Source of the DNA: Candidatus Woesearchaeota archaeon | Lineage (GTDB): Archaea > Nanobdellota > Nanobdellia > Pacearchaeales > GW2011-AR1 | Assembly (NCBI GenBank): GCA_964409005.1 | Contig: CAYPBR010000002.1 | Location: 1-53,308 of the forward strand | Length of the DNA: 53,308 nt | Reading direction: 5' to 3' | In this document: positions 1-53,308 of the stretch, in pieces | Layout: the number at the start of each line of letters is the position of its first letter | How positions within the stretch are numbered: the first letter of the stretch is position 1 | The notes under the pieces: model-generated | What the model was told of the DNA's origin: nothing | The model's input: the letters and a program-made list of their open reading frames with translations, nothing else | Databases searched by the model: none | Made by a program: the position numbers and the translations under genes

Positions 1-2
1 AA

Positions 3-1088
3 ATAGAAGCGTTGATTGTGAATGATAGAGTAGGAATTGGGACGAGTAGTCCTGGAAGACAATTGCATATTAATGGAACAGATTCTGGAGCAGTTTCAAC
101 AAGATATACTAACTTAGATGATACAACAACTGGTTTTGATGTTGGAATTTCTTCTTCAGGACAAGGTGCTGTTTGGCATAATGATGCAAATGATGTGATA
201 ATCGGAACAAGTAATGATGAAGTGGCAAGGTTCCATGCTTCAGGAGGATTTTCTTTCGGTGATGGTTATGTAGCAACAGACCCTGGCGTAGATAATATGA
301 TAATAGAAGGAAACGTAGGAATTGGGGTTGTTAATCCTGATAATAAATTACATATTAATTATTCTGATAATTCAGCTGAGGGACTAAGAATAACACAGTC
401 AGGAGGAGTTGCAACTTTTGGTGGAATTCTTCTTGATAGTACTACTGCAGGTATTTCTGATTGGAGGCTTCAAACAGATAGTTCTGGGTTCGGCTTTTGG
501 GATGCTTCAAATACAAGATATAATTTCTTCCTAGAGGATGATTTAGACCCAGCTGCGAGGGTTCTTGGAAAATTAAGAGTAGATACTTTAGATTCAGCAG
601 CTGCTACAGATGTATGTAGGGATGCTGGGAATGATTTATCTACTTGCAGTTCTTCTGGAAGATATAAAAACATAATTTCTGATATCTCTTTGAATACTAC
701 CGCACTGATGAGATTAACACCAAAAATATTCTCTTGGAAAGAAGAAAATTCATATAATATGACTATAATAAATAATTTAACAGAAGAACAAAGATATGGG
801 ATGACTGATGATTTCCTTCCAGGAAAAGAACATTTAGGATTAATAGCAGAAGATGTATTTGAGGTAAGTCCAAATTTAGTATTCAAAAATTTAAATGGAG
901 AAATTGAAGGAATAAATTATGATGGACTAACTTCTATTTTATTAGTCTGGAATCAGAGACAACAAACACAAATACAAAATTTAAATGGAAATGTAACAAT
1001 GTTAAAGATTCAGGGGAAGGCTTTGAAAGATTGTATAATTAATGGAATTTCTCTTTTAGATGTTCAATCCTGTGTTGGGTCAATATAA
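3..1088 (+). CDS. tail fibre/spike protein, C-terminal part (5' end outside window) with peptidase-S74-type intramolecular chaperone domain
   Basis: Frame is open to the window edge. G/S/T/N/D-rich fibre-like sequence is followed by SSSGRYKNIISDI...HLGLIAEDV...INYDGLTSILL...QIQNL, the pattern of self-cleaving chaperone domains of tail fibres/endosialidases. Confidence 0.7.
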   Translation: MEALIVNDRVGIGTSSPGRQLHINGTDSGAVSTRYTNLDDTTTGFDVGISSSGQGAVWHNDANDVIIGTSNDEVARFHASGGFSFGDGYVATDPGVDNMIIEGNVGIGVVNPDNKLHINYSDNSAEGLRITQSGGVATFGGILLDSTTAGISDWRLQTDSSGFGFWDASNTRYNFFLEDDLDPAARVLGKLRVDTLDSAAATDVCRDAGNDLSTCSSSGRYKNIISDISLNTTALMRLTPKIFSWKEENSYNMTIINNLTEEQRYGMTDDFLPGKEHLGLIAEDVFEVSPNLVFKNLNGEIEGINYDGLTSILLVWNQRQQTQIQNLNGNVTMLKIQGKALKDCIINGISLLDVQSCVGSI

Positions 1089-1093
1089 TTAAA

Positions 1094-1501
1094 ATGAATA
1101 AGTGTATTCTTTTATTTCTTTTATTATTTGTTCCATTCATTTCGGCAATTGACCAACCAATCCCTTTAATCTGTGGAGGGGATTCTGAGCTTCTTATAAC
1201 TTGTCTTGGGGATGATGAAATAACTTTTTTAGGATTTGATGTTCCTAGTGAAGGTATTGGAGGTGCTGGGGGTGGTCCATATATAACACCTACAGAAATA
1301 GAATATGAAGAAGAAGAAATAATAAAACCGAAAGTCTCTTCTCTTTTTAGTATTGCATCTTTCTTTGGGATACAAAAGAAAGAGATAATGCTTTTTATTT
1401 CAATGATAATTATATTATTTATATTAATATTACTGATAGTTCTTAAGGATAGGAAGAAAAAGAAAGAGAAAAAGAAGAAAGAAAGCAAAGAGAAATTTTA
1501 G
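1094..1501 (+). CDS. secreted, membrane-anchored protein
   Basis: N-terminal signal-like hydrophobic segment, GIGGAGGG and EEEE tracts, C-terminal TM helix, then a K/E-rich tail. Confidence 0.55.
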   Translation: MNKCILLFLLLFVPFISAIDQPIPLICGGDSELLITCLGDDEITFLGFDVPSEGIGGAGGGPYITPTEIEYEEEEIIKPKVSSLFSIASFFGIQKKEIMLFISMIIILFILILLIVLKDRKKKKEKKKKESKEKF

Positions 1502-1522
1502 CTGGAACAAGAAGAAAAGATG

Positions 1523-1550
1523 AATAGAAAAGTTTATAAAGGTTAAAACC
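1523..1550 (+). promoter_or_regulatory. archaeal-type BRE/TATA promoter (conserved copy 1 of 4)
   Basis: AATAGAAAAGTTTATAAAGGTTAAAACC. The TTTATAAA box starts 29 nt before ATG 1562 (leaderless geometry). Confidence 0.55.
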
Positions 1551-1561
1551 CTAACCATTTC

Positions 1562-1885
1562 ATGAGGATATTCAATCGAAAGAAGGTTAATGAAACAGTT
1601 TTAAAAAAGATGAAAGATTTACGAAGTCAGAACCTTTCTTACGATAAGATTTCTAAGGAAGTCAATTTACATATTTCTACAGTTATGTATCACCTAAATG
1701 AAAATTATCGGGAAAAGTTAAAAGAGATAAACCGGAAAAAAGGAAGAGGAAGAAAAAAAACTCCAGAAGAAAAAGCATACAATAAAGAATATCAAAAAGA
1801 AAGATATACTAATGACCCACAGTTTAGAGAAAGACAAAAGAAACGAAGTCGGGATTATCAAAGAAAAAGGAGAGAAAATGGGTAA
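1562..1885 (+). CDS. HTH DNA-binding protein with basic Y/K/R-rich tail
   Basis: LSYDKISKEVNLHISTVMYHL helix-turn-helix. Tail is YNKEYQKERYTNDPQFRERQKK. Paralogue of 45175..45627. Confidence 0.6.
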   Translation: MRIFNRKKVNETVLKKMKDLRSQNLSYDKISKEVNLHISTVMYHLNENYREKLKEINRKKGRGRKKTPEEKAYNKEYQKERYTNDPQFRERQKKRSRDYQRKRRENG

Positions 1886-2018
1886 ATTTCTAGATTTAAT
1901 GCTTTCGGAGAATTGGGAAACTTACAAAAGGATACAACTTTATAAAAAGTTAGGGGATAAACTAGAGAGCCTCCCACCAAATAAATTAAATAAGATTAAA
2001 AAGATTTTGGAGGAATAA
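1878..2018 (+). CDS. hypothetical protein
   Basis: Track ORF 1812..2018 trimmed to ATG 1878, which overlaps the upstream stop. Confidence 0.4.
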   Translation: MGKFLDLMLSENWETYKRIQLYKKLGDKLESLPPNKLNKIKKILEE

Positions 2019-2258
2019 ATGGAAATACCAAAAATGTCCTTTGCTATTGGTGCTCTTGGAATTGTATGGGGAATTATATCCTTTTTTCAATGGGGAGTAA
2101 GATATGAAGATATAAGCCAATTGATATTTGGTCTAGCAGTTGCGTTTGGAATTGTTTATGTAGCTTATGATTACTGGTGGAAGAAGTTTAAAGATAAGGG
2201 GATGAGAAATCTTTCATATAGGATAGATTCAATAAAATACCCTGGTGCAAGTAATTAA
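2019..2258 (+). CDS. small membrane protein (2 TM)
   Basis: Two hydrophobic helices (AIGALGIVWGIISFF, LIFGLAVAFGIVYVAY). Start abuts the upstream stop. Confidence 0.5.
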   Translation: MEIPKMSFAIGALGIVWGIISFFQWGVRYEDISQLIFGLAVAFGIVYVAYDYWWKKFKDKGMRNLSYRIDSIKYPGASN

Positions 2259-2274
2259 GAAGGGGTAATCTTAA

Positions 2275-2469
2275 ATGAGTCACGATATTGTATTAAACAC
2301 TTTAAGAAAAATGAAAAGGGCAACTGTAAAAGAAATTGCTAAAGAGACTAATTTATCTACACAGTCAGTAAGTGCGAAATTAAATAGATTAGATAAATAT
2401 AACCTTGCAATAAAGAAAAACATAGCACAAAAAAATAGGAATGGGAGATATGTTTATATTGCAAAGTAA
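2275..2469 (+). CDS. small winged-helix DNA-binding protein
   Basis: TVKEIAKETNLSTQSVSAKLNRL wHTH-like motif; 64 aa. Confidence 0.5.
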   Translation: MSHDIVLNTLRKMKRATVKEIAKETNLSTQSVSAKLNRLDKYNLAIKKNIAQKNRNGRYVYIAK

Positions 2470-2496
2470 TATTGAAAAAACTAAGGGGACACAAAA

Positions 2497-3294
2497 ATGA
2501 ATTGTAGTAACACAAAATTAAAAAGTCTTTATTGGAATGATGATTTATCAATATCTCAGGTGGCTACTTTGATTGGTGTTGATAGGTCTAGGATATATAA
2601 GCAAATGAAAGATTTTGATATTCCAAGAAGAACACTTTCTGAATCAAAAAAGAGAAAAAACCCAAAATTAAGCTTAAAATTAAAGAAGTTGTATAAAGAA
2701 GGGAAAATGAAAAGTTTTAATAAAGGGAAAACACTACCAGAAAAAACGAAAAGAAAAATGGGTGAATCTAGAAAGAGACTTATACAGGAGGGTAAAATTC
2801 CAAGGATAAATCCTGGTTCATTCAAAAAAGGTCATCTTTCTTGGAGTAAAGGAAAAACTAAAGAAAATTCTGAATGGGGGAGAAGGCAATCTAATAGGAT
2901 GCTAACTAATAATCCTATGAGTAATCCAGAGGTAGTAAAAAAACAGTTAAGAGCACTAAACCTAAAACCAAATAGGCCTGAAAGAGAAATGATTAATTTA
3001 TTTAAAATAAATAATCTTCCATTTCATTATGTTGGTAATGGCCAATTAATTATTGGGGGCAAATGTCCTGATTTTGTTTGTAATCCTTCAAAAAAAGTTA
3101 TACTTTTACACGGAAATTATTGGCATTATTTAAAACAAAAAAAGATAAACCCTTCTTTAACTAGAAAACAAGTTGAAGAGAGAGATAGAAATCATTATAG
3201 AAAGAATTTCTTTGATTGTTTGATTATTTGGGATTACGAACTTAAAGGTAATTTTCAAGTTGTAAATAAAATAAAAAGGTTCATGGAGAATTAA
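2497..3294 (+). CDS. homing-endonuclease-like protein (HTH + NUMOD3-like repeats + Vsr/DUF559-like nuclease domain)
   Basis: LSISQVATLIGVDRSRIYKQM HTH; GKTLPEKTKRKM and GHLSWSKGKTKE repeats. C-terminus CPDF...HGNYWH...LIIWDYEL resembles Vsr-type PD-(D/E)xK domains. Confidence 0.6.
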   Translation: MNCSNTKLKSLYWNDDLSISQVATLIGVDRSRIYKQMKDFDIPRRTLSESKKRKNPKLSLKLKKLYKEGKMKSFNKGKTLPEKTKRKMGESRKRLIQEGKIPRINPGSFKKGHLSWSKGKTKENSEWGRRQSNRMLTNNPMSNPEVVKKQLRALNLKPNRPEREMINLFKINNLPFHYVGNGQLIIGGKCPDFVCNPSKKVILLHGNYWHYLKQKKINPSLTRKQVEERDRNHYRKNFFDCLIIWDYELKGNFQVVNKIKRFMEN

Positions 3295-3295
3295 T

Positions 3296-3649
3296 ATGCT
3301 CCAAATCTTACCTAGTTGGTACACTAAAGCAGGAACAAAGCTCCAAAATTGTATAGATGATATAGTTCGTGAGCACTGCCTTGATTGGGGATTTGTGCAT
3401 GATAGTAAAGCTATTGAAGAGGGACAACTTCAGATAATGAATTCATTGCTTATAATTGCTGAGCAAGTTCAAAATCCAATGTTTCCTCCTAGAGAAAAAC
3501 AAGTAGCTTTTCAAGAAAAATGGAAGAAAGAACAGAAGGAAGAAAAAGCAAAGAAGAAACCAAGGAAGATAGCTTTTGTTGGTAAGAGTCCTGGAAAGAG
3601 GAAACCAGTTAAAAGAGCTAAATCTCATAGTAAAAGGATTACGAGATAA
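3296..3649 (+). CDS. hypothetical protein with K-rich C-terminal tail
   Basis: ORF track; tightly packed in the plus-strand operon. Confidence 0.45.
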   Translation: MLQILPSWYTKAGTKLQNCIDDIVREHCLDWGFVHDSKAIEEGQLQIMNSLLIIAEQVQNPMFPPREKQVAFQEKWKKEQKEEKAKKKPRKIAFVGKSPGKRKPVKRAKSHSKRITR

Positions 3650-3650
3650 A

Positions 3651-3776
3651 ATGACTTTAGAAGAGGATTATGAAAACCAAGAAGTTCTGAAAATATTAAA
3701 ACAATTTTCAGAAGATGAAGGTGTAGATTTTAATTATTGTAAATTATATGAATTGTTAGGAAGTTCTTTATTATAA
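3651..3776 (+). CDS. hypothetical small acidic protein
   Basis: Track ORF 3576..3776 trimmed to ATG 3651, directly after the upstream stop. Confidence 0.35.
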   Translation: MTLEEDYENQEVLKILKQFSEDEGVDFNYCKLYELLGSSLL

Positions 3777-3777
3777 G

Positions 3778-3966
3778 ATGACAGAAATACAAAATACCCA
3801 TGATTATATGACTGGAACGTATACTTTAACTTTAATAGAAGGAAAATTAGAAGAGAAAATAGAAATAAAAAAGAAACAATATTTACAAGTAGAAGATTTT
3901 TTAAAAAGTAGAGAGAAATACTTAAAAAGAAAAAAGGAGGTAAAAAATGAGAGTAAAAGGACTTAA
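3778..3966 (+). CDS. hypothetical protein
   Basis: ORF track; starts 1 nt after the upstream stop. Confidence 0.4.
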   Translation: MTEIQNTHDYMTGTYTLTLIEGKLEEKIEIKKKQYLQVEDFLKSREKYLKRKKEVKNESKRT

Positions 3967-4108
3967 TAAATTATATGATGTAGAAATCAAAAAAATGATT
4001 TTTGATGGAAAAAAAGGAGTAACAATCACGGCTGGGAATATGATGACGGGAATGACTTCTGTTGTAATTAGTGAAGAAGATTGGGAAAAGATAAAGAAGA
4101 AGGTTTAA
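3947..4108 (+). CDS. hypothetical small protein (53 aa)
   Basis: Hand-translated MRVKGLNKLYDVEIKK...; strong AAGGAGG 7 nt upstream of the ATG. Below the track length cutoff. Confidence 0.45.
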   Translation: MRVKGLNKLYDVEIKKMIFDGKKGVTITAGNMMTGMTSVVISEEDWEKIKKKV

Positions 4109-4109
4109 A

Positions 4110-4214
4110 ATGAGGAAAATACTAGATTTTTTATTCGGAAAATGGAGACATTCTCCTTGTGATAAATGTGGGAATCCTTATCACTGCACTGGGCAACATA
4201 GATGGTATCATTAA
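4110..4214 (+). CDS. hypothetical Cys/His-rich mini-protein (34 aa)
   Basis: MRKILDFLFGKWRHSPCDKCGNPYHCTGQHRWYH; fills the gap between neighbouring genes. Confidence 0.3.
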   Translation: MRKILDFLFGKWRHSPCDKCGNPYHCTGQHRWYH

Positions 4215-4217
4215 AAA

Positions 4218-4478
4218 GTGGGAAATAAGAATTATCAAAAAGGAGCTAAGAAAGAACAAAGAATCGCAAATAAACTAAAGAAAGAAGGATGGGATGTTGC
4301 TCAAAGAACTGCAGGTTCACATGGTCCTTTCGATGTTATAGCAATAAATAAAAAAACAAAAACAATTAAACTTATTCAATCTAAGCCAAAAAAGTTTTCA
4401 CAACTTAATATAGATAGATTAATGGAAAAGCACGGATGGATGAATGGGGAATTTAAGGTTGAATTTGAAATAAAATAA
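4218..4478 (+). CDS. hjc: Holliday-junction resolvase, archaeal Hjc-like PD-(D/E)xK nuclease
   Basis: KGAKKEQRIANKLKKEGWDV..RTAGSHGPFDVIA...IKLIQSK matches the Hjc pattern KG..E....L...G..v.R..GS...D.iA.....E.K, but with QSK in place of ExK. GTG start. Confidence 0.6.
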   Translation: MGNKNYQKGAKKEQRIANKLKKEGWDVAQRTAGSHGPFDVIAINKKTKTIKLIQSKPKKFSQLNIDRLMEKHGWMNGEFKVEFEIK

Positions 4479-4505
4479 ATAGAAACATTTATAAAGGTTA
4501 AGAAC
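4477..4505 (+). promoter_or_regulatory. archaeal-type BRE/TATA promoter (conserved copy 2 of 4)
   Basis: AAATAGAAACATTTATAAAGGTTAAGAAC. Confidence 0.5.
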
Positions 4506-4581
4506 TTAATAATAAAATTAAAATAGAAGAATTGATACAAGACGATTGGCAATTAGTTTAAATAAATTGGAGGGAATATAA

Positions 4582-4761
4582 ATGGAAAGGAAGAGGGAAG
4601 ATGATATTGGAGCAAAAAAAATGTCTGAACGGCTTTCGTGGGGTGTTGAAATGGTGAAAGAAGTGGCATCAAATAATAATGTTGAATTTAATGAAGCACT
4701 CTTTTTGAAGGGATGCGAAGCAGGAATTTCAATGTTTATTCAATCAGAGAGAAGAAAGTAA
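4582..4761 (+). CDS. hypothetical protein (59 aa)
   Basis: Hand-translated MERKREDDIGAKKMSERLSWGVEMVKEV...; GGAGGG 8 nt upstream. Just below the track cutoff. Confidence 0.45.
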   Translation: MERKREDDIGAKKMSERLSWGVEMVKEVASNNNVEFNEALFLKGCEAGISMFIQSERRK

Positions 4762-4873
4762 AAAGAGGAACATTTAAATAGTTGAGGCTATTGATTTTAA
4801 GGTAAGGTTATATCTATGCTCTTACCCTGTGAGATGTGATATAACTTTACCAACTTGGTGGGCTGGGGGAAAA

Positions 4874-5494
4874 ATGGAAGTTACAATAGATAAGAAGAAT
4901 AATTTAATAATAAAGCATAAAATTTTGCCTAAAGAAATGTATAAAATTTCAAAAGGAAAAAATTTCAAAACTATTTCTATTTATAAAATCCCCCAAATTT
5001 GTATGGGTTATAGTTCTAAAACAGAAGATAATAAACATATAATTCTTGCAGACTATGACCATGTGGATAAGTGCCTTGTAATTGATGAAATAAAGGATTT
5101 ACAAGAGGATTTTGACCTTCCCCCAGCATATTTATTAACTACTAAAGAAAAGGAGGAGAATGGCTCTATTGTAGGAAATTATCATGCTGTATTTCTTTCT
5201 AAGCATACCTCTAGAGAAGTTTTCAGAATGTTGGGTAATTTATCTATAGATAATAATTTTAGGGATAGTCCATTAAGGAAAGCTTCAAAATCTTGGGTTT
5301 TAAGACTTTCAAATAAAAAAGGTTCCGGAAAAGTTAAGTTTTTAGAAGTTATTGGAAATAAAAATTTAGATAAACAAATTAGCACCGCGCATAAGAAATT
5401 ACTAAGCAAATTTTTCCCTGAAATTAAACATCCAAAATATAATGAAGACCTCTTAGGTCAAATTAGGATTCAATGCTATGAAACTAAAGGATAA
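4874..5494 (+). CDS. hypothetical protein, possibly replication-related (weak primase-polymerase-like DxD / GxxH motifs)
   Basis: ILADYDHVD and GNYHAVFL resemble AEP motifs I/II only loosely. ATG 4874 is preceded by GGGGG (the track used GTG 4829). Confidence 0.3.
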   Translation: MEVTIDKKNNLIIKHKILPKEMYKISKGKNFKTISIYKIPQICMGYSSKTEDNKHIILADYDHVDKCLVIDEIKDLQEDFDLPPAYLLTTKEKEENGSIVGNYHAVFLSKHTSREVFRMLGNLSIDNNFRDSPLRKASKSWVLRLSNKKGSGKVKFLEVIGNKNLDKQISTAHKKLLSKFFPEIKHPKYNEDLLGQIRIQCYETKG

Positions 5495-6162
5495 TGGCAA
5501 CTAAAACTGATAAATTTTTTGAGTTAGTAGAAAGGACATTTGATGTAGATGAAATCACCCCTGAAAAAATTATGGATGAATTTTATCGTGGAACTTCTGT
5601 AAAAGTAAAATTTGGAAAAGATAAAAAAGGGAAACAACGTTTTGGAAAATCACAAAGCACAATAGAAGGGAAGTCCAAATTTCGGAACTTAGCAGAAATA
5701 TTAGCAGAAGGGAGGGAAGTTGTTCAAGATTTACAAACAACGACTGATTTTGATGATTTAAGAGTATTAAGAAGAAGGGCAAATGAATTACTAATTCATT
5801 CTAAGGAAGCTACAAAAAGGGTACAGACAAAAATGGATGTCATTTCTAAAGAATTGGTGGGGATAAGTCAAGAAAGAAAGGAAAGAAGATTAGCAGAAGA
5901 GGCTCAACAAAAACAAATTATAAGAGAAGAGAAATCTTTAGACACAATAATTTCAAGAATTCCAAATTCAAATTTAGGGGGACTTAGCCTTTTTGAAGAT
6001 AAATTAGATAATTTACAGGTAGATACCTTTGAAGCAAGGGGTCTTATTAATGAGAGAATTATTGAAATAGAAGAAGAAAAGATTTTTACACAGCAAAGAC
6101 AAGAACAAGTAAGGTTAGAGAAAGAAGCCTTAAGAGAACAAGGAGTTGAACCAGATTTTTAA
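5494..6162 (+). CDS. hypothetical coiled-coil protein
   Basis: ORF track; E/K/Q/R-rich heptad-like C-terminal half; ATG overlaps the upstream stop. Confidence 0.5.
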   Translation: MATKTDKFFELVERTFDVDEITPEKIMDEFYRGTSVKVKFGKDKKGKQRFGKSQSTIEGKSKFRNLAEILAEGREVVQDLQTTTDFDDLRVLRRRANELLIHSKEATKRVQTKMDVISKELVGISQERKERRLAEEAQQKQIIREEKSLDTIISRIPNSNLGGLSLFEDKLDNLQVDTFEARGLINERIIEIEEEKIFTQQRQEQVRLEKEALREQGVEPDF

Positions 6163-6190
6163 AATAGAAGCATTTATAAAGGTTGAAACC
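6162..6190 (+). promoter_or_regulatory. archaeal-type BRE/TATA promoter (conserved copy 3 of 4)
   Basis: AAATAGAAGCATTTATAAAGGTTGAAACC. Confidence 0.5.
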
Positions 6191-6214
6191 TTTTCTAAAA
6201 GGTAAAGAAATAAA

Positions 6215-6985
6215 ATGAAAACAAAACTGATTTTTACAATTTTAGCAACAGTTGTTTTAATGACTTCTTTAATTGCTGCATCAATGTTAATTCCGGTAAG
6301 TGACAAGGCAAAAGAGAATGCAAGGGCACCAGAGAATTCACCTGTAATAACAGAAACAGAAGGTGGCGAATGGGATTTAGAAAGAGTTGATTTTATCCAC
6401 TATGCAAAACCAGAGAGTCCTCCAGGGTTGGATAAACCAAAGGGGCAGGGTGGAGCATCTTGTTATAAACTTCTTGGTGTAAAATGGAAATCTCTTCCTG
6501 TAAGTTATGTAATTAACCCAACTAATCCTGATTTATTAGAAGGGTCAGTGGTTAGTGCAATATCAGCATCTGCGGAAACATGGGACGATGCAATAACTAG
6601 TGAATTGATTGATGACACTTTTACAGTAGACAATTCTGCTATGTATGGTGTACAAAACTTTGAGAATGTAGTTGCTTTTGGAGACTATCCACAAGAAGGA
6701 GTAATTGGAGTAACATCTGTATGGTATACAAGAAGAGGAAAGCAAATAGTTGAATTTGACATACTTTTGGATATAGATTTTAATTGGTCTTTAAGTGGAG
6801 AAGCAGGTAAAATGGATTTACAGAATATAGCTACACATGAATTTGGTCATGCATTAGGTTTGGGACATCCAGACAATACTTGTACTGAAGAGACAATGTA
6901 TGCTTATTCTGATTATGGAGAAGATAAGAAGAGAATACTTGAACCTGCAGATATAGAAGGATTGCAAAAGATGTATGGTGTCTAA
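6215..6985 (+). CDS. secreted zinc metalloprotease, matrixin (M10)/metzincin type
   Basis: Signal/anchor peptide; HEFGHALGLGH (HExxHxxGxxH) followed by a Met-turn (ETMYAY). Confidence 0.8.
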   Translation: MKTKLIFTILATVVLMTSLIAASMLIPVSDKAKENARAPENSPVITETEGGEWDLERVDFIHYAKPESPPGLDKPKGQGGASCYKLLGVKWKSLPVSYVINPTNPDLLEGSVVSAISASAETWDDAITSELIDDTFTVDNSAMYGVQNFENVVAFGDYPQEGVIGVTSVWYTRRGKQIVEFDILLDIDFNWSLSGEAGKMDLQNIATHEFGHALGLGHPDNTCTEETMYAYSDYGEDKKRILEPADIEGLQKMYGV

Positions 6986-7082
6986 ACCAATTTAGAAGAA
7001 GGTGAAAAAGCATTTGCTCCAGAGAATCATAAATGGCTTACTGTTGAAGAAAATAAAGAAATACACTACAAATTAAGAGAAA

Positions 7083-7367
7083 ATGTTCTACAAGACATAC
7101 ACTCTAGATACATCAGTAAATCCTCTTAGCCAAAGGTTTATTCTAATTTCTCGTTATGAATTAAGTAAGGCAAGAAGAATAATTCAAACAGGGGGAAAAA
7201 TATTAGAGTCTAATAGAAGCGTAAGTGTATCACATGTTTTAGGAACATCTAGGATAAAAATGCAAGATGAAGAAGATATTTCTATAGAAACTTCATGGTG
7301 TCTTAATTTAAGGTCAAGAACAAATAGTGGTTTAGAAGCTACAGCCAAAGAATTAGGATTACCTTAA
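7083..7367 (+). CDS. hypothetical protein (doubtful)
   Basis: ORF track only; no motif; no obvious RBS. Confidence 0.25.
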   Translation: MFYKTYTLDTSVNPLSQRFILISRYELSKARRIIQTGGKILESNRSVSVSHVLGTSRIKMQDEEDISIETSWCLNLRSRTNSGLEATAKELGLP

Positions 7368-7372
7368 TTTTA

Positions 7373-7401
7373 AAATAGAAATATTTATAAAGGTTAAATA
7401 C
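7373..7401 (+). promoter_or_regulatory. archaeal-type BRE/TATA promoter (conserved copy 4 of 4)
   Basis: AAATAGAAATATTTATAAAGGTTAAATAC. Confidence 0.5.
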
Positions 7402-7467
7402 TTAACTAAAATATAAAATGGTTAATATTTTCCCTATTTATAATATAATCATGAAAGGAGGGAAAAA

Positions 7468-8157
7468 ATGACAGAAGAACATAAAGAAAAAGGAACAATA
7501 ACAATAAAAAAAGATATGTTATGGAAAGTTGGAACTTTTGTATTCGCAGCGTTGTTTGTTATTTTGTTAATAGTTTCTCTAAAACCAACAGAAAAAGTCA
7601 TAGATGACTCTGAACAAAAACTTAGTGGTGTGCCTTTGTATAAACAATATGCACAAGAATTTAATCTTGATAGTTCACAATTCAATAATTGTCTAGATTC
7701 TGGGAAGTATGCAGAGAATGTAAAAGTAGATTTACAATATGGTGCAAGTCTTGGAGTTAGAGGAACGCCCGGGTTTTTTATCAATGGTATTGCAGTAAGT
7801 GGAGCTCAGCCATTTTCTGTATTCCAGCAAATAATAGAAGAAGAATTAAATAACCCAGGCAATGGAATTGAAGTAGAAATTGGAGATTCCCCTGTAAAAG
7901 GAGATGCTAATGCTCCAATTACAATAGTTGAGTTTTCTGATTTTCAGTGTCCATTTTGTGCAAGATTCTATACTCAAACATTGGGACAGATTGAGAGAGA
8001 ATATATAGATACGGGAAAGGTCAAATTAGTCTACAAAGATTTTCCATTGAATAGTATACACCCAAATGCACAAAAAGCTGCAGAAGCTGCACGTTGCGCT
8101 GGAGAACAGAATAAATTTTGGGAATATCATGATAAGTTATTTGAATTTGGAGTTTAA
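7468..8157 (+). CDS. membrane-anchored DsbA-like thiol:disulfide oxidoreductase with circularly permuted domain order
   Basis: TM anchor. A DsbA C-terminal half (LDSSQFNNCLDS...GVRGTPGFFINGIAVSG) comes first. It is followed by a DsbA N-terminal half (APITIVEFSDFQCPFCARFY...KFWEYHDKLF), and the ORF then stops. Confidence 0.7.
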   Translation: MTEEHKEKGTITIKKDMLWKVGTFVFAALFVILLIVSLKPTEKVIDDSEQKLSGVPLYKQYAQEFNLDSSQFNNCLDSGKYAENVKVDLQYGASLGVRGTPGFFINGIAVSGAQPFSVFQQIIEEELNNPGNGIEVEIGDSPVKGDANAPITIVEFSDFQCPFCARFYTQTLGQIEREYIDTGKVKLVYKDFPLNSIHPNAQKAAEAARCAGEQNKFWEYHDKLFEFGV

Positions 8158-8169
8158 ATTATTCTGAAA

Positions 8170-8682
8170 ATGAGGTTTAATAAAGAAAGAATCCAAAGAG
8201 TAAAGGATGCCTTATTTAAAAAACCGTATATTTTTTATTTTATCTTTATTTTTTTAGTTTATATCGGACTTAATATCTGGATAAACCAGACATATTCTAT
8301 ACTCCCTGTGCTCGGAGGTTTTTCCAAAGTTTTTTTAATCCCATATTTATTATTTAGTTTTCTGATAATTCCTTTCCTGGTCGCATTAACGATTAATCTT
8401 ACAATTATAAAATTCAAAGAAGCTAGTTTAATTGGTGGTAAAGACGGAGGATTTACTTTTTTAGGTGTATTTGGAGGAATTTTTGGGGGGGCATGCCCTG
8501 GTTGTTTTGTTGGATTATTCCCAGCATTCTTGGGATTGTTCGGGATTACAGCATCATTAAGTATCTTACCTTTGTATGGTCTAGAAATTCAAATGATTTC
8601 TATTGCCTTGCTCATAGTTGCAGTAATCTTCTTAACAAGAGATGTGGTTTGTGAAGTTCCAATTAAAAATATTAAAAAATAA
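8170..8682 (+). CDS. polytopic membrane protein with intramembrane CPGC motif (candidate redox partner of the DsbA-like protein)
   Basis: 4-5 hydrophobic helices; GGACPGCFVGLFP lies within a helix; located immediately downstream of the DsbA-like gene. Confidence 0.45.
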   Translation: MRFNKERIQRVKDALFKKPYIFYFIFIFLVYIGLNIWINQTYSILPVLGGFSKVFLIPYLLFSFLIIPFLVALTINLTIIKFKEASLIGGKDGGFTFLGVFGGIFGGACPGCFVGLFPAFLGLFGITASLSILPLYGLEIQMISIALLIVAVIFLTRDVVCEVPIKNIKK

Positions 8683-8683
8683 A

Positions 8684-8830
8684 ATGGTTAAATTATGTGA
8701 TATTTGTGAAAAAAGAATACCTTTAGATAACTTTATTTATACTGGTTTTCTTAGTTGTTATGACTTTTGTAGGGAATGTAGACAGAAAATATTTAATTAT
8801 GTTAAAAAGAAAGTTAAAAGCAAGAAATAA
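8684..8830 (+). CDS. small zinc-ribbon protein
   Basis: CDICEK...CRECRQK; track ORF trimmed to ATG 8684. Confidence 0.4.
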   Translation: MVKLCDICEKRIPLDNFIYTGFLSCYDFCRECRQKIFNYVKKKVKSKK

Positions 8831-8832
8831 AA

Positions 8833-9216
8833 TTAATCAATAATTCTATAACTACCCCATTCATCTTGTTCAAGAATTAAAAAACTTATTTTTTCAGATT
8901 TCTTAGGTTTTACCTTCGGTTTTTTCACTATTTTATAAGAATTCTTTTTTATGTTATGAATTTTATCATGGCAAGGCCTACAAAGGGTTTGACTATTTTT
9001 TTCTGAATAATCTTTTTTCTTATACAGTGGAACTATATGGTTGATTGTTAAATTTTTATCTTTTCCACATTTTTCACAATTATCTTTAATAAATTGTCTA
9101 GAGTATCCTCTATTTCTTCTCCAATTCTTACGTTTTCGCCCTTCAATATTATATTTTACTACAATATCTTCTTCTACACGAAAACCGTTTCTTATTGCTT
9201 CTTTTGTTAATTCCAT
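8833..9216 (-). CDS. HNH endonuclease
   Basis: CEKCGKDKNLTINHIVP...NSQTLCRPCHDKIH. Confidence 0.8.
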   Translation of the reverse strand: MELTKEAIRNGFRVEEDIVVKYNIEGRKRKNWRRNRGYSRQFIKDNCEKCGKDKNLTINHIVPLYKKKDYSEKNSQTLCRPCHDKIHNIKKNSYKIVKKPKVKPKKSEKISFLILEQDEWGSYRIID

Positions 9217-9225
9217 TTTAAAAGT

Positions 9226-9290
9226 GTTCGCAAGGTTTTTGCTACCGTTAACCCTTCAAGTCAGGCACGGTAGAACACCTGAAACGAACG
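9226..9290 (-). ncRNA. GC-rich imperfect rod-like hairpin directly 3' of the tRNA array (function unknown)
   Basis: Minus strand: CGTTCG..CAGGT..CTACCGT-G-CCT-GACTTGA-AGG-GTTA-ACGGTAG..ACCT-T-G-CGAAC. It has nested stems of 5-6, 4, 7 and 3 bp. It is far more GC-rich than its surroundings. Confidence 0.35.
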
Positions 9291-9291
9291 A

Positions 9292-9362
9292 TGGGGATAG
9301 CAGGAATCGAACCCGCTTCTTCAGTTCTGGAGACTACTATAATACCAGTATACTATATCCCC
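9292..9362 (-). tRNA. trnW: tRNA-Trp(CCA)
   Basis: Acceptor GGGGATA/TATCCCC, A73, T arm GCGGG-TTCGATT-CCTGC, anticodon loop CTCCAGA. The D arm and the 27:43 pair are weak. 71 nt, no encoded CCA. Confidence 0.7.
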
Positions 9363-9363
9363 G

Positions 9364-9434
9364 TGGGGTTAGGATGAATCGAACACCCGCCTTACCGTCC
9401 CAAACGGCAAGTTCTGCCACTAAACTATAACCCC
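9364..9434 (-). tRNA. trnP: tRNA-Pro(TGG)
   Basis: Clean cloverleaf: GGGGTTA/TAACCCC, D GTTT-AGTGGCA-GAAC, anticodon arm TGCCG-TTTGGGA-CGGTA, T GGGTG-TTCGATT-CATCC, A73. Confidence 0.9.
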
Positions 9435-9437
9435 AAG

Positions 9438-9508
9438 CGCCCCAATCGAGAATCGAACTCGAGACTGACGGTCGACAACCGCCTGTTTTGCCACTAAACT
9501 ACTGAGGC
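9438..9508 (-). tRNA. trnD: tRNA-Asp(GTC)
   Basis: GCCTCAG/TTGGGGC, anticodon arm GGCGG-TTGTCGA-CCGTC, T TCGAG-TTCGATT-CTCGA, G73. Confidence 0.9.
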
Positions 9509-9510
9509 AA

Positions 9511-9583
9511 TAGCCCTACTCGGATTCGAACCGAGGTCTTCAGGTCCAAGGCCTGATATTCTTGTCCACTGAAATATAGGGCT
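9511..9583 (-). tRNA. trnQ: tRNA-Gln(TTG), archaeal-type A1:U72, unusual C33
   Basis: AGCCCTA/TAGGGCT, A73, anticodon arm TCAGG-CCTTGGA-CCTGA (C at position 33 = nt 9550), T CTCGG-TTCGAAT-CCGAG. Confidence 0.8.
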
Positions 9584-9584
9584 G

Positions 9585-9656
9585 TCCTCTTGGCAGGATT
9601 CGAACCTACGACACAGTGGGCTACGGCCACTTGCTCTACCGCTGAGCTACAAGAGG
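9585..9656 (-). tRNA. trnY: tRNA-Tyr(GTA), archaeal/eukaryal-type C1:G72, unusual C33
   Basis: CCTCTTG/CAAGAGG, A73, D GCTC-AGCGGTA-GAGC, anticodon arm AGTGG-CCGTAGC-CCACT (C33 = nt 9625), T GTAGG-TTCGAAT-CCTGC. Confidence 0.8.
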
Positions 9657-9662
9657 ATGGAC

Positions 9663-10097
9663 CTATTGAGAATCAAACTCAAGCTTTTTCGTCTCTTGAT
9701 ACGATTTGATTTTTTCCCAACTAAAACCAAAATATCTCATACACCAATGAATTCCTTTGTGGCAATGAAAACAAACATACACATATTCTTTACTCTTCAA
9801 TTCTCTTATCAAATCAACTAAAGACAAACTCATTAATCTTTTATGCTCTTTATTATCTTTCCTATGTGTTACTAATCTATCTTTATAACCACAAAATAAA
9901 CACTTTGTCCCAAGATATTCATTAATAATCTTCCTTCTTTTCATTCTATGGGTCTTATTGTGTGTATTTTTCCTTTCTTTTAATTCTTCTTCTGTTAGTT
10001 TTCTTGGTTGTGGTGTTGTCCTGGTTATTAATCCTTTTCTTTTTCTTCTTGCCCAATCCCTACCATATCTCCTTTGAATCTTTATATCTTTATACAT
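9663..10097 (-). CDS. intron-encoded HNH endonuclease (144 aa)
   Basis: MYKDIKIQRRYGRDW...CLFCGYKDRLVTHRKDNKEH...VCFHCHKGIHW. The ATG is 41 nt inside the intron and the stop is 30 nt inside the 3' exon. The longer track ORF (to 10235) is a read-through of tRNA sequence. Confidence 0.7.
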   Translation of the reverse strand: MYKDIKIQRRYGRDWARRKRKGLITRTTPQPRKLTEEELKERKNTHNKTHRMKRRKIINEYLGTKCLFCGYKDRLVTHRKDNKEHKRLMSLSLVDLIRELKSKEYVYVCFHCHKGIHWCMRYFGFSWEKIKSYQETKKLEFDSQ

Positions 10098-10138
10098 AAG
10101 ATATTTGGGTTTAATAAAGTATTTAAATCTTTCGTTTT
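9693..10138 (-). other. bulge-helix-bulge (archaeal splicing-endonuclease type) tRNA intron carrying an HNH ORF
   Basis: 3-nt bulges a-g-A38 and C36-A37-a flank the 4-bp helix UUUG/CAAG. The h' helix pairs intron nt 2-7 with nt -6 to -11. The intron sits at the canonical 37/38 position. Confidence 0.65.
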
Positions 10139-10177
10139 TGCAAACGAAATGTACTATCATTATACTATAGGCCCAAA

Positions 10178-10249
10178 AGCCGCCGGAGAGATTCGAACTC
10201 CCGACATCCGGTTTACAAAACCGATACTCTACCACTGAGCTACGACGGC
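10178..10249 (-). tRNA. trnT: tRNA-Thr(TGT)
   Basis: GCCGTCG/CGGCGGC, U73, D GCTC-AGTGGTA-GAGT, anticodon arm TCGGT-TTTGTAA-ACCGG, T GGGAG-TTCGAAT-CTCTC. Confidence 0.9.
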
Positions 10250-10911
10250 ATATAATTTAGATGATTTTTATCTAATATTATTAAGTTAATATTGTTTTGT
10301 TTTCTTACTCTCTGTATTTTATCTTTATCTTTTTTAATTAAATAATCATTTTTTGTATCATAATATGTATTTGTCTTTGGAATATAAAAATCTGGATAAT
10401 ACCAATGCCATTCTTTATTTTTATCAATCCATTTTATTGGCTTTGGTCTGACCCAATATATTTTCTGTTTATTCATACTTTTAGCAAAAATTAATTCATA
10501 ACTTGATTGGAGATAAAATATTTCTCCTTGAATATTCTTATAGTATATTTTCTGTTTCGATGTATGTCCTCCAAGTTTGTTTTTCTTAGCTATTTTACTT
10601 AACTTTTTTTTGGTTTTTTTATTGTGTGGATGTCCCTTTCCCGTATTTATTTTACTTAAATGTAATTTTAACTTTTTTGCTTTTTTAATACCAAATATTT
10701 CTTCATATGTTTTGCCTTTTCTTGGTGATTTGAGTTTGCCTTTTCTTGCTTTATTTGAACAAGATAATGAACAATATTTTTGTAAAGAATTTATTTTAAT
10801 TTCTATTTCTTTTTCACAAATATTACATTTAATTTTCTTTCTATCTACCATTAATAAACCTTTATTCCATGCATCTTGTCCTTTAGTATATACCATCTTA
10901 TTATAAACCAT
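10240..10911 (-). CDS. homing-endonuclease-like protein (zinc ribbon + NUMOD3-like repeats + PD-(D/E)xK domain)
   Basis: AWNKGL; CNICEKE...CSLSC; GKTYEEIFG and HPHNKKTKKKLSKIAKK repeats. C-terminus is SSYELIFAKSM...YYPDFYIP...YYDTKNDY. The stop overlaps the tRNA-Thr 5' end. Confidence 0.6.
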   Translation of the reverse strand: MVYNKMVYTKGQDAWNKGLLMVDRKKIKCNICEKEIEIKINSLQKYCSLSCSNKARKGKLKSPRKGKTYEEIFGIKKAKKLKLHLSKINTGKGHPHNKKTKKKLSKIAKKNKLGGHTSKQKIYYKNIQGEIFYLQSSYELIFAKSMNKQKIYWVRPKPIKWIDKNKEWHWYYPDFYIPKTNTYYDTKNDYLIKKDKDKIQRVRKQNNINLIILDKNHLNYMPS

Positions 10912-11172
10912 TTGTTATTTATAAATGTTACGGAACATCGCTATCTATGCTTTAGAGGCATTTAAAATAAAATAAGAAATTCCCACCCTTGTATTTCACC
11001 AAGAGAACTTATGGAGTAACCATCTATTTTTTAAGAATTAAAATATGGGAAATTAATGACTAGGTTGTCCTGTAGTATAATCCCAAATATTAAACGCAGC
11101 TTCGGCTATACAATTCTTTCTTTCAGACCGTTTTTTTACTGCTGATAACATGTTAGAACCAAGAAACATACA

Positions 11173-11180
11173 TTTATAAA
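11173..11180 (+). promoter_or_regulatory. TATA box for tRNA-Met
   Basis: TTTATAAA starts 31 nt upstream of the tRNA 5' end. Confidence 0.5.
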
Positions 11181-11203
11181 TATATCTATTTTAGTTTAGA
11201 TAT

Positions 11204-11276
11204 AGCAGGGTGGAGCAGCGGAGTGCTCGCGAGGCTCATATCCTCGAGGTCGTAGGTTCAAATCCTATCCCTGCTA
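11204..11276 (+). tRNA. trnM: tRNA-Met(CAT), A1:U72 (initiator-like in archaea; Ile2-type cannot be excluded)
   Basis: AGCAGGG/CCCTGCT, A73, D GAGC-AGCGGAGT-GCTC, anticodon arm CGAGG-CTCATAT-CCTCG, T GTAGG-TTCAAAT-CCTAT. Confidence 0.9.
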
Positions 11277-11632
11277 TTTTTTAATTTAATAGCTTTCCTT
11301 ATTGCTATTTGTTTTTTAATTTTTTCAGTTTTTTCTCTACAAATATTACACCTATTTCCACAACTTCCATAATGGGGTAAATCTCTAAATCCATCCCTAT
11401 AATTAAACCATTCATCATAAAAGGGAGTTGGTTCTTCAGCATTAGCAATCATTTCAGAGAATTTTCCTTTTTGAGAAATTTTAGGAGTTACCCATCCACT
11501 TCTTTTTCTATCTTTTTTTGATAGTCTAAACTTAGTGTAAACAAAATCCCCTTTATTTGTAGAGAGTTTTTGCTGTAAAAGTAAATCATCAAGAATTCGG
11601 GATATCTTCTTTTTCCTTCTTGAAATTGTCAT
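11258..11632 (-). CDS. hypothetical basic protein with C-terminal Cys cluster
   Basis: ORF track; HYGSCGNRCNIC. The last about 19 nt overlap tRNA-Met on the opposite strand. Confidence 0.45.
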   Translation of the reverse strand: MTISRRKKKISRILDDLLLQQKLSTNKGDFVYTKFRLSKKDRKRSGWVTPKISQKGKFSEMIANAEEPTPFYDEWFNYRDGFRDLPHYGSCGNRCNICREKTEKIKKQIAIRKAIKLKNSRDRI

Positions 11633-11678
11633 TTTGTGAACTACCCTTACCTAACATGAGTTGAAGTGAGTATCGAAT

Positions 11679-12224
11679 TCATTGTATATTCTTTCGAGTT
11701 TCTGTATTTACTTTTCCTTCGATAGTTTTATTCATTGATTTACTTAAAGAATTTTGTTTAAATTTAAATCTGTAATAAATGTCCGACTCGTCCCAATCAA
11801 GAGTATCACTAAAAGTCAGATGATACAAACTGCCAAATGCTGGCAGAGTATCTGTAGAATCTGATAAGATAGAACTATTATAATCTGGTTCTCCCCCCAA
11901 ATGCCCATAAGTATCTGAAAGCCAAACATTATTCTCCAGATTCTCCGACCCTTTATACAATCTAAGATTTGGTCTTAATTGAATATCATTATAACATTCA
12001 TTGAATACCTTCCCAAAAGTAGTAAGCCCCCAACTTACATAATCTTCATAAGTTATTGCCGAAATATTAAGAGTAAAAGAATTGTCTTGTGGGTTTATAT
12101 AAGTTGTATCTGCATTTACATAAACTGTGTCTGTTTTGATGTCTGACTCTTCTGGTACTGGATATGTTGGAGTCTCACAAGATAACAATGTTAATAATGC
12201 TAATCCTGTTAATGACTTTTTCAT
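11679..12224 (-). CDS. lipoprotein (lipobox LLSC)
   Basis: MKKSLTGLALLTLLSC signal + lipobox. The N-terminal region is paralogous to 15810..16565. Confidence 0.6.
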   Translation of the reverse strand: MKKSLTGLALLTLLSCETPTYPVPEESDIKTDTVYVNADTTYINPQDNSFTLNISAITYEDYVSWGLTTFGKVFNECYNDIQLRPNLRLYKGSENLENNVWLSDTYGHLGGEPDYNSSILSDSTDTLPAFGSLYHLTFSDTLDWDESDIYYRFKFKQNSLSKSMNKTIEGKVNTETRKNIQ

Positions 12225-12295
12225 GTTATTTAAAGTCGTTTGTTATTTATAAATTTTTATTAAACAATTATATAATTTATTTAGAGTGCAAAAAT

Positions 12296-12823
12296 CTAAT
12301 TATAATTTTGTATCTTGTTTATTGCTTTTTGGGAATTGTTTATTGCATTTTCAATACCTACACTTGCTTGTTCTGGCAAGTTTAAAATTGTTAACACATC
12401 TATATGTTTTTGTAATTGTAATCTTATTTTCTCTCTCATTTGTTCTTTTAGAATTTCATTTCCTTCTTCTTCATTAATATCTATAATTTGTTCAATTACC
12501 CTTTCTCTTTCTTTGTGTCCTTGATTAAGTAATTCATTTTGTCTATTCTTAGTTGGTACATTTTCAAAAGAGACTGGATTATTAATAAGTTCTTTAATTT
12601 CTGCTAATCTTTCTTCTGCTATTTGTAATCCGTAATTAACTTTTGCTTCATTACCAAAAGTGAAAGCCATTCTTATTCTTTCTAAAGCAATATCTAACCC
12701 CCAAAAAGTAGAATCTAATCCTATTCCAGTACTTTCATCTAATTCTTGAGCAGAAATAAAAGAAATACTAAGAAATAACATAAAAACAAATATCACCCCA
12801 ATTAAAATTTTTCTTCTCATCAT
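12296..12823 (-). CDS. secreted helical protein
   Basis: Track ORF trimmed to MMRRKILIGVIFVFMLFLSISFISAQE (signal peptide) with GGGAGGGG upstream. Confidence 0.5.
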   Translation of the reverse strand: MMRRKILIGVIFVFMLFLSISFISAQELDESTGIGLDSTFWGLDIALERIRMAFTFGNEAKVNYGLQIAEERLAEIKELINNPVSFENVPTKNRQNELLNQGHKERERVIEQIIDINEEEGNEILKEQMREKIRLQLQKHIDVLTILNLPEQASVGIENAINNSQKAINKIQNYN

Positions 12824-13159
12824 TTTTGAATATGAAACCCCTCCCTGTGTGAGAGGGATTATTCCATTAAACATATTTCTAGGCTCCTACCGAAACTTTA
12901 TTGATGGTTTCTGATAGGACAACCAATTTAAACAATTGGAACACTCTTATCTATTGGGAATTTTCCCTAAATGTTATTGTTCCTTATTCATTTATACATC
13001 GTTCTGATTGCCAACTTAGTTGATACAATACTGCATCTATTTACTGACCCTCAGCCCGATTTACATATCCGTTCAAAACACATTCTGTGTGCTTGGCGAT
13101 AAAACTTTAACTTCCTTAATAAAGAATCAAACCTTTATAAATGTTTCTATAAAAAACCT

Positions 13160-13219
13160 TGGGAGGACGTGAACGTCTTCAGATAGCTTACTCCGCCCCT
13201 TTAACACCACTCTTTTTTT
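13160..13219 (+). ncRNA. candidate small RNA (TATA box, hairpin, oligo-T)
   Basis: TTTATAAA at 13134-13141; 7-bp hairpin GAGGACG-TGAA-CGTCTTC at 13163-13180; run of 7 T at 13213-13219. No ORF. Confidence 0.3.
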
Positions 13220-13366
13220 ATACCCAGTGATGAATATAGAATTTTATAGTGTTTAGTCCCCCTAGGTTAAAGAGGTGTGATATTAAGAGTATTTTTCCAT
13301 TTATAAATATTTCTATAATTTGGGTAATAGCAAAAGACTTATAAAGTTTAGAATCACCTGTTTATA

Positions 13367-13846
13367 ATGGAATATTATTGTATTTTTTGTGGGAAAGAAT
13401 TAGATGGTCAAAAAAGAAAATTCTGTTCAAATTCATGTAAATGTAAACAATTCTTTAAAGAACATCCTGAAAAATGTAATCTTAAATGTAGACCTAAAGT
13501 TAATAATGAATGTTTAACATGCGGAACTCATTGTGGAAGGAAAAGATATTGCTCCAATATCTGTAAACCCATTAGGATATATCAAAAACAATATTGGAAA
13601 AATATTGAAAGATTAAATGCTAAATGTAAAATATGTGAAGGAACAATATTTATACCACATGTCCACCATATTAATGGGAATCACAAAGACAATAGAAAAG
13701 AAAATTTAATTGTTTTATGTCCTTCTTGTCATATGAAAATTCACAATCGTTCTAAAAAGAAGCAACCTAGACCGACTAAAAAAGAAGAAGAAAGAGAAAT
13801 TAATTTGGAAGAATATAGAAAAAGATTATCTATCATTCACACCTGA
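13367..13846 (+). CDS. HNH endonuclease with N-terminal zinc ribbons
   Basis: HVHHINGNHKDNRKENLIVLCPSCHMKIH. TTATAAAG starts 28 nt upstream of the ATG (leaderless geometry). Confidence 0.8.
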   Translation: MEYYCIFCGKELDGQKRKFCSNSCKCKQFFKEHPEKCNLKCRPKVNNECLTCGTHCGRKRYCSNICKPIRIYQKQYWKNIERLNAKCKICEGTIFIPHVHHINGNHKDNRKENLIVLCPSCHMKIHNRSKKKQPRPTKKEEEREINLEEYRKRLSIIHT

Positions 13847-13901
13847 TTTGTTCCAAAAATCAATATAATTTTTCTAGCCAATTCTTTTCGCATTTCACTT
13901 G

Positions 13902-14099
13902 TTATATCTTAATTTCATAGAATTTTAAAACTTTATATCTTTCTTCTTTCCCACCACATCTTTGAAGAATATATCCTTCTTTCCCAATTCTAATATCTTG
14001 TAAATCTCCACGCATCTCTTGAAATTTTACTTCTTGGGTTTCACCTATTTTATCTAACTCTTTTCCGGTGATAAATTTTGATTCTATTGTTCTTTTCAT
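13902..14099 (-). CDS. hypothetical protein
   Basis: ORF track; tightly packed. Confidence 0.4.
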   Translation of the reverse strand: MKRTIESKFITGKELDKIGETQEVKFQEMRGDLQDIRIGKEGYILQRCGGKEERYKVLKFYEIKI

Positions 14100-14101
14100 T
14101 T

Positions 14102-14368
14102 CTATTCTTCCGTTTCTGTTGGCTGGTTAAATAATTCAGGGGGTAAACAGTCAATAGCAATAATGTTAATTGTTTGATTCCCAAAAATTAATGGAACTAC
14201 TTGACAAGTTGCAACTTGTTGCATAATAGTAGCAATAGCAAAATTAACTCCAATTTGTTGGTTTTCAGTTGCTTTATCGTCGCTGGCAGGTTTTAATACT
14301 AAAGCATAGATAACAACCAATAAAAGAATCACAATAATACCCACAAGAATTTTATTTGTTTTCTCCAT
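14102..14368 (-). CDS. small membrane-anchored protein
   Basis: N-terminal TM ILVGIIVILLLVVIYALVL. Confidence 0.45.
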   Translation of the reverse strand: MEKTNKILVGIIVILLLVVIYALVLKPASDDKATENQQIGVNFAIATIMQQVATCQVVPLIFGNQTINIIAIDCLPPELFNQPTETEE

Positions 14369-14370
14369 TT

Positions 14371-15813
14371 TTATTTCCTTTTTTTAATTGGTTTATCAAG
14401 AAGTTTATCAACTCCAACAGCAATCAAAACAATAATAAGAATGATAAATGCAAATAGAATAAACACCCCAAAATTTGAATCTCTTTCCTTTTTATCAGGA
14501 GTTAAATCTATTGGTGCTGGTTCTGGACGTGAACCATCCGGAGCCACTTCATAATCTGGAACAGTTGGGATTATAGGCTGTTTATTTCTTCTTTTCTTTC
14601 TGTCCCTATCTCCTTCTCCAGAGTCATCTTCTTCTATAATTGGAGGGTCTGGTTCATTTTCTTCAGCAATCATAAAAAGAGAAAAATGTGGAATGTCTGC
14701 TATGAATTCATATTGACCACCACTTGAAACCAAATTTGTATTTAATTTAACCCAACTTCCTTCCCAAATATATAGACTTACTAATTCAGGATTTGTTACT
14801 TCACTTAAATCTAATGTGAATGTTAATTCGGCACTTGTCTGGTTTGAAACTGTGATATTTAAAAATTTAAATGCTTTTTTAACTATAGGAACACTAACTT
14901 CTAGAATAGATGTAATATCATCAAAAACATGAATTTCAATAATTGTATTATTTTCTAATCCCTCTATTTTGCTAATTACTTCTAAGATTTCTGGTTGTGT
15001 TGGTATGTAAGTTTCATTTACTTGGACAATCTCTGCATTTTCAATTCCTTCTAAAGTTAATAGAATTGTTTTATTGAATGTTTGATTGTTTTTTTCTACC
15101 TGAACTATTATGTTGTATTCTCCATCTACCAAACTAACAGAATCTAAATTAATTAAACTAACATTATAATCTAAATCAAGATTCTCTAATAAAGAAACAT
15201 TTTGGTCAATTAATGGAAGGAATTGAGTTACTAAATTTTCTATATTTACAGAAAACATTGTTTTATTTATTATGTCTCTTATTTCATTTAGTTGGTCTTC
15301 TGGAATATCCCCATATCCTTTATTATTCCAAATAAGAAAATCGTTTCCTTGTTTTGTTAAAACTAAATGTCTATCTGAAGGGATTGGTGAAGGATTCTCT
15401 ATCAGGAATTCATTTAAAACTGAAACATTTTGATTTATATCATCACTTCTAAAAGAAATATTTAAAAACTGGAATGCTAAATCCAAGAGGAGTTGTGTTA
15501 TGCTCCCCTGTTCAATAGTTAAAAAATTGAATTGTGGTGTATCTGAACCTTCTTGTATTTCTATTTGACCATTTATTCCTTCTAAAAAAGAAGAAATTGG
15601 AAATTCTATGAAAGAACCTTCTTCAAATTCTACTTCGATTGTATCAAAAGTTGTGTCTGATGTATTTAAATAAAGATTTGCTAATGTCTCTGTTTGGTTT
15701 ATTGTAATATTAAGGGATGTTACATTCGCTTGAAAGAATTCATCTATTGGTGAAGCTGAAGCAAATGAAATAAGTAAAATTATAAATATTAAAGGAACTA
15801 AGTCTTTTTTCAT
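14371..15813 (-). CDS. large secreted surface protein with C-terminal TM anchor
   Basis: Signal peptide, many N-x-S/T sequons, acidic/Pro-rich stalk, then TM FGVFILFAFIILIIVLIAVGV and a basic tail. Confidence 0.6.
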   Translation of the reverse strand: MKKDLVPLIFIILLISFASASPIDEFFQANVTSLNITINQTETLANLYLNTSDTTFDTIEVEFEEGSFIEFPISSFLEGINGQIEIQEGSDTPQFNFLTIEQGSITQLLLDLAFQFLNISFRSDDINQNVSVLNEFLIENPSPIPSDRHLVLTKQGNDFLIWNNKGYGDIPEDQLNEIRDIINKTMFSVNIENLVTQFLPLIDQNVSLLENLDLDYNVSLINLDSVSLVDGEYNIIVQVEKNNQTFNKTILLTLEGIENAEIVQVNETYIPTQPEILEVISKIEGLENNTIIEIHVFDDITSILEVSVPIVKKAFKFLNITVSNQTSAELTFTLDLSEVTNPELVSLYIWEGSWVKLNTNLVSSGGQYEFIADIPHFSLFMIAEENEPDPPIIEEDDSGEGDRDRKKRRNKQPIIPTVPDYEVAPDGSRPEPAPIDLTPDKKERDSNFGVFILFAFIILIIVLIAVGVDKLLDKPIKKRK

Positions 15814-16565
15814 TCTCTCCTCATCTCCAATTTAATTGGCATGACTCTCTTCCCTAATCCCCCAACTTCTACTGTCTCTGAAATAAATTTAACATGATAT
15901 GCTGTGTCTAAAACAGCGTAATCGATGTTTATTTCAAAATGATAATTTCCTGATTCATGGATTCTTTCACTTTCATAATAGTTATCTCTTGGCATACTTT
16001 TTCTTAATATAATCGGATGAGGAATATTTCCTTCAAAGTCATCTCCATCCCCACTAAGATATTTAATCCACGCATTTGTAACCTCCACATTTACTACTGT
16101 GTCTTCTGTGCTATTTTGAAAATATCCATTTTCATAGAGATGAAAAATTATTCTTGATTCTTCAGGACGACCGGCAAAAACAGCTCCATTTTTAAATGCA
16201 GTATAACTTATTGCTAGGTTATCCATATTGTCTATTTTTACTGTGTCTGGGGAAACTGTCTGAATTCTTCCTGTATATTCCATTACTTCTCCTAAATCCA
16301 TTCTTCTTAACTCCATATACATTATTAAATCCTCTCTATTTACAGGAACTTGTGTTGTATCTGGAAGAACTTCTAAAGTATCAATAGGCACATCTGTGGT
16401 GTCTATTGGTCCTCCTGTTGTATCTGGTTCGGTGTAACTTGTATCAGGAGCAACATATAAGGAATCCATTGTTACTTCACTTTCTGTGTTTGGTTCAAGT
16501 ATTTTTAGAGGTTCGCAATTATTAAAAAGAAGTCCTGTAAATAAAAGAGCTATTAGTGTTTTCAT
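15810..16565 (-). CDS. lipoprotein (lipobox LFNNC)
   Basis: MKTLIALLFTGLLFNNC; DT/PDT-rich linker paralogous to 11679..12224. Confidence 0.55.
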   Translation of the reverse strand: MKTLIALLFTGLLFNNCEPLKILEPNTESEVTMDSLYVAPDTSYTEPDTTGGPIDTTDVPIDTLEVLPDTTQVPVNREDLIMYMELRRMDLGEVMEYTGRIQTVSPDTVKIDNMDNLAISYTAFKNGAVFAGRPEESRIIFHLYENGYFQNSTEDTVVNVEVTNAWIKYLSGDGDDFEGNIPHPIILRKSMPRDNYYESERIHESGNYHFEINIDYAVLDTAYHVKFISETVEVGGLGKRVMPIKLEMRRE

Positions 16566-16780
16566 TTTTTAACTAATTCCTCCCACATTCTACTTTTAAA
16601 ATTATTATAAATTAAATTAGCTCTACATTGACAACAATCTTTTTCAAATTCTGGGCACATTTTTCCATAGTAATCTTCCATTAGTTTATCCATTTTCTTG
16701 AATATCTTTTCCACATCTTTCTCTATTTCTTCTTGAATTTCTTCTTGAATTGTTTTTTTCATCTTTGGTTTCTTTTTCAT
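16562..16780 (-). CDS. hypothetical small protein with CPEFEKDCCQC
   Basis: ORF track; ATGA-type overlaps with both neighbours. Confidence 0.45.
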   Translation of the reverse strand: MKKKPKMKKTIQEEIQEEIEKDVEKIFKKMDKLMEDYYGKMCPEFEKDCCQCRANLIYNNFKSRMWEELVKK

Positions 16781-17103
16781 TTTGTTAAATTTTCCTTTAT
16801 TTTCTTTTTATTATAATTTATCCATTTTGTGAAGGGTAAGATTACAACGAACCAAATAAAAAAAAGGAAAAATCCAATATAAACTGAGAGAAAGACGCCA
16901 ATTACAAAAGGACTCTTAATTGAAAGTTCACAAAATCCTTCTGGGTGGTGGTCAATACACAAACCACTTGGTTCATTTGCAAGCCAACCATGTCCTAATC
17001 CAGAAAGTGCAAAAAGAATTACAAAAAAGGCTAGAACTTGTTTTCCTGTTCGTATCCAAAATTGTTTTCTTGCTCTCTTTTTAATGTTGTCTTTTTTAGT
17101 CAT
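16777..17103 (-). CDS. membrane protein (3 TM)
   Basis: Hydrophobic helices in the ORF-track translation. Confidence 0.5.
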   Translation of the reverse strand: MTKKDNIKKRARKQFWIRTGKQVLAFFVILFALSGLGHGWLANEPSGLCIDHHPEGFCELSIKSPFVIGVFLSVYIGFFLFFIWFVVILPFTKWINYNKKKIKENLTK

Positions 17104-17174
17104 TTTTTCTTTTTCTTTTTGCTCATTTTCTTACCTAAATCTTAGGGACTTAATCTTTATAAATCTTTCTATAT

Positions 17175-17459
17175 TCATTTTCCCCAACCACTAAGAATAT
17201 TTTCTTTTGTAACTTCTTTCTTTTCTAACTCATCTACAATTCTATGTTTGGCATTTTCGTTTAGAACGGTTAATATACGTGCTCTCTCACGTCGAATACG
17301 CTTGACCATATCAGTTCCACCTTTTTTAGTTCCAGATTCTTTATCCTTAATTTTTGCGTTTCCCATTCCAGTACTAGTTTTCATAGCCTCCATTTCTAAA
17401 TCCTTCAACATCTTTTTCAAATCTTCATCTGTGTATTTTCGCAAATCTTTTGCTTTCAT
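17175..17459 (-). CDS. rpl29: ribosomal protein uL29
   Basis: MKAKDLRKYTDEDLKKMLKDL...VKRIRRERARILTVLNENAK. Compare E. coli L29 as I recall it: [21 protein letters not shown]...VRRDVARVKTLLNEKA. The central insertion is as in archaeal/eukaryal L29. Confidence 0.75.
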   Translation of the reverse strand: MKAKDLRKYTDEDLKKMLKDLEMEAMKTSTGMGNAKIKDKESGTKKGGTDMVKRIRRERARILTVLNENAKHRIVDELEKKEVTKENILSGWGK

Positions 17460-17578
17460 TTTTTACCTTCCTTTTCATGACAATTTTCACATAACCATCT
17501 TTGTTTTCCATCAATCATTTTACTTTTTACTTGAGGAAATTTACGATGACATTTTGAGCATTTATTTAAATTTTTCAT
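17456..17578 (-). CDS. zinc-ribbon mini-protein (40 aa) translationally coupled to uL29
   Basis: Hand-translated MKNLNKCSKCHRKFPQVKSKMIDGKQRWLCENCHEKEGKK. ATGA overlaps at both ends. Confidence 0.45.
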   Translation of the reverse strand: MKNLNKCSKCHRKFPQVKSKMIDGKQRWLCENCHEKEGKK

Positions 17579-17805
17579 TTTTCTTTTCCTAATATATAAA
17601 AACTAACAGGGATACTAACAAATAAGACTAATAGTGCTAAGTGATATAATGTTTCTGCATTTATACAAATGGTTGTGAAGAAATGTCCACACATTAATAA
17701 AGTTCCTGCTTTTGCTATCCAAACATAAACTAAGTCAATTACAAATAAACAAAGGAAATCCAAGCACAGAAAAAATATTATTAACCCTAATTTTTTATTA
17801 TTCAT
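17575..17805 (-). CDS. membrane protein
   Basis: ORF track; 2-3 TM helices. Confidence 0.45.
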   Translation of the reverse strand: MNNKKLGLIIFFLCLDFLCLFVIDLVYVWIAKAGTLLMCGHFFTTICINAETLYHLALLVLFVSIPVSFYILGKEK

Positions 17806-17812
17806 TTTTAAA

Positions 17813-17980
17813 CTATTTAACGAAAACTTCTATGGCTAATTGTTTCATTACCTCACCAGCTAAATTCATATTACAATATTCACAAAGCCATAGTTCTTGG
17901 TCATAACCTAAATTGTAGTGATAGCCACCTTTTTTCAATTCTTTCTTATGTTTGCATTCTATTTGTTTTATTTTTTTCAT
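17813..17980 (-). CDS. small Cys/His protein (55 aa)
   Basis: Hand-translated MKKIKQIECKHKKELKKGGYHYNLGYDQELWLCEYCN...; ATGA overlap with the upstream gene. Confidence 0.4.
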   Translation of the reverse strand: MKKIKQIECKHKKELKKGGYHYNLGYDQELWLCEYCNMNLAGEVMKQLAIEVFVK

Positions 17981-18282
17981 TTTAATTTCTTTATCTTTCC
18001 TTTAAGATTAACATCAACATTTCCTTTTTTTAATGCTTCAAGTTGTGCTTTACGTAACTCTTGTCTTTCTTCTTCTTTCTTTTCTGAGTTCCATTTGATG
18101 AGTGCAATGATTAAGAGAATAATTCCTAAAGGAATAAATAGAACTCCTAATATATATAAAATTCCAAAAAGATTTACGAAGGTTGGGGAAGATGAGATAT
18201 AATATAAAATAGGAAAAATAATACTTAATAAAATCAAACTAATCCCAATCCAAATTAAAATCTTACATGTTTTTCTTTTCAT
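17977..18282 (-). CDS. membrane protein (2 TM)
   Basis: ORF track. Confidence 0.45.
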   Translation of the reverse strand: MKRKTCKILIWIGISLILLSIIFPILYYISSSPTFVNLFGILYILGVLFIPLGIILLIIALIKWNSEKKEEERQELRKAQLEALKKGNVDVNLKGKIKKLK

Positions 18283-18482
18283 TTTTTATTCTCCTTTTTC
18301 ATATAATCTCCATAATCACTTAAAGTTGTAACAAACAAAGAAGCAACTAATCCCTGTAAGCCACATAAAGACATAAAGACCAAGAAGCCTCCAATAAATA
18401 AACCAATTAACCATCCAGTTAATACTCCAAAAAAAGTAGTAAAGATTCCTAATTTAATTTTAAATTTTGTTCTATTTTTCAT
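18279..18482 (-). CDS. membrane protein (2 TM)
   Basis: ORF track. Confidence 0.45.
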   Translation of the reverse strand: MKNRTKFKIKLGIFTTFFGVLTGWLIGLFIGGFLVFMSLCGLQGLVASLFVTTLSDYGDYMKKENKK

Positions 18483-19159
18483 TTTATATCCTCCTTTTTA
18501 ATTCCACAACAATCACAACCAAAGTCTCCACCCTGGCACTTTTCTGGTTCAATATCTTTATCTATATTATTCTTAAAAAAGTCTTCAATTTCCTTTATTA
18601 ATGTCAAACAAACCTTCTTATCATAAATAACTTCAAGTTCTTCTGTTTCTCCTCTATGTTTTCCAAAAAAGAGAACATATCCTTTCTTTATTTCAAAGAA
18701 GTGTAAATATAATTGTATTTGATTTATGTAATTCTGAATATAATTTATGTCTAATTCTCCTTTCTTAACTTTATTTAGAGTCCAATCTGCACAGGATTTA
18801 ACATCAACTAAATATAATTCCCTTGTCTTAGCATCCGATAAAATGATATCTGTTCTACCAGAAATATTTTTTTGTTCTGGAATATCCACTTCTACAGCAA
18901 CAACCCTCTTCCCAAATTTATCTCCTTTTTCCAGTAGCTCTTTTACTGCTTGTCTATGAAATATATCACCTATTTCAAATGCTCTTAGGGTTTTAGCATC
19001 AAATTCTTCTTTATATTCTCCTTTCATAGTTAAATATGTTCTACGCCAGCAGGAGCCAACCCTCGAGATTGCAAATTTTCCACTAGATTTATGGTTTTCT
19101 GGTCTTGAATCAATTATCTGTTTTATCATTTTATATTGTTCTTTTACGGTGTTCATCAT
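18479..19159 (-). CDS. Cas4/RecB-like PD-(D/E)xK exonuclease with Fe-S Cys cluster
   Basis: N-terminal Cys (VGSCWRR), GRTDIIL...LVDVKS, QIQLYLHF (QxxxY), C-terminal CQGGDFGCDCC. Confidence 0.65.
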   Translation of the reverse strand: MMNTVKEQYKMIKQIIDSRPENHKSSGKFAISRVGSCWRRTYLTMKGEYKEEFDAKTLRAFEIGDIFHRQAVKELLEKGDKFGKRVVAVEVDIPEQKNISGRTDIILSDAKTRELYLVDVKSCADWTLNKVKKGELDINYIQNYINQIQLYLHFFEIKKGYVLFFGKHRGETEELEVIYDKKVCLTLIKEIEDFFKNNIDKDIEPEKCQGGDFGCDCCGIKKEDIK

Positions 19160-19652
19160 TTTCCACTCTCTTAATCCACTGACAGTTCATGCATAAAACT
19201 TGAAACATCTTTTTAGGAAAATTATTTTTTATAATCCAACTATACAGTCCACCCTTTATTTCTTTTAAATGATTATTTCCACCACCATTTAGATGGTCTA
19301 TTGATAATGCTCTTAAATCAGAAAATCCACATTTCTTACATTTCATAGTACTTTTACTATAATATGAAATAATTCTTTTCTTTATTCTTTGTTGAAATTC
19401 TTTTTGGAATTTTATAATCTTTTCTTTAATTTCGGGTCTTTGCCTATATTCTTTACTTTGTTCTACTATTTTTTCCTTATTCTTTTCAAGATATTCTTTT
19501 CTTTTATCCTTATTCTTTTCAAAGAATTCTTTATTATATTCTTTTTTATATATCTTCCCACATTTATAACAATACTTTTGTGTAGAACCCTCAGGAGTAT
19601 AAATCTTTTTACATATTTTACATTTTTTATTCTTATATGTTCTTTTAATCAT
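19131..19652 (-). CDS. HNH endonuclease with zinc ribbon and K/E/Y repeat region
   Basis: CKICKK...CYKCG; KEYNKEFFEKNKDKRKEYLEKNKEK repeats; LSIDHLNGGGNNH...VLCMNCQWIK. Confidence 0.65.
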   Translation of the reverse strand: MIKRTYKNKKCKICKKIYTPEGSTQKYCYKCGKIYKKEYNKEFFEKNKDKRKEYLEKNKEKIVEQSKEYRQRPEIKEKIIKFQKEFQQRIKKRIISYYSKSTMKCKKCGFSDLRALSIDHLNGGGNNHLKEIKGGLYSWIIKNNFPKKMFQVLCMNCQWIKRVENDEHRKRTI

Positions 19653-19927
19653 TTTAAATCTTTAATAGCAGCATCAATTTCTTTCTTTTTCAAACCCATA
19701 GATTCAGCAACAACTCTAAAACTCTTTTCTCCTTGTGTTTTATAAATTTCTATCAAATCATTTGAAAAACAATCAACTAGAAGTTCCATAACCTTTTTTT
19801 CTTTTTTATCTACTTTAAATTTAATATGAACTTTATACATACATTTAGGACAGGTGGCATAAAATTTAGAATTACCTTTATAGTTCCATTTATATAAACA
19901 CTTTTTGTTTTTACATTTTAGTTCCAT
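19649..19927 (-). CDS. zinc-ribbon protein
   Basis: CKNKKC...CPKC. Confidence 0.45.
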   Translation of the reverse strand: MELKCKNKKCLYKWNYKGNSKFYATCPKCMYKVHIKFKVDKKEKKVMELLVDCFSNDLIEIYKTQGEKSFRVVAESMGLKKKEIDAAIKDLK

Positions 19928-20008
19928 TTTGAGTAGTTTAGTAAGTAGGTTAAAGTATTTAAACCCTCTGGTTTCTATTTTAATATTTTTTGCACATTAA
20001 GGTTGGTA

Positions 20009-20491
20009 TCAAAAATCCAAATTATTGGAAATTCTTTTACATCCTCCTCTTCCATAATAAATTATCTTTTTCTTTGCTTCTAGGATTTTTAGACTATAAT
20101 AAAAAGGAAAATACTCTAATTTTCTATATTTTCCACCATTAAAACATTCAATCATCTGTTCTATTGTTAATTTATACTTTTTATTTATTTTATTTATCTC
20201 AATCCATCTTCTAACAAGAAACCTGTATTTATATTCTCTTTCTAAATCACATTTATCTAAAAACATTTTCCATACTTTTTCTACAATTTCTTTTTGGATT
20301 ATGTGCTCATTAGTTTTAATTTCTTCGGTTTCTTTTTCTTTTCGATGTTCACGAATTATAAACTCCTTATTTGTTTGCCCTATTTCGATTTTATCCTTTT
20401 TCTTCCATCCGTAGATATTAACAATATTCTTTTCTTCCTTGTTCATTTCTTTTTCAATTTCTGGCGCGAATATTGTTTTTCCTTGTGTCAT
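20009..20491 (-). CDS. hypothetical protein
   Basis: ORF track. Confidence 0.45.
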   Translation of the reverse strand: MTQGKTIFAPEIEKEMNKEEKNIVNIYGWKKKDKIEIGQTNKEFIIREHRKEKETEEIKTNEHIIQKEIVEKVWKMFLDKCDLEREYKYRFLVRRWIEINKINKKYKLTIEQMIECFNGGKYRKLEYFPFYYSLKILEAKKKIIYYGRGGCKRISNNLDF

Positions 20492-20492
20492 T

Positions 20493-21152
20493 TTATTTTC
20501 TGAATTGTGAAAGTTCTAATTCTGCTTTAATAAAATTTTTTAATATTTTTATGGGGATTAAGTATTTAGGATTTCTTGGGCTACCATCAGCATTTCTTCC
20601 TTGATTAAATATTTCTAAATTTTTGATATTCTTTTTATTAATAGATATATATAATATTTGTTTAGGGAAAAACTTAGTTTTGAGTTTTCTATGTTTCCTC
20701 CCCATATTTTCTCCTTTAAGAACATATTTGCTTTTTCCAGTTAATTCTTTCCTCCATTTATCAAGTTCTTTATTTTTTTCTTTTTTAACTTCTCCTTTTA
20801 TAATGATATATACCAATTCCTTGTATTTTTTAACAATTTTATCAGTTGCGTTTATATCATTAAGGGGTATTCCCTCATTGGAAGAAGAGGTTTTATAATC
20901 TATAACATTTTTTCCGGCTATTCCATTAAAACTTACATTTCCTTCAGATATTTTAAATTGTGCTACCCCAGGAATATTGGTTCTCTCTGTTATAAATTCT
21001 AAATAAAATCCAACCCATTCTGTTTGTTTCCAATTGTGATATTCTTTTTCCTTCATTTCTAAAATACATTCTTTAGCATCCCATTCAGATTTTATAATCA
21101 CAGGGACATATTCAATTATTTTATTTAAAAGTTCCTTGGGTTTTAATAACAT
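20493..21152 (-). CDS. candidate restriction endonuclease partner of the adjacent methyltransferase
   Basis: Overlaps the end of the C5-MTase gene; EWVGFYLEF...GKNVIDYKTS gives a possible E...D-x-K nuclease motif. No firm family assignment. Confidence 0.3.
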   Translation of the reverse strand: MLLKPKELLNKIIEYVPVIIKSEWDAKECILEMKEKEYHNWKQTEWVGFYLEFITERTNIPGVAQFKISEGNVSFNGIAGKNVIDYKTSSSNEGIPLNDINATDKIVKKYKELVYIIIKGEVKKEKNKELDKWRKELTGKSKYVLKGENMGRKHRKLKTKFFPKQILYISINKKNIKNLEIFNQGRNADGSPRNPKYLIPIKILKNFIKAELELSQFRK

Positions 21153-21819
21153 TTTTATTTTTTCCTTTTATATGTTTTATTGCAAATTTTCCTATATATT
21201 CTCCATATTTTGGTGGAATGGACTCTTTTAGTTCGTTCCAAGACATATAATTTACTCCCATAACTTTTCTTCCATGTTCTACATTTTTTGCGGTTCTTCC
21301 ACCACAAGGAATATTATCATTAGGACAGTGATAAACCCCCCAAGGTCTTCCTTGTATTCTATGTTTGCATTCTGGTTGGTTCATATGAAAATTACATTCA
21401 AAAATACGGTGTCGTCTAACACCTAAACCAAAAGAAGAACCACAAAGTACCAAATCTTTTGAAAGGGGGGCACCAGGAACATTTTCAATCACGAAAGGCA
21501 GATTTATTTTATTCAATAGTTTTCTTGTTTGAGGTATAAGATTCAGTGCAGATGTTTTATGCCCTTGCGCTTTCATAAGGTGTTTTGCTTGGGTAAATAA
21601 TTGGCATGGGGGGGAAGCCCATATAAAATCAAATTGTTTTAAGAATTTAAGGGGTAACTTTGTTGCATCTTTCTGAATAAATTTAAAAGGATAATTTGGT
21701 TGTTGGATTATATCTATTCCAGTAACTTCAAATCCTGCTTGTGCTAAACCAGTTGAAGCACCTCCTGCCCCACAGAATAAATCTAATGCCTTTAACTTTT
21801 TTTTCATTTTTTTAACCAT
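21121..21819 (-). CDS. DNA (cytosine-5) methyltransferase, short form
   Basis: Motif I LDLFCGAGGAS, motif IV SPPCQLF, motif VI IENVPG, motif VIII-like RRHRIFE. Confidence 0.8.
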   Translation of the reverse strand: MVKKMKKKLKALDLFCGAGGASTGLAQAGFEVTGIDIIQQPNYPFKFIQKDATKLPLKFLKQFDFIWASPPCQLFTQAKHLMKAQGHKTSALNLIPQTRKLLNKINLPFVIENVPGAPLSKDLVLCGSSFGLGVRRHRIFECNFHMNQPECKHRIQGRPWGVYHCPNDNIPCGGRTAKNVEHGRKVMGVNYMSWNELKESIPPKYGEYIGKFAIKHIKGKNKNVIKTQGTFK

Positions 21820-22826
21820 CCCCTAATTTTATTCATCATCCTTTTAAACCAACCTTCTTTTATTTTCTTAGCCTCTTCAATGGCTTGTTCTATTGGGATA
21901 GTATCTTTTTCGTCCATTAAAACATCATGAAGAGTTTTTTCCTCTTTTATTTCCCCATTTTCAGTTGGAATTAATCTCTTAATCGCTTCTTTAATTTGGG
22001 TTTCTGTGTTGCCCCGCGAGGCAAGCATCTCCACGAGACCGCGTATATTCGCTTTTATTAGTTTCTCAACGGCTTCAATATTATCAAAAGTAATCCAAAT
22101 TGGTTTAAAACCATTGGGATATAATTTTTCATAACCTTTATTTGCTTTTCTATGAATACTATAAGAAAGGCTCGTAGGGATGCCCCGATAGTCTCTAAGA
22201 GCCACGACATTCAATGATTGGCTAAATTGCTTCATACTTACCCCTTGAAGGTCTTTAACCAAATCAATATTATTTGATTTTTGATATCCTTTATCTTTTT
22301 CAGAGGGAGATATGAAGAATTTTGGTAAATTATATTTTTCCATTAGTAACCAGAGAAGACCGCATAGGTGTTTACAATATAAAACGCTGTTATTTCTGTA
22401 ATGTCCGTTAATCTGGCAATCTAAACAATTACAGGATGCATAGGATTCTGAGATATATTGTTCAATTTCATGCCTGTGCCTAAGGAGTTTTTCTGGTTTC
22501 CAATTTTTTAGAATAACTGTATAAGTTCCTTCTTCTCCTTCTATTTTAGCCATAACGTCTACATCCGTGATTGCAACATCTTTTATTTTATCTTTTTTAA
22601 ACAATTCTAATCCCATCAAAATTCTGTCATCAGTAAATAGTTTATGGACTTCTTGTAATCCAGCATTTCTTGCCCTTTCATAAGAGAACACATCTTTAAT
22701 AATCTCATACCAATATTCTTCTATGTATTTGCTGGCTGTGGCTAATTTAATGTTATTACATTCTCCAAAAGACACAGTTTCTTTTCCATCTTTTAGATGA
22801 ATTATTTTTTTCTTTCCGTTTTCCAT
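21804..22826 (-). CDS. SWIM zinc-finger protein
   Basis: SCNCLDCQINGHYRNNSVLYCKHLC (CxC...CxH). Confidence 0.6.
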   Translation of the reverse strand: MENGKKKIIHLKDGKETVSFGECNNIKLATASKYIEEYWYEIIKDVFSYERARNAGLQEVHKLFTDDRILMGLELFKKDKIKDVAITDVDVMAKIEGEEGTYTVILKNWKPEKLLRHRHEIEQYISESYASCNCLDCQINGHYRNNSVLYCKHLCGLLWLLMEKYNLPKFFISPSEKDKGYQKSNNIDLVKDLQGVSMKQFSQSLNVVALRDYRGIPTSLSYSIHRKANKGYEKLYPNGFKPIWITFDNIEAVEKLIKANIRGLVEMLASRGNTETQIKEAIKRLIPTENGEIKEEKTLHDVLMDEKDTIPIEQAIEEAKKIKEGWFKRMMNKIRGWLKK

Positions 22827-22827
22827 T

Positions 22828-22962
22828 TTAATTTAAGATGATTTCTTCCCTCCCCATTAATTTTAAATATTCTTCTACGGAGATATTTCCATAGCGTTCT
22901 ACCAATCCAGAGATAATCTGGCAAACCTCGTTTGGATTTCCTGTGATGATTAATCTTTTCAT
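22828..22962 (-). CDS. hypothetical small protein (44 aa)
   Basis: Hand-translated MKRLIITGNPNEVCQIISGLVERYGNISVEEYLKLMGREEIILN; ATGA overlap upstream. Preferred over track ORF 22802..23059. Confidence 0.4.
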   Translation of the reverse strand: MKRLIITGNPNEVCQIISGLVERYGNISVEEYLKLMGREEIILN

Positions 22963-23132
22963 TTTCTTTTTTTAATCCAACTTTTTTTCCAAGTTGAAGG
23001 AATTTTATGGTGCTTTTCACACACTTTTGAGTATTTATGGGGTGTCTCATAAAGTTCATTACATACCTTGCAAACCCTTTGGTATGATGTTTTTCTAAGT
23101 CTTACGGTCCTTCCTATAATGCTTTTTCTCAT
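22959..23132 (-). CDS. zinc-ribbon protein (57 aa)
   Basis: Hand-translated MRKSIIGRTVRLRKTSYQRVCKVCNELYETPHKYSKVCEKHH... Confidence 0.4.
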   Translation of the reverse strand: MRKSIIGRTVRLRKTSYQRVCKVCNELYETPHKYSKVCEKHHKIPSTWKKSWIKKRK

Positions 23133-23374
23133 TTTCCCCCAATTATAATATACTTAATGGCAGCAAGACCAACAACTACTTGGAAGATGGGTTCCATCCA
23201 AACATTTTGATTTTGTAACCAGAGCAATAATTCAGCTATCATTTTTTTCCTCCTTAAAAATATTTATTTCATCCACACCTTCCCTTTCTTTAATGAATTT
23301 TTCTATTTGTTCTATAATTTCTCCAAAATTCCTATTTCTATCACAAAGTTCTAATTTTATGAAATACTTTCTTT

Positions 23375-23728
23375 TCATTTTTTATATTCTTTTATTTTTA
23401 ATAGTATTTTGTCACACATTTCTATTTGATTTTGGTGTTCTATAATTTGTTCTGGATATTCATCATTCTTTAAACATTTTTGTTCTCTCTTTTTTAACTT
23501 TTTAATAATCTTACAAATTTCTTTAGTTTTAATTGCTTGTTTTTCGACGACAAAATCATTAATATTCCCACATAAATCCCACAAACCAATCAAACTATAC
23601 TTTAATGTTCCTTCTTCAATTGGAGAAATAATTTTATCTTTTATTTCTTGAACCCATTTTGAATGAATTACGTCCTTTTCAGTTATTGGAATTGAAGTTT
23701 CCTTATTATGTTTTTCTTCTTTTTTCAT
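23375..23728 (-). CDS. hypothetical protein
   Basis: ORF track. Confidence 0.45.
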   Translation of the reverse strand: MKKEEKHNKETSIPITEKDVIHSKWVQEIKDKIISPIEEGTLKYSLIGLWDLCGNINDFVVEKQAIKTKEICKIIKKLKKREQKCLKNDEYPEQIIEHQNQIEMCDKILLKIKEYKK

Positions 23729-24075
23729 ATTAATTTCCTTAAACTTTTTAAGTCACTCAACATAAGTTGTGGATTTTGAGGTAGTTTCATTTCACACCAG
23801 TTTTCATAAACAGGAATTAATCTATCTAGTTTCTTATTTAACTTTTCAAAGAATGGAAATAAAATAAAAAATTGTTTGTGTCTACAAAGTGAATTATGTC
23901 CTGTTTTTCCTGAACTTTGGCATGTGCAAATTAAATAAGAATGATTTTTTTTGATTACTTTTGTTACTTCTTCTGAATCTATTTTTAACATTTTCTCTTT
24001 TGAGATTGTGTTTACTTGAGAATATCTTTTCTCTTTATACAATTGAACCATATGGTTAAAATTTTGATTGTTCAT
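23725..24075 (-). CDS. SWIM zinc-finger protein (small)
   Basis: ICTCQSSGKTGHNSLCRHKQF. Confidence 0.55.
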   Translation of the reverse strand: MNNQNFNHMVQLYKEKRYSQVNTISKEKMLKIDSEEVTKVIKKNHSYLICTCQSSGKTGHNSLCRHKQFFILFPFFEKLNKKLDRLIPVYENWCEMKLPQNPQLMLSDLKSLRKLI

Positions 24076-24734
24076 CTGGTAGTTCCAAACAGGAAGTTTA
24101 TATTTTTTCTAAATAATCCTTTAAGGTATTTTAATTCATCTTTTCTCCCATGAACTCTTGCAACCGCAGTAGAAATCTTTTTAGGGGTTCCAGATAATTG
24201 TTCTGGTATTTCTATTATCCTTTCAGATAACTTTTCTAATCGATGATTAATTAAATTCTTAAAAGGAATAATAACTTCTTCTGCCTTTTTATCTAATTTT
24301 CTTTTTAATCTCTTATTTTGTCTTTCTTTTTTTACCAAAATTTCACTTTCTTCATAACCATTTTCTGGGTGGATTTGAAGTTCACATTGGCCGCAAATAC
24401 GAATTCTTATCTGAGATAGTTCTTTATTTACTGATTTTAATCTTATAGGAATTATGTGATGGGCAGTTGTTTTCCTTCTTTTACTACAAACATCACAATG
24501 ATTCTTCCTTATTTTTGTGCTTTTAAGATAAATTATCCCAGTCCGTGGGGTATTTCCAGAATTAATCCTTTTAAGAAAAAGACCTTCTCCTGTAATACTA
24601 TTTACTGCTGCTTGAGGAAGTTTTCTGAATGCGTGTAAAACATTATTTAATCTTTGATGTTTCAAACAAAGTTTAGAATACTTTTTTTCTAATTTTTCAA
24701 ACCTCTCCCATTCAATCATCTTTTTATTATTCAT
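24072..24734 (-). CDS. HNH-like endonuclease
   Basis: CDVCSKRRKTTAHHIIP...ICGQCELQIH. Confidence 0.55.
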   Translation of the reverse strand: MNNKKMIEWERFEKLEKKYSKLCLKHQRLNNVLHAFRKLPQAAVNSITGEGLFLKRINSGNTPRTGIIYLKSTKIRKNHCDVCSKRRKTTAHHIIPIRLKSVNKELSQIRIRICGQCELQIHPENGYEESEILVKKERQNKRLKRKLDKKAEEVIIPFKNLINHRLEKLSERIIEIPEQLSGTPKKISTAVARVHGRKDELKYLKGLFRKNINFLFGTTR

Positions 24735-25071
24735 TTTTCTTCTTCCTATAGTGTTCTCTATTGTATTTATTTATTTTTTCCTTATTTTTTTGATAATATT
24801 CTTTTCTATATTTCCTTAATCTTTTAACAACACTTGGTCTCTGATAATATTTTCTCTTCTTTTGTATCACATAAGGTCGGGAATTATATTCTTTAAGCCA
24901 CCTTTTGTATTCTTTAGTTTTTGAGTAGGCTCTTGAATATTCTCTTTGTTTCTTTCTAACTTGAGGACTTTTAAAATAACAATCTCCACAGTATCCACTT
25001 GTGCGTTGATAGTTTATGATAAATTTACATACTTTACATTTATTATGTTTTGGCAGTTTTATTTTTGGCAT
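24727..25071 (-). CDS. basic zinc-ribbon protein with Y/K/R repeats
   Basis: CKVCKF...CGDCY, then KEYKRWLKEYN...RKYRKEYYQKNKEKINKYNREHY. Confidence 0.5.
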   Translation of the reverse strand: MPKIKLPKHNKCKVCKFIINYQRTSGYCGDCYFKSPQVRKKQREYSRAYSKTKEYKRWLKEYNSRPYVIQKKRKYYQRPSVVKRLRKYRKEYYQKNKEKINKYNREHYRKKKNE

Positions 25072-25336
25072 TTTTTTGTTTTATATACCTTTCTTGCCTG
25101 TAATGATAACTACATAAGAGTGTTTGATTATCTGCCCTTAATAGTTTTTTACAGACTTTACATCTTTTTAAAGTTTTTGAAAGAGCTTTTTTACGAGACA
25201 TCCATTTACGAGTGTTATCTTGGCAATCTTCACAAATATAGTTAAATTTAGAACTTGGTTGGAAGTATTTTCCACATTTTCCTCTACAAGGTCTTTTTAA
25301 ATATATGTGTTTTGGGTCATCTACTCTTCTTGCCAT
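25043..25336 (-). CDS. basic zinc-ribbon protein
   Basis: CRGKCGK...CEDCQ...CKVCKK. Confidence 0.45.
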   Translation of the reverse strand: MARRVDDPKHIYLKRPCRGKCGKYFQPSSKFNYICEDCQDNTRKWMSRKKALSKTLKRCKVCKKLLRADNQTLLCSYHYRQERYIKQKNAKNKTAKT

Positions 25337-25391
25337 ATTATTCTTGTGACTTTATTTCTTTTTAAAACGGAAGTTTTTATTTTTATCCCCA

Positions 25392-25625
25392 TTAAAAATC
25401 CTTTGTTTTATTTATAATGTTCCTCATCTTTTTAACATCTTCTTCTTTCAATCTTGGAGGTCTTAAATCTTTTATTTTAATATCAATTGCCATTTCGTTT
25501 TTCACTTCTGCAATTTCTTGCATTGCCGTGGATTTAGTTCTAAAATATTGAAGAACTCTATTATATTTCACAATCTTTCCAGTTTCTTTATTTACAAAAA
25601 CATAACTTTTTCTTTTATTTACCAT
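25392..25625 (-). CDS. hypothetical protein
   Basis: ORF track. Confidence 0.4.
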   Translation of the reverse strand: MVNKRKSYVFVNKETGKIVKYNRVLQYFRTKSTAMQEIAEVKNEMAIDIKIKDLRPPRLKEEDVKKMRNIINKTKDF

Positions 25626-25812
25626 CTACATTTTGCTCCTCTACCTTCTTTAGACCTTGTGCATATTTCCCAAGTAAAGTATTTTTTATAACTTCTAAAT
25701 GGGAGATTAACATAGAAAGTTCCGCTTGGCTGATTTTCTTAATATCTACTTTCATTGCAATTTTTCCATTTTCTAGGAGGAGGGCGATTTTTCCCATCGA
25801 ATTATTTTTCAT
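25615..25812 (-). CDS. hypothetical protein
   Basis: ORF track. Confidence 0.4.
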   Translation of the reverse strand: MKNNSMGKIALLLENGKIAMKVDIKKISQAELSMLISHLEVIKNTLLGKYAQGLKKVEEQNVDGK

Positions 25813-26101
25813 TTTTCGCTGTTTTTTTACTTTTTTCTGTTCTGTTGCCCTCTTGTTCCGGAAATAAATAAAAGGATAATCCTATTAAAACCCCAACAAA
25901 AGCACCAATAATTAGAGAGATTAGTGGAAAAACAATAAAAAGCCCAACTATAAATTCCCATCCTTCATAAACACCTTGTTCTCTGGCAAGCTGGACTGAC
26001 GCCGCACCAATAATGGCTAAAATAACAAAGATTACAAGTGCTATCCAAAGTCCATATCTTAAACCTGTTTTGAGGCTTATTTTTAAATTTTCTTTTGTCA
26101 T
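25802..26101 (-). CDS. membrane protein (3 TM)
   Basis: ORF track. Confidence 0.45.
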   Translation of the reverse strand: MTKENLKISLKTGLRYGLWIALVIFVILAIIGAASVQLAREQGVYEGWEFIVGLFIVFPLISLIIGAFVGVLIGLSFYLFPEQEGNRTEKSKKTAKNEK

Positions 26102-26168
26102 TTCATTTTACCTCCTTTCATTTGTTTTTTGTTTAAATTATGTAATTTAATCATTTAATTTTACCATC

Positions 26169-26312
26169 CTATTCATATGTCCACCAATACCATGCTAAAG
26201 GCAATAATAAAACTCCTATTGGAAATTTGTGATGAACAAAACCAACATACCAAATACCAATTAGACCAGATAATAAAAGTATTACTGCTAATATTTTTGT
26301 TATATATCCCAT
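26169..26312 (-). CDS. small membrane protein (47 aa)
   Basis: Hand-translated MGYITKILAVILLLSGLIGIWYVGFVHHKFPIGVLLLPLAWYWWTYE. Confidence 0.35.
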   Translation of the reverse strand: MGYITKILAVILLLSGLIGIWYVGFVHHKFPIGVLLLPLAWYWWTYE

Positions 26313-26316
26313 TATT

Positions 26317-27189
26317 TTAAACCTTCCCCTGTTCAAATTTAATAATAATGTCTCTTGCCTGTCTTTCAGTTATACACTTTATTTCAGCAATTTTCTTGAC
26401 TTTTTCACTTCTTTTAATTTTACTATTGAAAACTTTCCAAATTTCATCTACTTCCTCAAAGTATTCAATTAAATCTAAATTTCCTAATAAGGATAATGAA
26501 AAAGAGGCAACTTTTTTTAATCTCCAAAAATCCCTCATTGATTTTGGGTTTTGATTTTCAATAAGATTATATAACTTGTTCTTTTCTTTTTTGAGTTCCG
26601 AAACTTCCGTTTTTGTATCTAATTTTTCTTTTATTTCCACCCATATTTTCATATTTGGTTTATAATCTCTTCCACTCTGTATTTTTTCTTTAATTTGTTC
26701 ACTTGTTAAGGTGATTTCGTTCGTAAATACCCTATCTTTTAATGCATTCATTAAAGGAGTATTTGAAGAAGCATTCGTATTAAAAATAATCAAGCCTTGA
26801 AAGTTATGTTTTAGATTTTTATTATTATTTATCCATTCAACATGTCCATTCCATAGAGCATTTAATAAAAGATTTATGACTGTATTATTTGATAAAAGGT
26901 CTGCCCCTTCATCAACAATAATAATGCCATCTTTTTTTAAGATTTCAAAAAAAGCCATAGGGGAAATATGCCCTGCCACTAAGGTGTGAGGGATTTTTAG
27001 TAATTTTAATAATTCTGCTGTTGCTCTTGTTTTTCCATAACCACTTGGACTTATATTTAAAATATGGATTTTTTGATTAAGAGCCATTAAAGTTGAAAAG
27101 GTTAATCTTTCGGTGTGTGGACTATAATTTTTTATTTCTTGTATTATTTCCTCTTTCGTCAATAATTTTTTAACCATTTTTAAATTCAA
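26317..27189 (-). CDS. P-loop ATPase (AAA-like), probable replication/packaging-associated
   Basis: Walker A SPSGYGKT, Walker B IIIVDEGADLL. Confidence 0.65.
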   Translation of the reverse strand: MNLKMVKKLLTKEEIIQEIKNYSPHTERLTFSTLMALNQKIHILNISPSGYGKTRATAELLKLLKIPHTLVAGHISPMAFFEILKKDGIIIVDEGADLLSNNTVINLLLNALWNGHVEWINNNKNLKHNFQGLIIFNTNASSNTPLMNALKDRVFTNEITLTSEQIKEKIQSGRDYKPNMKIWVEIKEKLDTKTEVSELKKEKNKLYNLIENQNPKSMRDFWRLKKVASFSLSLLGNLDLIEYFEEVDEIWKVFNSKIKRSEKVKKIAEIKCITERQARDIIIKFEQGKV

Positions 27190-27361
27190 CTTCCATTTTC
27201 ATTTCTTTAGCAACATCTTCAATCTCCTTTTTATACTTTTCCATATCTTCCTTCGGAATATCTTTATCCCATAAGATTAACCAAGTATTACTTTCAGTAG
27301 TGTGATAATTAGCAATCTTTTTACCTTTATATGTTATTATAGCATCTTCATCCATTTTCAT
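27170..27361 (-). CDS. hypothetical protein
   Basis: ORF track. Confidence 0.4.
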   Translation of the reverse strand: MKMDEDAIITYKGKKIANYHTTESNTWLILWDKDIPKEDMEKYKKEIEDVAKEMKMEVEFKNG

Positions 27362-27517
27362 TTTTTACCTTCCCAATATTTATCCGAATCTTTCTTTTCT
27401 TCAGCCATTCTTTTCCATCTTCTTTTTGTTTGTGGTTCGTGGATTTTTTCATCACAATAAAAACACATTCCAAAATAAAGTAACCAAATCATCAGACTTA
27501 TTTTTGTTTTGCAATAT

Positions 27518-27880
27518 TTACATTTTAACATTTTTTATTCTCCCCCTTGTTCCATTTTCATAATCAAATTTCATATGACAAGACCTACATAACCACAAAT
27601 AATCTTTTATGTCTCTTTTATATTTTCCTGAAATATTAGCCAACTCTAATCTTTTTTCTTTATTGCATTTCTCACATTTTAAGATTTTTAATTTATGTCT
27701 TGAAACCCATTGATGTTGTGCAGAGTAACTCTTTATTCTTTCACCTTTCCAATTAGGATTTCCTTCACATTTTCTTTTCTCTCTAGATAAAGAATTCCAT
27801 TTAAATTTTCCAGACCTTTCCCTATTAGAACACGACTTACATCTTCCATAGATTGTTTCTTTTCCACATTTACATTTCAT
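27518..27880 (-). CDS. HNH-family homing endonuclease (ANISGxYKRDI paralogue 1)
   Basis: GNPNWKG...QHQWV...CEKCNK...LELANISGKYKRDIKDYLWLCRSCHMKFD. Start set at ATG 27880 (leaderless geometry). Confidence 0.7.
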   Translation of the reverse strand: MKCKCGKETIYGRCKSCSNRERSGKFKWNSLSREKRKCEGNPNWKGERIKSYSAQHQWVSRHKLKILKCEKCNKEKRLELANISGKYKRDIKDYLWLCRSCHMKFDYENGTRGRIKNVKM

Positions 27881-27910
27881 TTGTTCTCCGTCTTCCACCT
27901 TTTTTATAAG
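27881..27910 (-). promoter_or_regulatory. TATA box / leaderless promoter (shared element with 37715..37746)
   Basis: Minus strand: CCCTTATAAAAAAGGTGGAAGACGGAGAACAA-ATG. Confidence 0.45.
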
Positions 27911-28002
27911 GGAATTTACGATTCTTTTTTTTCTTTTCTTTCCGTGTATTTCGTTTATTTTCTTCCATCTTTATATATAATTATTGACATTTTTTAATGA
28001 CA

Positions 28003-28337
28003 CTACCAAAGTCTCCTTCCTTTAATAAATAGTATATAAATTAAAACGCCATTGAATATACCAAAAAGTGCCCACACATTAAGACCAATTCCAAGTGGGT
28101 CATCCCTATTTATTTTTACATAATCTCTATCTTCATCTGACCCTATACTTAAAATTTTTGTACCAATTGTTTCTTTTGGTTCTTCTTTCCCATAAGTACT
28201 ATAAGTATAATCTGTATCATAACCAAGATTAAAGTAATTTCCCAGAGAGAAGGCAATAAAATTAAATACAAAGAAAATCCCAATTACAATTGCCCATTTC
28301 TTTATGATTTCTTTTTTTGTTCTTTAGTTAATTTCAT
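28003..28337 (-). CDS. 2-TM membrane protein requiring a -1 shift at A_AAA_AAG (or a homopolymer error)
   Basis: ATG 28337 opens an 11-codon frame (MKLTKEQKKKS*). A 95-codon start-less ORF (KEIIKKWAIVIGIFFVF...) lies in the -1 frame. The A7G heptamer at 28317-28311 is in X_XXY_YYZ phase. Confidence 0.4.
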
Positions 28338-28338
28338 T

Positions 28339-28659
28339 TTAATCTCTACCTCTTGGTAAGATACTCCAAACAATTGCCAAAATTATCCACAACCACCAAT
28401 CAAATCCTAAGAAACCACCATCATCATCTTCTTGGTCTTCATTAGTTGTATCTAAACTTTCATTTACTTCTGAAGCATTAATTCCTTGAATATATATTGT
28501 TGATTCTGTTTTGTATCCAGCGCTTTGGAAACTATTTAATATTAATAAAAAGATTGCTAAGAATATAAAAACAGCAATGACTACAATTGTTACTTTCTTT
28601 TTTCTACTTAGTTTTTTCTTTTTATTTATACTTTTTATTGTATTTATCTTTCTTGTCAT
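28339..28659 (-). CDS. membrane protein with acidic ectodomain
   Basis: ORF track; TM VTIVVIAVFIFLAIFLLIL, an acidic DDDGG tract, then a second TM. Confidence 0.5.
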   Translation of the reverse strand: MTRKINTIKSINKKKKLSRKKKVTIVVIAVFIFLAIFLLILNSFQSAGYKTESTIYIQGINASEVNESLDTTNEDQEDDDGGFLGFDWWLWIILAIVWSILPRGRD

Positions 28660-28703
28660 GAGTATGAATGCCCGCTAAATAAATTGGGCATTAAAGTAAT
28701 TAA

Positions 28704-29549
28704 TTATTCTTCTTTTGGTTCTTCTAAGTTCATATTTATGAAAGGCATTGCTCCACCAACAACTTTAGGCATTATACCATCCCATTTATCGATAGCTAAT
28801 TCTTCAACTTCTAATGCTTTTAATTCAACTTCTAATCTCTTTTGTTCTAGTAAGTCTGGAGTAATGTGTGCCTTCTGTAATCTTAGAGCCTCAGCTTCTC
28901 CTTCTGCTTGAGCAATTCTTTGTTTTTTCTCAATCTTAATAGTTTCTAACTCAATCTCTGCTCTAAGCTTATCTTGTCGTGCTACTGCTTTTTGCTCAAT
29001 AGCTTCAGCAAATTCATCACCAAACTTAAAGTTTACTATACTAAAATCATCAACAGTAATGTGATATTTAACCAACCTTTCTGCTAAGAATACTTCAATT
29101 TCTTGACTTACTTCTGCTCTTTTACCTGTAAGTTCTTCTGCGGCAAATTTAGCCATAACAGCCTTAAGAGATTCTTGAATTGCTGGTGCAATTATTCTTT
29201 CTTCATAATCTGGACCAATTTCTTGCCAAAGTTTTGGAACTTCCCATGGTGTCAAATGATAGTTCAATACTAAGAGTGTATTAACATCTTGTAAATCACT
29301 ACTAACACTAGCCGCCTCAGCTTCTATTTTTGTAGTTCTTACCTCCATCTTTTTAACAGTTTGGACATAAGGAAACTTAAAATGTAAACCTTCTCCTTGT
29401 GCATCCATGCTTGGTTTCCCAAAAGTAAATTCTATTCCCCTTTTACCTGCAGGAACAATATAAAAACTCAAGAATAGAGTTAGCATAACAATTATAGCAA
29501 CAGCTCCCCAAATAGCTAAACCCAATTCTGATTGTGCTCGTTTGTTCAT
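28704..29549 (-). CDS. SPFH/Band-7 (prohibitin/HflC-like) membrane protein
   Basis: N-terminal TM, then GIEFTFGKP...VQTVKKMEVRT...DLQDVNTLLVLNYHL and a long coiled-coil with A/E/K repeats. Start trimmed to ATG 29549 (AAAGGAGG upstream). Confidence 0.75.
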   Translation of the reverse strand: MNKRAQSELGLAIWGAVAIIVMLTLFLSFYIVPAGKRGIEFTFGKPSMDAQGEGLHFKFPYVQTVKKMEVRTTKIEAEAASVSSDLQDVNTLLVLNYHLTPWEVPKLWQEIGPDYEERIIAPAIQESLKAVMAKFAAEELTGKRAEVSQEIEVFLAERLVKYHITVDDFSIVNFKFGDEFAEAIEQKAVARQDKLRAEIELETIKIEKKQRIAQAEGEAEALRLQKAHITPDLLEQKRLEVELKALEVEELAIDKWDGIMPKVVGGAMPFINMNLEEPKEE

Positions 29550-29608
29550 CTTATTTGTACCTCCTTTCACTTGTATTGTATTAACCATTTTATTTATTAT
29601 TAACATTT

Positions 29609-29986
29609 TTATTCCAAACTAATTTTAGCAGTCATTATCTTATCCATATCAAAATTATCATCACAAACTTTTTCAGCAAATTCTTCCCAACAATTTGTGG
29701 AAGTCTCGAATACAAAACCATATAAAAAATCTATTTCAGTATTATTAACTTTTATGTTCCATGATAAATCTTGTATATAGTTTAGAGCATCAACATGCTC
29801 GGTCATTCCACAAGTTTCCCATACCTCTGACCTACATTCAAGCCAATCATCTTGATTAGTAGATGGTCTTTCACTACCAGGATTTATCATATTGGGAAGG
29901 GTAACAAAAATAAAGTTTATAAGACTAAAGAATAAAATGATTAAAACTATCCCTCCTACAATCTTAGTTTGCTTTTTCTTTGTCAT
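29609..29986 (-). CDS. membrane-anchored Cys-containing protein
   Basis: ORF track; N-terminal TM. Confidence 0.45.
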   Translation of the reverse strand: MTKKKQTKIVGGIVLIILFFSLINFIFVTLPNMINPGSERPSTNQDDWLECRSEVWETCGMTEHVDALNYIQDLSWNIKVNNTEIDFLYGFVFETSTNCWEEFAEKVCDDNFDMDKIMTAKISLE

Positions 29987-30036
29987 AGTTACTCCTTTTA
30001 TTAATAGTTTAAAGTATTTAAATGTCCCTATTTGTT

Positions 30037-30264
30037 TTAAGTATTTAAGTAAGTGTTCTTATTTAGTCCTCTACTGTTAGCTTTACTCTTTAATCTTTTT
30101 TTTCTTGAACAAGCTCTGCAACTTTTATGATGTTTAAACATGGGTTTATTACATTTTAGACATCTGCATTTTAATCTAATTTCGTTTGTTTGTCCTTCTT
30201 TATCAACTTTACTGAATCTTTCATACTTGCTTTTTCTCTTCCTTTTTTCCTTTTTCTTTGCCAT
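30037..30264 (-). CDS. basic zinc-ribbon protein
   Basis: CRCLKCNK...CRACS. Confidence 0.45.
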   Translation of the reverse strand: MAKKKEKRKRKSKYERFSKVDKEGQTNEIRLKCRCLKCNKPMFKHHKSCRACSRKKRLKSKANSRGLNKNTYLNT

Positions 30265-30452
30265 TATCCAAATAAATACTCCATTTTTTGAGGTTTTGCT
30301 TTTTTATAATCTGAAAATTTATCTAACCCAAGTTTTTTTGCCATTTCATCTATTTCATCAGCATCTTTTTGACCAAAATTTATTTTAACTACTTTCTTTT
30401 TATTTTCTAATGAATCTATTATTTTTTCTTTAGTTGATTTTTTTTTCTTCAT
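30264..30452 (-). CDS. hypothetical protein
   Basis: ORF track. Confidence 0.4.
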   Translation of the reverse strand: MKKKKSTKEKIIDSLENKKKVVKINFGQKDADEIDEMAKKLGLDKFSDYKKAKPQKMEYLFG

Positions 30453-30700
30453 TTTTCTTCACCTTCTATTTTTGAGAAGATTTTATTTACAAACCCTATT
30501 ATATATAGGTCGGTATATCCCCCTCCATCTTTATATCCTTTACTATCTCTAATTTTCTCAATCATCTTTTTTATTGCTTTTGTTTGAGATAGTTGTGCTT
30601 TTAATTCTGCAAGTTCTTTTATAAGATGTCCTTTAGCACTTCTTCTTATTTCTGCTTTTTTCTTTTCAATCTCTTTCTCAAGTTCAATAATGGTTTTCAT
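30449..30700 (-). CDS. hypothetical coiled-coil protein
   Basis: ORF track. Confidence 0.4.
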   Translation of the reverse strand: MKTIIELEKEIEKKKAEIRRSAKGHLIKELAELKAQLSQTKAIKKMIEKIRDSKGYKDGGGYTDLYIIGFVNKIFSKIEGEEK

Positions 30701-30969
30701 TTTAATTTCTCTAACTCTTCCATAATTTCCAGAAATTCTTTATGGTGTTTAATGACATTCTTAAATAATCTCTCATAATCATCCTCTTTAACAAGTTTTA
30801 TTACCCCCTTATAAGTATATACAGTTTCTGCCTTTATTGTATTTATACTGGCTAAATATGTTTTTTCATTGTCTAATAGTTTTTTAACAACATCAACAAA
30901 TATCTTTACTTTCTTCAAACCTTCCTCCATTTTAACCATATCTTTAACTATATCAGCTTTCTTTTTCAT
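30697..30969 (-). CDS. hypothetical protein
   Basis: ORF track. Confidence 0.4.
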   Translation of the reverse strand: MKKKADIVKDMVKMEEGLKKVKIFVDVVKKLLDNEKTYLASINTIKAETVYTYKGVIKLVKEDDYERLFKNVIKHHKEFLEIMEELEKLK

Positions 30970-31592
30970 TCTCCAACCATCTCCTTTTTCTTACATGATT
31001 TACATAAATGAATTTGAAATTTCTTTCTTTTATCATGTTTACATTCACTCCCACACTTAACTAATACAACTCTCTTATGTGTATAAAATTCTTTCCTACA
31101 ACCCTTCACACTATTCTGATTATCTAAACCTTTGTATTCTCTTACGAGTTTGTCAATAGCCTTATGATTAATTCTTGTTAATGTTTTTGGGCTTACATTA
31201 ATAGAAACATTTCCTGTACAAATCATTTCTTCCTTCAACTTCTTAATAAAACCATCAAATTTCACACTATCCTTGTTGTGAGAAGTGACAGAGCTTCGAT
31301 TAACTTTAACCTTCTCAGGACTTTGCTCTGTCTTGCCCTCAGGTGCGTGCTTAGTCGCTCGGTTACCTTTAATCTGAGGACTATGATTATACGAAGGTTT
31401 ATTGTTTAGATTGTTTACTTTATTTAGTTTACAATCTTTAGGTTTGAATTTCTTGCATTTACATTCAGGAGCATAACAACCTAAACCGTACCATTCCTGA
31501 ATATGGGGAGTTTTACTAATTCCATGTCTTTCACAACTATGTCCACAATTCCCACATGTTTTGTTGTCTAAACTCACATGATTATCTTCCAT
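30966..31592 (-). CDS. Cys/His zinc-binding protein (CxNCGH...H...CxCKKFK module)
   Basis: CGNCGHSCERH...CYAPECKCKKFK, paralogous to 32006..32179. Start trimmed to ATG 31592 (GGGGG upstream). Confidence 0.5.
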   Translation of the reverse strand: MEDNHVSLDNKTCGNCGHSCERHGISKTPHIQEWYGLGCYAPECKCKKFKPKDCKLNKVNNLNNKPSYNHSPQIKGNRATKHAPEGKTEQSPEKVKVNRSSVTSHNKDSVKFDGFIKKLKEEMICTGNVSINVSPKTLTRINHKAIDKLVREYKGLDNQNSVKGCRKEFYTHKRVVLVKCGSECKHDKRKKFQIHLCKSCKKKEMVGE

Positions 31593-31683
31593 AATATTCC
31601 CCCTATTATAATTACAATTAGTAAAAGTATTGCCCAAAAATCACTTTCCCTTCTTACTAAGTTCCCATATATTTTATTGGTGG

Positions 31684-31911
31684 TCATTTGCTCATTTCCT
31701 CCCCTGCTCGTTTATCTATAATATCACAATAATTGTAAATATGTCCTTCTTTAATATGATGGTCTTTAAAATCTTCCTTCAACTTCTTTATAAATTCCTT
31801 GTCTTGTGCAATAATCTTTCTATAAATTCTTCCTGCACTTGTAATCTTGCCTAATAATTCCTGTTCAAACAACTCTTTTCGCTTCGAGTTTAAATTAAAT
31901 TCTTTTTTCAT
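31684..31911 (-). CDS. hypothetical protein
   Basis: ORF track. Confidence 0.4.
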   Translation of the reverse strand: MKKEFNLNSKRKELFEQELLGKITSAGRIYRKIIAQDKEFIKKLKEDFKDHHIKEGHIYNYCDIIDKRAGEEMSK

Positions 31912-32009
31912 TCTGTTTCAACTCCATTTGCGTGCTCACCACATTTAGAACATATATCAGTTTCATCTACTAGTTGAACACTACAACAATTAGATACTAT
32001 TTCTGTCAT
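31908..32009 (-). CDS. zinc-ribbon mini-protein (33 aa)
   Basis: Hand-translated MTEIVSNCCSVQLVDETDICSKCGEHANGVETE; ATGA overlaps at both ends. Confidence 0.35.
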   Translation of the reverse strand: MTEIVSNCCSVQLVDETDICSKCGEHANGVETE

Positions 32010-32179
32010 CTTCTTAACTCCTTAAATTTCTTGCATGGGCATTTCTTTCCTTCAACCCACATAGCACACTTTCCATTCTTAAAATGTTGTCTTTTAGTAT
32101 GCCCACAATTTGCACATGGTGTATTATCTTTACCGTTCATTTCTTCTCTTTCATAGGTTGTGTTATAATCTTCCGTCAT
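32006..32179 (-). CDS. Cys/His zinc-binding protein (57 aa)
   Basis: Hand-translated ...TPCANCGHTKRQHFKNGKCAMWVEGKKCPCKKFKELRR; ATGA overlap with the phosphoesterase stop. Confidence 0.45.
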   Translation of the reverse strand: MTEDYNTTYEREEMNGKDNTPCANCGHTKRQHFKNGKCAMWVEGKKCPCKKFKELRR

Positions 32180-33843
32180 CTTCCTTCCTCTGTTGGATTT
32201 AATTTTCTAGCAAAATCACTTAAAAAATATTCATCAGTATCAATATCATATAAACATAATCTTCCATTCCAACCAGCACCACAATCAACATTTATAAGTT
32301 TAGCATATTTATCTCCGTGTTTATTAATAAATAAAGGTTTAGCATCAATATTTTCTGTGGAAGTGTGTCCAACAAAGATTTTATTCCATTCTTTAATTTT
32401 TAAACCATTTACCATACGATTAATTAATTCTCTATCCCAAGTTAAGTGTTCTGGGCTAAAATCTTTTGGGTGTTTACCTTTTTTAGATTTACCCTCTTTA
32501 TAATCAAATCCCCCATGAACAAATAGCATTTTATCAACTTCATAATAATAAACTCCGTTATTAAAAAAGTCTTTGTGAGATTGTGGCATTTTTTTATAAT
32601 GATACCCATGTGATTCATAAGATTTTTTTGTTGCTTCTCCGCCCTGCATTAACCAAACATTTTCAGCCCACCCATTTGCTATATAATTCATGAACCAGCA
32701 ATTTCCAGTGAAAGATACTTTTCCATTTAAACGAGTTATAAGGGTTCCTTTTGGCATTGTAAAACAAAGGAAATTATTCACTCCAGTAGTTTTACATTTT
32801 ACACACTTCCAATTTAGTATCTTTTTGTATATTTTAATCAAATATTGTGGTTTACCATTTTTGAATCCGCTTCTACCACCTTTTACAACTGAGCAAGAAT
32901 ACCCATTTGTAATCATAATAATTTGAATTAAATCTGCGTCTTTTTTGTTTATTGTTGTAACTCGTATCGTCCCACTATCTAAAGTATGACCATCTGTAAT
33001 CTGTAATTCCTCAAGAAATATTTTAGATTGAATCTTACTTATATTTTTAAAAGAATTTGGAAATTGTTTTTTACCATTTAAAAATTTAAATACCTTTCTT
33101 GCTTCTTCTCCATATATCCTAATTAAATATGGTTGTAATTTATTGATTCCAGACATTGTAGCTTTTTTAAAAGTATAAGAAATATTTAATTTTTCTAATA
33201 TTCCTCTTAATCTATCAATTTTTCTCTTTTTAGATAATTTAAATTGAATTCTTTTTTTATTTTCTGATGAAGAATAAAGACATCCATCACAAATTACCCA
33301 TACTAAAAATCTTAAATAATCATCAGTAAACTTTAAACCTTTAAGGTTAATTTCTCCAAAATGCCTAAACCTTGAAAGGTTGATTTTTTTATTTGTTGGG
33401 AATTCCCCTGCCTTTACAATCTGATTATCAACAACAAGATTATGTCTAGGTGTAACATGCTGTTTCATATTATAACTTTCAAAAATTAGTCCAGTATTCC
33501 TATGAATTGGAATCTTTGATAATGGTTTTGTGTATTCTATTTTTCCAGTTTTAATATCAAAGTTCGCAATCTTTTCATCTTTAATATTCTTTGCAATCAC
33601 CCACCCATTCTCTGTTAAAATCTCAGTATCTTCTATCACAGAGTCGTGGTTTCCTAAGACTAAAGTTTTATTTTTAACTTTAATTAATTCTTCAACAACT
33701 TCATAAGAATAACTATAACCATCCACAACGTCTCCGATTATGATTAATTCATCCTTTTTGTAATCAAACTTTGCTCGTTTGAACACTTGTTTCAATGCTT
33801 TGAAATTTCCATGCAAATCTCCCAAAACTAGCCTACGTTTCAT
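32176..33843 (-). CDS. calcineurin-type (PPP/lambda-phosphatase-like) metallophosphoesterase interrupted by an intein
   Basis: Extein motifs GDLHG, GDVVDGYS, GNHD | intein | ...FVHGGF, VGHTS. Confidence 0.8.
   Translation of the reverse strand: MKRRLVLGDLHGNFKALKQVFKRAKFDYKKDELIIIGDVVDGYSYSYEVVEELIKVKNKTLVLGNHDSVIEDTEILTENGWVIAKNIKDEKIANFDIKTGKIEYTKPLSKIPIHRNTGLIFESYNMKQHVTPRHNLVVDNQIVKAGEFPTNKKINLSRFRHFGEINLKGLKFTDDYLRFLVWVICDGCLYSSSENKKRIQFKLSKKRKIDRLRGILEKLNISYTFKKATMSGINKLQPYLIRIYGEEARKVFKFLNGKKQFPNSFKNISKIQSKIFLEELQITDGHTLDSGTIRVTTINKKDADLIQIIMITNGYSCSVVKGGRSGFKNGKPQYLIKIYKKILNWKCVKCKTTGVNNFLCFTMPKGTLITRLNGKVSFTGNCWFMNYIANGWAENVWLMQGGEATKKSYESHGYHYKKMPQSHKDFFNNGVYYYEVDKMLFVHGGFDYKEGKSKKGKHPKDFSPEHLTWDRELINRMVNGLKIKEWNKIFVGHTSTENIDAKPLFINKHGDKYAKLINVDCGAGWNGRLCLYDIDTDEYFLSDFARKLNPTEEGR
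32701..33642 (-). mobile_element. intein (314 aa) with LAGLIDADG homing-endonuclease domain
   Basis: Inserted directly after GNHD. Starts SVIEDTEILTENG (Ser1) and ends VSFTGN followed by Cys+1. LAGLIDADG-like blocks are LRFLVWVICDGCLY and IFLEELQITDGH. Confidence 0.75.
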
Positions 33844-33844
33844 T

Positions 33845-34018
33845 TTATATTAACCTCATTAATTTCTTATCTGTTTCCATAACTTCTTCTTTTAATTGTT
33901 CTGCTTCTTTGTTCATAACAACTACTCTTGCACAACTTTCAATACTTGCTTTTTCTCTTTCCGCTAAAAATTTAGTAACTTCTTCTCTATTCAAAATAAT
34001 TTTATTCCCTTTTCTCAT
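33845..34018 (-). CDS. hypothetical protein (57 aa)
   Basis: Hand-translated MRKGNKIILNREEVTKFLAEREKASIESCARVVVMNKEAEQLKEEV...; ATGA overlap upstream. Confidence 0.4.
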   Translation of the reverse strand: MRKGNKIILNREEVTKFLAEREKASIESCARVVVMNKEAEQLKEEVMETDKKLMRLI

Positions 34019-34227
34019 TTTTTCTTTTTCCTCATACTTTTCTGATATTCCTCTGCTTGTTTTTTTAATCTTTCGTGAAATAACTTATCTTCTGGCTCTT
34101 TTCTAATTTGTTTAATTGTTAACATATAATTATACATTAGACAATGGTTTGTTAAATCCTTTTTACAAAATCTAATAAGTTCTTTCACATGCTCTTCTCG
34201 TTGTTTTTTAGTTAATATGTCCATCAT
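34015..34227 (-). CDS. hypothetical protein
   Basis: ORF track. Confidence 0.4.
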   Translation of the reverse strand: MMDILTKKQREEHVKELIRFCKKDLTNHCLMYNYMLTIKQIRKEPEDKLFHERLKKQAEEYQKSMRKKKK

Positions 34228-34564
34228 TTGTTATTACCTCCACATTTTTATCTCTAGCATTAGCATAATCTATTACAAACTTTGTTCCTTTACTCGTCCC
34301 GTCCCAAAATGCGATTATCTTATCCGCAAGAGTTAAAATCTCTACATTTCTGAATAAATAATCTAATTTCTTAGAAGGATTAATTGGTCTTATTATTTTA
34401 CAAGGTGTGCCATTTATTTTACAAAATTCTTTAACCCAAGTATCTACACCTTTTGCACCACCAGTTATTACTACATCATTTTGACGAGTTAATTCGTTAA
34501 ATAAAGTCTCATCTACTAATGATTTATCTCCAAAATCTCTACTTCCAATTATTGCTATTATCAT
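34208..34564 (-). CDS. SLOG-fold protein (DUF2493/DprA-like)
   Basis: IIAIIGSRDF...VVITGGAKGVDTWV...RNVEIL..ADKIIAFWDGTSKGT. Confidence 0.6.
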   Translation of the reverse strand: MIIAIIGSRDFGDKSLVDETLFNELTRQNDVVITGGAKGVDTWVKEFCKINGTPCKIIRPINPSKKLDYLFRNVEILTLADKIIAFWDGTSKGTKFVIDYANARDKNVEVITNDGHIN

Positions 34565-34652
34565 TTTTTACTCCTTTGTTCTGAAAACTGAACTGATACC
34601 CAAGGTAATCCAAATATTCCTAAAATAATTCCTAATAAAGTTCCGTTACCTT

Positions 34653-34859
34653 TCATGTTCTCTTTTCTCCTACTTTGTGTTCTTTAATAAACTTTGAAAA
34701 AGTTTGTCTAAATTCAGTAATGCAATCATCACAAGTATCAGTAATCTCAAATTTCTTATCATCTCTTTCAACTCTGATGTATATACTATTTTCAAAAGCA
34801 TCATGCCCTTCTACCTTGATTATTTCTTCTCCACATAAATCACAAAATATTTTATTCAT
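34653..34859 (-). CDS. small zinc-ribbon protein
   Basis: CDLCGE...CDDC. Confidence 0.4.
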   Translation of the reverse strand: MNKIFCDLCGEEIIKVEGHDAFENSIYIRVERDDKKFEITDTCDDCITEFRQTFSKFIKEHKVGEKRT

Positions 34860-35047
34860 ATTTGTCTTCCTTCTTTATTGTGAATTAAATTCTCATAATA
34901 AATTAATTTATCTACTTTCCAAGAATGTGCTAAGGCATGAAACAATAGAATAAAATGATAATCATATCCTGAATGATAATAACTTAGACAGTTTTCAATT
35001 AAATCTCTTTCACTTACATTGGATTCTATTGTAAACTCTCCTTTCAT
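34856..35047 (-). CDS. hypothetical protein
   Basis: ORF track. Confidence 0.35.
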   Translation of the reverse strand: MKGEFTIESNVSERDLIENCLSYYHSGYDYHFILLFHALAHSWKVDKLIYYENLIHNKEGRQI

Positions 35048-35181
35048 TTTCTCTTTCCCCCAGAATAATGTTCTGGATTCTTTTTAATTGCTTCCTGCTT
35101 TTCTTTACACAATCTCTCATGATTCTTTTTAGCCCATTCCATCAGATAAGTTCTTTGGCAATAATTACATTTAAGACTCAT
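35044..35181 (-). CDS. C2HC zinc-finger mini-protein (45 aa)
   Basis: Hand-translated MSLKCNYCQRTYLMEWAKKNHERLCKEK... Confidence 0.35.
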   Translation of the reverse strand: MSLKCNYCQRTYLMEWAKKNHERLCKEKQEAIKKNPEHYSGGKRK

Positions 35182-35187
35182 GTTCTT

Positions 35188-35430
35188 TTATCCTATTTTG
35201 CGTTCTCTATCCATTTTTAATAATTTACAAGTTAATTTAGACCATTCTTTCCAATGTTCTTTACATAAATCAGCTTTTTCTTGTTCCAATGGTTTTTCAA
35301 ATTTCTTATATTTTTTGTGTTCTAATGGAATTCCATCACTTTCAGTCCACCCCCAACAACAATCTACATTTTGATAACTTTCTTCGTTGCATCCAATAAC
35401 ATCACAAGTGATTATTGTTTTCTTAACCAT
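35188..35430 (-). CDS. Cys-rich small protein
   Basis: ORF track; ITCDVIGCNE...CCWGW...CKEH. Confidence 0.4.
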   Translation of the reverse strand: MVKKTIITCDVIGCNEESYQNVDCCWGWTESDGIPLEHKKYKKFEKPLEQEKADLCKEHWKEWSKLTCKLLKMDRERKIG

Positions 35431-35677
35431 TTCGCACCCCTTCTTTTTTGCGTTGTTTTAAATATAATTCTTCACCAATCCAATTCAATAAATCTTTTCT
35501 CCCTTTTTTATTGTCTTTGAAACAAGTTGAAATTATGCTTCCCCAGGGATAAGATATTTTTATACAGATTAACTTGTCTCTAAATTCTGTAGAATTCCCA
35601 TCTTTGAAAACTTCCCTAACTTTATCTATTTTTATTGTTGCTTCTGTATGTTTCCTATCTTTTAATTGTTTCTTCAT
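35423..35677 (-). CDS. hypothetical protein
   Basis: ORF track. Confidence 0.4.
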   Translation of the reverse strand: MKKQLKDRKHTEATIKIDKVREVFKDGNSTEFRDKLICIKISYPWGSIISTCFKDNKKGRKDLLNWIGEELYLKQRKKEGVRNG

Positions 35678-35838
35678 TTTTTACCATTTCCTTCTTTAAT
35701 AGGAATAAGAACTGCGAATATCCATAAAGTCATAAATAATAAATAAAATATGAAAAAAATGTTTACACTAAATATCCCTAACAATCCACATATCATGGCA
35801 ATTCCAAAGGTTAACTTTTCGTACCAATGTTTAAACAT
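35674..35838 (-). CDS. small membrane protein (54 aa)
   Basis: Hand-translated MFKHWYEKLTFGIAMICGLLGIFSVNIFFIFYLLFMTLWIFAVLIP... Confidence 0.35.
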   Translation of the reverse strand: MFKHWYEKLTFGIAMICGLLGIFSVNIFFIFYLLFMTLWIFAVLIPIKEGNGKK

Positions 35839-36119
35839 TATTTACTCACCCCTTCTTTATTGTGTAATTTTTCATATTCTTTTGTATCTTGGATATATCT
35901 ATTGAAAGGTTTTTTCCTTGATATTTTCCTATTCTTAAATAAAACTTGTAAATAATGGTAAGTTGTCTTCAAATTTATCCTTAACTCATTTGCTATTCCC
36001 TGGGCAGTAAATGCTCTAGGATATCTCTTTTTAAGAAAATCTAAAACAACCCTTTCTGATTTTCCATGTATTGTTTCTAATTCTTCCCACTGATTATCTG
36101 TAAATCTTACTCCACTCAT
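35838..36119 (-). CDS. winged-helix DNA-binding protein
   Basis: VVLDFLKKRYPRAFTAQGIANELRINLKTTYHYLQVL. Confidence 0.5.
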   Translation of the reverse strand: MSGVRFTDNQWEELETIHGKSERVVLDFLKKRYPRAFTAQGIANELRINLKTTYHYLQVLFKNRKISRKKPFNRYIQDTKEYEKLHNKEGVSK

Positions 36120-36301
36120 CTTTGACTCACCCCTTCTTTATTGAGTAATTTATCTAGTTTCTCTTCAATTCTATTAGCTTGTGCACTATCCGACATTGTT
36201 GTTGCCCATACCTTTTTTGAACATATACTTATAAGTTTTCCACATCCAGGGCAATATTTATATTTACTATACAATCTTAGTCCACAATTATAACATTTCA
36301 T
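36116..36301 (-). CDS. zinc-ribbon protein
   Basis: CYNCGL...CPGCG. Confidence 0.45.
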   Translation of the reverse strand: MKCYNCGLRLYSKYKYCPGCGKLISICSKKVWATTMSDSAQANRIEEKLDKLLNKEGVSQR

Positions 36302-36434
36302 TTCTTACCCTCCTTATTTAAATCTTCTTTATTGTGAATACCTTTTGGTTTAAAAACAATCTTTCTTCCATCCTTTGTTTTAAATACAAACCTTTTTGGA
36401 ATTTTTATTGGTTTCCTAGCCCAAAAACTTCTTC

Positions 36435-36680
36435 TCATTTGTTACTCCCCTTTTTCACTTTGTGAACATCTATTCCAATCTCTTCTTTTAATTTTTTAAA
36501 ACCTAAAGAATTAATATATTTATCTCCTTCATAGTAACCATAAACAAATTCAGAATATTTTTCAATTAACTTATCTACTTCGGCGAGGGTTTTATCAATA
36601 ACTTCTATATGTGGTGCTTGTTCTGGACTTTCATTTAATGTATATCCAAGTTCTTCCAAAACTTTTTCTTTTATTTTCAT
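36435..36680 (-). CDS. hypothetical protein
   Basis: ORF track. Confidence 0.4.
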   Translation of the reverse strand: MKIKEKVLEELGYTLNESPEQAPHIEVIDKTLAEVDKLIEKYSEFVYGYYEGDKYINSLGFKKLKEEIGIDVHKVKKGSNK

Positions 36681-36783
36681 CTCTCTTTCCTTCCTGTTTG
36701 TTTAATTTTATAATAATCTCTAATCCATTTCATTAATTGTTCTGCATCTCTTTTCTGTCTTTCTATTATTTCTTCATATTCCA

Positions 36784-37158
36784 TTATTTTTTACTCCTAA
36801 GTTTAATATTGTGAAGTTCTTGAACTTTATCTGCATATTTGAATCCTTGAAACGATTTTGTTGGTATTGATTTAATATCTTTCCAAGAATTAGCCCACCA
36901 TGAAATAGAATTACTTGGTATTCCCATTGGGTCTTGTGAACCAGATATCTCTGGGGTATTCATATCTAAAATCTCAAAATAACCAACAATAAATCCTTCC
37001 GTTGCAAAATATATTTTATCCTCATTAGTTACTCTTTTTGGAAACCTTGAAAATTCCCAATAATATATTCCACTATCTCCTTTATCCTCATCTCCTTCTA
37101 ATTTATCTTGCTTGTGTAATAATTTCTCTTTTGTTGTGTAAATTATTATGTCTGTCAT
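36784..37158 (-). CDS. hypothetical protein (possibly PUA/ASCH-like fold)
   Basis: ORF track. DKIYFATEGFIVGYFEIL gives only a weak resemblance. Confidence 0.4.
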   Translation of the reverse strand: MTDIIIYTTKEKLLHKQDKLEGDEDKGDSGIYYWEFSRFPKRVTNEDKIYFATEGFIVGYFEILDMNTPEISGSQDPMGIPSNSISWWANSWKDIKSIPTKSFQGFKYADKVQELHNIKLRSKK

Positions 37159-37460
37159 TTTTTACTCCTAAGTTCTGAAACAAGTCCTTTTATTTTCTTT
37201 AACAATTCTTCTCGGTCTATAAGATATTTAACAAGTTTAATTTCATCAGTTCCATCATTTTCTCCATAACTATTTTCAGAAATTACTTTTGATTTCTCAA
37301 TCAATTCATAGATTGCTTTTGTTTGTTCTAATTCTCCTTCTGTAACTCTTATCCAAAAATTAAATTGGGCTACTGGTTTATTTTTTTCAAACTTATTCTT
37401 AATTACTAGGTTTCTCTTTAACTCTTCTATCTTCTCCTCGAGTTCTTTTATTGTTTTCAT
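37155..37460 (-). CDS. hypothetical coiled-coil protein
   Basis: Track ORF trimmed to ATG 37460 (ATGA overlap with the upstream stop). Confidence 0.4.
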   Translation of the reverse strand: MKTIKELEEKIEELKRNLVIKNKFEKNKPVAQFNFWIRVTEGELEQTKAIYELIEKSKVISENSYGENDGTDEIKLVKYLIDREELLKKIKGLVSELRSKK

Positions 37461-37714
37461 ATCCCATTTTCCTCCTTTGTTGCTTCTTCTGATAATAAAA
37501 CTGCTTTCCAACTTTGAATATCCATTTTCATTCCAGCTTCTCCCTTTTCTATTGCTTCTTCTATTTCTTTTACAATTTGTTCTCTTGTGAATTGTCTGAA
37601 TCTATGCCAATTTTCAATAAGATATTTAGACACAGTTCCAACCGCATAAGTTTTCCTACCTAAAGCATATCTAAAGGCATACATAACCATATCTTCAGAT
37701 ACTTCAAATCTCAT
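37457..37714 (-). CDS. conserved phage-type hypothetical protein (YALGR motif)
   Basis: MVMYAFRYALGRKTYAVGTV...; TATA box 31 nt upstream (leaderless geometry). Confidence 0.5.
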   Translation of the reverse strand: MRFEVSEDMVMYAFRYALGRKTYAVGTVSKYLIENWHRFRQFTREQIVKEIEEAIEKGEAGMKMDIQSWKAVLLSEEATKEENGI

Positions 37715-37746
37715 TTTGAGTTCTCCTTTTCCCCCCTTTTTTATAG
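37715..37746 (-). promoter_or_regulatory. TATA box / leaderless promoter (shared element with 27881..27910)
   Basis: Minus strand: CCCCTATAAAAAAGGGGGGAAAAGGAGAACTCAAA-ATG. Confidence 0.45.
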
Positions 37747-37822
37747 GGGTGCTTCTTCTTTTCTTTTATTTTATCCTTTTTCTTCTTTCTTTTATTATTT
37801 TCATTCATTTTTTTTATAAAAA

Positions 37823-38042
37823 GTCACAGCACTATAGTCCACCGAACAATTCAAAACAACATTTTCACTTTTCGTAACGTAACACAATTCACTTAATAGT
37901 GACTATGAATTCAGCACAATACTTTACTTCACATCTCGCCACATAAATGCTCATAACAACAAATCACACTACTCAAGCCTATGACACCGTTCATAACGCA
38001 ATCAAACAACACATCACAAAATCACTCGAAAGTGAGCATGAT
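37823..38042. other. ORF-free, strongly G-depleted (plus strand) region with degenerate A/C-rich ...WTCAC repeats
   Basis: About 220 nt with roughly 1 G in 10 on the plus strand. Motifs: AACACAATTCAC, AACAACAAATCACAC, AACACATCACAAAATCAC, AACAACATTTTCAC, plus tandem CGTAACGTAAC. Confidence 0.5.
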
Positions 38043-38489
38043 TCAAATATGCTTTTTGAACATCTTTAAGGTTATAGTAAGGTTCTGTAATGTTGATATT
38101 GCCTGATTAAGTAGTTGTTTTCTGTAACTTTCGTTTTCCACTGCATCTTCAACTGTCACATATACTCTTCCTTCTGTTGGTGTAGACACAGCAAAAAATG
38201 ACCTTTGGTCTACTTTTTCACCTTCTATTATAACAACCTCAACAATATGGTTAATTAAGTCTCTTGCTTGCTGTAACCTATATTGTTCTCCTGCTCTGCT
38301 ATCCTTCCATTCAAAATATTTATGAATGGGAGATTTCCTAGTTTTTGCACTTTCAACAATTCTTCCAGCTGTAACATGTCCATTAGCATCTCTTAACCTG
38401 TTGATAGTTTTTCCTATAACTTGTGCTTCTTTGTTATTGAACTTTGCTCCTATCCTTGCTTTATATCTTCTCATTTTTCTCTTTTTCAT
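38043..38489 (-). CDS. conserved phage-type hypothetical protein
   Basis: SPIHKYFEWKDSRAGEQYRLQQARDLINHI is a motif I recall from tailed-phage proteins of unassigned function. Confidence 0.5.
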   Translation of the reverse strand: MKKRKMRRYKARIGAKFNNKEAQVIGKTINRLRDANGHVTAGRIVESAKTRKSPIHKYFEWKDSRAGEQYRLQQARDLINHIVEVVIIEGEKVDQRSFFAVSTPTEGRVYVTVEDAVENESYRKQLLNQAISTLQNLTITLKMFKKHI

Positions 38490-39094
38490 TTTTTCTTTTT
38501 TGTTACTAGTTCATACATTCCAAAATTTCCTCCACTTTGACATCTTGGAGCCCACATTCCAATACCATAATAAAAACCAGCATAGTTTATCAAAAGAGCT
38601 ATATCTTGTTCTGATACATTGTTTTTATCAAATTGTATTACCAATTCACAACTCCAATCATGAAATTGAGGGGTATGTTTAGTATTACTTCCAACATTAT
38701 GGATTAAAACATCTCTTTTCTTAAACTTTATGGGAACAAGACCGTTTGTAGTGTTCATGATTTTTATTCCTCTTATAAGTTTCTTGGAGAACATTTTGTC
38801 TCCAACAAAAGATGTAGATTCTATTAATCCTGCTTTAAATCCTGCTGAAGGAAATCCTACATCTCCATCAGGCAAATAATGGACAGCATTTTCAATTTCC
38901 TTTGTTATATCCCGAAGTTTCTTTGCAGATTTTACCTTTCCTGTTTGTTTATCTTCTATTGCTTTTAAGGCTTCTTCAGGCATTCTATCTATTAACAATG
39001 GAGATTTTCCTACAATTGAATACCTTGCTGTTACAATATTTATCGCTGGAATACTTACTTCCCTTACCTTTTCTTCTTGTTTCAGATTTTTCAT
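38486..39094 (-). CDS. hypothetical protein
   Basis: ORF track; good coding look; no family recognised. Confidence 0.5.
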   Translation of the reverse strand: MKNLKQEEKVREVSIPAINIVTARYSIVGKSPLLIDRMPEEALKAIEDKQTGKVKSAKKLRDITKEIENAVHYLPDGDVGFPSAGFKAGLIESTSFVGDKMFSKKLIRGIKIMNTTNGLVPIKFKKRDVLIHNVGSNTKHTPQFHDWSCELVIQFDKNNVSEQDIALLINYAGFYYGIGMWAPRCQSGGNFGMYELVTKKKK

Positions 39095-39208
39095 CTTTTT
39101 TTACCTCCTTTCATTTGTTTAAGCATTTTATATCCTTCCAATATTTCATAGCTAAATAAGGATGCCCTATTAATGAAAACCATAATCCTTTAAAAAAATT
39201 AACAATTT

Positions 39209-39448
39209 TCATTTTTGTATACCTTCTGCAATTCTATCTGCGCTTGAATAAATATCATGGTGTTTTTTACACAAAATTTTTAGTTTTCTATGGTCTTGAT
39301 AATCACTTTTTTTGAGTAAAGTATGTATCCTATGAACTTCAAGTTCCCCAAGTTTATAAATTTTCTTATTTCCATTTGCCTTACAATCTTCACAACGCAT
39401 GTCATGCCACTTACATAGTAATTCTTTCTTTTTCTTTGATATTCCCAT
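39209..39448 (-). CDS. small HNH-like endonuclease
   Basis: CEDCKANGNKK...LEVHRIH...ILCKKHHDIY. Confidence 0.5.
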   Translation of the reverse strand: MGISKKKKELLCKWHDMRCEDCKANGNKKIYKLGELEVHRIHTLLKKSDYQDHRKLKILCKKHHDIYSSADRIAEGIQK

Positions 39449-39865
39449 TTATCTAATCCCTCTTTTATAATCATATTTCATGTGACATCCTCTGCATAAA
39501 GCTAACCAATCTTTAATATCTCTTTTATACTTTCCAGAGATGTTTGCCCAATCTAATCTACCATTTTTAGAACACTTTTGGCATTTATCTGGTTTTTTAA
39601 ATTTTCTTTGAGCCCATGTATGTATTCCTTTGTAGGTAATTTCCATTCCCTTCCAATTTGGATTATTTTCTCCCTTAATTTTATTTTTTGATTCTTTAGA
39701 CCATGTCCTTTTTGGATTATTTTCTCCACGATATATTGCAGCACATTTTTTACACCTCATACTCCAGACAAGTTTATTACAATTTAAACATTTTTTTTGA
39801 TGTTTCTTCTTATATCTATCATCATATTCTTTTCTTTTTCCAGGTGTCAAATCTTTTCTACTCAT
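39449..39865 (-). CDS. HNH-family homing endonuclease (ANISGxYKRDI paralogue 2)
   Basis: CLNCNK..CKKC; GENNPNWKG; IHTWA...CQKCSKNGRLDWANISGKYKRDIKDWLALCRGCHMKYD. Confidence 0.7.
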   Translation of the reverse strand: MSRKDLTPGKRKEYDDRYKKKHQKKCLNCNKLVWSMRCKKCAAIYRGENNPKRTWSKESKNKIKGENNPNWKGMEITYKGIHTWAQRKFKKPDKCQKCSKNGRLDWANISGKYKRDIKDWLALCRGCHMKYDYKRGIR

Positions 39866-40031
39866 ATTAATATTATATATTTCGTACTTATAAATGTTTC
39901 TACTCAGTTATATTTATGAAAAATACATAATCCTAATTTTTGGTGTTTTTTAATAGTCATTTTAATTTTACAAAACATTCCCTTCCCCACATTTAGGACA
40001 TGTTACTTTTTTTTCTTCTCTCATTTTTATT

Positions 40032-40793
40032 TCATCCCCTTAAATTAATTAGGAATTTATTTATTTCTTCAATTTCTTCAGGTGTAGGAACTTCTGGCAT
40101 TTTACATTTAAGATATGCCTTATCTATTTTATCAAAGAGGTCTTTAATCTTTTTATCAAGAACCCCCTCATCTATCTCTTTAAGTGGTTCATTTTCTAAT
40201 CCTGCTTTCTTAATTTTTAGTAATTTATTAACTTCTTTAATTTTAAAATGTTTGTTGAGTTCTTCTATATTTGGTTTAATTAATCCTGTTTGAAGGCAAT
40301 AAATTCCTGCCATCAATCCCCGCAGAACATATAAATATTTTTTTACTGTATTTTTACCTCTAAGAATGAACCTTTTATAATTAAATTCTGCTAATCCTCT
40401 ATAAGAATGGTATACCCCTTTCTTTCCAAAAGCATTATTAACTAATTGTTTAAGTTTCACAAAATCAGCATTTTTATAAAATTGGGGAGCATTTATCTCC
40501 TCTAATATATTACAATTCCCTTTAATCGCCAAACTAACCAATTTTTTAAGTTCAAATAAGACTATATCTTTGTTTTCTTCAGATTTAACTTCAATAACCT
40601 CTATTGGCTTATCTAATCCTAAGAATTTTTCCTTCCCTAAAATAAAACACCCCCTTATATCTATATCACTATCTTTACTTTCCCATCCGTATAAATTGCT
40701 TCCGCTAATGTAAAGATTTAATATTTGTCCACCTTTTCTGTTAACTGTATTTTTAATCTTACTGATTAATTGTGTTTCTTCTTTTTTGTTCAT
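40032..40793 (-). CDS. Pol-beta-superfamily nucleotidyltransferase (RlaP/PF10127-like)
   Basis: LYISGSNLYGWESKDSDIDIRGCF. Confidence 0.6.
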   Translation of the reverse strand: MNKKEETQLISKIKNTVNRKGGQILNLYISGSNLYGWESKDSDIDIRGCFILGKEKFLGLDKPIEVIEVKSEENKDIVLFELKKLVSLAIKGNCNILEEINAPQFYKNADFVKLKQLVNNAFGKKGVYHSYRGLAEFNYKRFILRGKNTVKKYLYVLRGLMAGIYCLQTGLIKPNIEELNKHFKIKEVNKLLKIKKAGLENEPLKEIDEGVLDKKIKDLFDKIDKAYLKCKMPEVPTPEEIEEINKFLINLRG

Positions 40794-40992
40794 TTTTACC
40801 TCTTGATTTTTTAATATTATTTTTAACTATTTCATCAACCATTTTTGAAAGAAAGTTAAAATTATCATAAAACCCTTTTTTAATTGGTTTTCCCTCACAA
40901 ACAAATTTTCCATACATAGCACTTTGGAAATCATCAAAAGTCATCTTTTCCTTAAAGATTGTTTTATGGAAATCGAACATTTGAAGTGACAT
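40759..40992 (-). CDS. hypothetical protein
   Basis: Track ORF 40759..41088 trimmed to ATG 40992. The upstream part lies inside the structured TnpB 3' region. Confidence 0.35.
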   Translation of the reverse strand: MSLQMFDFHKTIFKEKMTFDDFQSAMYGKFVCEGKPIKKGFYDNFNFLSKMVDEIVKNNIKKSRGKNEQKRRNTINQ

Positions 40993-40999
40993 ACTCTCA

Positions 41000-41150
41000 T
41001 GAATAAATTCATGGGCTTCTACGGGAAATCTCCCGATAGTTTCCTGCTTCGCAGACACTTGCCCTATTTTGTATTTTTTCAAATTCAAAAGAAGGTCTTA
41101 CTGTATCTCCACAGGCTTGAAATTCCGTCTGCCCGACGGTATTGTTTAAA
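41000..41150 (-). ncRNA. candidate omega-RNA (reRNA) scaffold overlapping the tnpB 3' end
   Basis: The GC-rich core 41013-41064 reads (minus strand) GGGCAAGTGTCTGCGAAGCAGGAAACTATCGGGAGATTTCCCGTAGAAGCCC. It contains hairpins CTGC-GAA-GCAG and CGGGA-GATT-TCCCG, closed by GGGC/GCCC. Boundaries are not determinable by eye. Confidence 0.45.
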
Positions 41151-42232
41151 ATATTTTTTGTTAGTTTTTTAATATTAAGTGAGGCGTTTAAATCTCTATC
41201 AATTTTTAATCCGCAATCTTCACACCCAAATATTCTTTTATCTAAAGTCATATTTTGTTTATGTCCACAAGAAGAACAAGTTTGAGATGTTGGTTCAAAT
41301 CTTCCAACTTCAATTATCTCTCCTTCAAAAATTGTTTTATAATATTTTAAGTATGAAAAGAAACTTCCCCAACTAACATCAGAAATACTTTTTGCTAAGC
41401 GATGATTTTTAACCATTCCTTTAATGTTTAAATTTTCAATTCCAATATATTTTATATCCCTTGCTAACTGCCTTGCTAATTTTTTATGGAAATCTTCTCT
41501 TTGTCTTGTTATTTTTATATGTTGATTTGCTAATTTAATTATTGATTTTTTTCTGTTCTTGCTTCCTTTCTTTTTCTTGCTATGTCTTCTGCTTAATCTT
41601 TTTAATTTTTTCTCACTTCTTCTTAAAAACTTTGGATTATCAAATTCTCTTTTATTAGAACAAACTAAAAACTTTTTAATTCCAACATCTAATCCTTCAA
41701 CTTCTGATTTAAAATTATTATCTACTTTTTCTACTGGAACTTCGTCACAAGAAAACACAGCATACCATTCATCATTCTCTTTTTTTATTGTTAGTGTTTT
41801 AATTGTTCCTTCTATCTCTCTATGTTTTTTGATTTTAAGCATTCCAATTTTAGAAACATATAATCTATTTGGATACATCTCTTGCCCATATTGAGGAAAT
41901 GTTATTGATTGGTAAAATACTCTTTTATGAAATTTAGGAAATCCAGGTGTTTCTCCATTTTTTACTCTTCTAAAGAAATGTTTAAATGCGTCAGAAATTC
42001 TTTTTGGAATGTTTTGTTTTACTTGTGAATGAAGTTGTTTTGTTTCAAAATCCTTCAAAATATTATTCATATCAAATTCAGACAGAGTTTCTTTCGTCCC
42101 TAAATATATTTGCTGATGAATATCTAACATTTGATTATATAAAAAACACGCTTGGTCTAATGCTCTTTCTAATCTTTTTTCTTGTTTTATAATTGGATAT
42201 ATTCTAAATTTATATGATTTTTTATTTAACAT
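41009..42232 (-). CDS. tnpB: TnpB (IS200/IS605-family OrfB, RuvC + zinc-finger RNA-guided nuclease)
   Basis: N-terminus YKFRIYP...QKRLERAL. RuvC-I is GLDVGIKKF and RuvC-II is IGIENLNIKGM. Zinc finger CSSCGH...CEDCG is followed by DRDLNASLNI. No tnpA is adjacent. Confidence 0.85.
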   Translation of the reverse strand: MLNKKSYKFRIYPIIKQEKRLERALDQACFLYNQMLDIHQQIYLGTKETLSEFDMNNILKDFETKQLHSQVKQNIPKRISDAFKHFFRRVKNGETPGFPKFHKRVFYQSITFPQYGQEMYPNRLYVSKIGMLKIKKHREIEGTIKTLTIKKENDEWYAVFSCDEVPVEKVDNNFKSEVEGLDVGIKKFLVCSNKREFDNPKFLRRSEKKLKRLSRRHSKKKKGSKNRKKSIIKLANQHIKITRQREDFHKKLARQLARDIKYIGIENLNIKGMVKNHRLAKSISDVSWGSFFSYLKYYKTIFEGEIIEVGRFEPTSQTCSSCGHKQNMTLDKRIFGCEDCGLKIDRDLNASLNIKKLTKNILNNTVGQTEFQACGDTVRPSFEFEKIQNRASVCEAGNYREISRRSP

Positions 42233-42353
42233 TTTTTTGTATTAATCTCCAGATTATATCTTCGTAAGTATCTGATTTCTTTTTCACTAAACTATCTAAT
42301 TTCTCCTTCAACTTTTTGCTGACAACAATATGGGGTTTTTGTTCTTTAACCAT
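42222..42353 (-). CDS. small VapB/RHH-like (PF02697-like) protein overlapping the tnpB start
   Basis: Hand-translated MVKEQKPHIVVSKKLKEKLDSLVKKKSDTYEDIIWRLIQKNVK. It overlaps tnpB by 11 nt. TTAAATAG box upstream. Confidence 0.45.
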   Translation of the reverse strand: MVKEQKPHIVVSKKLKEKLDSLVKKKSDTYEDIIWRLIQKNVK

Positions 42354-42412
42354 TTTAATCTAATTAATTTAATACATACCACTATTTAAGTCTTTTGGTT
42401 TAGCTTTTTTGT

Positions 42413-42634
42413 TCATCTGAATTTTTCACTCCTACAATCTACACTATATAATTTAATTTCACAACTTGGACAATGCCCGTCTTTTCCATGCATTTCTATC
42501 TCTTTTACCTCATTACATTCTATACAAAATTTTATTCGGTTCATCTTCCTTAATTTTATTTCTTTCTTTTTATAAGGAACTCCTTTTCTTTTTAGGGCTT
42601 CTATGAACTGGCTCATCAATATTTTTGTTTCCAT
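42413..42634 (-). CDS. zinc-ribbon protein
   Basis: Track ORF trimmed to METKILMSQF...; CIECNE...CPSCE. Confidence 0.4.
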   Translation of the reverse strand: METKILMSQFIEALKRKGVPYKKKEIKLRKMNRIKFCIECNEVKEIEMHGKDGHCPSCEIKLYSVDCRSEKFR

Positions 42635-42867
42635 TTTTAATGTTTTATATAAGTGAAAGTAAAGCCATCCCAAATACGATTCCTATTAAGACTATAATTA
42701 TTATTTTTAGTATCTCAAATATTAAATTAGTTTTTTCTCGTTCATTCATTTTGATTTTTTTGGGAGATGTTCTATTTATCCCTTTTGTGAACTGTTGGGA
42801 TAACTGTTGTTCTCCAAAAGTGTTGGCTTAACCCATGTTTTTGGTAATATCCCTTAACCATTATCTT

Positions 42868-42975
42868 CTATATTTTCTTTTTCTTATCTAATCTATAACC
42901 TATACAGATAACAACCAAAGTTAATAATAACAGGGATGTTTGCTGAGATAGCATTATTGCTGTAAGTACATTCAT
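42868..42975 (-). CDS. small membrane protein (35 aa)
   Basis: Hand-translated MNVLTAIMLSQQTSLLLLTLVVICIGYRLDKKKKI; GGAGG upstream. Confidence 0.3.
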   Translation of the reverse strand: MNVLTAIMLSQQTSLLLLTLVVICIGYRLDKKKKI

Positions 42976-42990
42976 CTTTTATTCCTCCAT

Positions 42991-43167
42991 TTATTTTGAT
43001 TTACTAAAAGCCCCAACTAAAATTATTGTTAATGCAACAATTTGGAAACCAATATGTTGTGCTAATTCAATAAATAGTGGACTTAATGTTGGCATGCCTA
43101 ATGCAATGATATAAACTAAATATATCGATTCCAAAAAAGCTCCAACATAAATTACACTTGCTTTCAT
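42991..43167 (-). CDS. small membrane protein (58 aa)
   Basis: Hand-translated MKASVIYVGAFLESIYLVYIIALGMPTLSPLFIELAQHIGFQIVALTIILVGAF... Confidence 0.35.
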   Translation of the reverse strand: MKASVIYVGAFLESIYLVYIIALGMPTLSPLFIELAQHIGFQIVALTIILVGAFSKSK

Positions 43168-43341
43168 TTATTTTTTCCTCCTTTGAGTTTTATTTTTAAG
43201 AATTCTTTGGTTTGTCGTTTCTTAGTTGTCATTGTTAGTTATTATTTGAAATATTTAAACTATTTAAATCTTCCTATTGATTTATTGTAATTTTAAAATG
43301 GTAAATTTATTTTTTGTCACTTCTTTGAAGTTTCTACAAAC

Positions 43342-43572
43342 CTAACTTTTATCATCTTTTAATCCATCAATAATATCTTTATTAAGTAACCTATGATAAA
43401 ATTCATCCTGAGACTTTATCATTAAGATTACATCTTTCTTTGGGAGTTTAGTTTTATGACAAAGCCATGAAATTAGGATATCATCATCTAACCCATACGC
43501 TTTCATTGTTTCTAGCCCTTCTAATACCTTCTTTAATCTTTTCCCAAATATTTTTATGTTATTTCCTTCCAT
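43342..43572 (-). CDS. hypothetical protein
   Basis: ORF track. Confidence 0.4.
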   Translation of the reverse strand: MEGNNIKIFGKRLKKVLEGLETMKAYGLDDDILISWLCHKTKLPKKDVILMIKSQDEFYHRLLNKDIIDGLKDDKS

Positions 43573-43813
43573 TATAATTCTTTTAGTATTTTTAGTTTAT
43601 TTAAGTATTTTATTCTTTCTTTGATAGTCATATCTGAAAATTTCTTAAAATCTTTTTTTATTTTAAAATCAACAAGGAAATGGTGATAGGCTTACAGATT
43701 CTATTTATCGTAGCGGGATATAAGTATTATACTAATGTATAACGGGTGGAGAGTTCCCTCCTATCCTTGTCATTGTTTGTCATCTCCGTCAAACAAATCT
43801 ACCAAATCCTTGA

Positions 43814-44038
43814 TTATAATTGATTAATAATATTGAGTTTATTAATTTTTTCTTTTATTTCTTTATTTATATCTATATTAAATATTTTAAATCTTTGCCT
43901 TAAAGTCCAAAATAAAGGTTTGCATTTCTCACATCTTTCTATACGAATACCTTTCTGAACAAATAAAATAGCCCACCTTTTATTAAGATTATGAATCCTA
44001 CCAATTTCTTCTTTTCCACAAATACATTTAACTAGCAT
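43814..44038 (-). CDS. zinc-ribbon protein
   Basis: CICGK...CEKC. Confidence 0.4.
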   Translation of the reverse strand: MLVKCICGKEEIGRIHNLNKRWAILFVQKGIRIERCEKCKPLFWTLRQRFKIFNIDINKEIKEKINKLNIINQL

Positions 44039-44285
44039 TTTTCATTTTAAAATGGTTTCTACAATAATTTCCCTGTGTTTTGTGAGATAATAATTTATTA
44101 CAATTATTACATCTTTTATTTCTGAATTCACTAAGTTCTTGATTATATTTTTTTAGATACTTTTGTATTTTTGCTTTATTCTTTTTTCTATACCTCCAAC
44201 CCATATCTTTTCTTTTTTCTCTATATACATTATCTTCTTTGTATCTTTTTGCTTTTGCAAATGCTAGTCCAACACGAATACTCAT
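44028..44285 (-). CDS. basic Y/K-repeat zinc-ribbon protein
   Basis: YREKRKDMGWRYRKKNKAKIQKYLKKYNQE...CNNCNK...CRNH. Confidence 0.45.
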   Translation of the reverse strand: MSIRVGLAFAKAKRYKEDNVYREKRKDMGWRYRKKNKAKIQKYLKKYNQELSEFRNKRCNNCNKLLSHKTQGNYCRNHFKMKNAS

Positions 44286-44470
44286 CTTACTCTTTCATTA
44301 CCTCTCTTTTGCCCATAAAGAATTTTGTTTAATTTTCTATAATGCCGTCGGTAGTAATTAACTTTTCTTCTCAATTCTTTTGTGTATAAAGCACAAGCAC
44401 TACAATATCTTGTTTGACTAAATATCAATTTCAATATCTTTCTATAACATTCACACCTCTTTTTTATCAT
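44282..44470 (-). CDS. basic zinc-ribbon protein
   Basis: ORF track; CECY...CSAC. Confidence 0.4.
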   Translation of the reverse strand: MIKKRCECYRKILKLIFSQTRYCSACALYTKELRRKVNYYRRHYRKLNKILYGQKRGNERVR

Positions 44471-44608
44471 TTAATAGCACTCCTTACATACATATCCCTC
44501 TTTAACTTTAATAGCATTAACTCTCGCTAACCAACACTCACATTTTGGGCAATATACATTACTTGGCTCCCCATCAAATACTTCTTTTGGTTTTTCTTTT
44601 TTCTTCAT
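44471..44608 (-). CDS. zinc-ribbon mini-protein (45 aa)
   Basis: Hand-translated MKKKEKPKEVFDGEPSNVYCPKCECWLARVNAIKVKEGYVCKECY. It overlaps the end of the upstream gene in another frame. Confidence 0.35.
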   Translation of the reverse strand: MKKKEKPKEVFDGEPSNVYCPKCECWLARVNAIKVKEGYVCKECY

Positions 44609-45152
44609 TTTCTTTATAATTCTGAAATGGTTTTAAATTAAAAATCCTTTCATCTTTTTTCATATGACAACTTCTACATAACCACTCAAAATCATTAATA
44701 TCCCTTTTATATTCTCCACTAATATTTGCTAAATCATATGGGTGTTTTATTTTACATATCTCACAGAATTTTGGTTTTTGTTTATAAACTTTAACCCATT
44801 GATGAAGAGCACTACAACCAACATTATCCCCTTTCCAATTTGGGTTTCTTTTACCTTTTATATCTCTCTGGAAATTATGTTTTCCTACTTGGTGTTGTAT
44901 TGATTTTCGTGAACATTTTAATTGCTTCTGCAGTTTCTTTAAATCTCCTTGTGGGTATTCTCTTTTAAGTATTTCAATATCTTCTTTTGTCCAAAATTTA
45001 TTTTTTGGTGTATAACCTTTAAAATATCTAATAATCCTTGAATGGGTTGTTCCATGAATTTTAGCTATCTTTCTAAAAGATACCCCCTTTTTTCTTAAAA
45101 TCCTAAAATTTTTTAATAATTTTGTGATTATCAAAACCCTTTTTTGAACCAT
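44574..45152 (-). CDS. HTH + HNH-family homing endonuclease (ANISGxYKRDI paralogue 3)
   Basis: VSFRKIAKIHGTTHSRIIRYF HTH; GKRNPNWKG; LHQWV...CEICK...DLANISGEYKRDINDFEWLCRSCHMKKD. Start trimmed to ATG 45152. Confidence 0.7.
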   Translation of the reverse strand: MVQKRVLIITKLLKNFRILRKKGVSFRKIAKIHGTTHSRIIRYFKGYTPKNKFWTKEDIEILKREYPQGDLKKLQKQLKCSRKSIQHQVGKHNFQRDIKGKRNPNWKGDNVGCSALHQWVKVYKQKPKFCEICKIKHPYDLANISGEYKRDINDFEWLCRSCHMKKDERIFNLKPFQNYKENEEKRKTKRSI

Positions 45153-45174
45153 ATCTAATCTAAATATTTCACAT

Positions 45175-45627
45175 TTATAAACTTTTCCTTTCTTTCCTTC
45201 CCCTCTGTTTTTTTCTACATCCCTCACAACTCTTCCATTTTTTTTCAATTTTCTTTCCCCCACATACTAGACATCTATCTTCCTTTTTCCACCTTTCACG
45301 CCTTCTTTCAAAACTATTTTGAATATTCTTTATGTGTCTTTTTCTGAATTCTTTATCATTGTTATATCTTTCATTTAAATATTGTTTTTTGTAGGCATAT
45401 CTTTTTTTCTCCTTTTCCTTTCTCTGTTTTTTAGGTAGATTATAGTAATAATTTAATGCTCTTTTATTTGCTCTTTTGCGTTCTTTTTCATTTAAATGAT
45501 ATTGAATTGTGGAAGCACAAAGTCCAAACATTTCTCCTATTTTTGCATAAGATAAATTTATCTTTCTTAGTTTTACCATAATTCTTTTTATTTCTGGAGT
45601 AACTTTTCTAAAACGATAGTGTTTCAT
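45175..45627 (-). CDS. HTH DNA-binding protein with basic Y/K/R tail (paralogue of 1562..1885)
   Basis: LSYAKIGEMFGLCASTIQYHL; YAYKKQYLNERYNNDKEFRKRH; C-terminal CLVCGG...CEGC. Confidence 0.6.
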   Translation of the reverse strand: MKHYRFRKVTPEIKRIMVKLRKINLSYAKIGEMFGLCASTIQYHLNEKERKRANKRALNYYYNLPKKQRKEKEKKRYAYKKQYLNERYNNDKEFRKRHIKNIQNSFERRRERWKKEDRCLVCGGKKIEKKWKSCEGCRKKQRGRKERKSL

Positions 45628-45902
45628 TTTAAACCTTCTATGATTAAACTTTTCAATAAACTTTTCTTTACAAAATCTTTTAGTTGTGGCATGATTTTTA
45701 TATGAAATAAATCTTTATCTATAATTTTTGAGTGGCATTGATTACAAACATATAAAGAATCTATAGCAACACATCGGGGTTCTATTTTATGATATATTTC
45801 TGTTTTATAACCATATTTTCCGAGATGTATCCCCATGTCAATTCCAATATTAATTGACCCATTGCTTTCTCTTTGTTTACATACTTCACAAAGTTCATCC
45901 AT
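45624..45902 (-). CDS. zinc-finger protein with conserved KK-hhhh-x-x-L C-terminal tail
   Basis: CEVCK...CNQCH; tail KKSLLKSLIIEGLK. Confidence 0.5.
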   Translation of the reverse strand: MDELCEVCKQRESNGSINIGIDMGIHLGKYGYKTEIYHKIEPRCVAIDSLYVCNQCHSKIIDKDLFHIKIMPQLKDFVKKSLLKSLIIEGLK

Positions 45903-46360
45903 TATAATAACCTCGTTGTATTGTTCTTTATGTAGTCTGAATCCAAATGTATTAAACTACTGCCACATTTTGGACAATAAAATAATTCTTCGTATTCTCC
46001 AGAAGGTATTGAAGTAACCATATTCATCACTTGTTTTTTATTCAATTTAGATGTTTTATTATCACAAGTATATCTTTTATAACGGGGGTCGCCATAATAA
46101 GGTTTTGGATATGGTTTTCTTGGTTTCCAAGGATTTGGTATGTCTGGATTTGGATAAGGTTTAGGTGTCCATGGGGGTAGTTCATCTGGTTCATCCATTT
46201 TTAGAAAGTTTTTAAGTAAGTCTTTATGTTTACAATTTCCACACACAAGGACAACTTTATAGAGTTCCTTCTCATCCATATCTTTATGCTTATCTAAAAA
46301 CTCTTTAGCAGAGATTACTTCTCCTTCATTTTTCTTTTCTTCTTTTTCTTCCATTTTCAA
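45902..46360 (-). CDS. split zinc-ribbon protein with Pro-rich linker
   Basis: CGNCKH...PPWTPKPYPNPDIPNPWKPRKPYPKPYY...CPKCG. Confidence 0.5.
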   Translation of the reverse strand: MKMEEKEEKKNEGEVISAKEFLDKHKDMDEKELYKVVLVCGNCKHKDLLKNFLKMDEPDELPPWTPKPYPNPDIPNPWKPRKPYPKPYYGDPRYKRYTCDNKTSKLNKKQVMNMVTSIPSGEYEELFYCPKCGSSLIHLDSDYIKNNTTRLL

Positions 46361-48111
46361 AAATCCTTTAATTTAATTTTAAAGCACATTCTTAATCCAA
46401 ATTTTGACAGGAGGGCAGGTCTACTTCTTACAACATATCCTTCCACATACTTCTTTTTATTAACTTCTTTCAAGAGATTTAACCAATAATTATAATCTAA
46501 TATGTCCTTACCTTCAAATTTAAACCACTTAACCATTTCAATTCCAGTAGATTTACTGAATTTTATTACATCGTTCCAATCAAAGAAACTATTTCCACAT
46601 TTTACATCAAATAATTTAAATGTTGGTTTTTCTGAATAGGTTTTTCCCTGTTTTTGTATATTCCCTCCACAAACTTCACCGAAAATTGTAACGAGCGATT
46701 TACTACCTTCAAAATAATCTTTTATTTTTTGCATATCTATATCTTTAATGGCTTCAAAATAAACATGATGTTCTTTGTCATCTTCAATAAAGTCGCTTCT
46801 TTTTCTAACTAATATTTCCTTTTCTGGGGTTAGTATTAAACCGCAATTTGTGTTATGAACTAAAACACCATTCGTAAAATAATTGGAGTTATCTTTAATA
46901 GTTAAATCATATTGGAAATCTTGTTGAAATTTATATTTAATTGGTAATTTATTTGAGATGTTCATTATTTTAACACCAAACAGTTCTGAATTTTTTGATA
47001 AGGATTTTAATTTATTTAAAACATTGCTATTCATCCTATATTTTTTTGGTAATTTATACCACATTCCTTTACAAATATAGGGATAAATCAAACTAAATAA
47101 TTTTTCACTTCCATCTGCTGTCAGAATTAAAGTAGCCCCTTTATAATCAAAAACCTTGCTTTCTATATCATATTTTATTTTGAACATATTTTTTAAAAGA
47201 GCAACTTCTTTAAAACTAAAACCATTTGTTGCAAAATGGATTCTTGCTCTTTGTTTATCACTAAAGTGAGCACTTCCATCATCCATATACCATATTGCTA
47301 TTGAAAGTGGGGTTAATTCATTTATCCATTTAGGATTAATTCTTTTCTTTCCATTTACTAAACAATATTCTTTAATTAAATCACTTATACTTAAATTTAT
47401 TATAGAATTTGCTCTCCTATTTGGCAAACTTCCTTTAAATCCCCCTTTATACCCTTTTCCTTCATTTATTATACCTTGTAGTAACTTTAATTTGTAATCA
47501 AAATAATCAGATTGTTTTATGCTATGGATAAAACTGAAACCATAATTTTTAATTGAAGTAGAATATATGCTTGAATCTCCTAATAATCCTCCAAGAATTA
47601 TTTGTTTGGTTTCAAGCGATAATTTATCTAATAAATGATTTATTTTCATCCCTTTCTTTAATTTTTTTGCTTCTATCCATTTATTTTTTATATAAAATTT
47701 ATGGTTATCTGTGCAAGTAATGTGTTTTATTGGTTGTTTATTGTTTTTGCTTTTTATCCAAATATTCAAAAAAGGGCGTAATCTTTTTTCTTTATGATAA
47801 TTGATTATTGGTTTAAATTCCGTCTTTTTTGTTTGGATATTATAGGACAAAACGTTTATTTTTTGTTTTTTATCATATTGTATTTTTTCAACGAGCCTCC
47901 CAATTGGAATTAAACCTTTATCTGTAAGCACTGTATTTCCATAATGGAGACATCCATCTATTTTTTCTGTAACAACAAACTCTTTAATGTTCTCTATCCC
48001 AATTAATTTAGGATTGATTACTCCTTTAATTAATTTGAATTTGCTATCCCTATCAAAAATTGTGTAAATTTTATGATATTTTGTTTGGCTTCTTAATTCT
48101 TCTTTTTCCAT
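46357..48111 (-). CDS. Rnl2-like ATP-dependent RNA ligase (PF09414-type) interrupted by an intein
   Basis: Extein: motif I TEKIDG | intein | TNCGL; FGEVCGGNIQK; FKLFDV; VEGYVVRS; CFKIKLKDF. Confidence 0.8.
   Translation of the reverse strand: MEKEELRSQTKYHKIYTIFDRDSKFKLIKGVINPKLIGIENIKEFVVTEKIDGCLHYGNTVLTDKGLIPIGRLVEKIQYDKKQKINVLSYNIQTKKTEFKPIINYHKEKRLRPFLNIWIKSKNNKQPIKHITCTDNHKFYIKNKWIEAKKLKKGMKINHLLDKLSLETKQIILGGLLGDSSIYSTSIKNYGFSFIHSIKQSDYFDYKLKLLQGIINEGKGYKGGFKGSLPNRRANSIINLSISDLIKEYCLVNGKKRINPKWINELTPLSIAIWYMDDGSAHFSDKQRARIHFATNGFSFKEVALLKNMFKIKYDIESKVFDYKGATLILTADGSEKLFSLIYPYICKGMWYKLPKKYRMNSNVLNKLKSLSKNSELFGVKIMNISNKLPIKYKFQQDFQYDLTIKDNSNYFTNGVLVHNTNCGLILTPEKEILVRKRSDFIEDDKEHHVYFEAIKDIDMQKIKDYFEGSKSLVTIFGEVCGGNIQKQGKTYSEKPTFKLFDVKCGNSFFDWNDVIKFSKSTGIEMVKWFKFEGKDILDYNYWLNLLKEVNKKKYVEGYVVRSRPALLSKFGLRMCFKIKLKDF
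46852..47952 (-). mobile_element. intein (367 aa) with LAGLIDADG homing-endonuclease domain
   Basis: Starts CLHYGNTVLTDKGLIPIG right after KIDG and ends GVLVHN followed by Thr+1. LAGLIDADG blocks are ILGGLLGDSSIY and SIAIWYMDDGS. Confidence 0.85.
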
Positions 48112-48112
48112 T

Positions 48113-48268
48113 TTAATACTTTTTTATAGTCCTTTTAGGCATTTTCAGTAATCTTCTTAAAACATCTTCATAACTTTCTCTTGGGACTATTTTTAAGTCA
48201 TTAAGTCTTTTTCTAACACTTTTACTTATTTGTATATATGTTTTATCTTCATTATCTTGTATTTCCAT
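48113..48268 (-). CDS. small VapB/RHH-like (PF02697-like) protein upstream of the RNA ligase
   Basis: Hand-translated MEIQDNEDKTYIQISKSVRKRLNDLKIVPRESYEDVLRRLLKMPKRTIKKY. Paralogue of 42222..42353. Confidence 0.45.
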   Translation of the reverse strand: MEIQDNEDKTYIQISKSVRKRLNDLKIVPRESYEDVLRRLLKMPKRTIKKY

Positions 48269-48303
48269 AGTATTATTATTGTATTAAGATTATATAAACC
48301 TTT

Positions 48304-48642
48304 CTATTTTCCATCTTTAATCTGTTTTAATTTTTCAGCAACTATTTGTTGTAATTCATCAACAATTTCATAATCCCCAAAATGCCTTTCAATAATTGTT
48401 GAATTTTTAGGGTCTTCAACCCCCATAAATTTACTATTTTTGATTATGATTGAACTTTTCTTACCACAATTTTCACATTTATTCTTTAAATTTAGGATAC
48501 AGTTATAGAGGTCTTCGTTTTTATCAAGGAAAAACTCATCTCCCATTACAAACCCATGCAAAGTTAAGTTTCCGAGTATTTTTGTTTGGGCATAGTTTTT
48601 CTTTCCACAGAAGAAACATTTATACCCTAAAGTGTCATACAT
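48304..48642 (-). CDS. zinc-ribbon protein
   Basis: CFFCGK...CENCGK. Confidence 0.45.
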   Translation of the reverse strand: MYDTLGYKCFFCGKKNYAQTKILGNLTLHGFVMGDEFFLDKNEDLYNCILNLKNKCENCGKKSSIIIKNSKFMGVEDPKNSTIIERHFGDYEIVDELQQIVAEKLKQIKDGK

Positions 48643-48649
48643 TCCAATT

Positions 48650-49066
48650 TTAATTTCCCCCCATCATTTTACCATTTCTTCGTCTTATAACTCTACTCTT
48701 CACATCCCTTAATTTTTTAGTGCTTCCAAACAATTTTTTAAGATTATAAGTATCTTCTCCATCATCCTTATCTTCATAATCTTCTTCACTATCATCAAGA
48801 TTATGAACCATTAACTTTTTACCAATATACCTTATTGTTTTTTCCTTCAATTTCTCTTGCTTATTCAGTTCATCCCAAAATGCTCTATCTTTTCTTAGAA
48901 TATGGTTAATTCTACCTTCACAATGTTTGCATAAAAATATATCAATAGTTCCGATATCACCTTTAATAGAACAATTCCCACAGACATCTTTCCCACAAAA
49001 ATCACATTTCTTATGGGAAATTGTTGTTTTACATTGGTCGCATATTATTGTTGTTTGTTCTGCCAT
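48650..49066 (-). CDS. B-box-like 4xCxxC zinc-finger protein with KKLMVHNL motif, then acidic and basic extension
   Basis: IICDQCKTTISHKKCDFCGKDVCGNC...FLCKHCE. Confidence 0.55.
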   Translation of the reverse strand: MAEQTTIICDQCKTTISHKKCDFCGKDVCGNCSIKGDIGTIDIFLCKHCEGRINHILRKDRAFWDELNKQEKLKEKTIRYIGKKLMVHNLDDSEEDYEDKDDGEDTYNLKKLFGSTKKLRDVKSRVIRRRNGKMMGGN

Positions 49067-49569
49067 TATAAATTGTGTAAGATAAGTTTCTTTTTAATTG
49101 TTTCTTTTGTGTCTTTTTTATTTAAATGAGTTAGGAAGAAGTTTAAATCTTCAATTATATGTAAATCATAGTTCCTACCCAAGATTTTTAAGTGTCTTTC
49201 TTGTCCTTCATCAATATAAAGTTTATTATTTAATATTATTCCAGTAACCTTATCCATGTATAACCCTCTTCCTCTATCTTTGGAGAACATAATTTTCTCC
49301 CATATTGTAAATACATATATTCTGTTGTAAAGGAATTTTTTAGTGAGACAAATATTAAATAAATTCCACAAATAAAGATAAGGTTTATTTAAAATTCTCG
49401 TATAAATAATCCCAACAATAATAACAAAAACAAAAGTGGGTATCGTTAAAGGTATCCTTTTAGTTATCCCTAAAAAAGCCATAATAATTATAAAAATATG
49501 GATGTTGTTCACACTCATCCCAAAAAATCTATTACTCCCTCTTAGTAGTTTACTTAGTCCATAAATCAT
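49066..49569 (-). CDS. membrane protein with KKKLILHNL C-terminal tail
   Basis: 2-3 TM helices; ends ...KETIKKKLILHNL. Confidence 0.5.
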   Translation of the reverse strand: MIYGLSKLLRGSNRFFGMSVNNIHIFIIIMAFLGITKRIPLTIPTFVFVIIVGIIYTRILNKPYLYLWNLFNICLTKKFLYNRIYVFTIWEKIMFSKDRGRGLYMDKVTGIILNNKLYIDEGQERHLKILGRNYDLHIIEDLNFFLTHLNKKDTKETIKKKLILHNL

Positions 49570-49572
49570 TTC

Positions 49573-50142
49573 TTATCCTTTCTTCTTTTCCTCTAATGAA
49601 TTTAAAATAGTTAGTTTTACTGCGTCGTTATATTCTTTTTTAGAGGTGGGTTTTACATCCTGTTCTGTTTTAACCGTAAATGGATTTTCATACTTTATTT
49701 TAACTTCACATTCACAAGGATAGTTATAACATTTATGACAAATACTATCACTCCCAATATCAAATCTATCTTTTTTAAATTCAATATTCCCTTCTTTTAA
49801 TTTATCTACCCCTATTGCTTTTGCTAAATCTTCTTTTAAATAATCAACATTACCTTTAATTACAACGGTTCTTCTTGTATTATCATCCATTTTTTTATAA
49901 TTATTAAACCAAATTAATTGAATATCTTTCTTCATCTTGTTTGTTGCTTCATCCCCATAAACTCCACAGCCCCAAATATCGTAAGCTTCATCCCAACCAC
50001 ATATTTGTATAGCATTAATGTTTCCACCACCACTTCCTGCGGGGGTCATGATTCTCCCAATTTCTGTTCTAACACCTTTTATATCTGTTCCGAAAATTAA
50101 TACTTCTTCTTTGCTTTTTAATTCAAAATCTATTTTTATCAT
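49573..50142 (-). CDS. hypothetical protein with KLTILNSLEE C-terminal tail
   Basis: ORF track; CHKCYNYPCEC; ends ...AVKLTILNSLEEKKKG. Confidence 0.5.
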   Translation of the reverse strand: MIKIDFELKSKEEVLIFGTDIKGVRTEIGRIMTPAGSGGGNINAIQICGWDEAYDIWGCGVYGDEATNKMKKDIQLIWFNNYKKMDDNTRRTVVIKGNVDYLKEDLAKAIGVDKLKEGNIEFKKDRFDIGSDSICHKCYNYPCECEVKIKYENPFTVKTEQDVKPTSKKEYNDAVKLTILNSLEEKKKG

Positions 50143-50144
50143 TT

Positions 50145-50879
50145 TTAGTTCCTAGTTATATCTAAAATTATCTCTTTATTTTCTGAATATTGATAATCAT
50201 ACAATTTAGATAATAAAGATTGAAAGTGTTCTGTCCATTGTTTTCTATCTTTATTTGTTAGCATATGGCATTTTCTACATAAACTTATACAATTCTGAGG
50301 AACACTCATTAACTTATCATAATTAATGTGATGAACATCAAGTGCCATGTTTAACTTTTCTCTGTGAATTCCACAAACCATACAAATTTGATTATCTCTT
50401 TTTCTTATTGCTATTCTAAATTTATTATTGAATGATTCATCATAAGGTTCAAAAGATATTCCCCCTTGCCAGTTTGGGTGTTTCTCTCCACTATTTATCT
50501 CTCTTAATTTTTGTTTAGTTTTTTCTGATACTATATTTCCTGTTAATGCTTTACTTATATTTCTTGCTCTGTCTTTATTTTCACTAATTTTTCTTTTAGT
50601 CTTTTCTGAATGTTTTTTACCCGTCATTCCATGTGGAGGGCAATTTTTCAAACTTTTTTTAAGTTTTTCTATAGTTTCCTTAGTGTGTTTTTTACCATAA
50701 AAAGGATTTTTTTCTCCCTCATTCCAACCTTTTAATCCTTCATTCCAAGGTTTATTCCCTTTTTTAAATGCAGTGGGTCTAACATAATTTATTCTTTTAT
50801 CAGTATCTTTTGTAAGTCCTTTGTTCCAAGGTATTCTACCTTTAGAAAACTTTTTATTAGAATATTTTTTAAGAGTCAT
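50145..50879 (-). CDS. HNH homing endonuclease with NUMOD3 repeats
   Basis: PWNKGL and GKKHTKETIEKL / GKKHSEKTKRKISE / SEKTKQKLRE repeats; CMVCG...LDVHHINYD...ISLCRKCHMLTN. Confidence 0.8.
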   Translation of the reverse strand: MTLKKYSNKKFSKGRIPWNKGLTKDTDKRINYVRPTAFKKGNKPWNEGLKGWNEGEKNPFYGKKHTKETIEKLKKSLKNCPPHGMTGKKHSEKTKRKISENKDRARNISKALTGNIVSEKTKQKLREINSGEKHPNWQGGISFEPYDESFNNKFRIAIRKRDNQICMVCGIHREKLNMALDVHHINYDKLMSVPQNCISLCRKCHMLTNKDRKQWTEHFQSLLSKLYDYQYSENKEIILDITRN

Positions 50880-51001
50880 ATCTTTCTTATGTTTATTTCA
50901 ACATAATCTCCTTTTTTTAATTTTAGTTTAGTCATTATTGGTTTATCAATTATAATTCCTAAACTCTGGGCTATTGCAACTATTTTTTTAGTTATTTTCA
51001 T
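50876..51001 (-). CDS. AbrB/SpoVT(MazE)-like mini DNA-binding protein (41 aa)
   Basis: Hand-translated MKITKKIVAIAQSLGIIIDKPIMTKLKLKKGDYVEINIRKI; ATGA overlap with the HNH gene. Confidence 0.4.
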   Translation of the reverse strand: MKITKKIVAIAQSLGIIIDKPIMTKLKLKKGDYVEINIRKI

Positions 51002-51054
51002 ATTATAATTATATATGTGAACTATTTAAGTCTTTCTATAGTTCTTCTTTCATT

Positions 51055-51318
51055 TTAATTTCTCCTAATTATATCTAAACTCTCTTTTGGAATAATCCAA
51101 CAATAATAATCATCCTTCCACATTACTTCAATTTGATTATCATCAGTAGTTACCCCTAATACACTTATAACAATTCCTTTTTTTCCCATCAATATTTCAC
51201 ATTTTTCTTTTAAAAGACCATTTTTAATAGCATTACGCTTAATCTTAACCATCATTCCAATCTTAAAGGTTAAATTTTCAAGTGCATCTGTGATTTTTTC
51301 TTTATCTTTTAATTTCAT
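51055..51318 (-). CDS. hypothetical protein
   Basis: ORF track. Confidence 0.4.
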   Translation of the reverse strand: MKLKDKEKITDALENLTFKIGMMVKIKRNAIKNGLLKEKCEILMGKKGIVISVLGVTTDDNQIEVMWKDDYYCWIIPKESLDIIRRN

Positions 51319-51524
51319 TTTTTTAACTCCCCCATCTCACTTTCTATTTCACTTATAACATTTTTCTTACTAACATTAGACATTTCAGTAGAACCTTTAA
51401 TATCTCCTGTTCTAACACACCAAGTATTTGGTTTCCATTCAGATTTACTTATCTCTATGTGAAGAACTCTTTTCTCATTTCCTTCAAGAGCATCTATTAT
51501 TTTATCTTTTATTTTCTTTTTCAT
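51315..51524 (-). CDS. hypothetical protein
   Basis: ORF track. Confidence 0.4.
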   Translation of the reverse strand: MKKKIKDKIIDALEGNEKRVLHIEISKSEWKPNTWCVRTGDIKGSTEMSNVSKKNVISEIESEMGELKK

Positions 51525-51790
51525 TTTTCTAAGTTCCTTATTATCGCTTTTTTTTCTAATTCCCTATAATTTTCCTTTCTAAGTTTTCTATCTAATGAAC
51601 ATTGCTCAAGAAATTCTTGAAAACAATTCCAACAGATACGGACTATTGTATGATTAAGACTACTCCAACCATAATCATCATCAATTAATTGTTCAATAAA
51701 TCCATCTTGCCCTCTAACTTTCTTTTTACACTTATGACAATTCCAACTTGTTCCTGCACTAACTTTAAATTTTATATGTGTTATTTTCAT
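51521..51790 (-). CDS. zinc-finger protein with KKAIIRNLEK tail
   Basis: CHKCKK...CWNCF. Confidence 0.5.
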   Translation of the reverse strand: MKITHIKFKVSAGTSWNCHKCKKKVRGQDGFIEQLIDDDYGWSSLNHTIVRICWNCFQEFLEQCSLDRKLRKENYRELEKKAIIRNLEK

Positions 51791-52080
51791 TTTTTCTCCA
51801 GATTGTTAAGCATCACAACTTTTTTCAATCTATTCAAAATAATCTCTTTAGTTTCTTTAATAAAATCTCCATCTGAATAACTATCATTACTTTCAAAGGC
51901 AGTTCTATTTGCACGAAAACAATTATTACAAGTAATAATCCTAAATAATTCTACATTTCCAAATCGTAGTGATTTATACCCCCGACATTCTTTACAAGCG
52001 TCTTTATGACAAATATCACATTTACTATCTGCAACTCTTTCGTTACAAATATCACAGAGTATTGTTTCTTTTTTAACCAT
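51787..52080 (-). CDS. B-box-like 4xCxxC zinc-finger protein with KKVVMLNNLEKK tail
   Basis: ILCDICNERVADSKCDICHKDACKEC...ITCNNCF. Confidence 0.55.
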   Translation of the reverse strand: MVKKETILCDICNERVADSKCDICHKDACKECRGYKSLRFGNVELFRIITCNNCFRANRTAFESNDSYSDGDFIKETKEIILNRLKKVVMLNNLEKK

Positions 52081-52403
52081 TATTCATCCCTTGTTTTCAT
52101 TTTCTTTTTACTTTCTAACTCTAATACAATCATATTCTTTTTAATATATGTTCTAAAGCTCTGTCCAAGCTCACTTTTAAATTCCTTACTCCAAAAATCT
52201 TTACCTTTGTCCGTAACTTTATTTTGACAATTATAACAAAGAGAAATATTATACAAAAAGTTATTATCATTAGCATCCCCAATCCAAAATCTTAATGCTT
52301 TATCACAATTCTCACAAATATCCATTTCACATAGACTACACTTTGCTTTACTAACTCTTTCATCACATTCATCACAAATTATTACATCTGTTTTCTTAAC
52401 CAT
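52080..52403 (-). CDS. B-box-like 4xCxxC zinc-finger protein with KKNMIVLELE tail
   Basis: IICDECDERVSKAKCSLCEMDICENC...SLCYNCQ. Confidence 0.55.
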   Translation of the reverse strand: MVKKTDVIICDECDERVSKAKCSLCEMDICENCDKALRFWIGDANDNNFLYNISLCYNCQNKVTDKGKDFWSKEFKSELGQSFRTYIKKNMIVLELESKKKMKTRDE

Positions 52404-52404
52404 T

Positions 52405-52692
52405 TTATTCTTTTAGCCCATCCAATATCAATTTTTTTCTTAAATGAGTATTTAATGTAGATTTTATCAAATCTAAAACTTCAGAAGAGTTTTCTTCTGT
52501 TATTATCTTATTTAATTTTGGAAAACAATCCTTACAATAATCAATAAGAAATCTTAAATTTATACCTTCAATATGTTTATCAGATTTACTACGGCAGAAA
52601 TTACATAAATCATCATTACAAATAAAACATTTTCTACTTGCTACTCTTATGTTACACCTATCACAAATCACAACTTTTTCTTTTACTACCAT
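52405..52692 (-). CDS. B-box-like 4xCxxC zinc-finger protein with RKKLILDGLKE tail
   Basis: VICDRCNIRVASRKCFICNDDLCNFC...DYCKDCF. Confidence 0.55.
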   Translation of the reverse strand: MVVKEKVVICDRCNIRVASRKCFICNDDLCNFCRSKSDKHIEGINLRFLIDYCKDCFPKLNKIITEENSSEVLDLIKSTLNTHLRKKLILDGLKE

Positions 52693-52748
52693 CTTAATTT
52701 AAATTATTAATTATCTCGGTTTTAGTTATTATATTCTTTTTTTCCATT

Positions 52749-52997
52749 TTATAAATTGTCCAGCACTATTAATTTTTGATTTTTTTTAATCATTTTTTTA
52801 AGTTCTATTCTTATTTTTCTTAATTTTAATATCTTCAATCCTATTGTGTCCAAAGAACATTTATAACAAAGATTAATCTGTGAACCATAATGTTCTGGGT
52901 TATAAACATAACCTCTTGGAACTCCTTTTCCAATTTGTTTCTTACAAATATTACACTTAGACCTACTACTTTTGCTTAACTCAATCCCACTTACCAT
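52749..52997 (-). CDS. PARP-type-like zinc-finger protein with KLIVLDNL tail
   Basis: ELSKSSRSKCNICKKQIGKGVPRG...LCYKCS resembles zf-PARP (AKSgRs.C..C...I.kg..R). Confidence 0.45.
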   Translation of the reverse strand: MVSGIELSKSSRSKCNICKKQIGKGVPRGYVYNPEHYGSQINLCYKCSLDTIGLKILKLRKIRIELKKMIKKNQKLIVLDNL

Positions 52998-53308
52998 TTA
53001 TTCTTCTTCCTCTAAATCATTTACTATCTTTTCTTTTGTGATTGCTATATCTATTTTATCTAAATTCTCTCCAAATTTTTTAAATCTTTTTCTTGTTTCA
53101 TCTTCTTTCTTCCACCTTTCCATTTTTTTCTTATCTTTTTCATTATCATACCTTTTTATTTTATCAATTTTATCTAACTTTGTATAAAGGGCTTGTCTTT
53201 CATTCCATTCCTTATCTGTATTATCTCTTAATTTATTTTTTTCAACCTCAATTTTATCTAATCTATCCTCATTTTCTTCATCTTTTCTTTTAGCATTTTG
53301 ATATTCTT
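52998..53308 (-). CDS. coiled-coil protein, C-terminal part (start outside window)
   Basis: Hand-translated open frame from the window edge: ...EYQNAKRKDEENEDRLDKIEVEKNKLRDN...ITKEKIVNDLEEEE. The TAA stop abuts ATG 52997. Confidence 0.45.
   Translation of the reverse strand, partial: EYQNAKRKDEENEDRLDKIEVEKNKLRDNTDKEWNERQALYTKLDKIDKIKRYDNEKDKKKMERWKKEDETRKRFKKFGENLDKIDIAITKEKIVNDLEEEE

Follow-up and report, generated by a model that had tools for sequence, protein, structure and literature searches.

A putative BHB intron carrying an HNH-fold endonuclease gene at position 37/38 of a viral tRNA-Ala

Background

Where the tRNA introns of archaea and eukaryotes come from, and how they spread, has long been an open question. 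These introns are removed by proteins; to my knowledge they have no mobility machinery, transposition having been inferred only from sequence similarity, and the archaeal ones I know of measure roughly 11-130 nt, none of them coding for a protein. The question is raised again by a tRNA-Ala gene found in a 53,308-nt stretch of DNA (contig CAYPBR010000002.1; the whole stretch analysed is hereafter called the window), the anticodon loop of which is interrupted by 446 nt that are nearly all open reading frame (ORF). Is the insert an intron that a host could remove, and does it carry the means of its own dispersal, or is it a gene that has destroyed a tRNA?

Archaeal tRNA introns are described at 37/38 with an hBHBh' (bulge-helix-bulge) fold, an example being the Haloferax tRNA-Trp intron with its C/D box sRNA (Marck and Grosjean 2003, via PMC11291895; review in PMC4090602), and homing receives no mention in that 2014 review (PMC4090602). 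Homing-endonuclease genes are known in archaeal BHB introns (PMC6125680). In the literature searched, no description of an intron such as the present one was found. Here, I argue that the insert is probably a mobile archaeal BHB intron with a homing-endonuclease gene, seated at position 37/38 of a viral tRNA-Ala(UGC).

Results and discussion

The split tRNA-Ala gene

All features described here lie on the minus strand. The 36-nt 5' exon (10174-10139) provides the acceptor 5' strand, the D arm, the anticodon-stem 5' strand (10149-10145) and nt 32-37, while the 35-nt 3' exon (9692-9658) provides A38, the anticodon-stem 3' strand (9691-9687), a 4-nt variable loop, the T arm, the acceptor 3' strand and A73. 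The 446-nt insert between them (10138-9693) is delimited by exon joining and by BHB geometry, and falls at 37/38. Once joined, the exons form a 71-nt molecule recognised by ARAGORN as tRNA-Ala(tgc). It has A73, an acceptor stem of 7 bp in which G3:U70 is one of the pairs, a D stem of 4 bp, and anticodon and T stems of 5 bp each; the coordinates and sequences of exons and insert, as well as the G3:U70 and A73 identity elements, had been proposed in the original prediction and were confirmed by sequence reading and by ARAGORN. The gene is embedded in a packed array: it begins 3 nt past the end (10178) of tRNA-Thr(UGU) (10249-10178, located by tRNA search), and tRNA-Tyr(GUA) (9656-9584) starts 1 nt past A73 of the 3' exon. 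Split tRNAs were located by brute-force joining of all exon-end pairs, with ARAGORN as judge; standard tRNA finders overlook such genes, the window's copy having been missed both by ARAGORN, even with introns of up to 1000 nt allowed, and by Rfam.

The chief rival to an intron is a dead tRNA: an HNH gene of the free-standing kind, promoter included, would have inserted itself into a dispensable viral tRNA-Ala, at the anticodon loop, and would simply stay in the RNA. I regard this as unlikely. Against it stands the integrity of the exons, in which 21/21 stem pairs are intact and the universal nucleotides U8, A14, G18, A21, U33, G53, U54, U55, A58 and C61 are kept, as read directly from the sequence. 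The elbow, already flagged as atypical, does depart from the rule: G18 is followed by A19, the T loop has U56, and the A19-U56 pair in place of G19-C56 is a compensatory change. Moreover, no second tRNA-Ala gene is found in the 53-kb window, which likewise argues against a dead tRNA.

A bulge-helix-bulge motif at the junctions

The two junctions can be folded as hBHBh', as originally proposed for this site. By scripted geometry, the anticodon stem (h) has 5/5 bp; helix H pairs UUUG (nt 32-35, 10144-10141) with CAAG (9698-9695, which also codes for the C-terminal tail of the ORF) in 4/4 bp, one of them G-U; and helix h' pairs AAACGA (intron nt 2-7, 10137-10132) with UCGUAU (9704-9699) in 5/6 positions, the exception being an A.A mismatch. 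Two 3-nt bulges separate the helices, one formed by C36, A37 and intron nt 1 (10140-10138) and the other by intron a and g followed by A38 (9694-9692), for which the established BHB rule predicts cuts at 10139/10138 and 9693/9692. The pairs of h' had been correctly predicted, its 3' strand having been numbered one position off.

If the tRNA were dead, the BHB-like pairing of the window copy would be either a relic of a once-functional intron or a weak chance pairing. Chance is a poor account, given that the 4/4 pairs of H and 5/6 pairs of h' occur at the exact register defined by the tRNA: among 400,000 random position pairs from the same 6 kb, a complete H with at least 5/6 in h' has a frequency of 9.1e-4 (p about 9e-4), while at random (p, q) positions a complete H with an h' run of at least 3 occurs in 0.18% and the full motif at 1.7e-5.

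The motif also covaries across the family of related loci, which again speaks against a dead tRNA. In 10 loci, 89% of the cells of the BHB alignment are paired versus 56% after shuffling, with 0/500 shuffles reaching as high, and pairing falls to 35-47% of cells when the partners are slid against each other. Helix H alone is paired in 95% of cells, with changes on both sides in 4/4 of its pairs, and such two-sided changes are seen in all pairs of H and h' across these 10 loci; an unconstrained RNAalifold consensus of them returns 5 bp, a 3-nt bulge, 4 bp, a second 3-nt bulge and a further helix. In the homologous split tRNAs (10 members), the intron 3' end changes in concert with each anticodon. 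The junctions match the canonical archaeal hBHBh' splicing motif.

A point in favour of the dead tRNA is the fold of the window copy taken by itself. Its ViennaRNA minimum free energy structure is not the BHB but a local 8-bp hairpin, UUUCGUUU-GCAA-AAACGAAA (10149-10130), which joins the anticodon-stem 5' strand to intron nt 2-9. In a mini-substrate of the window copy, which models the junction RNA alone, the BHB conformer carries a penalty of 6.4 kcal/mol, compared with 0.3-3.5 kcal/mol in 10/11 other loci and 6.9 kcal/mol in the remaining one (L005). The hairpin is created by the CGAAAG block of a promoter (see below), which comes after the 5' exon. Splicing of the window copy is a prediction from sequence, likely yet not certain, since this hairpin competes and the exons of the closest viral relatives have decayed.

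The ORF and its protein

The ORF (144 codons, 10097-9663) was identified in the ORF list and followed by alignment, AlphaFold modelling and fold search. In agreement with the original prediction, 41 nt of the insert precede its start, and it runs on through the first 30 nt of the 3' exon, stop codon included. The conserved domain is entirely intronic; the exon holds only 10 non-conserved codons and the stop.

In the AlphaFold model of the 144-aa protein (mean pLDDT 95.2), residues 76-79 and 105-108 form strands and residues 110-123 a helix, and with few exceptions its structural matches in BFVD are HNH endonucleases, the best of them at E 9.5e-5 with a probability of 1.0. C66, C69, H78, H85, C112, H113, H117 and W127 are invariant, and C109 is kept in at least 90% of members; model and alignment together display a beta-beta-alpha fold in which four Cys make up a zinc site, one His closes strand 1 and another belongs to the helix. 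Other searches of sequence and fold gave less: the window protein has no match to Pfam HNH (PF01844 and relatives), no HNH family is among the 25 that 43 members match most often at E <= 1, PHROG HNH matches are weak (best about E 1e-3), sequence-profile searches of the PDB returned no family, and the PDB fold matches (Cap5, SciA, Gme HNH) are not significant. The HNH identity claimed at the outset accordingly holds for the predicted fold and the invariant Cys/His residues, although it lacks a Pfam HNH match, and the Asn of the H-N-H motif is not conserved. Fold and invariant Cys/His residues support the view that the protein is a zinc-bound HNH-fold nuclease.

An HNH gene inside an anticodon loop calls to mind self-splicing introns, for group I introns of phages typically carry HNH genes, and in bacteria the introns of tRNAs lie in the anticodon loop. 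That the insert is such a group I or group II intron is, however, so improbable that it can be set aside. Neither with the gathering score as threshold nor with E <= 10 does any Rfam group I or group II intron model match the insert. The last nucleotide of the exon is not the U of a P1-helix G.U pair, and the tRNAs of the window are archaeal in type. Furthermore, 405/446 nt are coding, with 41 nt ahead of the ORF and 0 after it, which leaves no room for a ribozyme core.

A predicted promoter inside the intron

A BRE-like CGAAAGA (10134-10128) and a TATA box, TTTAAATA (10127-10120), lie within the intron at a spacing that is conserved in the family. The TATA box stands 30 nt ahead of the ATG of the ORF in the window, and the distance from its start to the ATG is 28-30 nt in 9 loci, comprising intronic and free-standing genes. 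In an alternative layout TATA begins at -41 to -43 and a Shine-Dalgarno-like GTGAT comes after it; the TATA box of the present promoter was not seen in L017-L019. The conserved BRE/TATA ahead of the ATG predicts a separate, leaderless mRNA, and the earlier statement that the ORF could be translated only from unspliced RNA is therefore not right. CGAAAG is taken as promoter because (C/G)AAAG-TTTAAATA also precedes the ORF where it interrupts other tRNAs and where it stands free; the idea that it is a copied anticodon-stem 3' strand, i.e. a target-site duplication or the sign of an insertion at the variable loop, was considered and rejected.

A transcript begun at the promoter ahead of the ORF would end in the 3' half, which lends something to a further possibility, namely a trans-spliced split tRNA as in Nanoarchaeum, where the 5' half would be made with the upstream array, the 3' half with the ORF, and the two would pair by h' and H. 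The BHB could indeed form equally well between two molecules. Yet nothing demands a trans reaction: no more than 446 nt separate the halves, which share one strand of a tightly packed array, so that a cis transcript is the simpler reading, and an RNA starting near the ATG would be without the h' 5' strand (10137-10132), though the other half holds that strand anyway. Trans splicing is thus very improbable.

Relatives in cells and viruses

The ORF belongs to a family of 1,433 clusters at 50% identity with no Pfam match, a large nuclease family that can serve as a marker for viruses of DPANN archaea. Ten members occupy position 37/38 in tRNAs that differ in anticodon, those other than UGC being UAC, UCC, UGU, UCG, CAU and UGG. 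The same intron occupies this site in tRNA-Ala(UGC) genes of Aenigmatarchaeota and Woesearchaeota MAGs, and three of these cellular intron-bearing loci lie directly downstream of 16S, with 23S next in one of them. Complete or near-complete genomes among the carriers are GCA_012975005.1, GCA_011772255.1, JAZDKZ01 and CAYFJW01, while viral tRNA-Ala genes with no intron are present at 654-725 of L007 and 1321-1394 of L009. A cellular tRNA-Ala beside rRNA genes bearing the same intron is hard to reconcile with a dead tRNA. The claim of an HNH-carrying BHB intron in a virus-borne tRNA is supported as such, but viruses are not the only carriers of the intron. In IMG/VR, neither an exact search for the 5' exon nor a protein-pattern scan gave a match, and a first scan of species-representative genomes gave none.

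Other relatives weigh on the side of a dead tRNA. The four closest ORF relatives (58-75% identity) reside in tRNA genes that have suffered damage: in L003 the anticodon stem is without its 3' strand; L001, and apparently L032, have no recognisable 5' half able to pair with the 3' acceptor strand, the T stem of L032 also being imperfect; and in L005, which has anticodon UGU together with G3:U70, helix H retains only 3/4 pairs. Alternative joins offered by ARAGORN for L003 were discarded as spurious, for they use intron sequence as the anticodon arm. In addition, free-standing copies with the same promoter are found between intact tRNAs (L012, L013, L037 and L044), L019 and L045 being free-standing too, and in L006, L019, L044 and L045 the 3' end of the ORF overlaps the start of the next tRNA. 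L006 is GC-rich, has an 81-nt tRNA-Tyr starting with G1 and carries the gene free-standing beside an intact tRNA-Ala; it may be a bacteriophage.

For the window, a bacterial phage context was rejected on the features of its own tRNAs, i.e. a class I tRNA-Tyr with C1-G72 (the archaeal/eukaryal type) and tRNA-Met and tRNA-Gln with A1-U72. From such identity features and from the cellular DPANN homologues, an archaeal host is inferred; tRNAs of archaeal type in turn lead one to expect a splicing endonuclease in that host.

A possible route for intron homing

The central reading of the original prediction, a BHB intron at 37/38 with an HNH-type gene, is sustained by homologues with a covarying BHB, by the DPANN copies and by the fold search. 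In the mechanism proposed for it, the tRNA array would be transcribed and the pre-tRNA would fold as hBHBh', with the anticodon stem, the 4-bp helix of nt 32-35 with CAAG, and the intron-intron helix; this predicted motif is the part that sequence and covariation demonstrate. The host EndA would then cut both bulges (10139/10138 and 9693/9692) and an RtcB-type ligase would join the exons into the 71-nt tRNA-Ala, to which CCA would be added later. Judging from the conservation and spacing of its motifs, the intronic BRE/TATA would drive the ORF as a leaderless mRNA reaching into the 3' exon. The nuclease would cut the DNA of an intron-less tRNA gene, and repair would copy the intron in, i.e. 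homing; its activity, its target and homing itself are inferred by analogy with known systems. The family occurs in three forms: as an intron in cellular DPANN tRNA-Ala, as an intron in several viral tRNAs, and as a free-standing gene between tRNAs. A broader proposal, on which my judgement is evenly poised, is that no class of mobile BHB introns with a protein-coding gene had been recognised in tRNA genes before this one, whose tRNA-specialised HNH-fold homing endonuclease, with its own archaeal promoter, would move between DPANN chromosomes and viral tRNA arrays and could colonise further tRNA species once the 4-bp helix is re-tuned to their anticodon.

Comparison with known systems

Archaeal rRNA genes contain BHB introns that code for LAGLIDADG enzymes, such as I-DmoI in the 23S gene of Desulfurococcus mobilis, I-PorI and I-ApeI. 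Like these, the present intron would combine a protein-spliced BHB and a putative homing-endonuclease ORF in a stable-RNA gene, and its mobility would presumably be homing at the DNA level. Unlike them, it is placed at tRNA position 37/38, codes for a nuclease of HNH fold, has its own BRE/TATA promoter, keeps the 3' strands of the BHB within the coding region, and has viral and free-standing copies. With canonical archaeal tRNA introns it shares the 37/38 site, the 3-4-3 BHB geometry and the predicted processing by EndA and RtcB, and it differs in its 446 nt being nearly all ORF.

Among self-splicing ribozymes, the group I introns of phages carry HNH homing endonucleases (I-HmuI, I-TevIII), and those of bacteria occur in the anticodon loops of tRNAs. 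The likeness resides in the HNH-type gene within an intron and, for the bacterial cases, in the anticodon-loop site; the window's intron is, by contrast, without a ribozyme, its motif being of the type processed by a protein endonuclease. Phage tRNA clusters also hold free-standing homing endonucleases, as in the case of F-TflI, F-TflII and F-TflIV of T5. SegB of T4 is another free-standing homing endonuclease in a phage tRNA gene cluster (PMC13096335). Small nuclease genes among viral tRNAs are likewise found in the present family (L012, L013, L019, L037, L044 and L045), whereas the gene of the window is nested in a predicted spliceable intron and belongs to a different sequence family with no Pfam match.

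If the reading as a mobile intron is true, it would provide a concrete DNA-level route by which archaeal tRNAs acquire introns at 37/38, viruses acting as the vectors. That DPANN archaea and viruses have this intron in common suggests, from sequence comparison, how such tRNA introns might spread, and a nuclease-bearing 37/38 intron existing in cellular, viral and free-standing forms makes the question of tRNA intron spread testable.

A split tRNA-Ala gene in the viral tRNA array

On the minus strand of the window, a tightly packed tRNA array runs from tRNA-Thr (10249-10178) through 521 nt without a called gene to tRNA-Tyr (9656-9584), followed by the genes for Gln, Asp, Pro and Trp. The 521 nt hold a 36-nt 5' tRNA half (10174-10139), 3 nt after tRNA-Thr, and a 35-nt 3' half (9692-9658), 1 nt before tRNA-Tyr; between A37 and A38 lies an insert of 446 nt (10138-9693), with which an ORF of 144 codons (10097-9663, minus strand) largely coincides. 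ARAGORN reads the joined halves as a complete tRNA-Ala(tgc) cloverleaf that has G3:U70 and A73, which confirms the original prediction of a tRNA-Ala(UGC) with this identity set; the split gene itself was detected neither by ARAGORN with introns allowed nor by Rfam at gathering score. All stem pairs of the joined tRNA are intact (21/21), and the universal nucleotides U8, A14, G18, A21, U33, G53, U54, U55, A58 and C61 are kept. Direct reading shows that the atypical elbow combines A19 in the D loop with U56 in the T loop, a compensatory swap for G19-C56, a pattern which argues for ongoing structural selection on this tRNA.

The canonical bulge-helix-bulge (BHB) rule was applied to the junctions: the central helix H pairs nt 32-35 with intron nt q-5 to q-2 (q, last intron nt), the bulges are 36, 37, i1 and q-1, q, 38 (i1, first intron nt), and the intron-intron helix h' runs from i2, the second intron nt, against q-6 onwards. 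The window's copy has 5/5 pairs in the anticodon-stem helix h, 4/4 in H (one G-U) and 5/6 in h'; when 400,000 position pairs are drawn at random from the same 6 kb, H = 4 with h' of at least 5/6 turns up at a frequency of 9.1e-4. Against this stands a competing 8-bp hairpin with a GCAA cap, in which the 5' strand of the anticodon stem and U32-U34 pair with intron nt 2-9; in a mini-substrate the BHB conformer is 6.4 kcal/mol less stable than this hairpin, and predicted folding energy is where the case for this copy is weakest. A sub-threshold Rfam tRNA match (22 bits, E 0.05) covers the 5' exon and the start of the intron (10106-10174, minus strand); here a BRE-like CGAAA imitates the anticodon stem's 3' strand, and the same pairing creates the competing hairpin.

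Covariation of the splicing motif across the family

Homologues of the ORF led to 45 loci (L001-L045), at least three tRNA genes being present in 15 of the 41 counted; split tRNAs were located by brute-force exon joining and direct sequence reading. An ORF homologue sits within a split tRNA at 37/38 in six of them with various anticodons, and the intron 4-mer facing nt 32-35 varies between loci with pairing retained: CTTC/GGAG in L008 (UCC), TCTG/CAGA in L009 (UGU), where C33 pairs with an intron G, CTTC/GAAG in L011 (UCG), CCCA/TGGG in L016 (CAU, with A1-U72) and CTTG/CGAG in L025 (UGG), only L007 (UAC) having 3/4 pairs. Of random (p, q) positions in split-tRNA loci, 0.18% show H = 4 with an h' run of at least 3, and a fraction of 1.7e-5 show the full motif.

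In an alignment of the junction regions of 10 loci, 89.3% of cells hold standard pairs, as against 56% after shuffling (0/500 shuffles reach the observed value) and 35-47% when partners are slid by 1-3 columns; H is 95% and h' 77% paired, with two-sided changes at every pair of both helices. Unconstrained, RNAalifold returns from the same alignment 5 bp, a 3-nt bulge and 4 bp, mirrored on the other strand, plus an inner helix. The BHB conformer lies 0.3-3.5 kcal/mol from the minimum free energy (MFE) structure, which shares h and h', in 10 of 11 other loci, the exception being L005, at 6.9 kcal/mol above it. In L023 (~1600-1690), a ~14-nt intron at 37/38 interrupts a tRNA-Asp(GUC) that neighbours a free-standing copy of the family gene; these contigs therefore contain small BHB introns that lack an ORF as well.

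Cellular copies beside rRNA genes of DPANN archaea

Family members are also found in cellular genomes, one homologue (P0008) coming from Aenigmarchaeota MAGs. According to Rfam, the ORF lies between 16S (6497-8991) and 23S (from 10835) in L033, at 10001-10420, and directly after the 16S rRNA gene in L035, L036 and L041. Reading of L033, L036 and L041 places a tRNA-Ala(UGC) with G3:U70 downstream of 16S, within the 16S-23S spacer in L033, split at 37/38 by the family ORF. The motif is perfect in all three, with H CTTG/CAAG throughout and h' GAAACC/GGTTTC in L033 or AAGAACC/GGTTTTT in L036 and L041, and the stop codon of cellular copies lies across, or directly against, the 3' splice site (..CAAGTG|A). 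A second genome scan yielded the same arrangement in two more Aenigmatarchaeota MAGs (L039; L040, on a 265-kb contig) and a Woesearchaeota MAG (L041). It is improbable that a tRNA-Ala next to rRNA genes is a pseudogene, and these copies are the best indirect evidence that the family's introns are spliced.

The cellular tRNA-Ala of L033 (9885-10490; Aenigmarchaeota MAG GCA_012975005.1) seemingly has three introns, the apparent inserts being ~38 nt in the D loop, the ORF-bearing one at 37/38 and one in the T loop; its 16S gene spans 2.5 kb with one LAGLIDADG-like ORF, two being called in the equivalent region of L034.

Covariation, the other anticodons and the cellular tRNA-Ala copies together support, with high confidence at the family level, the proposed BHB intron with an endonuclease ORF at 37/38. 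For the window's own copy the same interpretation is probable but held with only moderate confidence, because of the competing hairpin and its decayed relatives. The full-text literature searched, whose coverage is incomplete, yielded no account of a BHB intron that encodes a protein within a tRNA gene. According to Nawrocki et al. 2018, the archaeal introns known are all BHB bar a few of group II, to which that study adds 39 group I introns, all in rRNA genes (PMC6125680); homing goes unmentioned in a 2014 review of tRNA introns (PMC4090602). What is new is how known parts are combined (BHB intron, HNH homing endonuclease, tRNA gene in a virus), not the principle, and the finding bears directly on the spread of tRNA introns.

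The nuclease and its expression

Database searches returned both close and distant homologues of the ORF, the family comprising 1,433 clusters at E <= 1e-3, 496 at E <= 1e-10 and 121 at E <= 1e-30 (HMMER, 1.84 billion representatives). The HNH assignment stood in part. The AlphaFold model (mean pLDDT 95.2) has short strands at 76-79 and 105-108 followed by a helix at 110-123; nearly all Foldseek matches in BFVD are HNH endonucleases (best E 9.5e-5, probability 1.0, rmsd 2.9 A over 89 columns), and C66, C69, H78, H85, C112, H113, H117 and W127 are invariant among 43 aligned members. On the other side, Pfam gives no match to the window's protein and PHROG only weak HNH hits, no HNH family stands among the 25 most-matched Pfam families listed for the 43 members at E <= 1, the Asn of the H-N-H motif is not conserved, and Foldseek found nothing significant in the PDB, its top weak matches being the HNH nucleases Cap5, T5 SciA and Gme HNH. 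The 144-aa protein is thus concluded to be a divergent member of the HNH-fold nucleases that has a Cys4 zinc site.

Larger members carry extra modules at the N terminus, either zinc fingers or repeated helix-turn-helix units, as homing endonucleases usually do. Long members with a doubled nuclease domain or repeated helix-turn-helix modules occur in L026/L027 (2461-3237) and L028 (2569-3594); many such proteins are not beside tRNA genes, and the family is therefore broader than its tRNA-associated forms.

After the 5' splice site stands a block, (C/G)AAAG-TTTAAATA, matching an archaeal BRE plus TATA box. The TATA box (10127-10120, minus strand, in the window) is 28-30 nt upstream of the ATG in the window's copy, L001, L003, L005, L032, L039, L040 and the free-standing L012 and L037, and 41-43 nt upstream in L007-L011, where GTGAT or GGTGAT follows ~7-9 nt before the ATG; the block is absent in L016, whose ATG is at intron nt 8. 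Archaeal TATA boxes are usually centred near -26, and since the spacing fits, the mRNA of the window's ORF would be leaderless. The intron holds exactly 135 codons (405 nt), the conserved domain ending at about residue 131, which leaves just the final 9 sense codons and the stop codon for the 3' exon. The claim that the ORF is translatable only from unspliced RNA is contradicted by the predicted internal promoter with its conserved spacing to the ATG, owing to which expression would not depend on the pre-tRNA transcript.

Free-standing copies and decay of interrupted tRNAs

Free-standing copies lie between or abut intact tRNAs in L006, L012, L013, L017, L018, L019, L037, L044 and L045, often sharing the promoter. 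In a rough neighbour-joining tree, which carries no support values, intronic and free-standing copies are interleaved, no more than a hint. Of its clade (with L001, L003, L005 and L032), the window's copy alone is intact: L003 has neither A38 nor the anticodon stem's 3' strand, no 5' half pairing with the 3' acceptor strand was identifiable in L001 and L032, the T stem of L032 being imperfect too, and L005 combines G3:U70 with anticodon UGU and 3/4 pairs in H, being either a decaying gene or a recombination footprint. Judging from the poor shape of these four, the interrupted tRNA often decays in viruses. In the split tRNA of L005 (1148-1664), each strand of the anticodon stem recurs inside the intron, as GGAT towards the intron's 5' end and as TATCC towards its 3' end.

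In L006 (2544-3070), the nuclease domain is free-standing, its stop overlapping the 5' end of an intact tRNA-Ala(UGC), and the link to tRNA-Ala therefore persists without an intron. That contig (58% GC, 34 tRNAs, an 81-nt tRNA-Tyr beginning with G1) is possibly a bacteriophage.

Host and gene content of the virus

The window's tRNA-Tyr is class I with C1-G72, its tRNA-Met (11204-11276) has A1-U72 and a TTCAAAT T loop, and its tRNA-Gln has A1-U72. By tRNA identity rules such features are archaeal/eukaryal, not bacterial, and hence, judging from these genes, the host of the virus is archaeal. The window's genes, which include a tail-fibre-like protein, a Cas4-like exonuclease, TnpB, several HNH genes and two LAGLIDADG inserts, are those of a tailed virus with an abundance of mobile genes. 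Three genes (40032-40793, 46357-48111 and 32176-33843, minus strand) form an RNA-repair-like set: one for an RlaP nucleotidyltransferase (PF10127, E 1.8e-40), one for an RNA ligase (PF09414) into which an intein bearing a LAGLIDADG_2 domain is inserted, and one for a metallophosphoesterase that holds a LAGLIDADG_3 insert. Together their products could repair cleaved tRNAs by healing and sealing; a tie to tRNA splicing is speculation.

The density of mobile genes (8833-9216, minus; 2497-3294, plus; 44574-45263, 50145-50879 and 41009-42232, minus) is unusual, with a canonical HNH gene just downstream of the tRNA array, two further HNH-like ORFs, a NUMOD3+HNH protein and TnpB (OrfB_IS605). A 223-aa ORF (10240-10911, minus strand) runs with its stop codon into the start of tRNA-Thr. 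Its PHROG matches, to endonuclease/HNH entries, are weak, and its N-terminal zinc-finger motif, KYCSLSCSNKARKG, is similar to the way in which the free-standing members of L017 and L019 begin; the ORF probably encodes a further free-standing homing endonuclease that abuts the array.
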